From assembly GCA_964458565.1 (NCBI GenBank), contig CAYWJO010000001.1, forward strand, positions 96,001 through 160,000: DNA of 64,000 nucleotides, given 5' to 3'. The notes beneath the pieces were generated by a model. That model saw only the letters and a program-made list of their open reading frames with translations, had not been told where the DNA came from and ran no database searches. The translations under genes were made by a program, and so were the position numbers. Source of the DNA: an uncultured archaeon (GTDB lineage: Archaea; Asgardarchaeota; Thorarchaeia; Thorarchaeales; Thorarchaeaceae). Below, in pieces: positions 1 through 64,000 of the stretch. How positions within the stretch are numbered: position 1 is the first letter of the stretch; the number at the start of each line of letters is the position of its first letter.

Positions 1-151
1 GAAGCAAACGAATATGTTCGTCACCATCTGTTTTTGGGTATGCATTAGGCATCTTATCCAGAATTGCTGCCAAACGATTCCATACATCAGTCACAAATAT
101 CACTCCGGGGATTTCAAAACAGCATTATTCCTGCTTAATAACAATTGAGTA

Positions 152-1495
152 TTAGAAAATAGGACAAGTGAGAGTTATACTAAGAGGTTGAAGTTCCTCA
201 TTTACCTTAATTACAGCTTCTTCACAACTCAGTCCCTTTCCTAGAAGGATATTAGTCATAAGCATTTGAAACGGAGGTAAGAATGGTAAACCACTGGCAG
301 TGAGTATTTCTTTGTAACGTTTCTGAATTTCCGCATTATGTAGATAGGCTTCAAGTCGAGAGAGAGTTATTCCAGATTTGTGAAGCATATCAACAATCTT
401 CTCTAGAAAGACATCTTTCGGGACGTTAACTGATGAGCCGAAGTATTGCGCTTTATTCATCTCAAACCACTTCTTAAGACGATCAACTGTACACACTGGA
501 TGTAACGTGGGGTCATTATTCCCTTCTGAGAGTGATACAACTCGAACGAGACCTCGCTTTTCAGCAGAAGCTATAAAATCCTCTATTTTCGGAAAACCAA
601 CATTCTGATATTCAACGCCTTGCTCATGCAAGTCCCCTGCTATTTCTGAGAGCGATGTTGACTTATCTGCTTCCACCCGATTTTCCAGTACCTTGACTAA
701 CGAAGCGAAAGCGGTTTTCGTTGCCTCTGAGATACGTGTTGTTTCAGGAGTATGGGAATCAGGCAACCCGAGAATCGTGGAAGGAAGCTCGCCCTCCAGT
801 GTCACATATCGCTCTGATTCGGCCCATTTGACGAAGTCCATCCAACTATCAAATCCAATAACCCTTTCATTAAAATTGGGATTGAGAGATTTTATCACAT
901 GCTTGACGTGTCCAACACCAGGCTTATGACCCCCTTCAGTTACGATTCTGATTGCCTCTTGTAGTTTGACTGCAGCGATTTGTCTAGCTTCAGGACTTAG
1001 TGATTTGGCAGCACAATCCTCAGGATCTGTACAGTCTAAAGGAGAGGGTCTGAAGGAATAGATGTCGCTATACCGAGTTGCTAAATCTGAAAGCTCCGAC
1101 GAGGTAATGACCGGATTGCTGATTAACCAGAGATCGTAACCCTGTTCTTTCAAAGCTCCTGCAATAAGTTTGAAATCACCATCTCCGGTTACCATTATGT
1201 ATTCTCGGACCTCAGGAAAGTGGACAAGGTGCTCCATTATGTATGATGCCATCTTGTAATCACTAGCATTATCTCTTGAATCAGGAACATGAATCAAATC
1301 ATAACCAATTGAATAAAGGTGCTCAGCCATATTTCGGCGTGAGTCCCAATCTGCAAATGCATAAGCCTTCACTACTTCCCCAGATTCTTTAATCGCATTT
1401 GTCATAGCAGTATGAGTAGATTTTTCATCATGGACATTCTCTATGTCCCAGAAGATAGTAAGGCGTTTTTTTACTTCCTCGTCAGTCATTATCAC
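152..1495 (-). CDS. NYN (LabA/PIN-like) domain protein with C-terminal OST-HTH/LOTUS-like repeats
   Basis: N-terminal IFWDIENV ... DNASD ... VTGDGDF NYN motifs; later 'PNFNERVIGFDSWMDFVK' and 'YQNVGFPKIEDFI' resemble LOTUS repeats. Confidence 0.8.
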   Translation of the reverse strand: MIMTDEEVKKRLTIFWDIENVHDEKSTHTAMTNAIKESGEVVKAYAFADWDSRRNMAEHLYSIGYDLIHVPDSRDNASDYKMASYIMEHLVHFPEVREYIMVTGDGDFKLIAGALKEQGYDLWLISNPVITSSELSDLATRYSDIYSFRPSPLDCTDPEDCAAKSLSPEARQIAAVKLQEAIRIVTEGGHKPGVGHVKHVIKSLNPNFNERVIGFDSWMDFVKWAESERYVTLEGELPSTILGLPDSHTPETTRISEATKTAFASLVKVLENRVEADKSTSLSEIAGDLHEQGVEYQNVGFPKIEDFIASAEKRGLVRVVSLSEGNNDPTLHPVCTVDRLKKWFEMNKAQYFGSSVNVPKDVFLEKIVDMLHKSGITLSRLEAYLHNAEIQKRYKEILTASGLPFLPPFQMLMTNILLGKGLSCEEAVIKVNEELQPLSITLTCPIF

Positions 1496-1679
1496 TACAG
1501 CCTTCAGTCATATGAATGTAAAATTGTACCTATAAACTTCAGGCTTTATCGATATAATAGATAGAATATCGGAGAGCTTCGCAGAGAGTGTGACATGAGG
1601 TCGTAGACATATCTTAGTGGACTCTATTAATGACCATCTGAAAAGTCAAGATAAGAGCACATCAAATTGGCGAATATAG

Positions 1680-2381
1680 ATGGTTCAGCACATCGTACAA
1701 ACAGATTACTCGTATCTCATGGGAGAAGCGAGAAAATACCTTCTTGTAGCACTTGTGTCTATACTTACAGCATTTCCATTTCTTTTCGTTCCAATGTATG
1801 GTGTTTTCATATCTGGAGGGCTACTGCTTTTTTCGGTAAACCAGTTGGGAAAATGGTTCTCTTATGTCAAAGGTGCTTCAGGTGAGAAGAAGGTCAGTAA
1901 AGCCTTACGAAGGCTTGATGATGAGTTTTATCTCTTGGAAGATATTGTTCTCTATCCACAGTCAGGCAATATCGATCACATAGTTCTTGGTCATAACGGC
2001 ATTTTTGTTATCGAAACGAAAAACTACAGTGGAATAGTAAGGTGCTTTGGTGATACTTGGTATCACGCAAGCAATCCGAATACAATGGGAATGAGGATTG
2101 AGAGTGTAAGTCTCCAAGTTAAGAAAAATGCAATTATGCTGAACGCGTTTTTGAAAAATCATATCGTTGGTAACTTTGTTAACAGACTATTCGTTAAACC
2201 TATCATCGTGTTCACCAATGGATCCATGCAAATTTCAAAAAAGAATCCAACAGTCACAATTACCACTTCCAAGAAACTTTCTAAACTTATTATGAATCTA
2301 GATACCGGAATATATTTCTCAAATTGGGAACTTGAAAGGATGTCGCAAGTCATCAAGAGTAAATCCGTCCAAAGTATATGA
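1680..2381 (+). CDS. Membrane-anchored NERD-domain (nuclease-related) protein
   Basis: Two N-terminal TM segments, then GASGE ... NIDHIVLGHNGIFVIETKNYSG NERD motif. Confidence 0.85.
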   Translation: MVQHIVQTDYSYLMGEARKYLLVALVSILTAFPFLFVPMYGVFISGGLLLFSVNQLGKWFSYVKGASGEKKVSKALRRLDDEFYLLEDIVLYPQSGNIDHIVLGHNGIFVIETKNYSGIVRCFGDTWYHASNPNTMGMRIESVSLQVKKNAIMLNAFLKNHIVGNFVNRLFVKPIIVFTNGSMQISKKNPTVTITTSKKLSKLIMNLDTGIYFSNWELERMSQVIKSKSVQSI

Positions 2382-2462
2382 TTTATGAACCAATCTTGGT
2401 GGAAGATGCATTTCTTGCGTAGAAAAAGTGGTTTAATATCCAAAAATCAAGATAGGGGGAAC

Positions 2463-4172
2463 ATGAAGCTAGGTAAAGAGAGAGTTCAATCAAGAGCTGT
2501 ATTCATGCTTGTTTTGGTGTTATTTATACTACCTCTACTCCCAAATAATGTTCGGAATCCAGCTGGTTCTATGATTGTAAAAGAATCGAATATCCTGGTC
2601 ACGAGCCAGTTTGATGCCAATTTCACGACATATCTCGGAGGAGATGGGCAGGAAGATGCATCAAAGATAGCGTTGGATGCTGAAGGAAGTACGATATTGA
2701 TTGGGCAGACAAAATCGGACGACTTTCCCGTTACCCCTAATGCGATCCAGCCGGAATATAGTGGAAGCGGCGAGTGGGATGCATTTGTTGCTAAATTCAA
2801 TCCGGATGGAACATTGAATTTCAGTACATACCTCGGAGGAACTCAATACGAACATATTACAACAGTAACATCTGATGATGACCTTAACGTCATAGTATCT
2901 GGTGTCACATATTCAGCCGGTTTTCCTGTTACTGAGGACGCATTACATGATGCTCCGTTGGGAAGTGGTGATGGATTTATCATGAAAATGAGTCCAAATG
3001 GAACTTTAATTTATTCCACATACTTTGGTAGCACAGGAGATGAATGGATATACGGAATGGAATTTGATGTTGAGGGCAACTACATGTTCTCAGGGTATAC
3101 TACCTCGTTTGGATTGTCAACATCTGGTGTTTATCAAGAATCGATTGGAGGCGGGGAAGATGCATTCGTGGCAAAGCTTAGTGCTGATGGACAATCCATT
3201 CTCGCGTTTTCATACTTTGGAGGGATTAGTAGTGATCGAGGTTGGTGTATGACAATTGATTCTGACTATAACTTCTTGATATCAGGAAGAACGTTTTCCA
3301 GTGATTTACCACTTGCGGGAAATACCTATCAAGAGTCTTATGGGGGAGGAGATGACGCATTTCTTGCGAAGATATCGTCTGACTGCACAACGTTGAATTT
3401 CTCCACATATCTTGGAGGAGTAGCAGATGATGTCGGAGGTGGGATAGACGTTGATGGACAAGATAACGTATTTCTAACTGGTTTCACTGCAAGTGATGCT
3501 TTTCCGGTGGTAAATGCATTGCAGAATTCATATGGAGGCGGATTATTCGATGGTTATTTTGCTAAATTCAACGCGAATGGATCAGGTGAATTTGTTTCAT
3601 ATTTTGGAGGAAATAAGAGTGATAGAATCTGGGATATGAGAGTTGATCAATCAGGTAATATGGCACTAATAGGACGCACATATTCGGATGACTTGCCAAT
3701 TCAAAATGCACTGCAGCCAGAACGAGCTGGTCTAGAAGACCTGTTTGCTACAAAAATCTGCTACTGTGGTCAAATAATTCAAGTATCCACATATTTTGGG
3801 GGTACCGGTACCGATTTTGGAGAAGGGATAGCTGCAAGTCCGGACGGTCACTTTGTTGTGAGCGGGATGACATATTCGAATGATATTCCAATTACTAATA
3901 ATGCGTATCAAGCAGTTCGTTCAGGCAGTACCGATGCCATAATAGTACACAATATTTTCGATCAACCTGAAAATCCAACGACTACTTCTTCAGTACCAAC
4001 CACTACATCAAGTGAAGCCACAACTACGTCAACAGGTTCCTTAACAGTACCTTCAGAAACCACATCCTCAACGACCCCTGTCACAACAGATAATACAGTA
4101 ATTCTCGTTATCACAGTGGGTTTCGGAGTAGTTTTTATTCTGGTGATTTTTATTGTAATGAAACGCAGATAA
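2463..4172 (+). CDS. Secreted SBBP-repeat beta-propeller surface protein with Thr/Ser-rich linker and C-terminal TM anchor
   Basis: Repeated 'STYLGG..D', 'DAFVAK' units; signal-like N-terminus; TTTS linker; TM plus MKRR tail. Start moved to ATG 2463 after a purine-rich RBS. Confidence 0.85.
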   Translation: MKLGKERVQSRAVFMLVLVLFILPLLPNNVRNPAGSMIVKESNILVTSQFDANFTTYLGGDGQEDASKIALDAEGSTILIGQTKSDDFPVTPNAIQPEYSGSGEWDAFVAKFNPDGTLNFSTYLGGTQYEHITTVTSDDDLNVIVSGVTYSAGFPVTEDALHDAPLGSGDGFIMKMSPNGTLIYSTYFGSTGDEWIYGMEFDVEGNYMFSGYTTSFGLSTSGVYQESIGGGEDAFVAKLSADGQSILAFSYFGGISSDRGWCMTIDSDYNFLISGRTFSSDLPLAGNTYQESYGGGDDAFLAKISSDCTTLNFSTYLGGVADDVGGGIDVDGQDNVFLTGFTASDAFPVVNALQNSYGGGLFDGYFAKFNANGSGEFVSYFGGNKSDRIWDMRVDQSGNMALIGRTYSDDLPIQNALQPERAGLEDLFATKICYCGQIIQVSTYFGGTGTDFGEGIAASPDGHFVVSGMTYSNDIPITNNAYQAVRSGSTDAIIVHNIFDQPENPTTTSSVPTTTSSEATTTSTGSLTVPSETTSSTTPVTTDNTVILVITVGFGVVFILVIFIVMKRR

Positions 4173-4182
4173 TCTAACACGT

Positions 4183-4204
4183 GGACGGAGTGTCTTCTCC
4201 GTCC
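4183..4204 (+). terminator. GC-rich 3' hairpin GGACGGAG-N6-CTCCGTCC followed by AT/T-rich run
   Basis: Perfect 8-bp inverted repeat 10 nt after the stop codon. Confidence 0.55.
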
Positions 4205-4331
4205 TACATATAATTTTCACACGTATATTTATGCGGCTATAATGAAATCATAAACCTATCAAAATCCAATTCTTTGGTCCAAGTTGGTTTTTGTTCAATA
4301 AAGTTAAGAAGCCTATCCTATTTGTAATCAC

Positions 4332-5420
4332 ATGGATTTAGATAGCCGTCTCAGGCTCATAATGGGCGTTGGTGAAGAAGTCGTCACTCCAGAAGAATTG
4401 AGAATACTACTCGAAGAAAAGAAACATCCTATCGCATATGATGGATTTGAGCCATCTGGATTAGCACATTTACCATTTGGAGTATTTAGAGCACTTCTCT
4501 TGAAAGACTTGATCAAAGCAGGAGTTAGATTCAAGCTGTGGCTAGCAGATTGGTTCGCATGGATAAACAAGAAAATGGGTGGAGATTTAGAGAGAATTCA
4601 GAGAGTTGGAGAATACTTTGCAGAAGTCTGGAGAGCTGCTGGAGTACCAATGGAAAAAGTGGAAGTACTTCAAGCATCCGATGCGATGAATTCGATTGAA
4701 TATTGGGAACGCGTTGTTCGGATAGCCAAGGTTACATCAGTTGCACGAGCAACAAGAGCGCTAACTATCATGGGAAGAAAAGAAGGAGAGATGACAGAAG
4801 TCGCACAATACTTCTATCCAATGATGCAGGTGGCAGACATATTTCATCTCGAAGCAGATATTACACAACTTGGACTTGATCAAAGACGTGCAAACATGTT
4901 AGCAAGAGAAGTGGGTCCCAAGTTGGGATGGTGGAAACCTGTTGTGATAAGTCATCACATGCTGATGAATCTTGAAGGTGCTGCTGAACCTGAAGGTTAT
5001 GATGATGAAAAGGTTATGGACGTACAAATTGCATCTAAGATGAGCAAGAGCAGACCAGAGTCAACAATCTTTGTTCATGATTCCTTTGACGAGATAAAAG
5101 ATAAGATCAAAGGTGCATTTTGCCCACCCAAAGATGTGACTAACAATCCACTACTTGATTATGCGAAACATTTAGTCTTTAGGTCGTTTGATAGTATGAA
5201 AATAGAACGCCCGTCCAAATTTGGAGGCGATTTGGAATTTGTTTCATATAACGAACTTGAGAACACGTATAGTGAGGGAAACCTACATCCAATGGACCTA
5301 AAGAATGCAATGACCGTATACATCGACAAGATGATTGAACCTATTAGGTCACATTTTGAGAAGAAAAAAAGTGCACACAATCTATTTGAACTTGTGAAAT
5401 CATTCGAGATAACTCGATGA
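4332..5420 (+). CDS. tyrS: Tyrosine--tRNA ligase (archaeal type)
   Basis: AYDGFEPSG..H, YPMMQVADI, GLDQR and KMSKS class Ic motifs. Confidence 0.95.
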   Translation: MDLDSRLRLIMGVGEEVVTPEELRILLEEKKHPIAYDGFEPSGLAHLPFGVFRALLLKDLIKAGVRFKLWLADWFAWINKKMGGDLERIQRVGEYFAEVWRAAGVPMEKVEVLQASDAMNSIEYWERVVRIAKVTSVARATRALTIMGRKEGEMTEVAQYFYPMMQVADIFHLEADITQLGLDQRRANMLAREVGPKLGWWKPVVISHHMLMNLEGAAEPEGYDDEKVMDVQIASKMSKSRPESTIFVHDSFDEIKDKIKGAFCPPKDVTNNPLLDYAKHLVFRSFDSMKIERPSKFGGDLEFVSYNELENTYSEGNLHPMDLKNAMTVYIDKMIEPIRSHFEKKKSAHNLFELVKSFEITR

Positions 5421-5426
5421 TGGAAG

Positions 5427-5822
5427 TCATTTTGGCGGCCAGCTGATATAGTCAGTGTTAGGTTCAGTCCCTGAGAAGATGTAAATGATAACATATACAG
5501 AATGAGAGCAATCCTCACAGGTATAAGAGTTCAATCTGACACCCATACCATCCGCACCCCGAAAGCCATATTTTTTGGCAAATTTCTGGGTGTCATCTAT
5601 CTTTACCTCATCAACCCAATCCCATCTAAGAGTACCTGAGCATTTAGGACAAAGCGTTGGTTCATCAGCCCTTGGATTCAATTCGAGGTAGCATGTTCGA
5701 GTATCATTAGGTGGTAGTAATTCAGTCCCCCTCGACCTAGGTAGAAGCTCACGTTTGATGTAGTCATATGTGAATTTTTTACTCATTAGATTGCCTCTGT
5801 TCATATTTGTTGATTCTTTCAT
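5427..5822 (-). CDS. Hypothetical zinc-ribbon protein
   Basis: CPKC ... CEDC pair; fills the intergenic gap. Confidence 0.55.
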   Translation of the reverse strand: MKESTNMNRGNLMSKKFTYDYIKRELLPRSRGTELLPPNDTRTCYLELNPRADEPTLCPKCSGTLRWDWVDEVKIDDTQKFAKKYGFRGADGMGVRLNSYTCEDCSHSVYVIIYIFSGTEPNTDYISWPPK

Positions 5823-5848
5823 ATAGAGTCTTGGTCATACCATTAAAG

Positions 5849-6241
5849 TCACACGGTTGAGTTGGATAATTCGATGTGTACAATATTTAGTTCTTCAGCA
5901 TCTAATTGATGTCTATGTCGTGCAAGTAATCCTGGTATTGACGCGATTTCAGGATTCTTGAGTTCTTCATCCAATAGAAATGTGAGGATGTCCTGATGAT
6001 AGTAAGTAACTAGCATACCTGGGGGATTTTCTGATATATTTTGATCGAAATTACCAGCGGGAGTTCTAGGAACAATGAAACCATATTTTTTCAGTATATC
6101 AATGGCATAATCTTCTGGCTTATAGGTCGCCTCATCCCAGAAAACACAGGTTCCATGTTCAAACAATATCCAAGTTCTTCCCTCTTTAGCTAGAATTCTC
6201 CATGCTTCAATACGACGCAGGGTTAGCTCCTCTTTATTCAT
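5849..6241 (-). CDS. Hypothetical protein
   Basis: 130-aa ORF with protein-like composition (WILFEHGTCV). Confidence 0.6.
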   Translation of the reverse strand: MNKEELTLRRIEAWRILAKEGRTWILFEHGTCVFWDEATYKPEDYAIDILKKYGFIVPRTPAGNFDQNISENPPGMLVTYYHQDILTFLLDEELKNPEIASIPGLLARHRHQLDAEELNIVHIELSNSTV

Positions 6242-6345
6242 GGAATCAAGAAAGTAATAATTCTTGATAAAGAAATCTTAGAGAATATTGAATCCATTGG
6301 GAATACTATGAAATAGATGCTCAGCTATACATTTTGTTGTGATTA

Positions 6346-6888
6346 ATGATGGCTAAAGACCAAAGGAATACAATCCTGCTAGAGCAAGTGGAAGAATTGA
6401 CCCCACGTGTAGGATTTCTCTTCTCAATGATGCAGAAAATTAGGGAGAAACTGCTTCGCAGGATAGACGAGCTAGGTTTCGAAGAAATGCACTATAGTCC
6501 CCATGGTAGAAGGATAGAAACTATTGGTACGTCATTACTTCATATTGCAGCAGTCGAATGGTCATGGATCTTTGAAGATATCGGAGATACTCCGATGGAT
6601 TATGAGAAATGGAAACATGCATTTCCGTTGAGAGAAGATATAGATCAACTGACGGGGAAGGATAAAGATTTCTATCTCCAACGACTTTCTGAAGTGCGAA
6701 AAGAAATTTTTGATTGGTTAAAATCAATCGATGATGATACGCTTGATAGAATGGTACCCCTCGGAGATACGGATGTCAGTATTGAATGGATACTGTTCCA
6801 TCTCATAGAACACGAGGCTATGCATCTAGGACAAATTTCAATTCTTTCACGTATGTACGACATGACTAAGGTAGAGGTTCAGGAATGA
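6346..6888 (+). CDS. DinB/YfiT family protein
   Basis: TIG..LLHIAAVE and WILFHLIEHEAMHLGQI His-triad motifs. Confidence 0.9.
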   Translation: MMAKDQRNTILLEQVEELTPRVGFLFSMMQKIREKLLRRIDELGFEEMHYSPHGRRIETIGTSLLHIAAVEWSWIFEDIGDTPMDYEKWKHAFPLREDIDQLTGKDKDFYLQRLSEVRKEIFDWLKSIDDDTLDRMVPLGDTDVSIEWILFHLIEHEAMHLGQISILSRMYDMTKVEVQE

Positions 6889-6909
6889 TAAAATCGTTCT
6901 AACATTTTA

Positions 6910-7485
6910 TTATGGACCTATTTCTTTTCCAATAGACCACGCTTGACCTAGTTCATTTCCAATTGTCCAATACGTACCATCAGATCCACGCTTAGTGAAT
7001 ATTATTGGATCCATCTTTTTTGGGTCAAGAACTCCTTCGGTTAAATATCGTTCATCTGTGTATATGTGCTTAACCTCGCCAAGTACAATGACATGATCAG
7101 ATAATTCAACATAGTCGTGCACAACGCACTCAAAACAAACTGGGCATTCTGCGATCATGGGAGCTGATTTCAAGAAACCATAGAATATTTCAAAGAGCTT
7201 CGATTTATCCACATCTTTACCAGACACCAATCCACAATAATCAGTGATTGCAACTAAAGAAGTATCTGGAAGATTGATACTGAATGTATTATTTTGACGT
7301 ATCCCTTTCAAGGTATGGTGCTTCTTGTTCAATGAAGCCCCCCATATGTTTGGACTTCGATTCATTCTATTAAACCATACAATATCCATGAAATTAGGAC
7401 GACCATCAACAAGTGCACCAATCAATGCGGTGGGTTTGGGGAAAGGCGCTAGCTCTGGATTTAATTCAATCTTATTCATCTTCAA
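6910..7485 (-). CDS. Flavin reductase-like (flavoredoxin) protein
   Basis: GRPNFM, FSINLP, DYCGLVSG, APMIAECPVCFEC, H.IVLGEV motifs. Confidence 0.9.
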   Translation of the reverse strand: MKMNKIELNPELAPFPKPTALIGALVDGRPNFMDIVWFNRMNRSPNIWGASLNKKHHTLKGIRQNNTFSINLPDTSLVAITDYCGLVSGKDVDKSKLFEIFYGFLKSAPMIAECPVCFECVVHDYVELSDHVIVLGEVKHIYTDERYLTEGVLDPKKMDPIIFTKRGSDGTYWTIGNELGQAWSIGKEIGP

Positions 7486-7649
7486 TCCACCTATTTATCA
7501 TCGAAGAAACTACTTTAGAAGATACATTCGCGCAATCAGCTTCATAATGGACATAATATTTCAGCAACGTCTTTTTAGGGAGGGGAATAGTTATTCTAAA
7601 TCGTAAGGAATTACAATTATGAGTGAGTCCCTGATTTCCTCTAAATTGC

Positions 7650-9122
7650 ATGGTGATGAATATGAATGGATTCAGTATATCGAAATATCATGACACAGCA
7701 AAAATCTACGAGAAAATAGACAGACTGATGCAACTTCCTATTTACAGCATCAACAAATCTGCTATGGAGAAATATATCATTCACTTTGATACGAAATGTA
7801 GTCAATCAAATAAAATCATCACCAAAGCGAAGAAGCGAATCCCTGGAGGCGTTCAACATAATTTAGCATTTAACTATCCATTCCCCATTGTGATTGAGAA
7901 GGCAGATGGCGCATATCTCTGGGATGCTGATGGTAACCAATACATCGACTTTCTACAAGCAGGTGGACCAGTCATGCTTGGGAATAATTATGCACCCGTC
8001 CGCAATAAAGTGATAGAAGTAATCAATGAAGTAGGGCCGGTGACGGGCCTGTTCCATGAATATGAATTGAAGCTCGCTGAAGAAATCAATAGACATATGC
8101 CCTCAGTTGAAATGTTTCGAATGCTAGGAAGTGGTACGGAATCTGTAATGGCTGCAATCAGAGTAGCAAGACTTGCCACTAAAAGAAAGAAAGTAATCAA
8201 GATGGGAGGTGCGTATCACGGATGGAGTGACCAAATGGTCTATGGTCTACATATCCCAAGGACTGGGGGTTTTGAAGCTCATGGGATACCAGGAAGCTGT
8301 AGAAAACATACGCAGGAAGTCTACCCAAACAAGATTGAGGCTTTGAGAAAAAATCTCTCAAGAAACAGAATAAAAGGTGGAACCGCTGCAGTGATTGTTG
8401 AGCCAATTGGACCTGAATCAGGTACGCGACCTGTTGATGAGGATTATAATTCCCAGATAAGAGAACTCTGTGATGAGCGTGATGTGTTGCTCTTATTTGA
8501 TGAAGTGGTGTCTTTTGGTCGAATAGGATTAGCTGGAGCACAGGGTTATTTTGGAGTTAAACCGGATTTGACAATATTCGGAAAAGTCGTTGCGGGAGGA
8601 TATCCAGGAGCAGGAGGTTTGGGAGGAAGGAGAGATTTAATGGAACACCTAGCTGCAGGAATAGAAGGTGGAAAGAAGAGGGCATATGTAGGGGGTACTC
8701 TTTCTGCAAATCCAATGAGTTCTGCAGCAGGATACTACACAATTCAAGAAATAGAGAAAACAAATGCATGTGAAAAAGCTGGAAGAGCTGCAGATCTTCT
8801 AACGAAAGGGCTCAATGAATTCATAGATGAGATGAGCCTCCCATTTGCCGCTTATAATCAGGGGGCAATTTGTCATCTAGAAACCGCAGGTGCGATGTTT
8901 GTCAAACTCAATTATCTCAAGATTAGAGCTGTATTGAGAGAAATCAATGCACGCAAACATGCTATGGAGGAGATAGGAGCAGCCTACATGGCAGAGAGAA
9001 TAGTGACACTTGCAGGGTCGCGTATGTACACTAGCATGGCTGATACTGATGAAGTAATTGAGGATGCACTATCAAGATTTAGAAATGTCTTCGCAAACAT
9101 TGAACCGAAGAGTGAGCTCTAA
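7650..9122 (+). CDS. Class III PLP aminotransferase, glutamate-1-semialdehyde aminomutase-like
   Basis: GAYLWDADGNQYIDF, SGTESVMAAIRVAR, FDEV, PDLTIFGK (PLP Lys), GTLSANP. Confidence 0.85.
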   Translation: MVMNMNGFSISKYHDTAKIYEKIDRLMQLPIYSINKSAMEKYIIHFDTKCSQSNKIITKAKKRIPGGVQHNLAFNYPFPIVIEKADGAYLWDADGNQYIDFLQAGGPVMLGNNYAPVRNKVIEVINEVGPVTGLFHEYELKLAEEINRHMPSVEMFRMLGSGTESVMAAIRVARLATKRKKVIKMGGAYHGWSDQMVYGLHIPRTGGFEAHGIPGSCRKHTQEVYPNKIEALRKNLSRNRIKGGTAAVIVEPIGPESGTRPVDEDYNSQIRELCDERDVLLLFDEVVSFGRIGLAGAQGYFGVKPDLTIFGKVVAGGYPGAGGLGGRRDLMEHLAAGIEGGKKRAYVGGTLSANPMSSAAGYYTIQEIEKTNACEKAGRAADLLTKGLNEFIDEMSLPFAAYNQGAICHLETAGAMFVKLNYLKIRAVLREINARKHAMEEIGAAYMAERIVTLAGSRMYTSMADTDEVIEDALSRFRNVFANIEPKSEL

Positions 9123-9256
9123 TAGTAAGTAGGAAGAATCCTGTATGGAAAGTGTGTTGATTCTAAGTCATTCTGTTCATTTATTGATTTAGCAAATATT
9201 TACAAGAGTGTGTGAGTAATAGTTATTCGTTTTAATGAAAGATGGGTGATTGATGT

Positions 9257-10369
9257 TTGAAGGATTGTCCAAAATGTGGAAGGGCAAATAGCCCAACCCG
9301 AAAATTCTGTGTACGATGCGGAGCATCTCTTTTGAAGCCATTGGAAGAAGAGTCACCAGTTATAGAACCACAGCGTCCGACTCCGGAGGTACGGAAACCT
9401 GATTTAGGTACATCAGAACCTGTTAGTGTATCTACAGATGATAAATGGGCAAGACCAAGTGAGATTGACAAGGACCGAATAAGAACAACCCCTCAAAGGG
9501 AGATAACTGAAACCGAGAAAGCGATGCAGGCGTTTTCCAGAGCAGATCATATCACAACGACTGAAAGTAAATCAGGGATTGTAGAGGAGAGAATGCTTAG
9601 GGCAAGTGAAGTACACGAAATGTTAGAAAAGATGGCCGCAGAACCTGAACCACAAGAACCCGAACCAGAGATAGTTGAACCAATTGTAACATCACCCCCA
9701 GCTGCGGCTGAACCGTATATATCACCTGCTACCACTCCGGATTTAGTGACTGAAGAAAGACATGTACCTGTCATTGATAAACCTAAAATTATTCCAATCA
9801 TTGATGAACCTATAGCAAGTCCAATCATTGAATCCGCACCTGAACCACTCAAACAACAAGCCCCTGCAGCATCAGAATCTGTTATGCCCTCCACCTCTCC
9901 AACAATGGAACCCGTACCAGCATCACCTATTTCAAAACCAGCTGTTGTTTCTGTGGATAAATCCTCATTTGATAAGTCAGTACCAGAAGTTGATGCAATT
10001 TTATCGAAGATTAAGGAACATCTTGCAGATGAAAAAATCAAGGATTATGTGACAAGATTAACACCACTTTATGTTGAATTGAAGCTTGTGAGATCAGAGA
10101 TGGAAACCGTATTATCTCAGCTAGATGAAGAGTTGCGAAATTACCGTAACACAGCTGAAGTAAAGAGAATAACCTACGAGAATTTAGAGGAGCAGATACG
10201 TCTCGCGAAAGAATCGTATGCAGATGCTAAGAAAGAGTTTGAACGCGCTGAAAGCCGAAGAGAAAAGGAATGTTCAACCAGACAGAAACGTATCAAAGAT
10301 ATTGAAAAACGTATAGGCAGAGGGGAAGACGCAATCGAGAAACGTGTTCATGAATTGGAGAAAAGCTAG
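9257..10369 (+). CDS. Zinc-ribbon protein with Pro/Glu-rich linker and C-terminal coiled coil
   Basis: CPKC..N....KFCVRCG; low-complexity P/E/S middle; heptad-rich C-terminus. Confidence 0.75.
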   Translation: MKDCPKCGRANSPTRKFCVRCGASLLKPLEEESPVIEPQRPTPEVRKPDLGTSEPVSVSTDDKWARPSEIDKDRIRTTPQREITETEKAMQAFSRADHITTTESKSGIVEERMLRASEVHEMLEKMAAEPEPQEPEPEIVEPIVTSPPAAAEPYISPATTPDLVTEERHVPVIDKPKIIPIIDEPIASPIIESAPEPLKQQAPAASESVMPSTSPTMEPVPASPISKPAVVSVDKSSFDKSVPEVDAILSKIKEHLADEKIKDYVTRLTPLYVELKLVRSEMETVLSQLDEELRNYRNTAEVKRITYENLEEQIRLAKESYADAKKEFERAESRREKECSTRQKRIKDIEKRIGRGEDAIEKRVHELEKS

Positions 10370-10675
10370 CAAAATCAGCTGATCTAATAGATAAGATATA
10401 GATAACAAGACCAATTGAAAACTCGATCTTGTTAAATCCATTTTCAAGTCCCTCTTAATATCTTCAATCAGTAATTGTATCTCTTGCGTCGAAAATTTGA
10501 GTTATATAGAGAGATGAGATGAAACGCATCGAGGCTCACAACGATGAGTAACTAACAAAGACCAAGTCACTCTCCAAGCTTAGAAGAGTCTATGGTCTTT
10601 GGGATTCTTTCTTTAGAACAATCTTAATGCAGGGAGTGAGTATGGTCTATGAGCTTCAACAGGAGTAAGTAGAAG

Positions 10676-11719
10676 ATGTCAACCACAGAACAACCAACAT
10701 ATAGATCGTACTTACTTAGATTAAGGAATCTTGCAAAGATTGCACTTGGGAAGTATGGAATAACTCAAGCTAAATTGAAGTTGAAGACTCCAGGAGGTAA
10801 TGGACTCTACCAGGTCACAATTTCTTCCAATAAATCAAAATCAAATATTCATCCAGGACGATATGCACTCAGATTGCACCAACCAGGATACATGAAGCCA
10901 GAGGCAATCATCTCAGAGATGGACTGGTTGTCATCTTTACGTGAGGCTGAAATAGATGTACCAAATCCTTTCAGAAATCTGAATGGTGAATGGTTGACTC
11001 TAGCAGATGGGGGATACGAGATTCCACAGGCTAGAACATGTACTCTTCTCAGTTGGACTGAAGGAAGACTGCTGATGAAGAATCATAAACCGCATCATAT
11101 GAAATCATTAGGTAGAGTGATGGGTAAGATGCATGAACAGTCCTTAAATTGGAAAAAGCCCAAGGGATTCACTCGGCCACATTGGGACTGGGAGGGTCTC
11201 TTCGGAGATGGGTTTGGTTATGGCGTTCCAGCAAAGGACGCGTGGGAAGCTATTCCACAAAAGTATCAAGGCATATTCAATGATACTTTAAGGCTTGTTC
11301 AGGAAGCCAGCCAAGAGCTAGGCAAGGGCAAAAGTGTGTATGGGTTGATTCATGCAGACCTAGGCGTAGATGGCAATGTAGCATTTCATGCAGGAAAAGC
11401 ACGACCATTTGACTTCGATGACTGTGGTTTTGGCTACTGGATGTTCGATTTGGGCGTAGCTTTGGCACATTACTTAAGTGATTGTGAGGGTAGTTCACCC
11501 AAAATGCTGGATTCATTGATTGAGGGATATCAGGAAACTAGTCCATTACCAGAATCAAACCTAGAGACTCTTGATCTCTTCATAGCTGCACGATATGCTC
11601 AATTGATATACTTCTGGCAGGCAAGCTCACTAGTACATCCTCAGCATCGTGTAGAGGCGATGAGAGAGGTCAATCATTATGGGAAGTATTTGAAGCGCAT
11701 TCTCAAGAAACTATCATGA
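10676..11719 (+). CDS. Aminoglycoside phosphotransferase / type II homoserine kinase family protein
   Basis: YALRLH, GLIHADL...N, FDFDDCGFG..MFDLG motifs. Confidence 0.88.
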   Translation: MSTTEQPTYRSYLLRLRNLAKIALGKYGITQAKLKLKTPGGNGLYQVTISSNKSKSNIHPGRYALRLHQPGYMKPEAIISEMDWLSSLREAEIDVPNPFRNLNGEWLTLADGGYEIPQARTCTLLSWTEGRLLMKNHKPHHMKSLGRVMGKMHEQSLNWKKPKGFTRPHWDWEGLFGDGFGYGVPAKDAWEAIPQKYQGIFNDTLRLVQEASQELGKGKSVYGLIHADLGVDGNVAFHAGKARPFDFDDCGFGYWMFDLGVALAHYLSDCEGSSPKMLDSLIEGYQETSPLPESNLETLDLFIAARYAQLIYFWQASSLVHPQHRVEAMREVNHYGKYLKRILKKLS

Positions 11720-11741
11720 TCTCAGATATCGATTTTATGGA

Positions 11742-11933
11742 TTAGTTCTCGCTAAATAACGCATCCGCAATCATATAGAACCCCAAGAAACCGAGTAGTA
11801 ATCCCAGACCACCAAAATTAATCAACAATCCAAGATTCAGTGTCGGAAAACTTCCAAGAATTACAATCCCTATAAAGAGAAATGCTACTAGAATTAGTAC
11901 ACCACCTAATGAAAACTTTATATTTCTTGACAA
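11742..11933 (-). CDS. Small two-TM membrane protein
   Basis: Two hydrophobic Gly-rich helices; lies downstream of the flavoprotein gene on the same strand. Confidence 0.55.
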   Translation of the reverse strand: MSRNIKFSLGGVLILVAFLFIGIVILGSFPTLNLGLLINFGGLGLLLGFLGFYMIADALFSEN

Positions 11934-11973
11934 TATTCGAAATCCCTACAAACAATATGAACAAATATGTATT

Positions 11974-12693
11974 TTAAGTATTTGAAGAATCATTCTCCTG
12001 GTTTTCTCTTCTTGATGCACTATATTCATTGTGTCTGGATATAAGTTCCATCTTCATCTCATCCGAGTATATCATTTGAAGAGATTCTCGTAATTGAGTG
12101 GGTATGTTCACTCCGCTTGACATGAGAGCACCGACTTCTCGAATCGAATCTAGGAAATCAGAGAGAAATTCTTGTCCATTATCCGAATGTAAAATTTGAG
12201 ATGCAGGTAGTAGAATGAATAATGCACCGGGATATAGCTGCTTTATGATTTCGAAGTTAGACTCATCAGGAAACCCACATGTAGAGACCAATACGAGTTG
12301 TGGTATCTTTCGGAATCTATGAGGGTGCGTTGTTTCCCCCTCATGAACAGCCATTTCGGGCAGACTGAAAGAAAAGGTTCGTTCTAGAAGACGTTGAATG
12401 TAATGAGTCACATTCCGGCCATACACAGGAGTGCCTAGTACAATAATATCCGCGTTTACTATTTGTGGGAGAAGCCAGTCCATGTCATCACGATGAACAC
12501 AGCGTCCGGGTGTTGTCCACCAACAGGTGAAACAGCCCCTACAGCCATTAATATTCAAATCAACAATATGATGCTTATTCACATCTGCCCCCCCATCCTT
12601 TGCACCAGTGATAAACTGGTCCAATAATAGATTCGTCGTGCTCTTCTCTTTTCGCGGGCTACCATTGAAGACAATGACCTTCATTATGACCAA
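11974..12693 (-). CDS. Iron-sulfur flavoprotein / NADPH-dependent FMN reductase (flavodoxin-like)
   Basis: NGSPRK..ST, CRGCFTC....GRC...DDM, GTPVY. Confidence 0.88.
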   Translation of the reverse strand: MVIMKVIVFNGSPRKEKSTTNLLLDQFITGAKDGGADVNKHHIVDLNINGCRGCFTCWWTTPGRCVHRDDMDWLLPQIVNADIIVLGTPVYGRNVTHYIQRLLERTFSFSLPEMAVHEGETTHPHRFRKIPQLVLVSTCGFPDESNFEIIKQLYPGALFILLPASQILHSDNGQEFLSDFLDSIREVGALMSSGVNIPTQLRESLQMIYSDEMKMELISRHNEYSASRRENQENDSSNT

Positions 12694-12826
12694 GATTGAT
12701 TCATAATCTTCACTTTAAAGTACCTATTTCTGAGCAAAAGCTAGTTTGCGGCACAAACTGCAATGCAGTTCAAAGATTGTCTACTTCTTATATTCATTCA
12801 ATACTAGTTCAAACTCGTGATTTACA

Positions 12827-13462
12827 ATGACAAAATCTGTTATCAAACTAAATAGTCTAACAAGACATATCGATATAACAGTCCTGAGTGGAAGCCTCTT
12901 CTTAATTGGAGGTATCCAATGGTTTCTGGGCATTCTTGCTGCAGAGTCATGGTATGAAGGCTACAGTAGTCGTATCGATTATGTCAGTGAACTTGGAATA
13001 GGACCAACAGCGCTCTTATACAATCTATCTGTTTTCATAATGGGAGTGTTCGTTGTAGCTGGAGCTTTCTTTCTGTATAAGTCTCAAGAGAAACAACTTC
13101 TACCAACTCTGTTGACAATATCCGGAATCGGTGCTATGGGAGTGGGAATATTTCCAGGGTACCTACAACCAATGCACAGCATTTCTACCCTGTTGGCAAT
13201 TCTATTTGGAGCGTTTGCTGCAATTGCATCATACACTCATCAGAAGAAACCTATGTCCATCATTGCGATTGTACTTGGGTCAATGTCTTTGATATTGTCA
13301 CTTGTGTTTATTCCCTACCTAGGTCTTCCAACAGGTTCTACAGAAACTTTTCTTGGAATGGCAAAGGGATCATTGGAACGTTGGGCAATCTACCCCATAC
13401 TTGCTTGGATCATAGGCTTTGGTAGTTATCTTATTGGTTCAGCTGCCAATACTGAACAGTAG
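12827..13462 (+). CDS. DUF998-family membrane protein
   Basis: GYS....VSELG, GVGIFP...H, G.LER..YP motifs; several TM helices. Confidence 0.75.
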   Translation: MTKSVIKLNSLTRHIDITVLSGSLFLIGGIQWFLGILAAESWYEGYSSRIDYVSELGIGPTALLYNLSVFIMGVFVVAGAFFLYKSQEKQLLPTLLTISGIGAMGVGIFPGYLQPMHSISTLLAILFGAFAAIASYTHQKKPMSIIAIVLGSMSLILSLVFIPYLGLPTGSTETFLGMAKGSLERWAIYPILAWIIGFGSYLIGSAANTEQ

Positions 13463-13503
13463 AATCCATAAACCGATTTTAATGAAAAATGAGAGTTAGA
13501 AGG

Positions 13504-13520
13504 GGAGTCTTGCTGACTCC
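13504..13520. terminator. Hairpin GGAGTC-N5-GACTCC between convergent genes (3' end of actin mRNA)
   Basis: 6-bp inverted repeat about 20 nt past the true actin stop codon. Confidence 0.5.
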
Positions 13521-13541
13521 ACCTTCATAAACTAGTCCTGC

Positions 13542-14711
13542 TTAGATGCACCGGTGTATAACTTCAGGTCCTGCTTCTTCGAACTCTTTCCTTGAGACCC
13601 ACATTTACCAGGCTACAACGGGAATCGCTGCAGCATTCTGGAAGGTCTTCAAGGATGCGAGTATTGAGCCACCAATCCAAACTGAGTACTGTCTCTCAGG
13701 AGGAGCGATGATTCGGACTTCAACATTCTCAGGTACAAGTTCGGTAATCTCCTTATGGAGTCGTTCCTTGAGTCCTGGGAACATGGTTGAACCACCAGAA
13801 AGTACGATGTTTGCGTATAGGTCACGTCGCAAGTCAACGTCACAGTCCTTGATAGCCTCGACAATATGCTCATCGAGTGGCTTGGTGTCAAGTCCAATAG
13901 CACTTGGGTTGAAGAACAACTCAGGTCCTGTGAACCTCTCTGCACCAACTGTGATAACGTCACCATCAGGGAGCATGTATGGCTTGTCTACACCAGCCTT
14001 GTCTGCTACTGTCCTCTCACGCTCAGGGTCGAGGGCTACGTAACAGAGTTTCTCCTTGATATCACGGACGATCTCTTTCTCTGCACCGCTTACGAATGTA
14101 TAACCTCTCTGTCTGAGAAGTCTTCGCAAGTACTCGGTGATGTCACGGCCTGCTAAGTCAATACGCTTGATTGCGTGCGTGATGGCGAAACCTTCGTACA
14201 AAGGTACGATGTGTGTGACTCCGTCACCGCTGTCAACAACCAGACCTGTGGTTCTGCCAGATGCGTACAATGATAGAACTGCCTGTGTTGCTACATATAC
14301 TGCAGGAACACCGAAATTCTCAAACATGACTGATGCCATGCGTTCTCTGTTTTCTCTAGGGTTGAATGGTGCCTCTGTTAGGAGGACTGGGTTCTCACTG
14401 GGATCTACTTTCAAGTCGTTATAGAATGTATAGCTCCAAATCTTCTCAATTGCATCCCAGTCGTCGATTACACCGTGGGTGATTGGGTAAACCAATCGAA
14501 GTACACCACGGAGGTTGATTGCTTCTTCGCCGATGTAATAGTCTCGCGTGTAGTGGTCGACGTCGGTCATGATACTCTCGTATCGTGGGTAACCGATGAG
14601 TGTTGGCCAAACACTTCGAGGCTGATCTTCGCCGGCGTATCCGTTTTTGCTGAGCCCAGTACCGTTATCAATAACGATGGGCTTAGCTCCAAGAAATTCG
14701 TCTTCAGCCAT
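13542..14711 (-). CDS. Asgard actin (Lokiactin-type), split gene: exon1 14711-13636, exon2 13605-13542; spliced product 379 aa
   Basis: [79 protein letters not shown]. The actin C-terminus [20 protein letters not shown] continues in frame after a 30-nt insert. Confidence 0.97.
13606..13635 (-). other. Putative 30-nt bulge-helix-bulge (EndA-type) intron in actin mRNA, creating an in-frame UAA in the unspliced RNA
   Basis: mRNA CCAG-AA^U-GCUGCAGCG-AUUCC-CGUUGUAGC-CUGG-UA^A: 4-bp central helix CCAG/CUGG, two 3-nt bulges, 9-bp intron hairpin, outer exon pairing AGACCU/GGGUCU. Removal restores the frame. Confidence 0.88.
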
Positions 14712-14818
14712 TTTATTTCGGTCCTCTTTTTATTCAATCAGTTCTTGTGCAAAAGTTGTGCAGCAAGACAATTGCAGCGAGTATGAGAACTCTATGCTAA
14801 GGTACAGTTCCTTCCGTT

Positions 14819-14830
14819 GCTATTTAAGGC
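14819..14830 (-). promoter_or_regulatory. Probable TATA box of actin promoter (CCTTAAATA on - strand)
   Basis: TTAAATA preceded by an A-rich BRE-like stretch, about 110 nt upstream of the ATG. Confidence 0.45.
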
Positions 14831-14860
14831 TTGTTTGGATTGTATTCGAATTTCTTAGAA

Positions 14861-14989
14861 ATATATAATACCTATGTATGTTTTATATAATAAAACCTAC
14901 CGCAAATGGCACAAAATTAACCTCAGAAGCAATTTTGGAAGGTATATTTTGTGTAATAGTATTTCATGCTATACATAGGAATTATATAT
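14861..14989. repeat. 19-bp inverted repeat pair (18/19 identity) enclosing nested palindromes
   Basis: ATATATAATACCTATGTAT (14861-14879) vs ATACATAGGAATTATATAT (14971-14989); inner GTTTTAT-ata-ATAAAAC and CACAAAAT...ATTTTGTG. Confidence 0.75.
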
Positions 14990-14998
14990 ATATAATAT

Positions 14999-15820
14999 AT
15001 GTATCTTAAGAAATTGATTGAGATGTTTTGGCGAACTACAGATGAAATGATTAGAGAGGAAATCGAATCAGTCCGAGCGAGACGTGTAATACTAGACCAA
15101 TTGGAGGGAGGTCCAAAGACAGGTAGTGAATTACGGGATAGTATAAGGAAGGATATGGCTGCACAAACTGTCAGGACAAAAGGAAAGAAGAAACTTAATC
15201 CTAAAGACTTCAAGGTAACAGATCCAAAACTCTACTTCAATACAAAGCATCTTGAAGGACAGGGGATTATTGCTAGTGCTAAGGTATCACAGCAGCGAAT
15301 ATTCGAGATGAATCCAAAGGCAATACATCCGGTGCGGAGAGTTCTAAACATCACAAGACCTATCGCACTCTTCACCTCACTATCCCGTGCAGAGGAACAG
15401 AGGTATTTTGTCAGATGGTTAGCAACATCAAAAGAGATTCAACCCAAGATGCTCTTTCTGTTTATCGATCCAACGAGTCTTCGAGGGGCATCAAAGAACT
15501 TAGATAGATACGTTCCCGACGGATCCAAGAAGAAGTGGGAGAGTGAGTGGATAGATATTGATGCAGAACAAGCGGGAGAAACTGGAACTGCAGGAGAGGG
15601 AAACATAAAGGGTACTTACCATCAAATAGAGCAAGTTCTTCTAGAAAAAATTGATGATTATACAGTAATCGTGGACCTCACTCAAGGAGTCACTACTATC
15701 CTAGCCGCACTCTCTCTCGTAGCAATTGATTATTCTCTGCAAGCCATTCATGTACTGCGTCCAAGAGGAGATGATGCAGTAGTATCATGGATATATCCGA
15801 GAGGATGGAGTGATAGATGA
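14999..15820 (+). CDS. Winged-helix + CARF-like domain putative transcriptional regulator
   Basis: N-terminal RRVILDQL..GPKTGSEL ... LYFNTKHLEGQGII wHTH; C-terminal 'VIVDLTQGVTTILAALSLVA....AIHV' resembles the CARF D-x-T-G-G motif. True start may be 15048. Confidence 0.6.
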   Translation: MYLKKLIEMFWRTTDEMIREEIESVRARRVILDQLEGGPKTGSELRDSIRKDMAAQTVRTKGKKKLNPKDFKVTDPKLYFNTKHLEGQGIIASAKVSQQRIFEMNPKAIHPVRRVLNITRPIALFTSLSRAEEQRYFVRWLATSKEIQPKMLFLFIDPTSLRGASKNLDRYVPDGSKKKWESEWIDIDAEQAGETGTAGEGNIKGTYHQIEQVLLEKIDDYTVIVDLTQGVTTILAALSLVAIDYSLQAIHVLRPRGDDAVVSWIYPRGWSDR

Positions 15821-16500
15821 GTCAAATCGCAAAGAAACTTGCTCTTGATGAAGTTGACATTGAAGACAATGTGTTCCTACTTACTGATGTTCTTAAACGA
15901 GATTTGAATGCAATCCCAAAAAAGAACTCAAGAACAATAAGACGGGTTAAAAGATGGTTAGAGCAATTGGAGTATATATCAACAGCACTCAAAGGAATAT
16001 CAGATAATCTTAAGCCAAGATTGGAGATGGAACTTGATTGTATCTTTCCAGATAGTGAATTGCTTCACATTGTGATGTTTCAGCCTAGTACCAGAAATCT
16101 CTTCATGGAGTTGCGGATATACTTCCAAAACAACGAAACACTCCCAATTCAAATCGAAGATTTTGAAAATCTGGAAGCAATAAGTGATATGGGGAGTGTT
16201 ATTGCCATGTTGGGGGATGCAGCTATATCGATTGCTATACTCCATCATCTCTGGCGTAATCGGACTTCGGATGCAGGGGAAATCACTCAGAAGAGAGCTA
16301 ATTTGGTCAGCAATGAAAACATGGCTCGATTGTGTGATAGATGGGGACTCTACAAAGCAAGGATACACTTTGATCCACCCACAAAGACAAAATCAGAAAT
16401 GGAGCACATCAAAGGTACATTGTTGGAGGCCATCTATGGAATCATCTACATCAATGAAGGTTTTGAAAAGATTATAAAAACGGTTCAACTCTTGAAGTGA
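15817..16500 (+). CDS. RNase III-domain protein without dsRBD (Mini-III-like)
   Basis: IAMLGDAAI ... GEITQKRANLVSNENMARL ... GTLLEAIYGIIY; start overlaps the upstream stop (ATGA). Confidence 0.8.
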   Translation: MSQIAKKLALDEVDIEDNVFLLTDVLKRDLNAIPKKNSRTIRRVKRWLEQLEYISTALKGISDNLKPRLEMELDCIFPDSELLHIVMFQPSTRNLFMELRIYFQNNETLPIQIEDFENLEAISDMGSVIAMLGDAAISIAILHHLWRNRTSDAGEITQKRANLVSNENMARLCDRWGLYKARIHFDPPTKTKSEMEHIKGTLLEAIYGIIYINEGFEKIIKTVQLLK

Positions 16501-18021
16501 CTAATATTCGGTGAGGTCGTAATCATCTTCTCGATAACTTGGTTTTTCACTACTAGGAAATAGTTTCTCAAACCGTTTTCTAACGTTGTTAGCAATTGAA
16601 GGATCGGAATAAACTCTTACTGAAGGAATGCTCTTCTGTTGTTGTTTTAGTAATTGCATAAGCGGTTTTCCTTCCTCAGTTTCACTTAGCTGAACCATAT
16701 CAAATCCGGTTTCACCCCCCGCAAGAACTGGTATTTTACTTAGGAAGTAAGCACCCAAAGGAGGGTCTACAATATCAATAATAACGGTACCAGGAGTTTC
16801 ATTCAATTCGAGTTCTGCTTCAATTAATCTCTCAATATCATGTTCCATTCTGGATATGCGCTCACGTACTTCGTCTTCGAATAGGGCAATGGGTCGCGCT
16901 GTCACCACTTTGAATAGATGGCGATATCGAATACGAGCTGCATAATCTCGGATGAAATCAGTTTCAGAGCGTTCCAACCAACGATATAGATCTCCATCCG
17001 TCATCCTGGTAAATAACCCGATACATTCATTTCTTGTCAAATCATCCTCCTTCATTCTGAAGTAAGTGGCTTTGGATGTAAGTGCCTCAGCGACTCTTAC
17101 TGCGTGGTGGAAATAGAGATCAGAGAACATCCAAGATCTGCTCAGGATCAGTGCTTCGAGAGAGTGCAGTGCTTTTAACATAAAGGCGCGACGATACCGT
17201 CCTGTTTCGTCTTTGATGACACGGTTTGTCATAAGAACCCGTTCTGCTGGAAATATTCCAAGTTGTACTCCACTGAAATGGGCATCACGGATTAGATAGT
17301 CTGTCTTATCTATGTCGAGAGGGCTATCGATAAAATCACTTATGAGCGACATAATGGGGTCGGTTGTTCTACGTTTCAGAATATCCACAATGTGACGCGG
17401 TTCGATATTGTGTCGCTCAAGAATATCATTCACACCACTATGAAGGATGAGGAATTCTCCCAGGTCAATGTGAGATAACCCAATGTATGACTCAAGCGCA
17501 AATTCAATGGTATGTGAAGTAGGAGGGTGACCAACATCATGAAGAAGGCATACGGCCCTGAATAATTTTTGATGATATGGATCGAGCAAATCTGATAACG
17601 ACACAAAGGTCGCTGTATCTAGGTCATCACAATAGGTAACAACCCTAATGCATTTTTGAGCGAGAAAACTTGTGCCTAAGCAGTGCTCAAAGCGTGAATG
17701 AGTTGCGCCGGGATATACGAGATGCGCAGGACCTAGTTGGCGAACATAACGAAGTCTTAACATCTCCCATGAGCTGATTAAATCAAGTTCCCAGGGGTCA
17801 AAAATAATTGCGCCGTGAACAGGGTCTTGAATTGCTTTTTGTCTAGTATGGCGTTCTGTCTGTCTTAGCATTCTTGTGTGTTCATTAATTGAGCCCTGAA
17901 TTTCATCCCACCGTCGTTCACGAAGTTCCTCTGTTGTTAATATCTCATGCTCGCGAATACCAGTAATGCGAATCATATTGATTAGGTCAAGTGGATCATT
18001 ATCGAACAAAGACTCAAACAT
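16501..18021 (-). CDS. HD-domain dNTP triphosphohydrolase (SAMHD1/YwfO-like)
   Basis: IQDPVHG, RLRYVRQLG...VYPGATHSRFEH.LG, LLHDVGHPP.SH..E, LDIDKTDYLIRD. Confidence 0.9.
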   Translation of the reverse strand: MFESLFDNDPLDLINMIRITGIREHEILTTEELRERRWDEIQGSINEHTRMLRQTERHTRQKAIQDPVHGAIIFDPWELDLISSWEMLRLRYVRQLGPAHLVYPGATHSRFEHCLGTSFLAQKCIRVVTYCDDLDTATFVSLSDLLDPYHQKLFRAVCLLHDVGHPPTSHTIEFALESYIGLSHIDLGEFLILHSGVNDILERHNIEPRHIVDILKRRTTDPIMSLISDFIDSPLDIDKTDYLIRDAHFSGVQLGIFPAERVLMTNRVIKDETGRYRRAFMLKALHSLEALILSRSWMFSDLYFHHAVRVAEALTSKATYFRMKEDDLTRNECIGLFTRMTDGDLYRWLERSETDFIRDYAARIRYRHLFKVVTARPIALFEDEVRERISRMEHDIERLIEAELELNETPGTVIIDIVDPPLGAYFLSKIPVLAGGETGFDMVQLSETEEGKPLMQLLKQQQKSIPSVRVYSDPSIANNVRKRFEKLFPSSEKPSYREDDYDLTEY

Positions 18022-18084
18022 CCTCTAATCCTTGATGGGCATGGATAATTGGGAAAATAGATACCTGATAAAATATGTGATGCA

Positions 18085-18795
18085 TTATTCTCTAGAGAGG
18101 TCTTTTGAAATTTTGATTTTGTCACGTGCTGCATTGTAGTAAAGGGTGTTTTCTCGTTCCATGGCATTACAATAGTCATCAGGTTTGCAGTATCCCCATC
18201 TTTGCATTGCCCTGCATGAAGGAGCACTTCGTACTTGATAAAAAGGTGGGGATATTAGGTTTATTTTCGAAAAGTAATTGGCAACGGTTTTGATATTTTT
18301 CTTCGCGTAAGCATATCTAATACAAGGAGGCGCCCTTTCGACCATATTCCATGTTACCAATTTAAAGAGCCGATACCACAATAAACATTGTTTTGCCTTA
18401 TACAGATAGTTGCACTTAGGACAGACCTTGTAATGAATTGCCACTTCACAGAGCTCATCACGTGTTTCTTGAGTCAATCCCTCCTTCTTCAGAAGATGAA
18501 ATTTGACCTCTGCAAACCATTCTGGAGTGAACGCATCAAACTCAATTACAAAAGATGTTAGTTCTTCAGCCACCTGTTCGGGTGTTGCATACCACTCCGA
18601 TTCATTTAATGTGAGTTCAGGTAGTTCAGAAGGCATTAGCGATTCAATTCCTTGTTCAACAACACATCTCTTAAGTTCATCAGTTTGGGGTGTACATGCT
18701 GGAATAACTCTTAAATTGCGGCGACATGGCAAGCATAACCTGTAGACTTCTGATTCCAAGAGGTCATCATAAATGGTGCAATTCAATATTATCAC
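18085..18795 (-). CDS. Cys-rich protein with primase large subunit (PriL) C-terminal Fe-S-like domain
   Basis: PPCI ... YQV..APSC..MQRWGYC....YC ... LYY pattern; start uncertain because it overlaps the divergent gene. Confidence 0.55.
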   Translation of the reverse strand: MIILNCTIYDDLLESEVYRLCLPCRRNLRVIPACTPQTDELKRCVVEQGIESLMPSELPELTLNESEWYATPEQVAEELTSFVIEFDAFTPEWFAEVKFHLLKKEGLTQETRDELCEVAIHYKVCPKCNYLYKAKQCLLWYRLFKLVTWNMVERAPPCIRYAYAKKNIKTVANYFSKINLISPPFYQVRSAPSCRAMQRWGYCKPDDYCNAMERENTLYYNAARDKIKISKDLSRE

Positions 18796-19774
18796 AGAGT
18801 ATGACTATGAAGAGTCAATTGCATCACTTGATATTGCAGATTTAACTGGCGATGGAGTCGAAGATATTGTTATTACTACAACGAATGGGTCACTGAGAAT
18901 TCTCAATTACAATGAAAGCGAAGGATTCTTTGAAGTTACCCGTCTTGAAGGCCTTCCGCCCATTGCAACGCTAGGTCACGGAAAAGTGCTTGGACAAAAG
19001 AGCTATGAGTTCGTTTTAGGGCATATTGATAATACATTAAGAATTGTGGCATATCTGGACAATGAATTGGAGATAGGAAGTCGTACACCACTTGGCGCAT
19101 TACCGACATCAATTTGCGTTTTGAATGTTGTTGGAGACTCCTCAACAGAAGTTATTGTATCTACGAACGACAAAACATTGAGATGCTACGGTTGGTTTGA
19201 TGTGGCGCTGGACAAACTTGCTCACAAAGTAATTGAGAATCCAACATATACTATGAGGCCAATTCATAGTAAAGGTATATCATATAGCAGATTTGTTTTT
19301 GGTGATGATACCGGAGCGCTTTATATCTATCAATATGCAGATGACCGTTTACATGAGAGAGCAAAAAGCAAGGTGAAAGGGAATATTCAGCATATTATGA
19401 CCGGTGATATTACTGACAATCGAACAGATGATATAGTGACTATTTCTGATGGGAGAAGTGTTACACTCTTTAGATATGAGCATCCAGAAATAAAGAGAAT
19501 TGATTCCCTCAAAGCACCAAGTTCAATTACATCACTTCGAATTGGATCATTTCTCAGAAATTCTGAGGAAGGACAAATTTTAGCCACTCATGACAACTCC
19601 TCACTTGCCCTTCTAAGATACGAAGGAAATAGACTACACCACATTGGGTCCATCAAGACAGCAAAGAAATCAATAGAGTCTCTTGTAGCTTATGGGGATT
19701 TAACAGGTGACAAAAGTCCTGAGATTGTACAAGCTGTTGGTAAAAAACTCCACATGATTAAGGTTGAAGAGTAA
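18773..19774 (+). CDS. Cytoplasmic FG-GAP-like repeat beta-propeller (ITFG2/BBS2-like)
   Basis: DLTGDGVEDIVI, NVVGDSSTEVIV, GDITDNRTDDIV, GDLTGDKSPEIV repeats; no signal peptide. Confidence 0.7.
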   Translation: MVQFNIITEYDYEESIASLDIADLTGDGVEDIVITTTNGSLRILNYNESEGFFEVTRLEGLPPIATLGHGKVLGQKSYEFVLGHIDNTLRIVAYLDNELEIGSRTPLGALPTSICVLNVVGDSSTEVIVSTNDKTLRCYGWFDVALDKLAHKVIENPTYTMRPIHSKGISYSRFVFGDDTGALYIYQYADDRLHERAKSKVKGNIQHIMTGDITDNRTDDIVTISDGRSVTLFRYEHPEIKRIDSLKAPSSITSLRIGSFLRNSEEGQILATHDNSSLALLRYEGNRLHHIGSIKTAKKSIESLVAYGDLTGDKSPEIVQAVGKKLHMIKVEE

Positions 19775-19782
19775 AATTTCTG

Positions 19783-20217
19783 TTAATCAAGTCTAGGCAT
19801 GTATACTTGATCTGGAGTCAGTACTTGTATAGTATCAACACTCACTTTCCGTTCTATACGGGGAACGAACTCACTTTCCACCCAACTTTTAATCTTCATA
19901 CGTGCATCTTCGATATCATTACCTTCAGCATTTACATCAATTCTTATGAAGAGATTGTAGGGCTCTCGGTCAGTAATTTCGTTTTTCACCATAGCCCAGA
20001 AGGCTTTTGATCCAGCTGGAATGTCAATTCTACCAAGAATCTCGCGCCATTGCCTACCCTCTAGTTTCCTAGTGACTATGGCAAGGTCTTTGAGCTCAGG
20101 TAATTCTTTCAAAGCATCTAGAATCTTTTCACCATCTTCTTTGATGTTAGGTTCTTTCAATTTCGCAATTAGGTAGTGATCGGCCCTAAATTTAGCCATG
20201 AATCCAGAACTCCTCAA
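19783..20217 (-). CDS. Hypothetical protein
   Basis: Soluble ORF continuing the operon; likely start MAKFRAD. Confidence 0.65.
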   Translation of the reverse strand: MRSSGFMAKFRADHYLIAKLKEPNIKEDGEKILDALKELPELKDLAIVTRKLEGRQWREILGRIDIPAGSKAFWAMVKNEITDREPYNLFIRIDVNAEGNDIEDARMKIKSWVESEFVPRIERKVSVDTIQVLTPDQVYMPRLD

Positions 20218-20249
20218 TGATTCTACAGGCGGCCTAATGATGATGACTC

Positions 20250-20876
20250 TTAAACGTGCTGGTTTGAATCATTGGATTTCGTTGTAGATTTAAGTTGAGT
20301 GCCATAGTAGGAAAAACGATAGGCAGCAGTGAGAATACCAATTCCTGTGATGATCACGACTCCCAGAAAAAGTAGCAGTATAATTGAGGAGAGAGAGAGA
20401 ATGAAAAGACGCTCCGAACGGGCACCAAGACCTACATCGAGGTCAGATACACCGAGATTTTCAGCTCTTGAACGAGTGTAACTTGTGAGTAACCAGCTTG
20501 CCATACAGATTAGGACCCATAAAGAAATTGGTATCCCAAGTATAGTTGCCATTGGATATGCCATTACTATAGCAATTAGTAGAATCACCTCACACACTTT
20601 ATCCACAATAGAATCTGTGAATCCGCCAATTCTAGTACTTCGGTCAGAGAGTCTAGCAACAGCACCATCTACACCATCAAAGAATCCCACCAGGAACACA
20701 AAGATGCCGTAGACAATTTGGCTTTGAGTCATCAAAGCTAAAAATGCGAATAACGCGAAGAGAAGAGTTAGATATGTGATGGTAGTTGGTTTTACATTAC
20801 GATCTGCTAAGGGTTGTGCTACACGAAGAATTGGCCCACGAAAAATAGTTCTAAGTCTGAATTTACTTGGAGAGAT
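20250..20876 (-). CDS. CDP-alcohol phosphatidyltransferase (archaetidylinositol-phosphate synthase-like)
   Basis: DGVDGAVAR....TRIGGFTDSIVD motif, SYTRSRAE. Frame extends 47 codons upstream of the annotated start, to an ATC after the SD-like AGGAGCTGATC. Confidence 0.85.
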   Translation of the reverse strand: MSPSKFRLRTIFRGPILRVAQPLADRNVKPTTITYLTLLFALFAFLALMTQSQIVYGIFVFLVGFFDGVDGAVARLSDRSTRIGGFTDSIVDKVCEVILLIAIVMAYPMATILGIPISLWVLICMASWLLTSYTRSRAENLGVSDLDVGLGARSERLFILSLSSIILLLFLGVVIITGIGILTAAYRFSYYGTQLKSTTKSNDSNQHV

Positions 20877-20881
20877 TTCGA

Positions 20882-21904
20882 TCAGCTCCTCTCAATTCCA
20901 CCTTCGTGTACAACAACTCCATCCAATGTCCGATTTGCTGGTGCTACAACAGAATCAAATAGAATGCTATTGCTAATTGTGCATTCTTCACCGATCGAAG
21001 AGCCCGTACCTACACTGACATATGGCCCCACTATGGCATTTGATGCAATACGAGATTCCCTTGAAATGACAAGGGGACCAACAAGGCTTACACCAGGATG
21101 TACAACAATATCAGCAGCTAGGTTCATGCGGTCGCTAATTTCAATTGTATCTCCACTTGGGACGAATATTGTTTCAGCAGAGTGCTGAGTAAATTCATTC
21201 AGGAGATATCTATTTGCAGCTAGTAAATCATGTATTGTGTCGAGGTCAAACCAGGAACCGTCAACAAATGCGGGACGAACAGGCTCGTTATACGCAATCA
21301 TACGATTGATAGATGATAAAATCCTATTCTCTCCAGCTTGCTTAGCAATATCACAGTATCTCAGGAATCCTCTGTTTGTTGCTATGACCATAGTACATCG
21401 GCCAATCGCAGAGGAAGATTTGGATAAATTGAGTCCTGAAATTAAATCGCTTTCATCACTATGAACCGTTGCACCTATCTGAGAGGCTCTATCAACTCCG
21501 ATTGTCATTATTCGAGGTGTTGCTCCATAAAGATGTGATGAGATGACAGCATCAATTATTGTCTTATCTAAAATGAAATCGGCTGGTAGAATTAAGAAAG
21601 GTTTCTCCTCGTTCAAATGAGAACTAGCAGCCATAAATGTTTGAAGAGGTCCTTCCTCATAGTTCTCAGCATTTACAACAAGAATATCTTTAGATCGCTT
21701 CATCGTTGAAATATGTGAATGAATCATATGTCCAAGCCAACCAACACCAACGATAATATGGTCTACTCCTGATGAGAAGAGTGTGCTTATTGTTCGCTCA
21801 ATTAATGTGGACCCTGCAATAGGTAGGAGAGCCTTTGGTAGATTCTCAGTTATTGGATTCAGACGTGTTCCACGTCCAGCTGAGAGAATCACCGCTTGTA
21901 TCAA
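20882..21904 (-). CDS. Sugar-phosphate nucleotidyltransferase with C-terminal left-handed beta-helix
   Basis: AVILSAGRGTRL.P.T...PKALLPIAG; WFDLDT..DL; hexapeptide repeats. Confidence 0.88.
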   Translation of the reverse strand: MIQAVILSAGRGTRLNPITENLPKALLPIAGSTLIERTISTLFSSGVDHIIVGVGWLGHMIHSHISTMKRSKDILVVNAENYEEGPLQTFMAASSHLNEEKPFLILPADFILDKTIIDAVISSHLYGATPRIMTIGVDRASQIGATVHSDESDLISGLNLSKSSSAIGRCTMVIATNRGFLRYCDIAKQAGENRILSSINRMIAYNEPVRPAFVDGSWFDLDTIHDLLAANRYLLNEFTQHSAETIFVPSGDTIEISDRMNLAADIVVHPGVSLVGPLVISRESRIASNAIVGPYVSVGTGSSIGEECTISNSILFDSVVAPANRTLDGVVVHEGGIERS

Positions 21905-21987
21905 TAAAACCTCCTGATTTTAACCAATTATGTATCAAGAAATGGGTTCATATGTTTGTTTGTACTCGATTGAAATGGGTCATTTAT

Positions 21988-22677
21988 TTGACAATCGATG
22001 TCTTGAGTATCGAGGATGAGAACCAAATAAAGGATGCAGTCAAGGCTGCAGCCAAGATAATTCTAAACGATGGTCTTGTGGTAATCCCCACCGATACCAG
22101 CTATGGTCTTGCTTGTAATCCAATATCTTGCGACGCAATTGATAAACTGATTGAAGTTAAAGAACGCGACAGAAATTTAGGATTACCACTTCTGTTCTCA
22201 AATCTAGAGCAATCTGAATCATATCACCATTTCTCAAGTCTGGAACGGGTGATTGCACGTCTATTTTGGCCAGGTGCCTTGACATTAGTTGTTTCAGCCA
22301 AGGAGAACGTACCGGAGCATCTCACTGTTGGGAGAAACTCTCTAGCGATTCGAGTTCCTAATCATGATTTACCACGGTCAATAGCAAAAGAGGTTGATGG
22401 TGCGATAGTTGGAACAAGTGCAAATAAAACTGGAGGTCCAAGTCCATTTAGCATTGATGTAGCTATAGAGCAGCTAGGGGAGAACATCGATTTGTATATT
22501 GATGGTGGTCCTTCAGCCGCCACCAAGAATTCCACAATTGTTAGAGTTGAAGAGGAAGGGAGTATCAAAGTATATCGAGAAGGGGAACTCTCCATCGAAC
22601 TTCTAACAGAGAACTTGAAAGTTGACTCTGACGCACTAAAATTCTGGACGACGCGAATAATATATGCAGACATGTAG
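21988..22677 (+). CDS. sua5: Threonylcarbamoyl-AMP synthase (YrdC/TsaC domain only)
   Basis: PTDTSYGL, K.R, FWPGALT, AIRVP, GTSANK.G, STIV. Start moved to TTG 21988 to avoid overlap with the divergent gene. Confidence 0.9.
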   Translation: MTIDVLSIEDENQIKDAVKAAAKIILNDGLVVIPTDTSYGLACNPISCDAIDKLIEVKERDRNLGLPLLFSNLEQSESYHHFSSLERVIARLFWPGALTLVVSAKENVPEHLTVGRNSLAIRVPNHDLPRSIAKEVDGAIVGTSANKTGGPSPFSIDVAIEQLGENIDLYIDGGPSAATKNSTIVRVEEEGSIKVYREGELSIELLTENLKVDSDALKFWTTRIIYADM

Positions 22678-22688
22678 GAGGAGTTCAG

Positions 22689-23222
22689 CTGCACAATTAC
22701 AACCTTCTTGTTGGCTGTCCAAGAAATAGAGAGAAAGCTGCGATTTCAGAGATTGGATATTTCATAAGAGACCTCATGGATGATGATGAACTGAAAATAT
22801 CGCGTACCCCCATTTCAGGTCTATTGGCATGTCGAACCGGAATCGATCCATTCGATGTTGTGCATAGAATTCACGACTTTGCTTTAGAGAATCCCTATCA
22901 ATTCAGATTTGCTATCAAGTTCATTCCTTTTGAGAGATGTGTTCTGAGCGAACTGGAGCTTATTATCGAAGCAACTAATGAAATAAAGGATAAAATAACC
23001 ACGGAGGATACTTTCAGAGTTTCTGTTCGAAGAAGACACACCGATTTAGAACATATGGAAATAGTAAAGGAAGTAGCTCATGTTATAGACAGGGATGTGG
23101 ATTTGGAAAATCCAGACTGGACCGTATGGATTGAGGTTGTGGGAGAATGGACAGGAGTATCAATTCTCAAACAAGAGAGAGATATTATATCAATAATGAC
23201 AATGCGAGATGATATGTATTAG
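22689..23222 (+). CDS. THUMP-domain RNA-binding protein
   Basis: TFRVSVRRR ... VDLENPDWTVWIEVVG THUMP motif; frame extends to a CTG 5 nt after GGAGGAG. Confidence 0.85.
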   Translation: MHNYNLLVGCPRNREKAAISEIGYFIRDLMDDDELKISRTPISGLLACRTGIDPFDVVHRIHDFALENPYQFRFAIKFIPFERCVLSELELIIEATNEIKDKITTEDTFRVSVRRRHTDLEHMEIVKEVAHVIDRDVDLENPDWTVWIEVVGEWTGVSILKQERDIISIMTMRDDMY

Positions 23223-23800
23223 GAGTCTAAGGAAACCATAGAGACCCTGCTTACGATACATTTAGTTAATGCACTCCTCTTTGATTCGATGTCATCCGAC
23301 GTTTCTAATAGATCTATTTCTGAAGTGGATACATCGAACTGCCTTGCAGTTTCTCTTATCTCCTCAAACGATTGCGCAAAGGGTGGATCAATACCATGAC
23401 CTACAGAGGATATAATGCGGTCCAACCGTTTTTGAACAAGGTCTCGATCTATGCCTAATATAACAAGCCCAACTGATGTCTGTTCATCATTAACACCTAT
23501 GATGTCTATAGCTCGACCAATCTGTCTTTGTAATGATGCGTATACCAATATCTCTACGTCAAGACTACGTGCAAGTGCGTAATTGCCATTATGAGAATTT
23601 AGAGCATTTTGAGCTGCAGAGATAAGATGGAGCCCTCCTGCAATAAGGGAAGCTTTCAGAAATTGAGTTGCAAGAATTCCATCTGAGGGGTGGGCTGCCA
23701 AAGCAATCAATTCGTCTTTTGTAAGATTCCTAGTATTTTGAATTTCAGCGATACCAACAAACACATCGTTTGAATTACAAAAGAGGGATTCAATAATCAT
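23219..23800 (-). CDS. cgi121: KEOPS complex subunit Cgi121
   Basis: IAGGLHLISAA.NA ... ARSLDVEILVYASLQRQI.RAI...GV. Confidence 0.88.
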   Translation of the reverse strand: MIIESLFCNSNDVFVGIAEIQNTRNLTKDELIALAAHPSDGILATQFLKASLIAGGLHLISAAQNALNSHNGNYALARSLDVEILVYASLQRQIGRAIDIIGVNDEQTSVGLVILGIDRDLVQKRLDRIISSVGHGIDPPFAQSFEEIRETARQFDVSTSEIDLLETSDDIESKRSALTKCIVSRVSMVSLDS

Positions 23801-23815
23801 TACATCACTTCGGTA

Positions 23816-24406
23816 TCATAAGCGTTTAATGAAGTAGTCTGCTACAGTAGGATCAAATCCGACTTCAAATACTAACTTATCGCGAATCTGTTTTGAAGTA
23901 AGTGAAGAGTCAGCTTCCTTGAATATTCGGACTAGTGCAATTATAGACTCACGATGCTCCCAAGGATATACAGTCCATTTTTCAGTTTTAACCATATAAT
24001 AGTCAGGTATCATTCGTGATGTGGGTTTCAGATGAATGACAGCAGTGCGTACTTCTCTGGCACCAAGCGTTTTTGCATGTTCGACTGCATGAAAAAGACT
24101 ATCTCCAGAGTCTGCAACTTCATCAACAATCAGAATTCGTTTGTTTTCGATTGATCCCGTGACAGGTTGAATGATTTTGGGTTCATTGCCTCTGATTCCT
24201 ACATCACTATAGTATTCAATTCTAACATTCATCATCTGATTTGTATATAGAACATCAGATAATATTCGAGCGGGAATCCAACCACCTCTGGCGATACCTA
24301 TTATGATTTCAGGAGCATAGTTACTCTCCACAATAATCTCTGAAAGGCGCAGGGTTAGGTTGTAGATATCATCCCAACTGATCATCTCGTACTCCATAGT
24401 GCTCAA
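23816..24406 (-). CDS. Purine phosphoribosyltransferase family protein
   Basis: IIGIARGGWIPARILSD, ILIVDEVADSGDS, W.VYPWE. Confidence 0.9.
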   Translation of the reverse strand: MSTMEYEMISWDDIYNLTLRLSEIIVESNYAPEIIIGIARGGWIPARILSDVLYTNQMMNVRIEYYSDVGIRGNEPKIIQPVTGSIENKRILIVDEVADSGDSLFHAVEHAKTLGAREVRTAVIHLKPTSRMIPDYYMVKTEKWTVYPWEHRESIIALVRIFKEADSSLTSKQIRDKLVFEVGFDPTVADYFIKRL

Positions 24407-24518
24407 CCAATAGCAGTCTTGTGTTCCCTCTGACGAACTTCCATATTAACAAACCGTTTTCATCGCCGCCACATAACCTAAATCAGTGTTAGGTTAATGA
24501 AGAAGACATGTGTTTATC

Positions 24519-25784
24519 ATGAAAGCTGACCTTCTTCTCAAGGATATCGGGCAAATTGCAACACTTGCAGGACACAGTAAGAAACCAAAAGCAAAGAATG
24601 AATTGATGGATCTGTCTATCATTGAAGATGGAGCTATTGCAATCACAGAGGGGCATATAATTGCGATAGGAAAATCAGCCGAGGTTATAGCACAGATAGA
24701 TAATGCAGATAATATACCAACAATACAATTTCCCGATATGTTGGCAATCCCAGGTTTTGTTGATAGTCATACACATCTTGTATTTGGAGGCTCCCGTGAG
24801 AACGATTTCTCAATGAAGTTAGAGGGAAAAACATACATGGAAATTCTTGAAGCAGGCGGGGGAATACTCAATACATTGAGGTCAACTCGAACTGCAACTA
24901 AAGAAGATCTAGTACGGTCTGCATTTTCATATGCTAGTAGTATGATTTCAAACGGAACAACTTGTGTGGAAGTGAAGAGTGGATATGGACTCGATATTGA
25001 AAATGAGATAAAAATGCTACAGACAATAGAATTACTTAGAACACGTGTTCCAATGATTATACCAGCAACATTCATGGGAGCTCATGCAATCCCACCAGAA
25101 TACAAGGGCAGACCTGATGATTATGTTGACCTTCTGATTAACGAAATGATCCCAGCAGTGGGAGAAACAGGACTTGCTGAATTCTGTGATGTGTTCTGTG
25201 AAGAAGGAGTGTTTAGTGTTGAACAATCGCGGAATATACTTCGTGCAGCAAGGAATGAGGGAATGGAGCTTAAGATACACGCAGACGAAATCGTAGAACT
25301 AGGGGGAGCAGAACTGGCTGCAGAGATGAATGCAGTTTCAGCAGACCACCTCCTCATGGCGTCAGATGACGGTCTCGAAGCAATGGTGAGGGCAGGAACA
25401 ATAGCAACACTTCTTCCAGGAACTGCATTTAGTCTTGATACAAATTATGCAGATGCCCGTAAGATGATAGATATGGGACTTCCTGTTGCTCTGGCAACTG
25501 ATTTCAATCCAAACTGTGCTAATGAGTCTATGTTCTTCACGATTGCACTTGCATGTTACAAAATGAAGATGCACCCAAGAGAGGCTCTTTCTGCAGCTAC
25601 TATCAATGGGGCACATGCAGTAAATCGGGCATCTGAAATCGGTAGTTTGGAAGTAGGAAAAAGAGCAGATATAGTTGTTTTAGAATGTAAGTCCCCGGAA
25701 TTCCTGAGCTATAGGTTTGGAATGAATTTAGTTCACTCTGTGATTGTTAATGGTGAAGTGGTCCATACAAAGTTGGGACCTTAG
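24519..25784 (+). CDS. hutI: Imidazolonepropionase
   Basis: PGFVDSHTHLVFGGSR..DF, EVKSGYGL, DVFCE.GVF, KIHADE, ALATDFNP. Confidence 0.95.
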   Translation: MKADLLLKDIGQIATLAGHSKKPKAKNELMDLSIIEDGAIAITEGHIIAIGKSAEVIAQIDNADNIPTIQFPDMLAIPGFVDSHTHLVFGGSRENDFSMKLEGKTYMEILEAGGGILNTLRSTRTATKEDLVRSAFSYASSMISNGTTCVEVKSGYGLDIENEIKMLQTIELLRTRVPMIIPATFMGAHAIPPEYKGRPDDYVDLLINEMIPAVGETGLAEFCDVFCEEGVFSVEQSRNILRAARNEGMELKIHADEIVELGGAELAAEMNAVSADHLLMASDDGLEAMVRAGTIATLLPGTAFSLDTNYADARKMIDMGLPVALATDFNPNCANESMFFTIALACYKMKMHPREALSAATINGAHAVNRASEIGSLEVGKRADIVVLECKSPEFLSYRFGMNLVHSVIVNGEVVHTKLGP

Positions 25785-27313
25785 TCTTCAAGCAGTGGAC
25801 CTGAAACTGATTCTACTGCGGATATGATCTCTCCGGAGTTCACTAATTCCCGAATTTTTTCTACATCAACCTGTAATACTCTATCATCTACAAGTTTTTC
25901 CACAACTTGCCTGATAGTCGAATGAGCTTCTATCAAAGGTACTGATGGTTTAAGAGGGCTAAGTAAATCGATACCTTGTGCGGCACACATGTACTCAATA
26001 GCAATGACGTTTCGAACGTTACCCAATATTTGACGCGCTTTTCGTGCAGCAATTGTACCCATACTTACATGATCCTCTTGATCTGCACTCGTAGGTATTG
26101 AGTCAACGCTAGCTGGATGGGCGAGAATCTTGTTTTCGGAGACCAAAGCAGCAGCGGTATACTGTGCAATCATCATACCTGATTCTAAGCCACTTTCATC
26201 GATGAGAAAAGCTGGTAATCCACTAAGATGTGGATTTACCAATCGATTAATTCTACGTTCTGATATATTAGCAATCTCGGACAAGGCAATACCAAGAAAG
26301 TCCATCACTAACGCGATTGGTTGACCATGAAAGTTACCACCTGAGATGACCTCGCCTTCATCGGAAAATACCAGTGGATTATCAGTCACAGAATTAATCT
26401 CGATTTCAAGTACACTCCGTACATAACGCATTGTATCAAGAGAGGCTCCAAGAACTTGAGGAATGCATCTTAGAGAATAAGCATCCTGAACTTTGCCACA
26501 GTTGGCATGCGACTGGTTAATCTCGCTGTCGTCGAGTATGTGTTTCAAAGCTTTTGCAATATCCATCTGCCCTTCATGAGGACGAATACTATGGATGCGA
26601 GCGTCAAATGCAACTCTTGTACCTCGCAATGCTTCAAGGCTTAAAGCGGAGGCGATAATTGCATCGCGCACAAGGTCGAGCGCATCAAAAATAGTGATAA
26701 CACCCAAGGAGGTCATTGGTTGAGTTCCGTTTATGAGCGCAACACCTTCTTTCGCTTCAAGGGTGAGTGTTTCAATACCCGCGGATTTCATGGCTGATTC
26801 CCCATCTATGGTCTTTCCACGATATCTTGCCTTTCCTTCACCTATCATCACTAAGACCATATGAGCTAATGGTGCGAGGTCACCACTAGATCCCACAGAC
26901 CCCTGTTCTGGAACAATTGGAGTCACGTGTTTGTTTAGCATATCGAGCAGTGTGTCCACAACTTCCAAGCGCACTCCGGAATATCCCTTTGCAAGTGAAT
27001 TAGCTCTGAGAAGCATCATTCCTCTAACAATCTCATCTGGAAAAGGATCACCAACTCCTACACTATGGCTTCGAATTAGATTAACTTGAAGACGACCTAA
27101 ATCCTCACGACCTATTGAAATACTTGCTAAATCCCCAAACCCTGTATTCACTCCATACACTGTTTTGCCTTCATCAACTGCAGTTTCAATGATTTGTCGG
27201 CTTTTTTGTATTCTCTCAATAGCGCTTTTTGCCAATAGACACGGTTCATTGAATCGTGCTACCTGTACAACATCTTCAATTGTGAGATTATTACCATCAA
27301 CTTCAATGACCAT
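25781..27313 (-). CDS. hutH: Histidine ammonia-lyase
   Basis: VYGVNTGFG, GSVGSSGDLAPL, QDAYSLRC.PQV, GGNFHGQP, QEDHVSMG; start moved to MVIEVDG after GGTGA. Confidence 0.95.
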   Translation of the reverse strand: MVIEVDGNNLTIEDVVQVARFNEPCLLAKSAIERIQKSRQIIETAVDEGKTVYGVNTGFGDLASISIGREDLGRLQVNLIRSHSVGVGDPFPDEIVRGMMLLRANSLAKGYSGVRLEVVDTLLDMLNKHVTPIVPEQGSVGSSGDLAPLAHMVLVMIGEGKARYRGKTIDGESAMKSAGIETLTLEAKEGVALINGTQPMTSLGVITIFDALDLVRDAIIASALSLEALRGTRVAFDARIHSIRPHEGQMDIAKALKHILDDSEINQSHANCGKVQDAYSLRCIPQVLGASLDTMRYVRSVLEIEINSVTDNPLVFSDEGEVISGGNFHGQPIALVMDFLGIALSEIANISERRINRLVNPHLSGLPAFLIDESGLESGMMIAQYTAAALVSENKILAHPASVDSIPTSADQEDHVSMGTIAARKARQILGNVRNVIAIEYMCAAQGIDLLSPLKPSVPLIEAHSTIRQVVEKLVDDRVLQVDVEKIRELVNSGEIISAVESVSGPLLED

Positions 27314-27498
27314 GGGAATCACCATAATTAACCAGATGATATCAAAATTGGGTCTACATTTCAAAACTAAAGGTCTCTTTAGTAATTATCGTATAGTCCA
27401 GTATAGAAATTTAATAGACAGATGTCTTAAATTCTATATTCACGTATAGACATATACACCTGTTATGTGATTCATGATAGGTTGTCAAGGTGTGAGGA

Positions 27499-28326
27499 AT
27501 GGATCTTACTATTGAGTCATGTGCGACATTGAACAATGGTGTTAAGATACCGTATTTAGGATTTGGTACATATCTTCTGGGTACAGGAAGAATCACTCAG
27601 AGTGCAATCTTACATGCACTCTTAGCAGGATACAGACATATTGATACTGCTAAGTTTTATCGAAATGAACGCGATATCAGTATCGCGATTAAACAGACTG
27701 AAATTCCGCGAGAAGAGATATTCATTGCGACCGAATTATGGAATATAGATCAAGGGTATGATTCAACCCTTGCAGCATGTGATCAAAGTCTCTCACAACT
27801 AGAAACAGATTATATTGACCTCTATCTCATGCATTGGCCAGTAACAGATATTCGACTTGAAACATGGAAAGCGATGGAAAAATTATTCGATGATGGAAAA
27901 TGTCGAGCCATAGGAGTAAGTAATTTCACAATCAAACATCTGGAGGAGCTGCTTGATAATTCGAGTGTAGTTCCTACAGTGAATCAAGTCGAGTTTCATC
28001 CATTCCTGTATCAAAAGAAACTCTTGGAATACTGCCGAAGCAATAGTATACAACTAGAGGCATACAGTCCTTTAACAAAAGGAAGAAAACTCAACGAACC
28101 AGTCTTGCAGACAATTGCCCAACGGTACGAGAAGACTCCGGCACAGATTCTTATTAGATGGGTATTGGAACATAGAGTTGTCACAATCCCAAAATCCAGA
28201 AATCGAGAGAGAATTCGAGAGAATGCAGATGTGTTTGATTTTTCAATCTCACCTGAAGATATGACTGTTCTAAATGTACTTAATGATAATTTTAGGGCTA
28301 GTTGGGATCCGACGTTTGTGGTTTAG
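27499..28326 (+). CDS. Aldo/keto reductase (AKR5-like)
   Basis: GYRHIDTAKFY, DLYLMHWP, AIGVSNF, NQVEFHP, IPKS...RI.EN. Confidence 0.92.
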   Translation: MDLTIESCATLNNGVKIPYLGFGTYLLGTGRITQSAILHALLAGYRHIDTAKFYRNERDISIAIKQTEIPREEIFIATELWNIDQGYDSTLAACDQSLSQLETDYIDLYLMHWPVTDIRLETWKAMEKLFDDGKCRAIGVSNFTIKHLEELLDNSSVVPTVNQVEFHPFLYQKKLLEYCRSNSIQLEAYSPLTKGRKLNEPVLQTIAQRYEKTPAQILIRWVLEHRVVTIPKSRNRERIRENADVFDFSISPEDMTVLNVLNDNFRASWDPTFVV

Positions 28327-28335
28327 ATATTGTTT

Positions 28336-30360
28336 CTATTTTAGTCGCTTCTTCACAATATCTTCAACAAAACCTTCTTCGGAAATATACGGTAAGGTGA
28401 TGTGCCCTTTGTCACCCATCATCTGATTCCATTCAAATACGGTTTCTAGGGCATGCTCGTTACGAGCCCACGCACGCCGTGCTACGCCCCCCATTACATC
28501 CCAGTCAAGCGCGATCCGGATAATGTCATCAACTCTCTGGCTACCATCTAGTACTAGGCCAAAACCACCATTAATCGCTTTCCCAATTCCAACTCCACCA
28601 CCATTAGAGAGAACGCAGAGTGTCATTCCTCTGGTAGTGTTACCCGCCCATACCTGATGTGCCATATCACTGGTAATGTTACTTCCATCATGGATGTTAG
28701 CAGTTTCCCTGAAGGGAGAATCAGTACCGCCCGTATCATGATGGTCTCTACCAAGCATGATAGGACCACACTTGCCTTCACGTACTGCTTTATTGAACTC
28801 CAATGCTGTTTTTACACGTGTACCTGCATCTGCATAAAGTATTCGTGCTTGGGAGCCGACAACAAGTGAGTTCTTCTCAGCATCTCTGATCCAGATGTAG
28901 TTGTCACGATCTTGTCCACGTCTATTTGGGTCCATACAGGACATTGCAATCTGATCGGTAGTTCTTAGATCTTCATGTTTTCCACTCAAACATACCCATC
29001 TGAATGGACCATAACCATAATCAAAACAAAGAGGCCCCATAATATCTTCCACATAGGAAGGAAAGATGAATCCTTCAGATGTATCCCTTCCGTTCTTTGC
29101 GATCTCTACTACACCAGCATCAAACACTGCTTTCATGAAGCTGTTTCCATAGTCCCAGAAGAAGGTGCCACGATCGGACATGTGTTTGATTAGTTCGAAC
29201 TGTCTGCGAAGAGATTTGTCAACAAGTTGGTTGAACTTTTCCCGATTGGTCTTTAACAGTTCACGGCCTTCTTCAAAGGTTACTCCTTGTGGTGTATATC
29301 CTCCTTCATAGACAGCATGACATGAAGTCTGATCGGACGCAAGTTCCACTACAATATCTTTCTGGACTATGTACTCCCAAAGGTCAACAATATTGCCATA
29401 GTAACCAATCGAAACTGCTTCACCGTTTTGCCGATATTCCTCCACCCATTCAAAGACTTCATCCAGACTAGCAGTCCACCTACCTAACCAACCCTGTTCA
29501 CTTCTCGTTTCGATACGACTCTTATCGACTTCAGCGATAATCCCTATACCACCAGAGATTTCCACTGCCTTAGCTTGTGCTCCACTCATTCCACCCAGAC
29601 CGGAAGTTAGGAAAACGATCCCCGACAGATTCTTGTCCTCAGGGATTCCAAGGTACATTCTGCCAGCATTGAGTAGTGTGATGTATGTTCCATGAACAAT
29701 CCCCTGAGGTCCTATATACATCCAGCCACCAGCTGTCATCTGACCATAGTTATTTACACCCATCTGTGAACCCCAGTGAAAGTCCTTGGGATTGTCAAAC
29801 ATGCCGACCATTAAGCCATTTGTAGAGATTACTCTGGGCGCATCACGCTTTGTAGGAAAGAGACCGATTGGATGACCAGAACTGACAACAAGAGTCTGTT
29901 CCTCAGTCATTACTTCCAAATATTTTTTGATTAACTGGTACTGCATCCAATTCTGACACACCTGACCGCTTTCACCATATGTAACAAGCTCATATGGATA
30001 CAGAGCTACATCAAAATCTAGATTGTTGTCAATCATGAGCTGGAGCGCACGAGCCTCAACAATGCCACTGTAATTATCAATAGGTTTGGCTCTAATGGCT
30101 TCCTTTGGACGATATCTATAACCATAGATTCTACCTCTTATAACAAGCTCTTCCAAAAATTCTTCTGCAAGTACAGAGTGTAAACTGTTAGGTACATATC
30201 TCAAAGCATTTTTCACTGCAATAACGGTTTCAGTTTCAGTTAGATTGTACTCTCTATTTGGAGCCCGCCTATATTTTGGATTAAACGTGGCCTCAGAAGG
30301 TAATTCGGAATCTAATTTTATGATCATTGCTTTGGATAGATTATGCTTCATAGGCATCAC
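28336..30360 (-). CDS. hutU: Urocanate hydratase (long ~675-aa form)
   Basis: NNLD..VA.YPYELVTYG, YGQMTAGGWMYIGPQGIVHGT, GLGGMSGAQ, SDQTSCH, GRDHHD. Confidence 0.95.
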   Translation of the reverse strand: MMPMKHNLSKAMIIKLDSELPSEATFNPKYRRAPNREYNLTETETVIAVKNALRYVPNSLHSVLAEEFLEELVIRGRIYGYRYRPKEAIRAKPIDNYSGIVEARALQLMIDNNLDFDVALYPYELVTYGESGQVCQNWMQYQLIKKYLEVMTEEQTLVVSSGHPIGLFPTKRDAPRVISTNGLMVGMFDNPKDFHWGSQMGVNNYGQMTAGGWMYIGPQGIVHGTYITLLNAGRMYLGIPEDKNLSGIVFLTSGLGGMSGAQAKAVEISGGIGIIAEVDKSRIETRSEQGWLGRWTASLDEVFEWVEEYRQNGEAVSIGYYGNIVDLWEYIVQKDIVVELASDQTSCHAVYEGGYTPQGVTFEEGRELLKTNREKFNQLVDKSLRRQFELIKHMSDRGTFFWDYGNSFMKAVFDAGVVEIAKNGRDTSEGFIFPSYVEDIMGPLCFDYGYGPFRWVCLSGKHEDLRTTDQIAMSCMDPNRRGQDRDNYIWIRDAEKNSLVVGSQARILYADAGTRVKTALEFNKAVREGKCGPIMLGRDHHDTGGTDSPFRETANIHDGSNITSDMAHQVWAGNTTRGMTLCVLSNGGGVGIGKAINGGFGLVLDGSQRVDDIIRIALDWDVMGGVARRAWARNEHALETVFEWNQMMGDKGHITLPYISEEGFVEDIVKKRLK

Positions 30361-30415
30361 CTTGGAACAGAATTGAATGTTGTTTGGTATAATTTATGCA
30401 TTCCTGAACATAGTG

Positions 30416-31369
30416 TTATGGTTCATTAAGTGGTTGAATCTTAGGTAGCTTATCTGCGAAACCACCTTCGAGAAGCATAGTTTTCAATTCTCGAGTGCGG
30501 GGTCCTTCAAAGTAATCGTGATAAATCCCTATCAACGCTTGAGCACTCTTGATGAAAGTTTCTCGTCTAAGAGACCGGACTACTTCTTCGAGTTCAGTCA
30601 GATTATCTACCGCCATCAAGCAGAAGAATACTGGTTCTGTAGCTGAGATATATATCTCCCAGAAAGGAAGTGTGTAAGATGATTCTAATTTCTGGTGTAT
30701 TTCTGAAGGTATTATCTGTCGCTCGTCATAAGTGCACTTGACAAGGAATGGAAGACTATTTGCAGCTCCCAACTCCAATAGCGCTGTGAAACGTATACCT
30801 TCACCGTTTATGAGCTCGTTTAGTGCTCTGCGAACTCTACGAGCTGAAAATCCTGTTTCCTTGACTATTTCAACGATTGACATCCGTGCATCTTTGATCA
30901 AAGGCGATATTACCTGCAAATGCAATTTTGAAAGGTTCATTTTCTTACCGGGATTGCCTAGAAATGTGTGAAATTCCACAGATTCCACACCATCAAGACC
31001 CCGAAGGAAAGATCCAATACTAGCTAAATCAACTGAGGTAATATATTCAGCAATTAGTGCGTAGTTTCCATCGGTGTATGCTGCAGCTGCCACTACAAAG
31101 GGATTTTGCCCTATGGTATTCACATACTCACGTTCATCTATTGACCCATTGGACTTTATGAGTCCAAAGAGGGCATTCGCATTAATCATTGCAGGCCGCA
31201 GGGTAATAGAATATCCTGCAATGACACCGTTCTCTTCTAGTTTCTGAACGCGTCTCTTGATTGCATTGGCGGTAATTCCAAACTTGCGGGATAGTTCTTC
31301 ATACGTTATTCTACAATTAGATGCTAACTGTGCCAGAATTCCCTTGTCAATGATATCCACGAATATCAC
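30416..31369 (-). CDS. Tandem Lrp/AsnC-type transcriptional regulator (two wHTH-RAM units)
   Basis: DIIDKGIL..L..NCR..YEELS ... RRVQKLEENGVI and second L.KDARMSI.EI....G.SARRVRR.L unit. Confidence 0.85.
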   Translation of the reverse strand: MIFVDIIDKGILAQLASNCRITYEELSRKFGITANAIKRRVQKLEENGVIAGYSITLRPAMINANALFGLIKSNGSIDEREYVNTIGQNPFVVAAAAYTDGNYALIAEYITSVDLASIGSFLRGLDGVESVEFHTFLGNPGKKMNLSKLHLQVISPLIKDARMSIVEIVKETGFSARRVRRALNELINGEGIRFTALLELGAANSLPFLVKCTYDERQIIPSEIHQKLESSYTLPFWEIYISATEPVFFCLMAVDNLTELEEVVRSLRRETFIKSAQALIGIYHDYFEGPRTRELKTMLLEGGFADKLPKIQPLNEP

Positions 31370-31435
31370 CTATCTCGAAGACAACTATCATCGGATAACT
31401 CCTGCCTCATAAGATATTCGAATTGGAAAGAAGAT

Positions 31436-31828
31436 TTGTATCTGAAGCAAAGACCTTTACGCCCAGATGTGATTGGAGTCTTCATGGCAAGTTCAAGAAA
31501 AAACCTTGCATCCCTGACATGCATTCCATGCAGAGGTGGAATACCCCCGTTGACTCCTGAGAAGATTGAGAAGATGATGATACTTGTCGAGGGTTGGAAT
31601 CTAAAAAATGGGCCTGATCAAATCATCAGAAAATACAGATTCAAAGACTTCAAGGAAGCTATGGTGTTCGTAAACCGTGTAGCAGAAATAGCAGAGGAAC
31701 AGAATCATCATCCCGACATCTCAATTCACTGGAATGAAGTGACTCTCACTCTCTGGACACATGCAATAAATGGGCTTTATGAAAATGATTTCATTGTTGC
31801 TGCAAAAATCGATGAAATGATGAATTGA
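31436..31828 (+). CDS. Pterin-4-alpha-carbinolamine dehydratase
   Basis: FKDFKEAM.FVN.VA.IAE.QNHHPDI...W..V...LWTHAINGL.ENDFI.AAKID. Confidence 0.92.
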   Translation: MYLKQRPLRPDVIGVFMASSRKNLASLTCIPCRGGIPPLTPEKIEKMMILVEGWNLKNGPDQIIRKYRFKDFKEAMVFVNRVAEIAEEQNHHPDISIHWNEVTLTLWTHAINGLYENDFIVAAKIDEMMN

Positions 31829-31846
31829 ATCCGAAGGCGAGTAAGG

Positions 31847-32209
31847 ATGAGTGGTATAATTTTCTTTAGAACGAAGATGCTTGATGAATTGGTTGATTTC
31901 TATGTCACAAGAATCAAAATGAGGGTTTGGCTTGAACAGAGTGGTTGTACAATTCTTCAATACGGGGGGTTACTCGTTGGATTCTGTCAGAGAGAGATAG
32001 AAGAGACAGAAGGAATGATTACTTTATTTTATCCAACGACCGATGTTGTTGACAACATGTATAGAGAACTCAGAGATATCTCAACAACACAACCAGAAGA
32101 GAATGAGAAATTTGGTATTTATCATTTCTTCGCTTGTGATCCAGAAGGGCGGTCTCTAGAGTTCCAGTGCTTTCTACACCCCATAGATTACAATTTTGAA
32201 GAGTTCTAG
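31847..32209 (+). CDS. VOC/glyoxalase family protein
   Basis: DFY...I, VD.MY..L, YHFFA.DPEGR.LEFQ. Confidence 0.85.
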   Translation: MSGIIFFRTKMLDELVDFYVTRIKMRVWLEQSGCTILQYGGLLVGFCQREIEETEGMITLFYPTTDVVDNMYRELRDISTTQPEENEKFGIYHFFACDPEGRSLEFQCFLHPIDYNFEEF

Positions 32210-32215
32210 GATATG

Positions 32216-33211
32216 TTATCCTACCATCTCTTTAATTGTTACAAAAGGAATCTTCCAAACACTTCCGGTCATTAGACATGTATAGATATAGGCAGAATCA
32301 GTGGTGATGTCTTTGATTCCCCGTCCATTAAGTACTGCACAAAGAATTTCGTCATGACTATTGACATCATACACCCGCAAAGACCCATCATCGGATACCG
32401 AAAGAAGCAAGCTTTCATGAAGAGCAAGTGCATTAACATTGTCACTATGACCTTCTATCATACCAAGACACTCCCATGTGTTTTTTTCCCAGATCCGGAT
32501 TGCGGTTTCAAACTCAGGTGGTCTCGGAGAACCAGGTCCACCCCACCAGATTTCACCGGAACCTGAGTATAGACGAGTCTGATTGCTAATGAGAGAAAAT
32601 ACACTAGCGTCCGTACCCCTCAATTCTGTCACTAATTTCAAATCGCTAATTGTTAAGACGTCGATCTTATTTCCAATCCCACCTGTGTAGATGTAGGCGT
32701 CATCAACTACTACAGAGAGAAGTATGTCTTGGTCAGATTTGTAGGTGTTGATGTTTTCGTAGGTGGTTTTATCCCAGACACGTATTTCAGAATCCGAAGA
32801 ACAGGAGATCAAGAGCTCAGAGTTACCAGTCAAATCTGAAATCGAACTTGTATGACCATCAAGTATCTTGACGACTTCTAGGTTCTCCTTGTCTAGTACA
32901 CGAATACGATTATCTAGATAGGAACTTCCAGTATACAGAAAATTCTCATCAATATGCATGCTATTGATGATAGCTCCTCGAATGGTAGTGGAGCAAGCAA
33001 AGGACAGGTCATCTAAATTCCATTTGACAATCTTTCCACTACTGTCTGCTGAGAATACGGAATTAATATCCACAGAAATACATGATAAATCAATACTATG
33101 AATTGATTCATCAGATTTGATAGAACTCCTCCTTATGATGTCATGTCCTAAGTTCTTCGTCTGAATCACACTCTTCGATTTCAATGAATTAAAACAGGAT
33201 TTGAATCTCAA
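32216..33211 (-). CDS. WD40-repeat protein
   Basis: LDGHTSSI..L.....LISCSSDSEIRVWD; EGHSDNVNAL....LLSVSDDGSLRVYD; start uncertain. Confidence 0.85.
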   Translation of the reverse strand: MRFKSCFNSLKSKSVIQTKNLGHDIIRRSSIKSDESIHSIDLSCISVDINSVFSADSSGKIVKWNLDDLSFACSTTIRGAIINSMHIDENFLYTGSSYLDNRIRVLDKENLEVVKILDGHTSSISDLTGNSELLISCSSDSEIRVWDKTTYENINTYKSDQDILLSVVVDDAYIYTGGIGNKIDVLTISDLKLVTELRGTDASVFSLISNQTRLYSGSGEIWWGGPGSPRPPEFETAIRIWEKNTWECLGMIEGHSDNVNALALHESLLLSVSDDGSLRVYDVNSHDEILCAVLNGRGIKDITTDSAYIYTCLMTGSVWKIPFVTIKEMVG

Positions 33212-33790
33212 TTAGATTATAGACACAATATTGCTATCTTCAGGTGTCCAACCAAGCTGTTTTGCCTTTTGAAATGCGTCATCTGCTTTCTTATATTTAC
33301 CCTGCAACCAGAGAAGAATTCTCAATTGATTCCAAATTTCTGGGCTATCAGGTCCACCCTTCATTTGTTTTCTTATACAATCTTCCATTTTCTTGCACTG
33401 TTCAACCTCAATCTCACGCATCTCAGAAGCCGTCGTTAGTAGATTGTGGACATATTCGGGATGTCGAGTGAGAACATAATTAAGAAACTCAGAAGGTCTA
33501 TCTCTCATGAATGCTTCAAGAACTGATTTAGGTGTGTCAGTTGCGTGTTCTAAATCACCTTCCACAATTTTACGCTCATAATCACTTTTCATGAACTGTC
33601 TGACTTCATCTAGATTTTTTGTAATAATGTCCTCAGCGCCTCGAGTGAGCGTAGAGTTGTTCCATTCAGTATAGATTAACTCTGCGCCGAATTTGTACAG
33701 GATGCGTGGTGTCGGATTGATTTTCTTCAGATCAGTGACCAAGTTCTTGATTGCATATTTTTTTCTCTTCTTGATCTCCATTGAAATCAC
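33212..33790 (-). CDS. Hypothetical protein with C-terminal TPR-like motif
   Basis: PDSPEIWNQL..LLW.QGKYKKA..AFQKA..L. Confidence 0.65.
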   Translation of the reverse strand: MISMEIKKRKKYAIKNLVTDLKKINPTPRILYKFGAELIYTEWNNSTLTRGAEDIITKNLDEVRQFMKSDYERKIVEGDLEHATDTPKSVLEAFMRDRPSEFLNYVLTRHPEYVHNLLTTASEMREIEVEQCKKMEDCIRKQMKGGPDSPEIWNQLRILLWLQGKYKKADDAFQKAKQLGWTPEDSNIVSII

Positions 33791-33980
33791 CTAACACATC
33801 GCATGTAAATATGCACAATTCCACATAAGTGATATGAAGATGTAGAAATTATGAGGAATATTGGTTAGGTTCTCAAACTTAAATAGTAATTCTATCAATA
33901 TCGAACATCCTGAAGTCCATTCAAGGTCATATAGAGAGCTTTCTCAAGGATTGCGTGCTCATTGAGCAATCGATTCGTTT

Positions 33981-34751
33981 CTAGAAGGGGAGCCCTATTA
34001 GCATCCAATCAGGTAAACCAACAATAAGATTCACGTATAAGACTAGTGTGAGTATGAAAAGAGACAGGATGACAACTGCCCAATCTCGTCTGCGAAATGC
34101 TAATTTCTCCAAATACGTTCTATTCTCACAAGCACCAAAAGCACGAGATTCCATGCTCTCTGCAACTGAGAGCGCACGCCTAATTGAGACAATGATGAGT
34201 GGAACAATAATTGGGACAATATTTCTTATTCTTGTGAGTAAGTTTCCCTTGTCTAGTTCAACGCCTCTTGCTCTTTGTGCATCCATTATGGCATAAGCCT
34301 CGTTTCCAAGAGTTGGAACATATCGCATAGCCATACTTACTGCAAATGCAAACTCAAATCGAACACGCATCTGAATAAGTGCCTGAGACAATTGATCAGG
34401 ATGCACTGTTAAGAAGAAGAGTGAGAAAGAAGTCATGAGGTTCACAAGTCTGAATGTAAGAGCTAAAGAATACGAGAAGGGATATTCAGCACTTGAAAGC
34501 AATGTATTGAATACAAGAATGAATATGAGTAGAACAGAAAGACCTCTCATACTCTTAGTCCAACGCCGCACAGATTTTGATGCCACAATGAGAGGAAAGA
34601 TGAATAGAAACACAATGATATGAGGAATAATTGCGGAGAATAGGAGTGAAACCGTTGCTAGAGCTATAGATAGAACAAGTTTTGCTCTTGGATCAAGATT
34701 ATGAATCACTGAGTCCTGTCTAGTGTATTGAAATATTTCAAGGAAACTCAT
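33981..34751 (-). CDS. ecfT: ECF transporter transmembrane component T
   Basis: S.IH.LDPRAKL, AMRYVP, DAQRARG, AESMESRAF. Confidence 0.92.
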   Translation of the reverse strand: MSFLEIFQYTRQDSVIHNLDPRAKLVLSIALATVSLLFSAIIPHIIVFLFIFPLIVASKSVRRWTKSMRGLSVLLIFILVFNTLLSSAEYPFSYSLALTFRLVNLMTSFSLFFLTVHPDQLSQALIQMRVRFEFAFAVSMAMRYVPTLGNEAYAIMDAQRARGVELDKGNLLTRIRNIVPIIVPLIIVSIRRALSVAESMESRAFGACENRTYLEKLAFRRRDWAVVILSLFILTLVLYVNLIVGLPDWMLIGLPF

Positions 34752-35578
34752 TGAATACCACTCCCAAGGATTTGCATAATTGCATACTCAAGTTCATCTA
34801 GTTGGGTCAAACGCGGGGATATATCAGAATACAATTTCCCTAAAGCCTGAGCTGCCTGAGTCATTTGTGGACTGGTCAGTGAACAAATATTGAGTACTTC
34901 TTGGTTACTCAAAACTGACCCAGTTGGACCATCAGCAATTATTCGACCATCAGCCATGGCTATTGTTCGTGGAAAATGCTCTATTACAAACTCGATGTCA
35001 TGAGTGACAACAATGACTGTTTTCCCCTCACTATTCATTTCCATTAGAAGTTCAGCTAAATACCTTTTTTGAAGCGCATCTTGGCCAATTGTAGGTTCAT
35101 CCAGGGCGAGAATCCTAGGTTGGCTCGCTAGAACCGAAGCAAGAGCAACACGCTTACGTTCGCCACCAGAAAGAGAAAAGGGAGAGCGTTCCACCAAATC
35201 AATTATACCCAGTTTTTCTAGAGTTGCTTGAGCTTTTTCGTTTGCTTCATCCTCTGAGAACCCCAATTTCTTAAGACCAAATAGAACCTCCTTTTCTACA
35301 GTATCCAAGAATAATTGGTGGTCAGGATTTTGAAAGACTAAACCCACTTCACGAGCGATTTCTGCAACTGACATATGAGAAGTATTTCGATCATCAAGGA
35401 ACACTCTTCCTTTTTGAGGCCTCAATAGACCGTTGATGTGTTTTATCAGAGTAGTCTTCCCAGCACCATTTGAACCCATTATTGCGACCAGTTCATTGGA
35501 GTCAATTTGTAGTGATACCCCTCTGAGAGCAGTATAGATTCCCTCGTAGGTGAAATGAATGTTCTCAAGCATTATCAT
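34748..35578 (-). CDS. ecfA2: ECF transporter ATPase
   Basis: GSNGAGKTT, VFQNPDHQLF, LSGGERKR, LDEPT.GQD. Confidence 0.9.
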   Translation of the reverse strand: MIMLENIHFTYEGIYTALRGVSLQIDSNELVAIMGSNGAGKTTLIKHINGLLRPQKGRVFLDDRNTSHMSVAEIAREVGLVFQNPDHQLFLDTVEKEVLFGLKKLGFSEDEANEKAQATLEKLGIIDLVERSPFSLSGGERKRVALASVLASQPRILALDEPTIGQDALQKRYLAELLMEMNSEGKTVIVVTHDIEFVIEHFPRTIAMADGRIIADGPTGSVLSNQEVLNICSLTSPQMTQAAQALGKLYSDISPRLTQLDELEYAIMQILGSGIQ

Positions 35579-36417
35579 CTTCTTGAGACCTCCTTCACCA
35601 TTTGAGCCAACTCTTCACCTGAGAGGGGGACGTCTAGAAGATCTATTCCATGCAGATGAAGTCGTTTATAGATTTGAGTCGCCTTCGGGACACCCACCCC
35701 TATTTCATCACAGAGGCCCATAATTAGAACCTCCTTTGGTGTACCGTCCGCAACTATTGATCCTTGATTCATCAGGATGATCCTAGATGCATCTTGAGCA
35801 ACAAGGTCTAACCGATGTTCCACCAAGACTATGGTCATTCCTTGTTTGTTTAGGGAAGATAAAATTTTGAGAATAGATTCTGCACTCTTTGGATCTAGAT
35901 TCGATGTTGGTTCATCAGCAACAAGAATTCTCGGTTTCATTGCAAGTGTAGAGGCCATGGCAACTCGCTGTTGTTCACCGCCAGACATCTCATGCGGATG
36001 TTTATCACGCAGATGTGTGAGATCAAATAAATCAATTAATTCCTCGACCCGTATCCGGATTTCTTCTGGAGGGACACCAAGATTCTCAGGGCCGAAGGCA
36101 ATCTCTTTCTCAACATTGAGTGTGACTAGTTGATTTTCAGGTTGTTGAAACACCATACCAGCTATAGTTGAAAGAGTCGCAACCTCATTCTCTCTAGTGT
36201 CCATGGAATCAACATAGACGTGGCCAGCAATGTAACCACGATGAAATTGTGGAACTAAACCATTTATCGCTCGACAAAGAGTTGTTTTACCACAACCAGA
36301 GGGTCCAGTGATGACAACATATTCGCCTTCGTCGATGGAGATATTTATTTTTCTAAGCGCTAAGGAATCAGCTCCAATGTATTTGAAGCTGAAATTATCA
36401 AAAGATATTAGCGCCAT
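35575..36417 (-). CDS. ecfA1: ECF transporter ATPase
   Basis: GPSGCGKTT, FQQPENQL, MSGGEQQR, DEPTSNLD; start at MALISF. Confidence 0.9.
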   Translation of the reverse strand: MALISFDNFSFKYIGADSLALRKINISIDEGEYVVITGPSGCGKTTLCRAINGLVPQFHRGYIAGHVYVDSMDTRENEVATLSTIAGMVFQQPENQLVTLNVEKEIAFGPENLGVPPEEIRIRVEELIDLFDLTHLRDKHPHEMSGGEQQRVAMASTLAMKPRILVADEPTSNLDPKSAESILKILSSLNKQGMTIVLVEHRLDLVAQDASRIILMNQGSIVADGTPKEVLIMGLCDEIGVGVPKATQIYKRLHLHGIDLLDVPLSGEELAQMVKEVSRR

Positions 36418-36430
36418 AGTTTTCACCTTA

Positions 36431-37432
36431 TTAAGATTCACAATCAGAGGGGTTTCGTTTCTCAATAGCCTCCCTGATAAGCTCTACTGAACGAAGCAGT
36501 GCCTCCTCTCTATTTCGAGTGCCATTTGCGCCAGCAGCATTTGCATGACCGCCACCCTCACCCCCTATTATCTCACCTAATGGCTCCATCACATCAGTAC
36601 CAAGATTCACACCAGTTTCTCTGAAAAATTCCGAGGTGCTTCTTGAACTCAAGCGGACTTTGTCTTTTGCTTGTTTACCACCAATTATAGCTACATCAGC
36701 ACCAAGATCTATCAGACCACGACATGCACTCGCTTCGTAAGCTCCAATCTTTGAAATCACTATAACCCAGCCATGTATATCATAAACACGAAGGCGTCCT
36801 GCTGCTTTTAATCTTGCAATTCGCTCTGATCTATCTGGACGTATTATCAGTGACTCAACACAAGCAAGATAATCGGCTCCAGATTCAATCAAGTGGATTG
36901 CAGCTTCCAGAGTTCTCTGATCTGCATAGAAAAAACGTCTGGTATCAAATAATATACCTGTAAGAAGAAGATTAGCTATTTTTGAAGAGAATTCGACCCT
37001 GAGATCCTGAAATAATGATACGAGTATCTCACAAGTTGAGAATCGATCACTTTCTACTATAGCATGAGTTGTTATCTTTTCGATGTCTGGATTTTCCTCA
37101 TGGTGATCTATCACAATGGTTTTGTCGGGACAATCAAATGAGTTTTCCAGAGTTGGACCTAGTTGATAGCGGCTATTGGTGTCTAGGAGGACATATAGAT
37201 CAGGATCTTCATCAATTGAATTTATAATTTCAATAGGACCATAAAAAGTATTCATTACCTGGACCGCAACACGGCTTATATCATCACAAGCAAATGATAC
37301 GAGTCCATCAGGTCTAATTGATTTATACAGCTCTTTGAATGCAATCATTGAACATATAGCATCAGGATCTGCGTTATGATGACCAAGAATAATAATTGAA
37401 GATGCTGACTCCAGCCGACTGATGATATTCAA
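36431..37432 (-). CDS. DHH/DHHA1 family phosphoesterase
   Basis: HHNADPDA, VIDHH, GILFDT, GGGHANAAG. Confidence 0.92.
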   Translation of the reverse strand: MNIISRLESASSIIILGHHNADPDAICSMIAFKELYKSIRPDGLVSFACDDISRVAVQVMNTFYGPIEIINSIDEDPDLYVLLDTNSRYQLGPTLENSFDCPDKTIVIDHHEENPDIEKITTHAIVESDRFSTCEILVSLFQDLRVEFSSKIANLLLTGILFDTRRFFYADQRTLEAAIHLIESGADYLACVESLIIRPDRSERIARLKAAGRLRVYDIHGWVIVISKIGAYEASACRGLIDLGADVAIIGGKQAKDKVRLSSRSTSEFFRETGVNLGTDVMEPLGEIIGGEGGGHANAAGANGTRNREEALLRSVELIREAIEKRNPSDCES

Positions 37433-37740
37433 TCACCTTTCATCTCCCGCAATTCTTTCTCTAGCCAGCTCATACCAAACTCCGCAGCTTGTGTAACTAA
37501 GACATCTAAATCCTGTCCATTATCATATTTTTGAGAGATGTCAATAGCAATGTCTACATCAAGTTTGTTTGTGAATTCAAGTGAGCAGCTTACTGAGAGC
37601 TCTTCAATACTCTTCTGCGGGATTCTTGAAAGGAGATAATTTGTTACTTCATTCTCGCAGGCTTCAGCTAGAGATTCGAGATCATCCTCGGATAACAGAG
37701 GAAGTCCAATTTCTGTAAAATTATCATTCATCTCTCTCAC
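37429..37740 (-). CDS. DUF3194-like small acidic protein
   Basis: IGLP.LSE.DLE.LAE pattern; conserved position downstream of prefoldin beta. Confidence 0.65.
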   Translation of the reverse strand: MREMNDNFTEIGLPLLSEDDLESLAEACENEVTNYLLSRIPQKSIEELSVSCSLEFTNKLDVDIAIDISQKYDNGQDLDVLVTQAAEFGMSWLEKELREMKGD

Positions 37741-38099
37741 TGAAGTTTTAGATTTTGCTTGCTCAACTCAACCTGTATCTTATTCTGGAGCTCTGTGAGC
37801 TTCTCAGTTAGAGTCTGAATCTGTTTCTTGGTTGATGCAAGACGCATGTCGAGAGTTTTCTCACGGTCCTGTAAGTCGTCAACAAGCTTTGGTTTTTCCA
37901 CCTTGAACATGATCTGACCTACGGCTTTGTAGGTTAGAGTGTCTTCAGGTTGCCCTTTAAGCTCTTCAAGTGTGGCTTTTGTTTCTGAGAGTTCACTCTG
38001 CATAGTCTGTGCCATCGATTGAAGGGTTTCAAGATTTCTTCTCATAGTGTCAAATTTCTGCAGTTCTTGTTCAAGTGCAGGGGGTATAGTCTGGGCCAT
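37737..38099 (-). CDS. pfdB: Prefoldin beta subunit
   Basis: IPP.L...L, coiled coils flanking TYKAVGQIM beta-hairpin; superoperon context. Confidence 0.92.
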   Translation of the reverse strand: MAQTIPPALEQELQKFDTMRRNLETLQSMAQTMQSELSETKATLEELKGQPEDTLTYKAVGQIMFKVEKPKLVDDLQDREKTLDMRLASTKKQIQTLTEKLTELQNKIQVELSKQNLKLQ

Positions 38100-38185
38100 T
38101 TTATATCATCCTCATCATAAGGCCGATTCACACTTCGCCAAAGTTATGTTGACTTAAGCATTTTGGCATATTACCATCTTTCACA

Positions 38186-38482
38186 TTACTTATCGTTGGT
38201 CAATACTTCCAATGTTCGTTGACATGATGAAATCCAAGCAAGAAATGAATTCATTGATGCCCTAAGTGCAGTCAAATCTTGAGCTTCTATAATAAGATGG
38301 ATCCCATTTTCTTTCTGGACAGCTGTAGTCGTAGCACGTTCTGATGCCACTTCCTTTGTTTCAGGTTCTAATGCAGAGAGAACAACTGATGCAGCCTGAC
38401 TTGATGAAAATTCAATATTTAATTCAGCCTTAGCCATAGTAAGAAAGGATTTTGAATCGGGCTCAGAAAGATCTGTCAACAT
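38186..38482 (-). CDS. pcc1: KEOPS subunit Pcc1
   Basis: ALEPE ... I.A.DLTALRASMNSFL.WI; likely start MAKAEL. Confidence 0.88.
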   Translation of the reverse strand: MLTDLSEPDSKSFLTMAKAELNIEFSSSQAASVVLSALEPETKEVASERATTTAVQKENGIHLIIEAQDLTALRASMNSFLAWISSCQRTLEVLTNDK

Positions 38483-38491
38483 ATCTACATC

Positions 38492-39046
38492 CTAGAAATT
38501 CGATTTAATAGACTTAATACGCACTCTTGGACCAATCTCATTTCCTGTACGAGCATGGTAATAAGTCCAAATAATCCTTGACCCCGTTGACTCTAGCCAG
38601 CTCACAGCTTGATGGTCACCATTCTCCAGAAGGGGAATATCAGACATTTCCATGGCGTCTACATTGAATAGCGAAGAAAGGAAATTGGATAATATTCGAG
38701 TTTCCTCATTTGACTCAGGTCTAACACAGAGATAGGATATTTCATGAATACGGGGAGTCTTTGTTCTATTTACTTCTCGCCTTAGAATTGCACTTTCAAT
38801 ATTTACCTCTAGAATAAGATCACCTTGCTCATTGTAGAACATCAATGCATCAGGGTTACCACGAAATATTGTGACTACAATGATTGCCTGAGCGCCAGTT
38901 TGATGGACCCTTGCGAAAAGTTCCTCTTGATTTAATGAACCCCTATTGAATCGTTCACTATCCGGAATAACTGTGGAAAGGTCTCGTACAAATGAACGAA
39001 CTCTGTTAGAGGTTCGCCGAGAGGTGGTTATAAGAACTGAGGGCAC
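38492..39046 (-). CDS. Brix-domain (Imp4-like) ribosome biogenesis protein
   Basis: LITTSRR.S.RVRSFVRDL..VIP...RFNRG ... GNP ... GPR. Confidence 0.88.
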   Translation of the reverse strand: MPSVLITTSRRTSNRVRSFVRDLSTVIPDSERFNRGSLNQEELFARVHQTGAQAIIVVTIFRGNPDALMFYNEQGDLILEVNIESAILRREVNRTKTPRIHEISYLCVRPESNEETRILSNFLSSLFNVDAMEMSDIPLLENGDHQAVSWLESTGSRIIWTYYHARTGNEIGPRVRIKSIKSNF

Positions 39047-39075
39047 GTTCGCCCCCTCACAATTTTAGGCAGAGA

Positions 39076-39534
39076 TTACTCTGCGTAATCCTCATCCGCC
39101 TCGGTGTCAGGCTCAAATTCATCATCAAACTCATCGTCTAACTGAGCTTCTATCTCAGCTTCAAGAGCATCGAGTTCTGCTTCCCTCTCGCGAATCGTTT
39201 CATCGATTGGAGTCATAAATTCAGGGACAACCTCATCCTCAGTATCATCACGCAGAGAAAGAAGTTCATCAGATGTCCTCTGATCGATGGCGCGTCTAGC
39301 GGCTCGGCCTGCATCAGTATAGGGAACATACGCACCACCTGCAAAGAGAATGTCACATTTCCCACATCGCCAAAGACCAGCAGCAGTTCGTTTCAAAGAT
39401 CCCTTTGTAGCGCAGGATGGACAACGATGAGGCTCGCTACGTCGCTTATCAATATCGAGTACCCTACGTCTGAGTTTGGCTCCATATCGAGGACCAAATC
39501 TTCCTGTGCTACCAACCTTCTTGGTACGTGCCAT
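39076..39534 (-). CDS. rpl37ae: 50S ribosomal protein L37ae (eL43) with long acidic C-terminal extension
   Basis: RTKKVGSTGRFGPRYG, CPSC ... GLWRCGKC...FAGGAYVP. Confidence 0.95.
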   Translation of the reverse strand: MARTKKVGSTGRFGPRYGAKLRRRVLDIDKRRSEPHRCPSCATKGSLKRTAAGLWRCGKCDILFAGGAYVPYTDAGRAARRAIDQRTSDELLSLRDDTEDEVVPEFMTPIDETIREREAELDALEAEIEAQLDDEFDDEFEPDTEADEDYAE

Positions 39535-39645
39535 TATTTTCTCACCCTGTATCTTGGGGTTATCAGTCGCCCTTCAATTTCACTTATTAGCATATCTATG
39601 TGTCAGAGGAGGAATCTGGAAAATCCAGACTCTCCAAGACAGTTA

Positions 39646-40482
39646 CTAATCTGTACCCTTTATTGTACGTTTTAGCAAAGTTCTGAGATCCTTTGTACGC
39701 TCCAAAGCAATACCCATTGCATGGTCTATGTCTTCAATAGAAAGCGGGCCTACACCACCACCCTTCTGTAGTGCGGTGAAATTGTCCTTCTCATCCACAG
39801 CCATGGTGAGTCTACAATCCTGAACCATTTCTTCACGCAGGGTTGGATCAAGAACGAGGTGTTTCCCAATTCGAGCAACCGTACATTCAATGGCCATATT
39901 TTGAATTGGAACTTCGAGTTCTTTTCCGGTCTGAACGAGTTCTCCTCCTTCAAGCTTCATCTCAGGAAACCTTGAAGTCATCATGGCAGCATTTGCAGCC
40001 AATGACGATGCATCTATTAGATTACCATCGTATTCGAGCGGATAAATATCGACAAATACCATGTAAACACTCTTGCCTTTCTCGATGCAGAGCTTCTTAA
40101 CATCAACAGTTTCGGACTCCCGGACTCCTCTATCAACAACTCGTGCTAATTCAATTGCGTCTTCTTTAGGAGGCCCTAGTTCAAACAACGGAGATGCAAT
40201 CGGTGGCATCTCAGCAGTAACCATCACAACACCCTCATCGGGATTGTCTGAATATGGTTCACCTGTCAGAACTTTGACTCCTGCAACAACAGTTGTATCG
40301 CCTATCCGAACAATTGCAGACCCCTCTGCTTTTGCAGGCACAACATCCATTTCAATTTGAATTTCTCGATATTCATCAAATGCACGTCCATCTACACGTT
40401 CATTCTTAGCTAAGAGATCCAACATGAAACGTCTGTCAATTTGACTAATTACTTCGGAACTAAAATCACCCATTTGACTCAT
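39646..40482 (-). CDS. rrp42: Exosome complex component Rrp42
   Basis: RVDGRAFDEYR, KAEGSA.VRIGDT.V.AGVK, FE.GPP.E.AIELARVVDRGVRES. Confidence 0.95.
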   Translation of the reverse strand: MSQMGDFSSEVISQIDRRFMLDLLAKNERVDGRAFDEYREIQIEMDVVPAKAEGSAIVRIGDTTVVAGVKVLTGEPYSDNPDEGVVMVTAEMPPIASPLFELGPPKEDAIELARVVDRGVRESETVDVKKLCIEKGKSVYMVFVDIYPLEYDGNLIDASSLAANAAMMTSRFPEMKLEGGELVQTGKELEVPIQNMAIECTVARIGKHLVLDPTLREEMVQDCRLTMAVDEKDNFTALQKGGGVGPLSIEDIDHAMGIALERTKDLRTLLKRTIKGTD

Positions 40483-41294
40483 TCCTCCATCAGGTCGGAT
40501 TCTCCAAGATCCGTTTCGAGATCATCTTCATAATCATCATCTTCATCATCATCTTCATCGAGCTCTGAAACTCGCTTTGCATATGCTCTCTTGAGAGCAT
40601 CTTTCTGGAGCTCATGGATATACTTCATCGCATTGATACCCAGCTGCATAGCCTCTAGAAGCTCTTCACGAGTGAAAGAGCCATCTTGCTGTAAGAGAGT
40701 AATTTCTCCTGTATCAGGAAGAATCGCCATGGGAATATCTCCCTGACCATACTTGTCCTCTTCATCTCCCAAGTCAACAAGTAATTGACCATCAGCTTTA
40801 CCCACAGCGACAGCAGGTACAAGAGTTTTCATAGGAATTCCTGCATCAGCAAGTGCCAATGATGCAGCGTTTATTGCTGCACATCTTGTTCCACCATCTG
40901 CTTGAATCACTTGTATAAACACATCAATAACAGCTCGGGGAAATTCCTCTAAGAATAATGCGGGTTGCAATGCATTAGAAATGACCATCGAAATCTCTCG
41001 CTCTCTTCGAGAAGGAGCGGGACGTTTTCGATCTGGTACAGAGAATGTTGCCATTCTGTACACACATCTTAGATAGGCTCTATCATTCAAAGTTAGGTGT
41101 CGTGGGTGTAACTCACGAGGACCATAGACGGCGGCAAGTATGTAAGTCTTCCCTTGTCTAATTAGGGCCGAACCGTCAGCCTGTTTTAAAACACCTACCT
41201 CTAATTGTATGGGACGCATCTCATCTGGACGTCTACCATCAACTCTCAATCCTTCAGGACTAATAAGAAAGTCCGGTTTAACTTCGGGGCTCAT
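40479..41294 (-). CDS. rrp41: Exosome complex exonuclease Rrp41
   Basis: RVDGRRPDEMRPI, AAVYGPRE.HP, YRMATFSV..RK.P.PSRRE.EIS, QADGGTR. Confidence 0.95.
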   Translation of the reverse strand: MSPEVKPDFLISPEGLRVDGRRPDEMRPIQLEVGVLKQADGSALIRQGKTYILAAVYGPRELHPRHLTLNDRAYLRCVYRMATFSVPDRKRPAPSRREREISMVISNALQPALFLEEFPRAVIDVFIQVIQADGGTRCAAINAASLALADAGIPMKTLVPAVAVGKADGQLLVDLGDEEDKYGQGDIPMAILPDTGEITLLQQDGSFTREELLEAMQLGINAMKYIHELQKDALKRAYAKRVSELDEDDDEDDDYEDDLETDLGESDLMEE

Positions 41295-42205
41295 TATTCT
41301 ATAACATCCTCCTCATTTTTATCAACATCTTCTTCATCTTTGGATTCCGTGAGAGTTTCTTCCTCTACCGGATCGACAATCTCATCTGATTCTGCTTCTT
41401 CTACTTGTGCTTCGTCCTCTTCAGGTTCTACTTCAGTAGTTTCTTCTTCATCAGGAATATCTGAGATGACCTCTATATCGTCATCGGCCTTTTCGTCAGT
41501 GGATGAATCTACTTCCTCATCCCTAAGACTCGCCATCTCTTCAACAAGCATTTGATTTACTCTGTCAGTCAACTTTGATGTGTGAGCTTCATCTTCAATC
41601 ATTCTAAATGCTTTAATTGCGAGACGAAGTATTGGGATATTGGGAGCTTTAATCCAAATTCTACCATTTTGTCCTACAACTGTTTGAATCTGAAGTTGAT
41701 TATTTACCATATTAATCATTGACCCTCTACGACCGATGATACGAGGTATCTTTGCGGGACTCACACGTAAAATCATTCCATCAGTAAGCTTGCGAAGACC
41801 ACGTCCCTTCATCGATAGATAGGGACCACTAACTCGATCAAATGCAATTACTTCTGCAGTCACAACATCTCCGATATCCATGTATCGTGAGATATCATCA
41901 TCATATGGACGTCTCAAGGCATTGTTTGCATGCAATGAGGCCTGATATGGACCTCCGATGTCAATCTTCCAATTGTTTCCTGCAACTATTGTTATTGTTC
42001 CAAGTACAAGGTCTCCTTCTCGCGGAATATATACACCCTCGAGAGGCACAACCTTTACTGTATTACCACGAAGCTCTGCAAGCCCGACTACTGCGGCAAA
42101 TATCCGCTCACCATCATCGTAAGTTCCTACTGATGGTCGGTATCTGCCTTCTGCAAGTAACTGGCCTGGTACTACAACTTCGCGTTTCTGAAAATATACT
42201 GCCAA
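41294..42205 (-). CDS. rrp4: Exosome complex RNA-binding protein Rrp4 with acidic tail
   Basis: VVVPGQLL, VPLEG.YIP..GD.V.G (S1), KIPRIIGR.GSMI (KH), GQNGRIW, AHTS.LTDR. Confidence 0.95.
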   Translation of the reverse strand: MAVYFQKREVVVPGQLLAEGRYRPSVGTYDDGERIFAAVVGLAELRGNTVKVVPLEGVYIPREGDLVLGTITIVAGNNWKIDIGGPYQASLHANNALRRPYDDDISRYMDIGDVVTAEVIAFDRVSGPYLSMKGRGLRKLTDGMILRVSPAKIPRIIGRRGSMINMVNNQLQIQTVVGQNGRIWIKAPNIPILRLAIKAFRMIEDEAHTSKLTDRVNQMLVEEMASLRDEEVDSSTDEKADDDIEVISDIPDEEETTEVEPEEDEAQVEEAESDEIVDPVEEETLTESKDEEDVDKNEEDVIE

Positions 42206-42254
42206 TTTATTCCCTCTATTATTTTATTATCGTAATTTCTGTCTTGATTAGTAA

Positions 42255-42977
42255 TTATCTGACTATGTCTATCTTTACTTGGCCCTTTGTTAGTTTGGAG
42301 AGATCATCATACAGACTCTGTCTTTGTGACGCCGGTAATTCTACTAGGCCAGTCCATGATCCATTTTGCTCCCAAGATTCGGATTTGATTATTCCAGCTG
42401 AGGCAACCATATTGTATCCCTTACCAGAGAAAGCAGCTGGAATCGTTATTTGCAGCTTCACACTCTCAAAGGAAATTGGTAGAATCACAAGTAAGGACTT
42501 TACAACGGTTTGAACCTGTTCTTCAACATCGATAAAAGGATTCACATGAATCTTGGCCTCTTCCATTGCTTGGCGAATCCGATCGGGAGGGTGTGGATGA
42601 CCAGTCTGCGGATTCATAGCACGTTTTGATATGTATGTGATTATTGCCTCAGTTTTCTCCGCCTCAAGCTGTTTCCGTTGTTCATGAGTTAGCTTGAATT
42701 CACCATGCTTGATTATCTCCTGAGCTATCTCAAAGATATCTGTTGAACCAAAATGATCTTCTAGCAACTCATCCTGAGCTCTCTCTCCACGTCTTGCATC
42801 TTCATACAGTTCATATGATTTGAGAATAGATTCAATTGGTATATCTTCTCCACGTCTATATTTGAAAGCCAAATCTGTGTCCACAAAAATCTCATAACGT
42901 AAATGCTCCCTCTTCAGACCAACCACTACTGCATCTAGGTCTAACCACTTTTCTCCGGACTTTCTCTCACCAGCCAA
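42255..42977 (-). CDS. sdo1: Ribosome maturation factor SBDS/Sdo1
   Basis: G..FEI.VD-like, G.FKLT.EQR, NPQT..PHPP.RI..AMEEA; TTG start. Confidence 0.92.
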   Translation of the reverse strand: MAGERKSGEKWLDLDAVVVGLKREHLRYEIFVDTDLAFKYRRGEDIPIESILKSYELYEDARRGERAQDELLEDHFGSTDIFEIAQEIIKHGEFKLTHEQRKQLEAEKTEAIITYISKRAMNPQTGHPHPPDRIRQAMEEAKIHVNPFIDVEEQVQTVVKSLLVILPISFESVKLQITIPAAFSGKGYNMVASAGIIKSESWEQNGSWTGLVELPASQRQSLYDDLSKLTKGQVKIDIVR

Positions 42978-42992
42978 TTATCAATTCATCTC

Positions 42993-43727
42993 CTAATCGT
43001 TTGATTTCGGACTCGTTGGGTTCAGGAAAGCATCAATCTCATTTGATTCCAGTTTTTTGTATTCCCCTGTTTTCAAAGGAATGTGAGCAATTTCAGTATT
43101 TTCTGTTGAGAATTCAGTGTCTGTTGCATTTCGTAATGTGTCAAGTGCAAGGTTTGTTGCTTGTTTTAGCGTCATCGTTTTCTTGTAATGTTTCAGAAGG
43201 TATTCTCCAGCAGCAGCAGCCCCACGGCCAATAACGGCTGCAAGGTATCCCCAATAAGTACCAACAGGATCAGTGACAAATAGTCTGGGAGAGTTATCAG
43301 GATCAACAGAACCTATAATCATGGCAACTCCATACGGACGCGCTCCACCACCTTGTGTGTATTGTGCCTTCACATCACATATATGTTCAGCTAGTGCTTC
43401 AGCTGGGATTAGTTCTTCATAGGTCAGCCAATAAGATTGAGCCTTTACTCTTGCCTCTTGAATTAACCTTCTAGCATCTGCCATGAAACCTGAGGTGGCT
43501 ACTCCGATGTGTGTATCAATCTTCGATATCTTCTCTACACTATCAGCCTCTTGGAGAGGAAGTACTCTCTTCTCTGCGAGTAAAACTACACCTTCCTTGC
43601 AGAGAACACCTATCGATGTGGCACCTTGCTCAACTGCTTTCTTTGCATATTCTGCTGCAAAGATACGACCTTCAGGGCTGAATATGCTTGTGGACATGTC
43701 ATATCCAGCGCCAGATACACCAAACAC
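42993..43727 (-). CDS. psmA: Proteasome alpha subunit
   Basis: GYD....IFSPEGR....EYA.KAV..G.T, EKI.KID.HIG...SG..ADAR, YTQ.GG.RPYGV, TDP.G. Confidence 0.95.
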   Translation of the reverse strand: MFGVSGAGYDMSTSIFSPEGRIFAAEYAKKAVEQGATSIGVLCKEGVVLLAEKRVLPLQEADSVEKISKIDTHIGVATSGFMADARRLIQEARVKAQSYWLTYEELIPAEALAEHICDVKAQYTQGGGARPYGVAMIIGSVDPDNSPRLFVTDPVGTYWGYLAAVIGRGAAAAGEYLLKHYKKTMTLKQATNLALDTLRNATDTEFSTENTEIAHIPLKTGEYKKLESNEIDAFLNPTSPKSND

Positions 43728-43914
43728 GCGCTTTCCTCCAATTAGTCTGTCTGCGGCGCTCCGGAAGCTAGAACCTCATAAGAATGGGCGTAACCCAGCA
43801 ATTCCGGTCAGCTGAATCAAGACTATAATAGCAAGAGAGTATAATGTCTCTTTGCTTCATCGAGCTATCCTTGGTCAAGCCAATTAAAGCTTCTGGTAGG
43901 CATCTGAATCAGAA

Positions 43915-44316
43915 TCATTCTTGAAGTAGATAGAGATACCCAATAAATGCCAAAGATAAGACTCCGGTCGCCAATCCAACGCTATCGCCAAACATCATCC
44001 ACGATATTGCTACGACTATAATGAAAACAAGGATGATCTCAGTCCATCCAGCACGAATTCTTGTCATAAACAATCGAAGATTGATAGTTGTAGTAGTAAG
44101 AAACACAAAAGCGAGGAACATTGTGAACACTTCAATAACCGGTGCTAGTACCGGATTTACTGTATTTAACCATGTTACTGGAGTTGCTACTTCAGAAGCT
44201 GTCCACGCCCAAAATGCAATTGCAATAACGAGGAAAACTACTGTGAAGAATACTGTGATGACCGTTGATCTAACAATCTCGTCTCTTTCGGGGATGTCAT
44301 CGCTCACTTTCGTCAC
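43915..44316 (-). CDS. Hypothetical four-TM membrane protein
   Basis: Four hydrophobic helices; RAGW.E motif. Confidence 0.65.
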   Translation of the reverse strand: MTKVSDDIPERDEIVRSTVITVFFTVVFLVIAIAFWAWTASEVATPVTWLNTVNPVLAPVIEVFTMFLAFVFLTTTTINLRLFMTRIRAGWTEIILVFIIVVAISWMMFGDSVGLATGVLSLAFIGYLYLLQE

Positions 44317-44368
44317 ACCGACCTTTGCCCTCGAAAAATCTGTTCCTTACTTAAACGTAGCGACCGGT

Positions 44369-45547
44369 TCAAGTTTGTTCTCTTTTTGGGATAAATGTGA
44401 AAATTATCATCGCTGCTGCGAAATTCATTAACGCCTTAACAAAGAATGGAAGTTGAGGAGAGATTGTTATTAGAAATGCAGCGAGCAAGGGACCCACAAA
44501 TAGACTTGATCGAATGACCATTGAGAATAAACCCATCCTAGTAGCTCGTTCGGTTTTAGGATATAAGTTCGAGATAATCAATGGAGGGATTGCTGTGTCA
44601 ACAGTGTCTAAGGCAACCCAGATACAATACAAAAGAAGACTATAAACAGGATTGACAAATATTCCAAAAAGAGTGACCGTTATTGCTAAAGCAATCCATC
44701 CTGGTACAAGGGATGCCTTTATTCCAACACGGTCTATAAATAAACCGGATAGTAGACTAAACAAAGCAATAACAAGAGTTGATATCGATATCATTGTTCC
44801 ATATAGTAGAGCGTTGTCTTCTCCAAGAAATAATGGAACGTACCATGAGAGACCCTGAGATGAAATCCCATCCAGCGCAAAAGCTAAGACAATAACAAGC
44901 ATCAAGCTCTCAACCGAAAAAGACCTAGTTTTATCAGTCTCGGAGGATTGCAACTCTTCAATATCAGAGATTTCCTGAATTGGAATCAATGCAATCGCAG
45001 ATAGAGCTAGTCCTAATGCACCAATGAATAGCATCACTTCCAACTGACCTATGACGTAAAGGTATGCACCAATATAGACAGTGAGGGCAGGAGGGATTGA
45101 TGGGAGCACCCGTTCTGCAAACATATAGTTACGTGTCTTTTTCCTTGGTTGACTGCTTTCCATAAGTAACATTGATGCAGCAGGCAATCGAATTCCACCC
45201 CCTATGAAAACAAGGAGATACCCCATGATGGAGCCAATGATTATTGTAGTGAGGTCCGTTACTAACAGACGGAGAAAGAGAATGAACAGAGGACCAAAAA
45301 TAGATATCAATCTTCCTGCCATAATAAGAGCAGAGCGGCCTATTCTATCTGCGAGATGGCCTCCAATAGGATAGAATATCGCTGATGCTAATGCGACGAT
45401 TGAGAAGAATAGACCAACGAACGCAACAGAACTAAAGAGCTGTCCAAAATAATAGGGCATAAACATTATCCAGATACCATTCGCTGTAACTGCTATGGTG
45501 TTGCTAATCGTCATTGATAATACATTGTTCGTACCCTCTCTCTTCAT
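44369..45547 (-). CDS. MFS transporter
   Basis: GG.LADRIGR and G.FIDRVG motif A; about 12 TM helices. Confidence 0.88.
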   Translation of the reverse strand: MKREGTNNVLSMTISNTIAVTANGIWIMFMPYYFGQLFSSVAFVGLFFSIVALASAIFYPIGGHLADRIGRSALIMAGRLISIFGPLFILFLRLLVTDLTTIIIGSIMGYLLVFIGGGIRLPAASMLLMESSQPRKKTRNYMFAERVLPSIPPALTVYIGAYLYVIGQLEVMLFIGALGLALSAIALIPIQEISDIEELQSSETDKTRSFSVESLMLVIVLAFALDGISSQGLSWYVPLFLGEDNALLYGTMISISTLVIALFSLLSGLFIDRVGIKASLVPGWIALAITVTLFGIFVNPVYSLLLYCIWVALDTVDTAIPPLIISNLYPKTERATRMGLFSMVIRSSLFVGPLLAAFLITISPQLPFFVKALMNFAAAMIIFTFIPKREQT

Positions 45548-45592
45548 GAAATTTTATCAATTAGGCGATGCATATTAATTATCACATTACTG

Positions 45593-46546
45593 TCAGTGAT
45601 CAGTTGAATGGTTGGGTGTACCGCCTTCAAGTGTAGTTTCGCGGAAGATCTCAACAGAGGAATATGACGGAGGAGGGATATCTTCCTCTGGGACCCTATT
45701 CCGATAAGACCGAATTTGTAGGGCGACAACATACGACATTGCTGCGACAATACCTGCAATTGCACTAGGTGATGCTCTGATAGCCAGTGAAGAAGCCAAT
45801 CCAATCATTTCTGAAAAGAGTGCAATGAAAAATACAGCAACCATTACTGAACGAACTGAATTGAAAATCTCATTGGATGCTGCTGCGGGTGCGACCAGAA
45901 TTGCAAAAACAAGAATAGCTCCAACAGCTTTTGTAGCAAGAGCAATAGCAAGAGCTGATGTTATGAGCATCAGATAATGATATGCACGTGCATTCATTCC
46001 ATGAGCCAATGAGCCTTCCATATCAACACTGACATAGATGAACTCCTTATTGAAAATTAAAGTGATAATCACCAGAAGGATTGCAATAGCTGCAAGAAGC
46101 ACAACATCTACGTAGCCAAGTAATAGAATATCTCCCACTAAGTATCCCCATACTTGTGGGACCTGAGTCGGAGGAATATAGTACATTAGAAATACTGCGA
46201 TACTCATAGATAAAGCAAAAGAAACTCCAACTGCAACCTCCATTCTTTGTGAGATTCCGGTTTCTCCTGCATAGCCTGTGACAATAGCCACAAAAACGCT
46301 GAAAATGAGTGCACCCATCATAGGATCAAACCAGGGTATAATACCAGAAGTCTGGAGGAATAAACCAAGAGCTGCACCCCCAAGAGCTGCATGAGCAACA
46401 CCTGCTGTCAGGAATGATAATCCTCTGAATACCAAAAATGTACCGCTACTTGATGCAACAAGGGCGATAAAAATGGACCCAATTATTGCACGGATAATGA
46501 AGGGAGAAGATAGAATCTCTTGAAAAATATCAATCATGGCGATCAA
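45593..46546 (-). CDS. znuB: Zn/Mn ABC transporter permease
   Basis: GTFLVFRGLSFL..GVAHAALGG, YL.GDIL, K.VGAILV.A.LV.PAA. Confidence 0.88.
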   Translation of the reverse strand: MIAMIDIFQEILSSPFIIRAIIGSIFIALVASSSGTFLVFRGLSFLTAGVAHAALGGAALGLFLQTSGIIPWFDPMMGALIFSVFVAIVTGYAGETGISQRMEVAVGVSFALSMSIAVFLMYYIPPTQVPQVWGYLVGDILLLGYVDVVLLAAIAILLVIITLIFNKEFIYVSVDMEGSLAHGMNARAYHYLMLITSALAIALATKAVGAILVFAILVAPAAASNEIFNSVRSVMVAVFFIALFSEMIGLASSLAIRASPSAIAGIVAAMSYVVALQIRSYRNRVPEEDIPPPSYSSVEIFRETTLEGGTPNHSTDH

Positions 46547-47333
46547 ATCCTGAGTCTCTTGTCACGCAATATCGATGACCCGCGTATTCAACTACTTTAG
46601 CAGTGGGGCCATAGACCTTTTTTAGAATCTCTGGATCCATTACATCACAGGGAGTCCCAATACCTACTATTGTGTTTTTCAAAAGAAGAACGTCGTGCAC
46701 ATAACTATGAATAGGATTCAAGTCATGAGTGATCATGATTATGTTCACATTGTTTTCCTTATGGAATTTGCCAAGAGCCTCTACTATCAAATCCTGACTT
46801 TCAGCATCAGTACCGGCCAAAGGCTCATCAAGAATCATCACAGACCCCTCACTTGCTAATGCTCTGGCAACAAGTACTCTCTGGCGTTGTCCACCTGATA
46901 ACTCTGGAAATGGACGATTCCAAAAATCTTCCATATGGACTTGTTTCAATGCGTTACGAGAGAGTTCTTTATCTTTTCCCGATGTAAATCTTGGTGGACT
47001 CTTCTTAAGTAAGCGGCCCATCAAAACTATATCTTTCACCTTAAGTGGTACGTTTTGCTCTATCCGGTCTTTCTGAGGTACGTACCTCACAAGTTTCCTA
47101 ATCTTTTGCGTTTCCTTGACAGAATCATATCCCATTATCTTGATGTACCCCTGAAGAGGAGTAAGTAATCCCAGGGCGGTTTTGACCAAGGTGCTTTTTC
47201 CTGACCCATTTGGTCCAATAATTGCTGTGAAACTTGGCGCATTGATACTGAAACTCACATTATGAAGAGCTAGCTCTCCATTTGGATATCTGACTGCAAG
47301 CCCATCGGCTTCAAACATCGGAGGTGATGACAT
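46530..47333 (-). CDS. znuC: Zn/Mn ABC transporter ATPase
   Basis: GPNGSGKST, YVPQ, ELSGGQRQRVLVARAL, LDEP.AG.D, ITHDL. Confidence 0.88.
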   Translation of the reverse strand: MSSPPMFEADGLAVRYPNGELALHNVSFSINAPSFTAIIGPNGSGKSTLVKTALGLLTPLQGYIKIMGYDSVKETQKIRKLVRYVPQKDRIEQNVPLKVKDIVLMGRLLKKSPPRFTSGKDKELSRNALKQVHMEDFWNRPFPELSGGQRQRVLVARALASEGSVMILDEPLAGTDAESQDLIVEALGKFHKENNVNIIMITHDLNPIHSYVHDVLLLKNTIVGIGTPCDVMDPEILKKVYGPTAKVVEYAGHRYCVTRDSGFDRHD

Positions 47334-47466
47334 TAGAGTAACCTCAATCTATATGATTCAACAAACAAACAGATACAGTTTGTGATTCTTTAATAAGGTC
47401 CCCATTCAATAGGGTTTTTATCATTATCAACTGCTTACATTAAGTAGAAGATGGAGGTCTCGAATC

Positions 47467-48522
47467 TTGAATAAACACAAGTCGATAATCATCGTATTCT
47501 GCCTTTTCCTAGCTGGAATATATATTCAAGGTGCGACACAAGCTCAAACAACATCACTTTCAGTTGTTGTATCAATAGCACCACTTGCAGGGATTGTTCA
47601 AGAGGTTGGAGGTGAATTGATAGATACCTCTGTGATTATGCCTGAAGGTATTGAACCACATACCTTTACCTTAACACCTGAAGATGTGCTTCTAGCAGAA
47701 TCAGCAGACCTCCTAGTACTCACAGGTCATTTTACTTGGGAGGCGGATCTTCTTGAACAAGTAAATACTAGATTCATTACATTCGACAACCCGGAATCCA
47801 TAGCAAACTACAAGGATCAGGGAGCAAGATATTCCCCCATGCCAGGGCATCATGTGGAGGATAGTGAGTATGGTCATGAAGATGGAAACCCTCATGCATG
47901 GTGGATGTTACCTTCAAATGCACTTGCAATAGCAAACACAACAAAGATTGCACTGTCTTTATTGAATTCTACAGCCGCTGCAACTTGGAATGCAAATTTT
48001 GAGGAATTTGTCAGAGATATTGAAACATTTAATGATCTCATATCCACAATAGACGATGCCTATGGTTTCTCGAACATGCATGCAGTCACTGTTTTTCCAG
48101 CAGAGGCGTATGTTGCAGAAGCATTCGGAATAACAGTTACAGCTGTACTTCAGGTAGATCAGGTATTCATAGACGCAGCAGCACTATTAGAGGTTGAGGG
48201 GGGCTTACGGAATGGATCAATACAGTTGATATTAGGATCTGACGTAGCTCGATTGCAAACAGGTGGTCAATTTGCACTACAATTATCACAAGACTCTGGT
48301 ACTCCGCTGATTTGGTGGCAGACTCTCTTCTCTGATGGGCTCTCAGACTATCTAGCTATTATGACAATCAATTTGGGTGCTCTGACAACAGGATTAGATG
48401 AAGATGTAGGCCCAGCAACCTCCGAAGCTATTAACATTGTTCTGTTAGCGATAGTGGGAGTATTAGGAGTGATTGTTGTTATCGAAACTCTACTTATTGT
48501 ACTGAGAGCAAGAGTGGAGTGA
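47467..48522 (+). CDS. znuA: Zn/Mn ABC transporter substrate-binding protein with C-terminal TM anchor
   Basis: Signal peptide, P.G.EPH.F..TP, His-rich loop and NPH.W..P. Confidence 0.85.
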   Translation: MNKHKSIIIVFCLFLAGIYIQGATQAQTTSLSVVVSIAPLAGIVQEVGGELIDTSVIMPEGIEPHTFTLTPEDVLLAESADLLVLTGHFTWEADLLEQVNTRFITFDNPESIANYKDQGARYSPMPGHHVEDSEYGHEDGNPHAWWMLPSNALAIANTTKIALSLLNSTAAATWNANFEEFVRDIETFNDLISTIDDAYGFSNMHAVTVFPAEAYVAEAFGITVTAVLQVDQVFIDAAALLEVEGGLRNGSIQLILGSDVARLQTGGQFALQLSQDSGTPLIWWQTLFSDGLSDYLAIMTINLGALTTGLDEDVGPATSEAINIVLLAIVGVLGVIVVIETLLIVLRARVE

Positions 48523-48535
48523 GGAAACGTAGAGA

Positions 48536-48946
48536 TTACATCTCAACATTTGTGCCTAATCGCATATTGTAAATCTCAAACTCTAGACGTGTCAATTCAT
48601 CTTGAATCTGTGTGTACTGTTTTTCAAACTCGGTGGAGCCAAGAATTCCAGCTTTTTTTGCCTCTACGAGACGCTTGAGTTCTCTTTGCTTCTCTGAAAT
48701 CTGTCGTTTGAGCTCTTCCCATTTTTCTGGATCTGAATGTATAGATGAGTCCCAAGATGCACTGGAACCTTTCGTTTGATCAAGTTTTTGGACAATGTCA
48801 TTCAGTGAGTCACGAATCTTATCATTCGAATCAGTATCCTGAGAGTCCTTACTCAAACAAATCACCAGCAAACGAATCCAAGTAATTACCCGTTTTATGC
48901 ATTGAGATATATCGTTATTGAAGCAAGAATGGAAGTATTGGGACAA
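48536..48946 (-). CDS. Small coiled-coil protein with SHOCT-like C-terminus
   Basis: ELKRL.E.KKAGIL...EFEKQ pattern; true start probably near 48859. Confidence 0.55.
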   Translation of the reverse strand: MSQYFHSCFNNDISQCIKRVITWIRLLVICLSKDSQDTDSNDKIRDSLNDIVQKLDQTKGSSASWDSSIHSDPEKWEELKRQISEKQRELKRLVEAKKAGILGSTEFEKQYTQIQDELTRLEFEIYNMRLGTNVEM

Positions 48947-49841
48947 GTGGTAGGAATAGAAGAGTCCCGACAGTTACAATTGTTGCGGCATATCCTGAAT
49001 CCAAATCAAAATTTGAGGAGAGAACAACATTCAGCACAGCAGGTGGCATCATAGCCTCAAGAAGAATCACATCTCTTGTAGAATCTGTAAGGCTGAAGAG
49101 AGGTAGAATAAGAAGAATGATGAGAGGTACAATGAGTTGTCTGATAGAAATTGGTTCTAGTGTTGAGCGGATTGCTTCTATTGAGAACCGATTTCCAACT
49201 TCAAGGCCTACTACAAATAGAGCAAGATAGGTCACGGTTGGTCCGTTGAATGACAATAAGGGTACAATATCAGAAGGTAGAGAAAAGCCTACTAAGAGAA
49301 GGATAAGTGAGGGGATAGCTACAAGGAATGGGGGAAAAAGCAATGACTTCTTCATTGTGGTTCTATAGTCACTCTCCTGCTCGCCATACTTTGAGCCTAA
49401 GAAAGCACCAAATGTGGCAATAATGGTCATCTGGGCAACCGACCAAAATGCAAGAATGACTACACCAGAAGTACCAATGAACATTAGAATAAGAGGTAAT
49501 GGGAGAAATACGCCATTATTGAAAGTAACGCACAGGAGCATAGCACCTTGTTTTTTTGGTTCTAATTCGGACCTTTGAAGACGGAGATAAAGGATAGAAA
49601 AGCCCAGAAATTGAATGATTATTGTTAACGCTACAACAGCGGGGAGTTCAGTAATTGTGTCAATCTCAGCTGTAAGAAGAGCTTCAATCAATAGAAGAGG
49701 TAGTAGAATATTGATAACAAGCTTTGTGATTATTTTGGTCAAGTCATTAGATCTTTGTGATGCTTTTGCCACCAGAATCCCTAACAATATGACTACGTAG
49801 AAGAGACCTATTCGAATTACTAACTCTTCCACGGTTTGCAT
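48915..49841 (-). CDS. AEC (auxin efflux carrier)-family transporter
   Basis: LVINI.LP.L, F.N..FLPLP, VILLEA.MPPA motifs; about 10 TM helices. Confidence 0.85.
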   Translation of the reverse strand: MQTVEELVIRIGLFYVVILLGILVAKASQRSNDLTKIITKLVINILLPLLLIEALLTAEIDTITELPAVVALTIIIQFLGFSILYLRLQRSELEPKKQGAMLLCVTFNNGVFLPLPLILMFIGTSGVVILAFWSVAQMTIIATFGAFLGSKYGEQESDYRTTMKKSLLFPPFLVAIPSLILLLVGFSLPSDIVPLLSFNGPTVTYLALFVVGLEVGNRFSIEAIRSTLEPISIRQLIVPLIILLILPLFSLTDSTRDVILLEAMMPPAVLNVVLSSNFDLDSGYAATIVTVGTLLFLPLVPILPFLLQ

Positions 49842-49986
49842 TATAGCACCTTGAATGTTGCAATTGAGAGTCAGGGATGAAGTTATCGGAAGAGGTATAC
49901 TACATAAAGTACCGAAATCGTATACACCAGACTGTTTTTATTCACGCCAATCTAGGCGAAATGCGGATTGAATTTACTCTGAGGCA

Positions 49987-51078
49987 ATGTTTATGACAGT
50001 TGAACCAACATCTTTTGAAACTCCAGATTCACAGAAAGATGTAGTTTCAACAGGAAAATCAAGAGAAACATACTATGCATGGACTGGATTAATCATTTTT
50101 GCTATTGTTTATACAGTTTTGATTTACTTACTCGGTCCGCTTTTAGATAGATTCATTCTATTACCTGACCAAGGGGCAGATTGGTATTATTGGAAATTAC
50201 CAACTCGCAATGACTTTGCTATGCTTGTCACATGGTTTCTTTATTTGAGCCATCAATTCATAGTGTGGGTACTGATTTTCTTAGCTGCAAGAATTTACAA
50301 AGAATCTAACAGTACAAAACTGAGAGGATACAACTATGCAATGATTTTCACAACTATAGTCTTTTCACTACTACACTTAGCCCAGACCCATGTGAATTTC
50401 GATGGACTCGCACAGGATATCCCAATCTGGACAAGTCAAGGCTCTGTCATTGTAATGCTAGCTCTGGTTCTGGTTATGGAGAATCCTCGAAGAGGCCTTT
50501 TCCTAGGGAAGAAAGCCGGAAAACCCATGACAGCAAGAGTTGTTGGGGTTCTCCGTAGAAATCACAGTTACATCATTGCATGGGCTCTTGTCTATACATT
50601 TTGGTTTCACCCTGCTACAAGTGATCCACAGTTGTTGACTGGATTCATCTATATGATGTTATTATTCACCCAGATGTCACTTGCTTACACGGATGTTCAT
50701 CTCAGGGCAGGATGGATTGCATTTTTAGAGTCGTTTGTTGCAATTCATGCGTTCGTTGTTGCAATTAATAACACACTGAACCCACAGATTAACAGCGCAG
50801 ATATGTGGCCCATGTTCCTATCTGGTTTCGCATTTATGGTGGTCTTCACTTACATTTATGCATTCAAACCTAGAAAGGAGATTCGTGTATTCGCAGTACT
50901 TGCATACTTTGCAGGTTTAATATGGATATATCTTCCTGCACCCATTGGATATGGAAGGGACCCCATGCGAATAATGATGGTTGAGTTCCTATGGATTCCT
51001 ATTACACTATATCTGCTAGCTTATGTATTTGCAGGGTTTGGCTACATATACATAAAGATGAGAAAAAGGGAAACATGA
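49987..51078 (+). CDS. Conserved multi-pass membrane protein
   Basis: About 9 TM helices; PDQG..WYYWKL, HL.QTH..FDGLAQD.P..TSQGSV, ENPRRGL motifs. Confidence 0.7.
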   Translation: MFMTVEPTSFETPDSQKDVVSTGKSRETYYAWTGLIIFAIVYTVLIYLLGPLLDRFILLPDQGADWYYWKLPTRNDFAMLVTWFLYLSHQFIVWVLIFLAARIYKESNSTKLRGYNYAMIFTTIVFSLLHLAQTHVNFDGLAQDIPIWTSQGSVIVMLALVLVMENPRRGLFLGKKAGKPMTARVVGVLRRNHSYIIAWALVYTFWFHPATSDPQLLTGFIYMMLLFTQMSLAYTDVHLRAGWIAFLESFVAIHAFVVAINNTLNPQINSADMWPMFLSGFAFMVVFTYIYAFKPRKEIRVFAVLAYFAGLIWIYLPAPIGYGRDPMRIMMVEFLWIPITLYLLAYVFAGFGYIYIKMRKRET

Positions 51079-51294
51079 ATGGAGTTCTTACCTTTTTCAA
51101 CTCCTGTTACCTATGCAATTCCCTTCAGTGTTGGCATAAAATCACCATGTAGACTATATGCAGGAAGACGATGAGTCTTAAGCACTCACGCGATTTTTCC
51201 CGGGGACAGGCTGCTGATAACAGTCAGGACAGAATAGTTATATCGACTCATCGGTCATTGCGGCCGTCAACACACCTCGAGGGAAGCGGTCCTT

Positions 51295-54200
51295 ATGGTC
51301 AGTGAATCAGCCAATAAGACGAGTGAACCATCAAAACCAACTGATGTTCTCATCATTGGTGGAGGCATGGCAGGCATCAATGCGTCTCTTGATCTTGCGA
51401 ATGCTGGGCATCATGCACATATTATCGAACGTAGTGTGAGTATTGGTGGTAACTATGTAGCTGTCTACAAGATATTTCCAGCATTGGAATGTTCTGCTTG
51501 TGTTATGACCCCTCTAACAAGTTTTGTGGGAAAACATCCAGGTATTACAATCCACGCATTGTCTGAAGTTGAGAAGATTGAGGGCGATGTAGGAGATTTC
51601 ATTGTCACTATTCGGAAGAAAGCAAGATATGTTGACGAGAATACTTGTACAGGTTGTCAATTATGTATACGAGCGTGTCCAGTTGAAGTGCCAAACGAAT
51701 ATGACTTTGGCCTCTCATTGCGAAAGGCAATATACATGAACTTCGCACAACAGATTCCACTTATTTCTACTATAGATCGCGAAGTTTGTATAGGCTGTGG
51801 GACCTGCGCTGCGGCATGTCCACAAGGTTGTATCAATTTTGAGGATGAGGATAAGGTCTTTGATCTTAATGTTGGAGCAGTAATTGTCGCAACAGGGTTC
51901 CAAGAGTACAAACCGTTGGACTATGGAGAATATGGTTATGGTATCTATCCTAATGTCATCACATCACTTGAATTAGATCGACAAAGTCACCCTACAGGTC
52001 CAACTGATTCTCATATCGTGCGACCTTCTGACGGGAAGGAACCTGAGAAGGTGTTGTTCATCAATTGTGTTGGAAGTCGTGATGTGCGAGAAAACATAGG
52101 TGGGTACAGTCAACACTGTAACAGGGTCTGTTGCTCATTTGGTGTGAAACTTGCTAAGGTCACACGGATGCATTATCCAAAGGACCACTGTGAGATAATT
52201 TACACCTACATCGATATTCGGACGGCAGGGAAGGCACTGGAAGAGTTCTATTGGGATGCTGAACATGGTGACCAAGATATCAAGTTCATCAGAGGACGTG
52301 TTGCTGAAATTAATGAGGACATTGATACACATGATCTCTCTGTGAAGATGGAAGACACAGAAAATGGTCAGATTATAGAGATTGATAATATTTCGATGGT
52401 CGTGCTCAATGCCAGTTTTAGACCGCCAGAGGGAAATGAGGACCTTGCTCAAATCTTAGGAATTGAGCTTGAAGAAACAGGGTATGTTAAGTCAGCTCAT
52501 CCGAATGCACGAGCAATTGAAACAACAAGACCAGGTGTGTTCGTAGCGGGTTGTGCGCATGGCCCACGAGACGGTACTGACACAGTGAATGAAGGAAAAG
52601 GTGCTGCTATGGCAGCTCACTCACTTCTACCAATCCCAGAGCCTCTTGCAAAGGAAGAGATACCTCCTGCTGAGCTAGGTGATGAACCACGTGTGGGAGT
52701 CTTTGTATGTCATTGCGGAGGTATTATTGGAAACGAAATTGACGCACCGGGTCTTGGAGAGTGGGCTAAAGATTTACCAAATGTGGCGTACTCTACGGAT
52801 TATATCTTCATGTGTAGCGATCCAGGTCAAGATTATGTTACACAGGCAATTAAAGAACACAAACTGAATAGAGTGGTTGTGGGTTCTTGTTCACCATTAC
52901 AGCATGAAGCAACGTTCAGAGCAGCATTGGAAGCAGCAGGTCTTTCGGGCTATTATCTTGTTGGACCGGTTGGTCTAAGAGAACATCTCACTTTGGTGAA
53001 CACTCAAGCTAGTCGCGATGAGAGGCAAGAGAAAGCTCAAGATATGATTCGCAGCGCAGTTGCGAAAGCTGTCAACAATGAAGAGGTTCCTGTGAAGACA
53101 GTAGAGGTGACCAAGAGAGTAATGGTCCTAGGTGGCGGTGTTTCGGGAATGACTGCAGCATTGGACATCGCGAAGAAGGGTTTTGAGGTTGTGTTAGTAG
53201 AAAAGACTGACAAGCTAGGTGGGAGATTAAATGACCTCTACAGGGTATTTCCCAACATGGAAGATGCACAGGAAATAGTGGGAGCACTCTTAGAGAGGGT
53301 TGAGAAAGAAAAGAAAATTACAGTTATACTGAACTCTACAGTCACTAGTCGTGATGGAACATATGGTAATTATGAGATGACAGTAAGGAATCACAGTTCT
53401 AATGAAAATACAGTTTATACAGTCGGTACAATGGTGATAGCAGTAGGTACAGATACTTATGAACCCAAGAATGGCGAGTATGGATGGGAAGAAGTACCCT
53501 GTGTCATGACCACACTTGAACTTGAAAAGAAGCTGAAAGCCGGAGAGATTACCAAAGCCCCAAAGAATCCTGTTTTCATACATTGTGTAGGGTCTCGTCA
53601 GACTCCAGGTGAAGGAAATCGGTATTGCTCACGAGTATGTTGTTCTGCAGTTATCACTATGCAGCATGAACTCAAAGAGATGTTCCCAGACATTCGGATA
53701 TTCTCCGCATATAAGGAACAAATACGTCCTTATGCCAATGGAATGGAAGAGTTATGGAGAGAGAACCGAAGAAAGGGTATTTCCTATCTAAGATGGGTGA
53801 GGGAACGACCAGTCACGGTTGAAAAAGCTCCGGACTCGGATGAAGCAATTGTAACAATTTATGACACGCTATCGCAAGAAACATTCAAGATTAGATCGGA
53901 TATGGTAATTCTTGCTGTTGGTATTGAAGCTCCCCATGATGTGAATAACCTTACGAAAGCAATTGGAATCAGTAGAAGTCAGGATGGTTTTCTTGCAGAG
54001 ATGCATATGAAATTCAGACCCGTTGAAACAACTGTACCTGGCGTTTTTCTTGGAGTGACTTATGCAAAGAATATTGCAGATTCTATTAATCAAGCCCGAG
54101 GAGCGGCTAGTGAGGCAACTATTCCTCTGAATCTCGGAAAAGTAGATATTGAACTTCTTACTGCAGAAGTTGATGAGGAGCTTTGTGTTGGATGCGATCT

Positions 54201-54402
54201 TTGTTCTTACTCAGAGATCTGTCCATATGATGCAATCTCAATGGTTGAGAGAGAACCAGGGGTGAAAAAGAGCGTAACGGATGAGATGCGTTGTGAGGGA
54301 TGTGGAGCGTGTGTGGCAATATGTCCAACTGGTGCCAGAGACCTCAGATGGTGGCGTGAAAAGAGTATACTAGATGAGATTGAGGAAATGTTGAAGGAGT
54401 GA
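51295..54402 (+). CDS. hdrA: Heterodisulfide reductase subunit A-like protein (tandem HdrA modules)
   Basis: Two FAD GxGxxG motifs, FP..EC..C, two C.GSR...C.RVCC motifs, internal and C-terminal 2x[4Fe-4S] ferredoxin domains, GVFVCHCG. Confidence 0.92.
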   Translation: MVSESANKTSEPSKPTDVLIIGGGMAGINASLDLANAGHHAHIIERSVSIGGNYVAVYKIFPALECSACVMTPLTSFVGKHPGITIHALSEVEKIEGDVGDFIVTIRKKARYVDENTCTGCQLCIRACPVEVPNEYDFGLSLRKAIYMNFAQQIPLISTIDREVCIGCGTCAAACPQGCINFEDEDKVFDLNVGAVIVATGFQEYKPLDYGEYGYGIYPNVITSLELDRQSHPTGPTDSHIVRPSDGKEPEKVLFINCVGSRDVRENIGGYSQHCNRVCCSFGVKLAKVTRMHYPKDHCEIIYTYIDIRTAGKALEEFYWDAEHGDQDIKFIRGRVAEINEDIDTHDLSVKMEDTENGQIIEIDNISMVVLNASFRPPEGNEDLAQILGIELEETGYVKSAHPNARAIETTRPGVFVAGCAHGPRDGTDTVNEGKGAAMAAHSLLPIPEPLAKEEIPPAELGDEPRVGVFVCHCGGIIGNEIDAPGLGEWAKDLPNVAYSTDYIFMCSDPGQDYVTQAIKEHKLNRVVVGSCSPLQHEATFRAALEAAGLSGYYLVGPVGLREHLTLVNTQASRDERQEKAQDMIRSAVAKAVNNEEVPVKTVEVTKRVMVLGGGVSGMTAALDIAKKGFEVVLVEKTDKLGGRLNDLYRVFPNMEDAQEIVGALLERVEKEKKITVILNSTVTSRDGTYGNYEMTVRNHSSNENTVYTVGTMVIAVGTDTYEPKNGEYGWEEVPCVMTTLELEKKLKAGEITKAPKNPVFIHCVGSRQTPGEGNRYCSRVCCSAVITMQHELKEMFPDIRIFSAYKEQIRPYANGMEELWRENRRKGISYLRWVRERPVTVEKAPDSDEAIVTIYDTLSQETFKIRSDMVILAVGIEAPHDVNNLTKAIGISRSQDGFLAEMHMKFRPVETTVPGVFLGVTYAKNIADSINQARGAASEATIPLNLGKVDIELLTAEVDEELCVGCDLCSYSEICPYDAISMVEREPGVKKSVTDEMRCEGCGACVAICPTGARDLRWWREKSILDEIEEMLKE

Positions 54403-54409
54403 ACTCTAA

Positions 54410-54979
54410 ATGACATCGATAAAGAGTCTCACCCATACATGGTCAGTTCTCAATAATCTCATCGGTGAGATGGAGAAAGCAGGTATCTTCATACCAGATT
54501 TGACCTACGGGGACTTAAGAAATGCAAAGATGGTTATTGAGTATTTGCGTTCATTCGGAGAGGAGATATCTGGAGACCGAAATGCAGACTTGACACTTCA
54601 AAATGAGGTAGAGTACAAACTCGAGATTCTCAAAAAGTCATTATTAGCATGGGCGGAAGAAGCACGAGGACAGGAATATAGGAGGAGTTGGGAGAAGCAA
54701 TTTGATGATGATATCATGCTTGAAGGTGGGTTTGATACGAAAGAAACAGTTCCAATATCTGATCTACCTCATGAGAAGGATATTGGATTCTTCAGGATTC
54801 GACTTCCCGACGATATTCCTGTAGAAGTTATAAGCGAGATTGCAGAAGACTGTGAGGTTTTGATACACTTAGATGGCGACCGACATTTGCAGGTCAGTGG
54901 TAAAAGAGCCTGTGTTCGGGATGCAATGAAACGTATTGGTGAGTTGTTCTATGGAAAATCTCGATTTGAAAAAATATGA
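54410..54979 (+). CDS. DUF2096-like protein
   Basis: W.VL..L...M ... DLR.AK..I, W..........W pattern; hdr-associated context. Confidence 0.6.
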   Translation: MTSIKSLTHTWSVLNNLIGEMEKAGIFIPDLTYGDLRNAKMVIEYLRSFGEEISGDRNADLTLQNEVEYKLEILKKSLLAWAEEARGQEYRRSWEKQFDDDIMLEGGFDTKETVPISDLPHEKDIGFFRIRLPDDIPVEVISEIAEDCEVLIHLDGDRHLQVSGKRACVRDAMKRIGELFYGKSRFEKI

Positions 54980-55101
54980 TTCGTTCTCTCTGACACTAAG
55001 TGATAGGTATACGGATTACAGATAAAGACCCATTCCATCTCCAATTGTTGAATCCACCATAACAAAAACATTAATCCTAATAGGCAAGCGACCTACATTG
55101 T

Positions 55102-56385
55102 GTGAATGTATTGGCACAGAAAGCGATCTACGAATTTGATGCAAAGAATCTGATTGGAGTGAATCTGAAGAAGTATTCCAGAGATGTATGGAATTATGAG
55201 AGAATCACGATGATTAGTGTGGATACTGACATCGGAAAATGGGAAAAAGAGAATCCATGGCTTAAAACCAGTAGGTTGGTAATTAAACCCGATGTGTTGG
55301 CTGGAAAAAGGGGAAAATCTGGTTTCATCGGATTAGACTTGAAGTTGGATGAAGTAAAGGAGTATCTTCGGAAGAATTTGGGGCAGGAAGTAAAAGTTGG
55401 TAACGATAGAGGTGTATTATATCGGTTCATTGTAGAACCGTATATACTTCATGAGAAGGAATACTATGCATCAATAAGTTCGAATAGGACTCATGAAATA
55501 GTCACATTCTCAGATATAGGTGGAATGAATATTGAGGAAGAGTGGGAAAAGACTCAGAGTATCCAAATACCCATTGGGTGTGATCCAAGTGATGTTGATT
55601 TTGGTCAATTGTTGACTAAATCATCTGAAAATGCACAAGAAATTACAAAATTTTTAGAGAACCTTCTAAGAGTGTATATAGAACAGGATTTTTGCTTCAT
55701 TGAAATCAACCCATTTACTATTGTAAAAAATGTAGTGATCCCATTGGATGCGAAAGCAAAATTAGATGATACATCTCATTTCTTACACAAGGATACATGG
55801 GGTAATCCTGAGAATCCGGTTTCATTTCCAACTGGATTTGGACAGACGAAAACAAAGGAAGAGGTATTTATTCAACAACTAGACAAAATGACTGGTGCCT
55901 CTCTTAAATTGACCATACTAAATGCGGAAGGGAGTATTTGGACAATGATAGCTGGTGGGGGAGCGAGTGTTATCTATGCAGACACTATTGTTGACCAAGG
56001 TTTTGGTCATGAACTAGCAAACTATGGAGAATATAGTGGAAATCCCACAGAGGAGCACACCAAGCTTTACGCTCAGACTCTTATTGACTTGATGTGCAGC
56101 AATAAATCTGAAAAGAAAAAGATACTCATTATCGGTGGTGGAATTGCTAATTTTACTGATGTCAGAAAGACCTTCTTGGGCATAGCTGCTGCGATACGAA
56201 AATCTTCTTCAAAATTAATTACAGAAAATGTCAGTATCTATGTGCGACGAGGTGGGCCCAATGAGAAAGAGGGATTGATGATGATGACAAAATTGGGAGA
56301 GGACTTGGGTATTCCAATCCATGTCTACGATAGATATACACCGATGATACGTATTATCCGATATGCTCAGGAGGAATCACATTGA
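55102..56385 (+). CDS. aclB: ATP-citrate lyase, ATP-grasp/citrate-binding subunit
   Basis: QKAIYEFDAK, LVIKPD.L.GKRGKSG, EINP, GASLKLTILN..G.IWTMIAGGGASVIYADT, ANYGEYSG.P, GGGIANFT.V, RRGGPN. Confidence 0.93.
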   Translation: MNVLAQKAIYEFDAKNLIGVNLKKYSRDVWNYERITMISVDTDIGKWEKENPWLKTSRLVIKPDVLAGKRGKSGFIGLDLKLDEVKEYLRKNLGQEVKVGNDRGVLYRFIVEPYILHEKEYYASISSNRTHEIVTFSDIGGMNIEEEWEKTQSIQIPIGCDPSDVDFGQLLTKSSENAQEITKFLENLLRVYIEQDFCFIEINPFTIVKNVVIPLDAKAKLDDTSHFLHKDTWGNPENPVSFPTGFGQTKTKEEVFIQQLDKMTGASLKLTILNAEGSIWTMIAGGGASVIYADTIVDQGFGHELANYGEYSGNPTEEHTKLYAQTLIDLMCSNKSEKKKILIIGGGIANFTDVRKTFLGIAAAIRKSSSKLITENVSIYVRRGGPNEKEGLMMMTKLGEDLGIPIHVYDRYTPMIRIIRYAQEESH

Positions 56386-58220
56386 AAGATTTTGAACTAT
56401 TCACCAAAGAAACTCAAGGGATTGTCTATGGATACCAGATAAATGCAGTTCAGGGAATGCTTGATTTTGACTATTTGTGTCAAAGAGAGGTACCAAGTGT
56501 TGCTGCAATTGTCAGACCAACCCAGTCCCCAACTGTAGTAAAACAGAAGGTGTTTTGGGGTTTTAAAGAAATAGTAATTCCGGTTTACAGGACACTTGAA
56601 ACTGCCCTCAAGAATCATATCAATGCAGATGTACTAATCAACTTCGCTTCGTATAGATCAGCTTTCCAAACGACCAAGTTAGCATTGAGTGCGGACACCA
56701 TCCGAACTGTTGTAATAATCGCAGAAGGTGTACCAGAACGACAGAGTCGGGAACTCATTAAACTTGCAGAAGAAAAGAAGAAAATAATCATAGGACCTGC
56801 AACTGTTGGGGGAATAAAAGCGGGTGCATTCAGGATAGGAAACACAGGAGGTACTGTTGAAAATATCAAGTTATCAAAGCTTTATCGACCTGGAAGTATT
56901 GGTTTTGTATCAAAATCCGGAGGAATGAGCAATGAGATGTATTTTCAGATATCTCAGAATACAGACGGTGTGAATGAAGGCATATCAATTGGAGGTGACA
57001 AGTATCCGGGTAGTAAATTAATTGACCATATCCTAAGATTCGAGAAGAATCCTGATATCAAAATGATAGTGTGCCTTGGAGAACTAGGTGGTCATGACGA
57101 ATACGACATTGTTGATGCAGTGAGAGAGAGCACTGTAAAGAAACCAATCGTTATGTGGGTCACAGGGATTTCAGCAAAGATACTTCCACAGGGAATTCAA
57201 TTTGGTCATGCTGGTGCGATGGCGGATAGTGAAGGCGAAACTGCAGACGCCAAGAATAGAGCACTAGCTGGAGTTGGGGTTATTGTACCTGATTCATTTG
57301 ATGATTTCAGTGATAAAATTCGCGAAACTTTTGAAACACTCAGAGAGAAGGGAGTCATAAAAGAGAGAGAGGAGATTGAACCACCTAATATGCCGATGGA
57401 CTTCGACGAGGCTCTGAAACTTGGCATGGTCAGAAGACCTACCAGTATAACCTCATCAATCTCAGACGATCGAGAGGAGACGTTGACCTATAATCGAATT
57501 CCAATTGATGAGATAATTAAGAATGGAAAATCTCTTGGGTATGTCATAGGCCTTCTCTGGTTCAAGAGAGAATTGCCTGAATTTGCTCAGGAATATATAG
57601 AGTTGATTTTGAAAATCGCCGCAGACCATGGTCCAGCAGTTGCAGGTGCACATAATGCAATTGTAGCAGCAAGAGCCGGAAAAGATTTGATGGCCTCGCT
57701 CTCAAGCGGATTGCTGACCATTGGACCACGTTTTGGAGGTGCAATATCAGATACAGCCAAGTATTTCAGAGATGCAATTAAGTCCGGTAAGAGCCCTCAA
57801 GAGTTTATTGAATATATGAAGAACGAGATAGGAATGAATATTCCCGGTATAGGTCATAGAGTGAAATCGATTCAAAATCCGGACACGCGGGTCGAGCTCA
57901 TAATAGATTTTGTTACTGAATCATTCTTGGTACATCCCAATTTAGATTATGCCATTGAAGTTGAGAAACTTACAACCTCAAAACGGAATAACTTGATTCT
58001 TAACGTGGATGGTTGTATTGGGGTCAGTTTTTTGGATCTCATGCTAAACTTGGGTTTAACAGATGAAGAAATGACTGAAGTGATTGAAGCAGAAGTTCTG
58101 AATGGTCTATTTGTACTTGGACGATCAATAGGAATAATGGGGCATATCTTTGACCAGAAACGCCAACAAGCTGGGCTATACAGACAACCATATGATGAAA
58201 TATTGTATCTGGATGAATGA
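56382..58220 (+). CDS. aclA: ATP-citrate lyase, CoA-binding/citryl-CoA lyase subunit
   Basis: AVQGMLDFD..C.R..PSVAA, NFASYRSA, IIGPATVGGIK, FGHAGA phospho-His, ADHGPAV.GAHN, IPGIGHRVKS, LILNVDG. Confidence 0.93.
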   Translation: MKDFELFTKETQGIVYGYQINAVQGMLDFDYLCQREVPSVAAIVRPTQSPTVVKQKVFWGFKEIVIPVYRTLETALKNHINADVLINFASYRSAFQTTKLALSADTIRTVVIIAEGVPERQSRELIKLAEEKKKIIIGPATVGGIKAGAFRIGNTGGTVENIKLSKLYRPGSIGFVSKSGGMSNEMYFQISQNTDGVNEGISIGGDKYPGSKLIDHILRFEKNPDIKMIVCLGELGGHDEYDIVDAVRESTVKKPIVMWVTGISAKILPQGIQFGHAGAMADSEGETADAKNRALAGVGVIVPDSFDDFSDKIRETFETLREKGVIKEREEIEPPNMPMDFDEALKLGMVRRPTSITSSISDDREETLTYNRIPIDEIIKNGKSLGYVIGLLWFKRELPEFAQEYIELILKIAADHGPAVAGAHNAIVAARAGKDLMASLSSGLLTIGPRFGGAISDTAKYFRDAIKSGKSPQEFIEYMKNEIGMNIPGIGHRVKSIQNPDTRVELIIDFVTESFLVHPNLDYAIEVEKLTTSKRNNLILNVDGCIGVSFLDLMLNLGLTDEEMTEVIEAEVLNGLFVLGRSIGIMGHIFDQKRQQAGLYRQPYDEILYLDE

Positions 58221-58686
58221 ATCACGTTCAACGATAATACACTCGACTTGGATTCTTCTTAGCAATAGTGAGTTTGTTCTATCAAAAGGAGGGTCCGTCG
58301 ATTTATTGAAATTTATTAGTAAATAACGAGCATTAAAGGCGCCAACTATGAGAATTTCATACTGAGAACTGATGAAGTTAAATATTACACAGATAATATG
58401 TGGATGATATGAAGGCTACTAGGATCTATACACGCGCTTGCATCTCAAGAATGCGTTCTAGGCAGCCTAGTGAGAGGGGCGAGGATTTATCAAAGGTTGA
58501 AGTTAGATTCGAATTTAAACCCAATTAGATATCTAGAATCTAAGACCATATTTTGAAGTATTTAGAAGAATTATAGAACTCAAAATAGTATTCTGGAGAT
58601 TATGAGAAATCATTAGAACTCCATTTCAATATCCTTCTTCATTTTCATTATATATACTATTGTGAAGTAGTATCAAGTGAAAGATT

Positions 58687-59961
58687 ATGAAACATGAGCG
58701 TGCGACAAAGATTACTGCTATTCTTATGCTTTTTATTTTATTCTCATCAATAGGCGGAGTGTTGGCCTTTCAAATTGCAGATGATGATCCGACAACAACT
58801 GACTCCGATGATGAAACTGAAGTTGAAACGGAAACTGAAATTGATGAGTATGAACCGGAGTATGAACGTGATAGTAACGGAACTGTCTGGGTTCAGTCAG
58901 ACATTATGAGCGTTCGATTAGATTCGAACCACCCATCATACCAATTCTGGTATAGTAACGATGTAAATGGAAGTTTAGCCAAATTTAGTGTAAGCTATCG
59001 TATGGTAGTTGAATTTGAAGACTTGAATGGAGATGGGGTATATCAAGTTAATGAAACCATAGCATTCGTGCCTCTTGATGCATTTGACTGGAATCTACAG
59101 ACTGGCTCAATCACGAACGAAGCAGGTCGAAATGAGGAAATCTATGTCACGTATATCAAAGGTGGTCTCAGCTCTGATGAGTATGAAGATGGTTGGTTTG
59201 ATGACTGGATGCCAGGATACGACCACAATGAGGGTGATTTTATTTCATCGGACGATGATGGACTAGACCTCTCGAAATATGAAACAATGACTCTACAGTT
59301 CTATGGTCACATCTACATGGATGACTACATGGGACTGGTTTCTGATGATGAAGGAGTACAGGCTAATTATACCGTTAGCGGAGGTGTTGAATTCAAGATA
59401 GATATTGAGATTGGTAATTTCCCCTTTGAGTCGAATACCTCAAAGATAGCCATCCTGAATTATCTTGAGGAGGACCTAGCTTCCAATGAAGATTCCAATC
59501 ACAGGTTTGTAACTCATGAAGATGATGGTGATAAGGAACTTGAGTCTGAAGACATTGATGAAACTTATGGTGAAAAGTTTGATGATGTTGATGACAATCA
59601 TGATGGTGAAGATGATGATATTCAGGGTATTGCCCTCACTGAAGGCTCCACAAACACAACAAGAGGATTCTATCGTTGGGTAGACAGCGCTCTAATGACT
59701 CTTCCAAACAGTACTACTCAAGCAGTCAATGTAGGAGCGTCTTACTGGACTAATGGCGAAGCAATGCTTTTGTTCCTCGCATATCCTAATTTTGATGGCG
59801 GTTCCTTGATTCATGATCCATCACTGAAATTGGAGGAACAGTCCAATCCAGTTCCGTTCACTCCCACCACCAATCAGAACTTCCCAATTGAATTTGGAAT
59901 AGCTGCAGTAGGTATTGTAGCAATCATTGCAATAGCTGCCATTGCAATGAAAAAGCGATAG
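58687..59961 (+). CDS. Secreted, highly acidic surface protein with C-terminal TM anchor
   Basis: Signal peptide; EF.D.NGDG Ca-binding-like motif; D/E-rich; YP.F....L.HDPS; TM plus MKKR tail. Confidence 0.75.
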   Translation: MKHERATKITAILMLFILFSSIGGVLAFQIADDDPTTTDSDDETEVETETEIDEYEPEYERDSNGTVWVQSDIMSVRLDSNHPSYQFWYSNDVNGSLAKFSVSYRMVVEFEDLNGDGVYQVNETIAFVPLDAFDWNLQTGSITNEAGRNEEIYVTYIKGGLSSDEYEDGWFDDWMPGYDHNEGDFISSDDDGLDLSKYETMTLQFYGHIYMDDYMGLVSDDEGVQANYTVSGGVEFKIDIEIGNFPFESNTSKIAILNYLEEDLASNEDSNHRFVTHEDDGDKELESEDIDETYGEKFDDVDDNHDGEDDDIQGIALTEGSTNTTRGFYRWVDSALMTLPNSTTQAVNVGASYWTNGEAMLLFLAYPNFDGGSLIHDPSLKLEEQSNPVPFTPTTNQNFPIEFGIAAVGIVAIIAIAAIAMKKR

Positions 59962-59967
59962 TCTATT

Positions 59968-59991
59968 TGGACGGGGGTATACCTCCGTCCA
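59968..59991 (+). terminator. GC-rich 3' hairpin TGGACGGGGG-tata-CCTCCGTCCA followed by T run
   Basis: 10-bp stem 6 nt after the stop; same stem sequence as the 4183-4204 hairpin. Confidence 0.55.
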
Positions 59992-60035
59992 CCACACTGT
60001 TTTTGAAGTAGTTTGATGATGGAGAAAGCAGTAAG

Positions 60036-61043
60036 ATGAATTACATGAATCAGAGAAGCTTGCATAGAAATGCAATACTAAGTGTAATCTTAGTGCTCAC
60101 TCTATTTGGATTGATTCCCTTTAATGTCAATGCTCAGACAGACAACATTCTGATGAATAATACTACAGTCCGGAGTTCTATGTTATCTAATGGAACAACA
60201 ATCATAGAATATTCTTCAACAGTAGTGAATCGAGGCACGACCGACATAAATCGATTAGAATTACGATTTGATGTTCGCACACTTGTCATTTATCATGGAG
60301 CCTCTAGTTCAGAAGTCAGCAGTATTTCAGCAACACCAATCGATACATACAACGTGCTTCTGGTACAACTCGCAGCCCCCTTACTATCAGGTGCTACCAC
60401 TAATGTGTTTTTAAAATTCAAAACAACTGACCTTCAAGAACAATACGGAATATGCCCGGATACAGGTCTATGTCTACACAACATGATTTTCTATTTGCGA
60501 CCTACGTATGAACATAGGAATTTTACATATATTGCGAAAATACCAACTCATGCAGTTCTAGCAGATGACACTTCACCTCTATTTCCTGAAGCTGACGGGA
60601 ATTTCACTGACGGGAATACTCTAGGATTCTCTTGGTTTATAGAAAAAATCCTTCCAGGACAAGAGAGAGTCTTTATTGTAAAGTACGGACATTTAGTCAC
60701 GGCACAGGCACCAGTAGAAATACCAACAGATATGACACTATTACTAATTATTGCACTTTTTTCAGGAGCGCTGATAGCAGTTGTGATAGAAAGAACACCC
60801 AAGTTACTAGCCCAACTCAGAAAACAGGAGAAATCACTTATTGTTGGTGTAACAAGTCACGAGAATGATGTGCTACGTCTATTAAAACGCAAAGGTGGGT
60901 CCTGTCCTCAACGGTTAATCTACGAGGAGCTAGATATGTCACAGTCGCTAGCGAGTATGATTCTGACAGGTCTTGAGGAACGTGGATTGATTAAGAGATT
61001 AAGAGATGGACGGGAGAATATGGTTCATATCATTGAGGACTAG
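60036..61043 (+). CDS. Membrane-anchored transcriptional regulator (extracellular domain, TM, cytoplasmic wHTH)
   Basis: Signal peptide, beta-rich domain, TM helix, then E..VL.LL...GG...Q..I..EL.MS.S..S.IL..LEERGLI.R..DGREN. Confidence 0.8.
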   Translation: MNYMNQRSLHRNAILSVILVLTLFGLIPFNVNAQTDNILMNNTTVRSSMLSNGTTIIEYSSTVVNRGTTDINRLELRFDVRTLVIYHGASSSEVSSISATPIDTYNVLLVQLAAPLLSGATTNVFLKFKTTDLQEQYGICPDTGLCLHNMIFYLRPTYEHRNFTYIAKIPTHAVLADDTSPLFPEADGNFTDGNTLGFSWFIEKILPGQERVFIVKYGHLVTAQAPVEIPTDMTLLLIIALFSGALIAVVIERTPKLLAQLRKQEKSLIVGVTSHENDVLRLLKRKGGSCPQRLIYEELDMSQSLASMILTGLEERGLIKRLRDGRENMVHIIED

Positions 61044-61960
61044 GATTCGACTTTGAGACCAAGTCGTTTCCAATTTGGCTCGCTCTTTCGTTGTATATAC
61101 TGTAAATGCGTTTCTAAACCAAACTCTTCAGGTTCATGACCAAATGCTAATGCAAGAAGTTCAGATACATGAATTATATCGTATTTATACTCAACTTCGA
61201 AATGTTTCTGAATTTCCACCTGTCCTAAATCAAGCTGTAGCTCACAGAATGGACAAGGTGTAACTATCATATCAGCACCACCCGCAGCCTCCAGACTATC
61301 AAATTTCTGCTTTGTGAAATCTAGAGCAACCTTCACATCTGCTGTTCGCACTGCGCCTCCTGCACCACAACAAATTAGTTCGTCCTTATACGGCACATAT
61401 TCAGCACCGGATGCTTCGCAGAGATCTCTAAAAATGTGCGGATGTTCGGAATCGTCTTTCTGCTTCACATTCTTTGGCCTCATCCAGTGACATCCAGGAT
61501 GAAGGGCCATTCTTACACCTTTGAAGGGTCTTGTGACTCGCTCCCTGATTTTTTCAATGCCTACCATACTATATAGAGCATCAACATAATGATACACTTC
61601 AATGGATCCTTTGAATTCTCGTCCAACTTCAGCTAGAGCTACATTGACTGCGGCACGAAGTTCATCGTCATGCTTGAGCTCATGATTTGCATCCCAGAGT
61701 GAAGCAAAACATCCGTTACAGCCGGTTGTGATTGGATGTCCACCTTGCTCAGCAATTGTGAGATTCCTTGCCGCTATTGAAGCCCAAGTGACTCTGTCAA
61801 ATGAACCAAAAACACCAGGAGCAGGACAACAAGTTGCACCTTCCATATCTAAAAGGTCCATTCCGAGATCGGCAAAGACCAATTCGGTTGCTTTCTGAAT
61901 ACTAGGATATCTATGGGGAATAATACATCCTAAGAAATGATAGAATTTAGGATTAGTCAT
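61040..61960 (-). CDS. hdrB: Heterodisulfide reductase subunit B
   Basis: FLGC.IP.RYP, TCCPAPGVF.S, T.CNGCF.SL, H.GCH..RP, CCGAGG.VR, CPFC.LQLD.GQ. Confidence 0.95.
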   Translation of the reverse strand: MTNPKFYHFLGCIIPHRYPSIQKATELVFADLGMDLLDMEGATCCPAPGVFGSFDRVTWASIAARNLTIAEQGGHPITTGCNGCFASLWDANHELKHDDELRAAVNVALAEVGREFKGSIEVYHYVDALYSMVGIEKIRERVTRPFKGVRMALHPGCHWMRPKNVKQKDDSEHPHIFRDLCEASGAEYVPYKDELICCGAGGAVRTADVKVALDFTKQKFDSLEAAGGADMIVTPCPFCELQLDLGQVEIQKHFEVEYKYDIIHVSELLALAFGHEPEEFGLETHLQYIQRKSEPNWKRLGLKVES

Positions 61961-62508
61961 TGTTCAGCCTCCTGCTTGTCAGCGACCAACTTATCAAAAC
62001 CAGTCTTCTTTGCAATTTTCATGATCTCCTCAATCGCTTCGGGATGGCTACTGGCATTTGGGGGTCGGGTTGGAAGATGAACCTTCTCTCGTAATTTCTC
62101 CCAAGTTTCACTATCAAGAGGCACAGCATGTCCTGTTTCGAGAACCTTCTGTGCTACTTTTTGATGAGGTTTGAGCATATACCCTTCTGCAACAGCCACA
62201 TTCCGGATTGCTTTAATTACATCAGTTGGTGCAACATCTTGAGGACATCTATCGGTGCATGTATAGCAGGTTGTACAATACCAGAGTTCAGGGGAAGAGA
62301 TACACTGTTCTTTGAGTCCTAAGAGTGCTTTTCTGATTATACCACGAACAAGATAATTCGTCCTTACACCAGCAGGACAACTTCCAGAACAAGTTCCGCA
62401 CTGGTAGCAACTCTGTATGTTTGGTCCGCCAGTTTTCTTAATCATCTGGACGAATCCAGTATCGACTTCATCGATATCGATTGCGAATTTATCTTCAGTA
62501 CTAGTCAA
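61957..62508 (-). CDS. hdrC: Heterodisulfide reductase subunit C
   Basis: CYQCGTCSGSCP and LW.CTTCYTC.DRCP ferredoxin motifs; TGHAVP. Confidence 0.95.
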   Translation of the reverse strand: MTSTEDKFAIDIDEVDTGFVQMIKKTGGPNIQSCYQCGTCSGSCPAGVRTNYLVRGIIRKALLGLKEQCISSPELWYCTTCYTCTDRCPQDVAPTDVIKAIRNVAVAEGYMLKPHQKVAQKVLETGHAVPLDSETWEKLREKVHLPTRPPNASSHPEAIEEIMKIAKKTGFDKLVADKQEAEQ

Positions 62509-62582
62509 GAGAGTGCACCGACACTTTGTCCTTCCAAGATTTTCAGCCTTAAATCCATTGTCAAATGGTAAAGAGTTTGACC

Positions 62583-62759
62583 CTATTCAAGCTCTTTAAA
62601 CCAAGAGAGATGGGTTCTGCGTATTTCAAATCCAAATCTCTTGTACATCCGATTAGCTTCTCTACGTCCTAACCCACTACCTGCGATAGCTTAATCCAGA
62701 CCTCTTGTTTTCAGCTCTTTCAATAATTCATGAAAGAGCATGTACCCAACCCCGCTATT
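62583..62759 (-). pseudogene. Remnant of a GNAT N-acetyltransferase C-terminal half
   Basis: Translates NSGVGYMLFHELLKELKTRGLD*AIAGSGLGRREANRMYKRFGFEIRRTHLSWFKELE*; motif A (xxGxG..L) and motif B (A..MYKRFGF), internal TAA at 62691-62693, no 5' part. Confidence 0.65.
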
Positions 62760-63903
62760 TTATGAGTATGGGACAAGCAAAGATTCATCATTAATAGAGT
62801 CTAAAAGTAGTACAATGTCGACATTTTGTCCTTCACATAAAAAAGGAGAAAGAATCGCATCGAGTGCAATAGGTTATTGTGGATCATGTCTTTCTAGTCA
62901 TACAGCATATATGCAACATGCACTAGAAAACCATCGTTCAATTAGAACGCAAGAGGGTCTTATTGCATCAGTCCCTTCCGAAGGAGCTATTGTCTGTCCA
63001 GACTGTGGAAATCATTGTAGACTCATTGAGGGGGAAACTGGATTCTGCCATCTCAGAAGGGCTAGTGAAGGGCAGGTGACTGAAAAATATTCAGGAAAGA
63101 CAATAGTGTCATGGTATTTTGATCCTTTACCAACAAACTGTGTTGCGGATTGGGTCTGCCCTGTGACTAATTGTGAAGAGATTGGTTTTGGAAAAGAGAG
63201 ACTGAATAATCTCGCAGTCTTCTATGGCTCATGCAACTCGGATTGTCTTTTCTGCCAAAATGCTAGTTATCGCGAGATGATGGTAAGAGGAAGCCCTCTA
63301 CAGACACCTAGAGAACTCGCGGATGCAGCAAATGATAAGACCGCATGTGTCTGTTACTTTGGTGGAGACCCAGCATGCAATCCTGAGCACTCTCTGAAGA
63401 CTTCACAACTTCTCTATCAGGAGAGAGGAATAAGGGTGTGCTATGAAACTAACGGAAACATCTCAAGAAAGTGGCTACATTCAATAACAGATATTATACG
63501 TGAGAGTGGTGGCACAATGAAATTTGACCTGAAGGCAATCACTCCACAACTCTATACCGCACTCACTGGTGTTTCTAATCAAACGGTGTTGAATAATTTC
63601 AAACATCTTGCAGCCCAGGCTAGAGATAGAGAAGGGGAATTTCTGGTGGCTAGTATCCTTCTAATACCAGGATATATTGGAGTCGCGGAAGTTCGGAGAA
63701 TTTGCGAATTCATTGCTAAATGTGATTCAAGTATTCCAACTGCGCTCCTAGGCTTTTATCCACATCATGCTATGAAGGACCTTCCGAGAACTAGCCTTAG
63801 ACACGCGAATTCAGCTCTTCTTGAAGCACAGGAAGCTGGACTCTCTAATGTGAGGATTGGAAATGTTCACCTTCTCTCAAATGAGAAGTATGCATTTGAC
63901 TAA
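62740..63903 (+). CDS. Radical SAM protein, PFL-activating enzyme-like
   Basis: C..CGNHC....G.TGFC..R, DPLPTNC, CNSDCLFCQN (CxxxCxxC), YFGGDP, ETNG; start probably near 62815. Confidence 0.88.
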   Translation: MYPTPLFYEYGTSKDSSLIESKSSTMSTFCPSHKKGERIASSAIGYCGSCLSSHTAYMQHALENHRSIRTQEGLIASVPSEGAIVCPDCGNHCRLIEGETGFCHLRRASEGQVTEKYSGKTIVSWYFDPLPTNCVADWVCPVTNCEEIGFGKERLNNLAVFYGSCNSDCLFCQNASYREMMVRGSPLQTPRELADAANDKTACVCYFGGDPACNPEHSLKTSQLLYQERGIRVCYETNGNISRKWLHSITDIIRESGGTMKFDLKAITPQLYTALTGVSNQTVLNNFKHLAAQARDREGEFLVASILLIPGYIGVAEVRRICEFIAKCDSSIPTALLGFYPHHAMKDLPRTSLRHANSALLEAQEAGLSNVRIGNVHLLSNEKYAFD

Positions 63904-64000
63904 AAAGAAATATGACCTATCCAGCATTCTTATAACGCCTCATACTAGGTCAGCTTATTCGGAGGTTTCCTTGTGACTGACTCCATAACTCGTGAAACAA

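Follow-up and report, generated by a model that had tools for sequence, protein, structure and literature searches.

A 30-nt insert near the 3′ end of a Thorarchaeota actin gene (minus strand, 13606-13635) is very probably an endonuclease-type intron of the bulge-helix-bulge (BHB) class, spliced out of the actin pre-mRNA; we put the probability of this reading at about 0.85. The insert lies in a 64,000-nt stretch of DNA (the window) from an Asgard metagenome-assembled genome (MAG; 93% complete, 5% contamination). A sequence-only reading had proposed a tRNA-type intron in this Asgard actin, and the proposal is now supported by the junction read in orthologous genes, by six carriers of the insert, by compensatory changes, by the coding constraint on exon 2 and by a layout found in tRNA introns. 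From the insert and its conserved structure, the restoration of the junction, the exon 2 constraint and the enzyme genes of the host, all of which are observed, we infer cleavage and ligation and the positions of both.

In the proposed mechanism, the transcript would fold so that CCAG at the end of exon 1 pairs with CUGG near the 3′ end of the insert, with the 9-bp intron hairpin stacking on one side of this helix and a long exon-exon helix securing the other. A two-subunit EndA, composed of a catalytic alpha subunit and a beta-like one devoid of the catalytic His, would then cut the 5′ bulge at AA|U and the symmetric position of a relaxed 3′ loop at UA|A. RtcB would ligate the exons into ...UUC CAG AAA AUG UGG..., the message for a normal 379-aa actin. 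Left unspliced, the message would lead the ribosome to a stop inside the intron, and to a 368-aa actin without its last 20 residues.

An actin gene interrupted by a folded insert

The minus-strand actin open reading frame (ORF) spans 13605-14711 and encodes 368 aa, with its closing TAA at 13607-13605; it matches Pfam Actin with an E-value of 1.5e-121 over profile positions 5-390 of 410. Directly after this TAA, in the same frame and without a gap, follows an ATG-headed 20-codon peptide (13604-13542) that corresponds to profile positions 390-407, which confirms the earlier claim that the conserved actin C-terminus stands in frame right behind the stop. The insert and its in-frame stop are located 20 codons before the end of the actin gene. 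Removing 13635-13606 deletes 30 nt and leaves a 1,140-nt gene for a 379-aa actin, in which the conceptual junction joins CAG AA to A AUG UGG and reads F-Q-K-M-W (...TTCCAGAA|AATGTGG... in DNA). This excision and its product, also part of the initial proposal, agree with all 25 uninterrupted orthologues of our alignment.

Exon 1 (minus strand, 13636-14711) runs from the ATG at 14711 to ...TTC CAG AA, as defined by the ORF and the Pfam Actin match, and its boundary was set by the BHB rule together with the orthologues, which read TFQK. It ends on the first two bases (AA) of a Lys codon whose third base is supplied by exon 2 (minus strand, 13542-13605); the latter continues with 20 residues, matching the Actin profile, and the stop TAA at 13544-13542. 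Full-length coverage of Actin (PF00022, of the Asgard crenactin/lokiactin type) is reached by the two exons together, and the conceptual spliced protein aligns with solved actins over residues 7-377 (E = 1.7e-185). The genome has one true actin, the remaining match being a paralogue on contig C7 that is 40-42% identical. The neighbours of the gene encode a DUF998 membrane protein, an FMN reductase, a 273-aa protein and an RNase III-domain protein.

RNAfold of positions 13585-13660 (76 nt) gave a minimum free energy (MFE) of -32.5 kcal/mol (z = -5.1), a stability that 200 dinucleotide shuffles all failed to reach. The predicted structure comprises, in order, a 12-bp exon-exon helix, one unpaired U, the CCAG/CUGG helix, the AAU bulge and the 9-bp hairpin, all on the minus strand. 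The central 4-bp helix, found both in the MFE fold and by covariation, pairs CCAG on the exon side (13638-13641) with CUGG on the intron side (13608-13611). The 5′ splice site is a clean 3-nt bulge with helix on either side (AAU at 13635-13637 in the MFE fold; AAA in carrier G008), and the predicted cut falls between 13636 and 13635. In the MFE fold the intron hairpin occupies 13612-13634, with a 9-bp stem (GCUGCAGCG / CGUUGUAGC) that includes two G.U pairs and a loop AUUCC, so that the mini-intron as a whole reads 1 + 9-nt arm + 5-nt loop AUUCC + 9-nt arm + CUGG + 2.

The 3′ site departs from the canonical shape. In both the MFE and the centroid folds, seven unpaired nucleotides (UAAAUGU, 13601-13607, with the predicted cut between 13606 and 13605) face a single U, and their first three bases, UAA, are at once the nominal 3′ bulge and the in-frame stop. 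The outer exon-exon helix of the MFE fold is formed by a 5′ strand at 13643-13655 (UCCUUGA, one unpaired A, GACCU) and a 3′ strand at 13589-13600 (GGGUC + UCAAGGA); GACCU/GGGUC starts 4 nt past the 3′ bulge and UCCUUGA/UCAAGGA extends it. The canonical hBHBh′ 3′ bulge, in which 3 nt are closed by 2 bp or more of outer helix, is absent from this site, where one A-U pair at most could close. As the 3′ site is a 7x1 internal loop, the motif is a relaxed BHB of the HBh′ type and not a canonical one. The fold first drawn from the letters thus stands for its 4-bp helix, its AAU bulge and its 9-bp hairpin with two G.U pairs, but its canonical 3-nt 3′ bulge has to be given up.

Other mechanisms known to remove or skip RNA segments were set aside. 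An Rfam search over 13300-15000 returned no family match at E-values up to 1; with this result and a length of 30 nt, too short for a ribozyme core, group I, group II and spliceosomal introns were rejected. Boundaries reading AA|U...UA|A do not fit a GU-AG intron. Programmed bypass of the T4 gene 60 type was rejected as well, as the sole repeat of AAU, the take-off candidate, lands out of frame with AUG UGG and a CAG landing site is absent.

The tRNA genes of the same genome provide a close architectural parallel. ARAGORN places introns in 22 of its 32 tRNA calls, some of which are presumably over-calls. tRNA-Ala(CGC), on contig C69, carries a 30-nt intron at 37/38 built as 1 + 9 + loop AUUUC + 9 + CGAA + 2, in which positions 32-35 (UUCG) base-pair with CGAA, the two bulges reading CA|A and UC|U; a second 30-nt intron, in tRNA-Thr(GGU) on C7, follows the plan 1+9+5+9+4+2 with a loop CUUUC. 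The actin insert shares this 1+9+5+9+4+2 layout and a pyrimidine-rich loop (AUUCC, compared with AUUUC and CUUUC), and its 4-bp central helix is likewise made by the exon and the 3′ end of the intron, with matching predicted cut positions. The 37/38 boundaries of the tRNA-Ala(CGC) intron confirm for this organism the rule, invoked in the sequence-only reading, that the cut follows the second nucleotide of each bulge. There are also differences: the outer helix of the tRNAs, the anticodon stem, abuts the 3′ bulge whereas that of actin is displaced by 4 nt, and the actin host RNA, unlike a tRNA, is an mRNA open to ribosomes before splicing.

A covariance model of the six actin introns, run on the genome itself, recovered the actin site alone, the next match scoring 17 bits; with no second copy at hand, the kinship with tRNA introns is architectural and not demonstrable by sequence. 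Our strict BHB scan produced 2,271 raw matches, 52 of which passed the ORF-reconnection filter. The actin intron was recovered among them, and the remaining matches look like chance gene-boundary cases, which makes the scan unusable as a census. A scan for the ATTYC loop motif added a single item, a candidate tRNA T-arm intron on C39. Two protein genes of this genome contain inserts of similar size, located at conserved motifs: EF-1alpha has a hairpin insert of about 31 nt, with AUUUC as its loop, between positions 54 and 55 of the EF-1alpha profile, together with a 4-bp helix and an exon-exon helix of 9 bp, and in ahcY a 31-nt hairpin insert shifts the frame and divides EGHPSE|VMDLSF.

Conservation of the insert and the host's splicing enzymes

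Related genomes were searched in two rounds (61, then 87), and actin was aligned for 25 intron-less alleles and six carriers. The uninterrupted orthologues examined all read ...SLKTFQKMWVS(R/K)KEF... across the junction. The insert is present in 6 of the 87 genomes of the class, which belong to six genera (G000, the genome of the window, G013, G023, G022, G008 and G019), and in all six it is 30 nt long and occupies the identical codon site. The comparison of related actin genes for presence, absence and covariation, called for when the intron was first proposed, also shows that the helices are kept by compensatory changes. The central helix is 96% paired across the carriers, with two of its four pairs changed on both sides, and the hairpin is 96% paired too, double changes affecting 4 of its 9 pairs; the homologous inserts therefore retain BHB geometry, the loss of which had been named as grounds for abandoning the proposal. 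No shuffle in 500 matched the observed covariation, and sliding the register lowered pairing to 36-49%. Individual carriers illustrate these changes. G022 has UCAA/UUGA in place of CCAG/CUGG, two double changes whose exon-side members are synonymous, G023 has converted the hairpin-closing pair from G-C to A-U, and the apical stem of G019 is largely different. G008 is the least regular, with an A.G mismatch in the central helix, a C.U in the stem and an MFE fold without the motif. For the outer exon helix, taken in a fixed register, double changes were not found among the six carriers.

The two sides of the 3′ junction evolve in opposite ways. Variable sites of exon 2 are distributed 2/1/16 over the three codon positions in the six carriers, and the pairwise codon differences are 148 synonymous to 5 nonsynonymous, which shows that exon 2 is translated in the actin frame. 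In the insert, the distribution is 5/8/9, with no third-position bias, and the corresponding differences are 24 synonymous to 70 nonsynonymous. Gene decay and an assembly artefact are both excluded by this constraint on exon 2, which also argues against translation of the insert. An in-frame stop is kept inside the insert by all six carriers; it is TAA in four and TGA in the other two, in one of which, G022, it lies one codon further upstream, while the genuine actin stop is TAA in every one of them. A wider search of metagenome and genome contigs with a loose pattern of intron plus exon 2 hit 93 places, 3 of them in actin, all in carriers already known, so that the metagenomes added no further copy.

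Public protein records contain both the interrupted and the uninterrupted product. The 368-aa ORF is recorded as such in NCBI and JGI, on a 255-kb contig (P0121). In its 90% cluster is a JGI/IMG protein of 379 aa, P0130, which comes from a single 1,221-nt contig and is identical to the conceptual spliced product at 379 of 379 positions. With its complete 1,140-nt gene, this short contig resembles a transcript assembly, which is suggestive of splicing but not a proof of it, and the source of P0130 may also be an intron-less sister strain. Another record, P0011, equals the conceptual spliced product of carrier G019; as it lies on a 122,986-nt MAG contig, intron-less genomic alleles do exist in near-identical lineages. 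For databases the consequence is that Asgard annotation silently truncates genes of this kind, the public entry here being the 368-aa protein.

Two EndA-family genes were found in the genome. The first encodes an alpha subunit of 187 aa, most similar to catalytic alpha subunits from Aeropyrum pernix, Sulfolobus and Pyrobaculum (best PDB match, A. pernix alpha, 1.4e-45), which aligns through the Crenarchaea-specific loop (CSL/L1) and has a Lys at the position of A. pernix K44. This loop and its Lys confer cleavage of non-canonical motifs (PMC3241643). The second paralogue, of 212 aa, keeps the Tyr and the Lys, but its catalytic His is replaced by Ser, which fits a structural, beta-like partner. 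The EndA of Asgard archaea is an (alpha-beta)2 enzyme that has the L1 loop, and no types other than (alpha-beta)2 and epsilon2 cut relaxed motifs, namely HBh′, hBH and BHL (PMC5829648). RtcB is present (4.9e-177). Judged by its gene content, the host appears equipped with an EndA able to cut relaxed motifs and with an RNA ligase.

Other explanations of the insert

A split actin is one way to read the same gene without splicing: translation would terminate at the intron stop and reinitiate at the adjacent ATG, and the 368-aa body and the 20-residue peptide would associate non-covalently. The stop does abut the exon 2 ATG in five of the six carriers (TAA-ATG or TGA-ATG), and purifying selection on exon 2 is compatible with this arrangement. 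However, the arrangement leaves unexplained both the tRNA-intron layout and the maintenance, by compensatory changes, of a BHB shape whose encoded peptide is free to vary. Moreover, the ATG is no new start, being the native Met of FQKMW in every actin, and in G022 the stop lies one codon ahead of it. We regard a split actin as most unlikely. Decoding of the stop as sense, to give an actin of about 390 aa with 11 extra residues inside FQKMW, is very unlikely. The insert is in frame and a multiple of three, and on contig C45 ARAGORN reports an unusual intron-containing 'tRNA-Stop(tta)', in which the intron was probably misplaced. Against readthrough, the stop changes its identity and in one case its codon among the carriers, the insert lacks coding constraint, and a UAA suppressor would extend the protein itself, which ends on TAA in all carriers. 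The insertion would also hit a motif that is invariant across the family, near eukaryotic residue 354.

Equally improbable, to our mind, is removal of the insert by machinery other than EndA and RtcB, for instance by a protein with an RNase III domain whose gene lies two genes away (15817-16500). The insert makes a perfect hairpin substrate for a double-strand RNase and the gene is close to actin, but this gene also adjoins actin in the intron-less G002, G005 and G009, so that its position has nothing to do with the intron. An enzyme of the RNase III type, cutting the stem in a staggered way, would miss the exact junction, and the 4-bp helix, the 3-nt bulge and the tRNA-intron layout point to EndA. 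That the interruption is simply non-functional, an assembly artefact or the mark of a decaying pseudogene, is hardly credible. The genome is a MAG, which speaks for this reading, but six independent assemblies have a 30-nt insert at one position with differing sequences, and selection on exon 2 is strong. Furthermore, a second actin was not found in the genome, and the interrupted frame of 368 aa has been recorded by others on its 255-kb contig.

Gain, loss and movement, and comparison with known introns

If the insert is a BHB intron, its distribution implies repeated gain or loss. A maximum-likelihood tree of the actin exons recovers the genera and leaves the six carriers scattered, its starred branches forcing at least three intron changes; carrier G023 and the intron-less G009 are sisters with 100/100 support. 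The Lys codon of the spliced junction is AAA in all six carriers and AAG in 23 of the 25 intron-less alleles. The two intron-less alleles with AAA, G009 and G028, share CAA with carriers G022 and G008. Such an AAA scar fits a precise loss of the intron that leaves AA|A behind. For cbf5, loss through a copy of the spliced RNA has been proposed (PMC2738675). The exon-exon helix, as it stands after conceptual splicing, has a median z of -2.5 in carriers against 0.1 in intron-less alleles, and z falls below -1.7 in five of six carriers and in none of the 25 others.

The pair G023 and G009 is instructive about movement. The two genes are 95.6% identical over their first 1,036 nt, but in a 61-nt patch around the junction (-40 to +21) G023 differs from G009 at 17 sites and from G000 at 4 (Fisher p = 7e-9 and 0.015, respectively). 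The patch includes a TCA/AGC switch of a serine codon, and G023 is G009-like again directly past the stop codon. This pattern indicates that a short segment containing the intron and the whole exon helix was exchanged between two lineages. Presence/absence polymorphism, the AAA scar and the 61-nt patch together offer a rare view of the gain, movement and loss of an intron. We propose, as a speculation we consider unlikely on present evidence, that the mini-intron is a laterally spreading element that carries about 60 nt of flanking exon with it, and that its conserved stop makes splicing a gate on actin synthesis. Were this so, ribosomes arriving before EndA would make tail-less actin only, and Thorarchaeota would need to time or control splicing with respect to translation. 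The conflict between introns and translation, which has been invoked to explain how the nucleus arose, would then have an archaeal precedent, and one that acts on a cytoskeletal protein also found in eukaryotes.

More generally, the actin insert poses the problem of how a cell in which transcription and translation are coupled keeps its ribosomes off mRNA that is still unspliced. It is also a compact substrate for experiments, which would take a 76-nt RNA, the two subunits of EndA and RtcB.

The known case within an archaeal coding sequence is the cbf5 pre-mRNA intron of Crenarchaeota, reportedly described by Watanabe in 2002 and Yoshinari in 2006. Published mRNA substrates of archaeal EndA are this intron and, in Haloferax volcanii, the HVO_1309 5′ UTR, as the 2020 paper on the latter states explicitly (Schwarz et al., PMC7714728). 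The documented cases are one coding sequence and one 5′ UTR; the sequence-only reading had called mRNA BHB introns very rare in archaea, with cbf5 as the classic example. A preprint of October 2026 that covers Asgard introns is confined to tRNA genes, and the searchable literature contains no report of a BHB intron in actin or in any Asgard mRNA, so that the actin insert would be the first endonuclease-type intron found for either in that literature.

Like the cbf5 intron, the actin insert is short, lies within an archaeal coding sequence and has a relaxed BHB, the class to which most cbf5 introns belong (Yokobori 2009, PMC2738675). The cbf5 intron is cut by a hetero-oligomeric EndA, and the host of the actin insert encodes a two-subunit EndA. 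Both are patchily distributed, the losses of the cbf5 intron being inferred to be secondary (PMC2738675). They differ in that actin is a eukaryotic signature protein of an Asgard host (Thorarchaeota), in that the actin intron is a 30-nt in-frame hairpin that brings a stop close to the 3′ end of the gene, and in that there is evidence of its lateral transfer together with flanking exon. Splicing of cbf5 was shown by experiment, whereas that of actin is predicted from sequence. The HVO_1309 intron is also an mRNA substrate of archaeal EndA and yields a circular intron, but it is 46 nt long, lies in an untranslated leader of a euryarchaeon with a homodimeric EndA, and interrupts no reading frame (PMC7714728).

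A more distant parallel can be drawn with eukaryotes. Splicing of HAC1/XBP1 combines the IRE1 endonuclease with RtcB-type ligation, is stress-regulated and depends on the recognition of paired stem-loops. As in the reading proposed here, a non-spliceosomal nuclease makes two cuts in a small structured element of an mRNA, and the splice alters the C-terminal reading of the protein (mentioned in PMC13149111). The nuclease and the recognition motif are different, and HAC1/XBP1 splicing responds to stress while the actin insert bears no sign of regulation. By its predicted structure, the actin insert is a further, putative member of the endonuclease-type introns of archaeal pre-mRNA and, but for the canonical 3′ bulge, presents every feature of a BHB.

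Probable lateral exchange of the intron and a possible scar of its loss at the junction

The distribution of the differences between the actin genes of G023, which carries the 30-nt mini-intron, and of its intron-less sister G009 is uneven. Over a 61-nt patch that spans positions -40 to +21 relative to the place where the intron sits (window equivalent about 13585-13675, from the comparison of locus L007 with L025 and L001), G023 differs from the window's own genome, G000, at 4 positions and from G009 at 17. Outside this patch the G023 and G009 genes are 95.6% identical, and immediately 3′ of the actin stop codon the G023 sequence is again G009-like. This G000-like patch between G009-like flanks indicates that the intron, together with its exon helix, was laterally exchanged as a short patch.

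The junction may also have kept a record of intron loss. When all actin loci (L001-L034 and L131) were compared, the junction Lys codon (window 13636-13637 plus 13605) was AAA in all six carriers and AAG in 23 of the 25 intron-less alleles. The two intron-less alleles with AAA, those of G009 and G028, have CAA in common with the carriers G022 and G008, and their AAA may be the scar of a precise intron loss.

The intron keeps an in-frame stop at its 3′ end in 6/6 carriers. This includes G022, where, in this part of the insert (window equivalent 13605-13611), the bulge reads AAA and the TAA is lost, and where a compensatory change of CTGG to TTGA makes a new TGA one codon upstream of the lost stop. 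Such conservation hints that the stop is under selection.

Neighbourhood and annotation of the actin gene

Divergent from actin lies a pair of plus-strand genes overlapping by 4 nt (window 14999-16500). One encodes a 273-aa protein, for which Pfam gave no match, and the other a protein of 227 aa with an RNase III domain. Five relatives show synteny of this RNase III gene with actin, whether the intron is present or absent. On the minus strand, about 25 nt past the actin stop codon (window 13486-13520), a GGAGUC/GACUCC hairpin is followed by a T-rich run, likely the end of the actin transcript. An actin-like paralogue with 40-42% identity is found elsewhere in the genome (C7:61505-62293); its match consists of two collinear segments, over residues 10-183 and 268-358 of the query, separated by an uncovered gap.

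Such introns are missed by automatic annotation. The window's actin was entered as a truncated 368-aa protein (P0121), and the intron-less allele identical to the spliced product of the carrier G019 (P0011) is named 'rod shape-determining protein'.

Similar hairpins elsewhere in the genome

Outside the window, the EF-1alpha gene (C45:20100-21608) is found as three collinear pieces. Its first break (C45, about 20259-20289) holds a hairpin insert of about 31 nt with an AUUUC loop and a 3-nt bulge on the 5′ side. A 4-bp helix is present there, and the exons pair with each other over 9 bp. The second break of the gene holds a run of N. In ahcY, a frameshifting 31-nt hairpin (C1, about 187500-187535, some 27.5 kb past the window end) separates the conserved ...EGHPSE from VMDLSF....

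Two observations concern tRNAs of the same genome. At C45:5162-5269 ARAGORN reported 'tRNA-Stop (tta)', interrupted by an intron of 25 nt; a wrongly placed intron boundary probably accounts for this call, and not a UAA suppressor. On C39 (about 175-220), a hairpin with an AUUUC loop and a 9-bp stem lies within an apparent tRNA T-arm (GGTTCGAGC ... CCCTCC), and is a candidate tRNA intron at a non-canonical position, of this same design.

Follow-up and report, generated by a model that had tools for sequence, protein, structure and literature searches.

How does a gene whose reading frame is closed by a stop codon shortly before its end give rise to a full-length actin, and does that stop serve as a switch? 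The gene in question lies on the minus strand at 13542-14711 of a 64,000-nucleotide stretch (the window, by which we mean the whole stretch analyzed) from an uncultured archaeon of the family Thorarchaeaceae. Translated as it stands, it gives an ORF of 368 amino acids (13605-14711, minus strand) that ends with TAA at 13607-13605 and matches the Pfam Actin profile over positions 5-390 (E 1.5e-121). The codon directly after this TAA, an ATG at 13604-13602, opens a piece of 20 amino acids, closed by a stop at 13544-13542, which covers profile positions 390-407. Since the profile is matched over positions 5-390 and then 390-407, this is one actin gene, whole except for a 30-nt insert at 13606-13635. 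The minus-strand RNA at the insert reads UUC CAG AAU GCU GCA GCG AUU CCC GUU GUA GCC UGG UAA AUG UGG. A profile search of the genome found the whole Actin profile matched by this gene only, the two other matches, both on contig C7, being partial. A second, divergent actin-family locus was noted at C7:61508-62329; it possesses Pfam parts 6-167 and 306-400 only and its product ends WMSRTEFTQK before the stop codon.

The RNA around the insert is predicted to adopt the bulge-helix-bulge (BHB) shape of archaeal tRNA introns. Folding of 76 nt gave -32.5 kcal/mol (z -5.13), a value that none of 200 shuffles equaled. Two 3-nt bulges lie on opposite strands with a 4-bp helix between them: the 5' bulge AAU (13635..13637) and the 3' bulge UAA (13605..13607), the latter read as an in-frame stop when the RNA is unspliced, are separated by a central helix formed by CCAG of exon 1 (13638..13641) and CUGG of the intron (13608..13611). 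From its 5' end, the intron is built of U, a strand of a 9-bp stem, an AUUCC loop, the returning 9-nt strand, CUGG and UA, the hairpin occupying 13612..13634. Beyond the bulges, an outer helix of 12 bp is predicted between exon 1 (13643..13655) and exon 2 (13589..13600), with AUGU between this helix and the 3' bulge left unpaired (or engaged in one U-A pair with a second bulge); the BHB motif is therefore relaxed on its outer 3' side. All of these features lie on the minus strand.

Comparison with the same gene in five related genomes lends further support to this structure. The six intron copies align without gaps and 89% of cells pair on the proposed structure, compared with 36-49% in slid controls. 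Six pairs are compensatory, two in the central helix and four in the hairpin, and none of 500 shuffles equaled this. The central helix is 96% paired across the six copies; both of its compensatory pairs (of four) occur in genome G022, where the strands read UCAA and UUGA, such that synonymous exon changes from UUC CAG to UUU CAA are matched by an intron change from CUGG to UUGA. In the hairpin, four of the nine pairs are changed on both sides and 96% of cells are paired. Support for the outer helix is weak because only 81% of its cells are paired with no double changes, and both of its strands are coding. Taken together, fold and covariation indicate that the insert is a real archaeal BHB (tRNA-type) intron. 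The description given by the sequence-only reading, of an intron with a length divisible by three (3n) and a 3' bulge UAA that is in frame and followed by AUG, is confirmed.

Where the intron would be cut can be narrowed by the product. In every intronless orthologue examined, the protein reads FQKMW at this position, and the predicted splice restores FQK-MW. Of the possible cuts, only those behind base 2 of both bulges (AA/U on the 5' side and UA/A on the 3' side) give a junction lysine in all six copies; cutting after the first base would give Arg in G013, and after the third Asn in five of the copies. Applying this same rule to the intron-bearing tRNA genes of the genome yielded tRNAs that are recognized by ARAGORN and have the expected anticodons. 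The intron (13606..13635) is consequently placed in phase 2 by fold, covariation and the restored junction. Exon 1 (13636..14711), drawn from the ORF list and the Pfam match, encodes residues Met1-Gln358 and supplies AA, with which the Lys359 codon begins; exon 2 (13542..13605), drawn from the Pfam match and codon differences, supplies the third base of Lys359, Met360 to Ile379 and the stop codon TAA. The predicted junction codon is AAA, hence Lys359 and not Asn, and the stop of the unspliced reading straddles the predicted 3' splice site. When the protein is aligned with actins of solved structure, the interrupted codon falls at rabbit actin Q354, and the Met after it at M355.

The spliced actin has 379 amino acids, the same length as its intronless orthologues. 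A public protein of JGI/IMG origin (P0134, 379 aa) is identical to it at 379 of 379 positions, the next best match reaching 362 of 379; its source is either a transcript that has been spliced or, within the same population, an allele lacking the intron. It is encoded on a contig of 1221 nt, barely longer than the gene. Exon 2 behaves as a part of actin: it encodes the same protein sequence as the C-terminus of actins without the intron, and in the 15 pairwise comparisons of the six genes its 20 codons downstream of the intron differ synonymously in 148 cases and non-synonymously in 5. DNA beyond the actin stop is only 39% identical among the six genes in an ungapped comparison.

The enzymes expected for such a reaction are encoded in the genome. 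Two genes, at C1:27246-27500 and C5:17476-17736, have EndA domains, of which one is similar to the catalytic half and the second to the N-terminal or beta half, and a match to RtcB was found (E 4.9e-177). The presence of two EndA subunits indicates the heterotetrameric type, and EndA in this organism is thus probably a two-subunit form. Heterotetrameric EndA is described as cutting non-canonical motifs (PMC5829648). We propose that EndA would cut after the second base of both bulges, excising the 30-nt mini-intron that interrupts actin codon 359 in phase 2, and that RtcB would join CAG AA to A AUG, giving Lys-Met and an actin of 379 amino acids. Under this scheme the 3' bulge would have to end in a purine for the Lys codon to be rebuilt. 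Because the intron length is 3n and the bulge is purine-ending, the bulge is read in frame as a single codon when the RNA is unspliced, here UAA.

With UAA in frame, unspliced transcripts will give a protein of 368 amino acids, and full-length actin therefore needs mRNA splicing. The length of this product had been predicted correctly from the sequence, although the segment it lacks comprises 21 residues (Lys359 to Ile379) and not 20, since a cut after bulge base 2 makes the junction codon AAA part of what is lost. In actin, the missing residues make up the helices at the C-terminal end of subdomain 1. A truncated actin without them is therefore unlikely to fold, and is most likely non-functional. 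In public records, the six intron-bearing genes nevertheless appear as proteins of 368 amino acids (367 in G022); this annotation is a mis-annotation that reports the truncated, unspliced reading. The deposited names are 'actin family protein' or 'actin, cytoplasmic 2', and one entry is labeled Lokiarchaeota.

The intron is an exception among relatives. Our family set comprised 86 genomes, 72 of which have an actin match; the intron is present in six of these (G000, which is the present genome, G008, G013, G019, G022 and G023), in which the actin match has 30 extra nt and is interrupted by one stop, and absent from 66. A search with the insert pattern returned the same six genomes and none of 314 others of the phylum, bearing in mind that the pattern was built on the flanking codons of this family and would miss divergent actins. 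A match to the pattern in a seventh family genome (G086) lay outside actin and was set aside as chance. A loose pattern scanned against metagenomes gave 119 stretches, all of which proved on checking to be chance matches, none in an actin gene. Similarly, a protein search with the C-terminal 40 residues found no cluster representative with the insert, because truncated forms sit in clusters led by intronless actins.

An actin DNA tree revealed that the intron is polymorphic within genera and that intron-bearing genes form no clade. Intron-bearing G019 pairs with intronless G004 of the same genus (support 100/99), and G022 groups, with weaker support (87/95), with two intronless congeners. The absence of the intron from 66 of the 72 genomes means that the actin biology of the family is independent of it. 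The junction Lys is AAG in all 15 intronless family genes extracted and would be AAA in the spliced intron-bearing genes. Loss by way of a copied-back spliced mRNA should leave some AAA codons, and there are none among the 15; repeated gain of the intron, or transfer of an intron-bearing segment, appears to fit this pattern better than repeated loss.

Similar mini-introns occur elsewhere in the genome. The tRNA-Thr(GGU) intron (C7:41051-41080) is 30 nt long and is constructed exactly like actin's, namely 1 + 9-bp stem + 5-nt loop + 9 + 4 + 2. The sole EF-1alpha-grade gene (C45:20100-21700; other profile matches are far weaker) contains two: intron 1 is a BHB mini-intron of 31 nt (C45:20259-20289) with the same build plus a bulged stem base, and intron 2, with the same 30-nt build as actin's, lies in frame between DFI and KNMITG. 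Loops across the actin, tRNA-Thr and EF-1alpha introns are AUUCC, AUUUC or CUUUC, and the stem sequences of the latter two differ from actin's. The common build, along with the central strand CUGG that the tRNA-Thr and actin introns share, suggests that one mini-intron family spans tRNA and protein genes. While the tRNA-Thr intron has no reading frame, unlike actin's, EF-1alpha intron 2 contains an in-frame UGA, situated at the stem/loop border rather than in the bulge as in actin. This intron occurs in four family genomes and the UGA is kept in all four. The in-frame stop of a 3n mini-intron is therefore not specific to actin. The EF-1alpha gene also holds a run of N flanked by GEFEAGIGPGGQTKEHAYL, which appears twice, and this looks like a scaffolding gap. 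Genome-wide BHB scans, run to gather 3n introns free of ascertainment bias, stayed at the level of their controls (for the loop motif, 37 matches against 37 in reversed sequence), missed EF-1alpha intron 2 and were given up. For ahcY, the ORF breaks at the expected codons but a clean BHB could not be placed, and we left this gene out of the argument.

Is the stop in the actin intron then a matter of chance? Each of the six copies contains exactly one in-frame stop. In G000, G008, G019 and G023 it is the 3' bulge, UAA, and in G013 the bulge is UGA; in G022 the bulge is AAA and the stop is the preceding codon, a UGA within the strand of the central helix. The base change that gives rise to this UGA is also the one that compensates for the altered exon. 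Of composition-matched shuffles of the insert, 28-49% have a single in-frame stop (about 0.3-0.5 per site). What is above chance is the RNA structure and the keeping of a stop in six of six copies, not the single stop itself. Two bulge changes are seen: one still leaves a stop, and the sole copy to lose the bulge stop has a back-up. In comparison, approximately nine other 3' bulges validated in the genome and family are never stop triplets (AAG, AAA, ACA, AAA and AAA in EF-1alpha; UUA, AAA, AUA and AUC in tRNAs), and the enzyme therefore does not demand U-purine-A. The tRNA bulges counted here are the few cases validated by tRNA recognition; broader statistics on BHB-like bulges in tRNA regions were half noise (34 versus 16.8 in shuffles) and were dropped. 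The pattern of stop retention is a hint that the stop is itself under selection, something left unexplained if it is regarded as purely incidental. The crude p value of this pattern is roughly 0.05, drawn from very few events under our own mutation assumptions, and is suggestive only.

It is tempting to speculate further. All ten copies of 3n introns with a reading frame (six of actin, four of EF-1alpha intron 2) contain a stop, although these come from two insertion sites only. In-frame stops may be actively maintained in the 3n tRNA-type mini-introns of Asgard coding genes, an archaeal counterpart of a rule known from ciliates, an idea that we hold tentatively and consider rather less probable than its opposite. 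If it is true, a retained intron would end translation instead of giving an insertion-bearing and possibly poisonous protein. A stronger version would have splicing efficiency tune the supply of actin. We know of no decay pathway of the nonsense-mediated kind in archaea. The question is thereby raised of whether archaea that splice mRNA and have no known nonsense-mediated decay guard against retained introns as ciliates do. The tiny 3n spliceosomal introns of ciliates are enriched in in-frame stops (Jaillon 2008, as cited in PMC5014332). Like the actin intron, they are very short, 3n in length and provided with an in-frame stop, such that a retained intron ends translation (PMC5014332). They differ in being spliceosomal where actin's is BHB, and the ciliate effect involves thousands of introns together with nonsense-mediated decay, compared with two 3n sites and ten copies here.

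On the balance of the sequence evidence, splicing of this transcript is probably obligatory and essentially constitutive; the stop would be passive, either incidental or a weakly kept fail-safe against an actin with a 10-residue insert translated from a retained intron, and no dedicated switch would be involved. Other explanations need to be weighed against this. The public annotation, simply a 368-residue actin family protein, could be read to mean that there is no intron, and that an assembly error, a decaying pseudogene or recoding (read-through or ribosome hopping over 30 bases) accounts for the interrupted frame. We regard this as highly improbable, since the same 30-nt insert occupies the same codon in six independent assemblies, compensatory changes keep its RNA shape and exon 2 is under strong purifying selection. 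Read-through was rejected as it would add 11 unconstrained residues, and ribosome hopping as matching take-off and landing codons are absent from the sequence. Barely credible, in our estimation, is a functional product from the unspliced RNA, whether an isoform of 368 amino acids with a function of its own or a 20-residue peptide made by reinitiation at the UAA-AUG junction, both of which the sequence-only reading had raised. Stop and start codons do abut, and the ORF of the unspliced reading is unbroken in the six genomes. Yet the AUG is a conserved Met of actin found in all intronless orthologues and was therefore not created for reinitiation, and the protein encoded by exon 2 is the C-terminus of intronless actins, as expected of a part of actin. 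The tail that the intron would encode is unconstrained: the differences in its ten codons are synonymous in 20 cases and non-synonymous in 65, following RNA pairing and not protein constraint. The loss of subdomain 1 helices further makes folding of the isoform unlikely.

A further alternative is that splicing is regulated, with EndA/RtcB activity or access to the BHB varying with conditions and gating production of functional actin in the manner of HAC1/XBP1. Of this proposal, also made from the sequence alone, the part stating that full actin requires splicing has stood, whereas a dedicated on/off or isoform switch finds no support. In its favor, unspliced RNA cannot yield full-length actin, and the absence of an in-frame stop from related introns, which would have counted against it, was not encountered: all six copies at this site keep one. 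Since the genome has no other full-length actin match, moreover, the supply of actin would respond directly to any shift in how efficiently this transcript is spliced. On the other side, 66 of the 72 relatives with an actin match, congeners included, do without the intron, and this genome's EF-1alpha and tRNA-Thr genes are interrupted by introns of the same type. EndA serves housekeeping functions, and nothing like the Ire1 sensor is apparent (the search for nucleases covered EndA genes). The intron yielded neither an alternative RNA fold nor a ligand-type element, and an Rfam search of the region matched no family. We consequently think a regulated switch unlikely. The introns of HAC1 and XBP1 are conserved across their lineages, and their removal changes the frame or the tail to produce an active factor. 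In contrast, the actin intron is sporadic, its spliced product is an ordinary actin and no sensor is known. Common to both systems is that splicing alters the C-terminal end of the protein (PMC4090602). HAC1/XBP1 mRNAs undergo non-spliceosomal splicing by protein enzymes, being joined by a tRNA ligase (RtcB in animals), as RtcB would do here, but they are cut by stress-activated Ire1 and not by the tRNA endonuclease (PMC4090602).

A close precedent for splicing of the actin transcript is found within archaea. In Crenarchaeota, the pre-mRNA of cbf5, encoding a pseudouridine synthase, contains a BHB intron whose splicing was shown experimentally (Watanabe 2002; Yokobori 2009, PMC2738675). Like actin's, it is a short (16-44 bp) BHB intron in a protein-coding gene, too short for a homing enzyme, with patchy gain and loss among relatives and with some copies of 3n length (PMC2738675). 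It is removed by the tRNA-splicing endonuclease (PMC2738675), as the actin intron would be, judging from its motif. The actin intron differs in host gene, in lineage (Thorarchaeota, Asgard) and in its position, which is near the 3' end and not at a catalytic codon. It also has an in-frame stop in every copy, whereas the text of PMC2738675 contains neither 'stop codon' nor 'in-frame', and the one 'termination codon' that it mentions refers to where cbf5 ends within a PCR product. The literature searched on splicing of archaeal coding sequences by the tRNA machinery covers cbf5 and one Haloferax mRNA as an endonuclease substrate, and no mention of an actin intron was found in it. The host gene gives the intron an added interest: in the Asgard archaea, as relatives of eukaryotes, actin is the signature gene of the cytoskeleton.

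Immediately downstream of the actin gene's stop codon, at 13499-13526 on the minus strand, we observed a GAAGG...CCUUC hairpin followed by U-rich sequence. It is present in all six intron-bearing genomes, with the ends of the stem conserved and the interior variable, and looks like a terminator.
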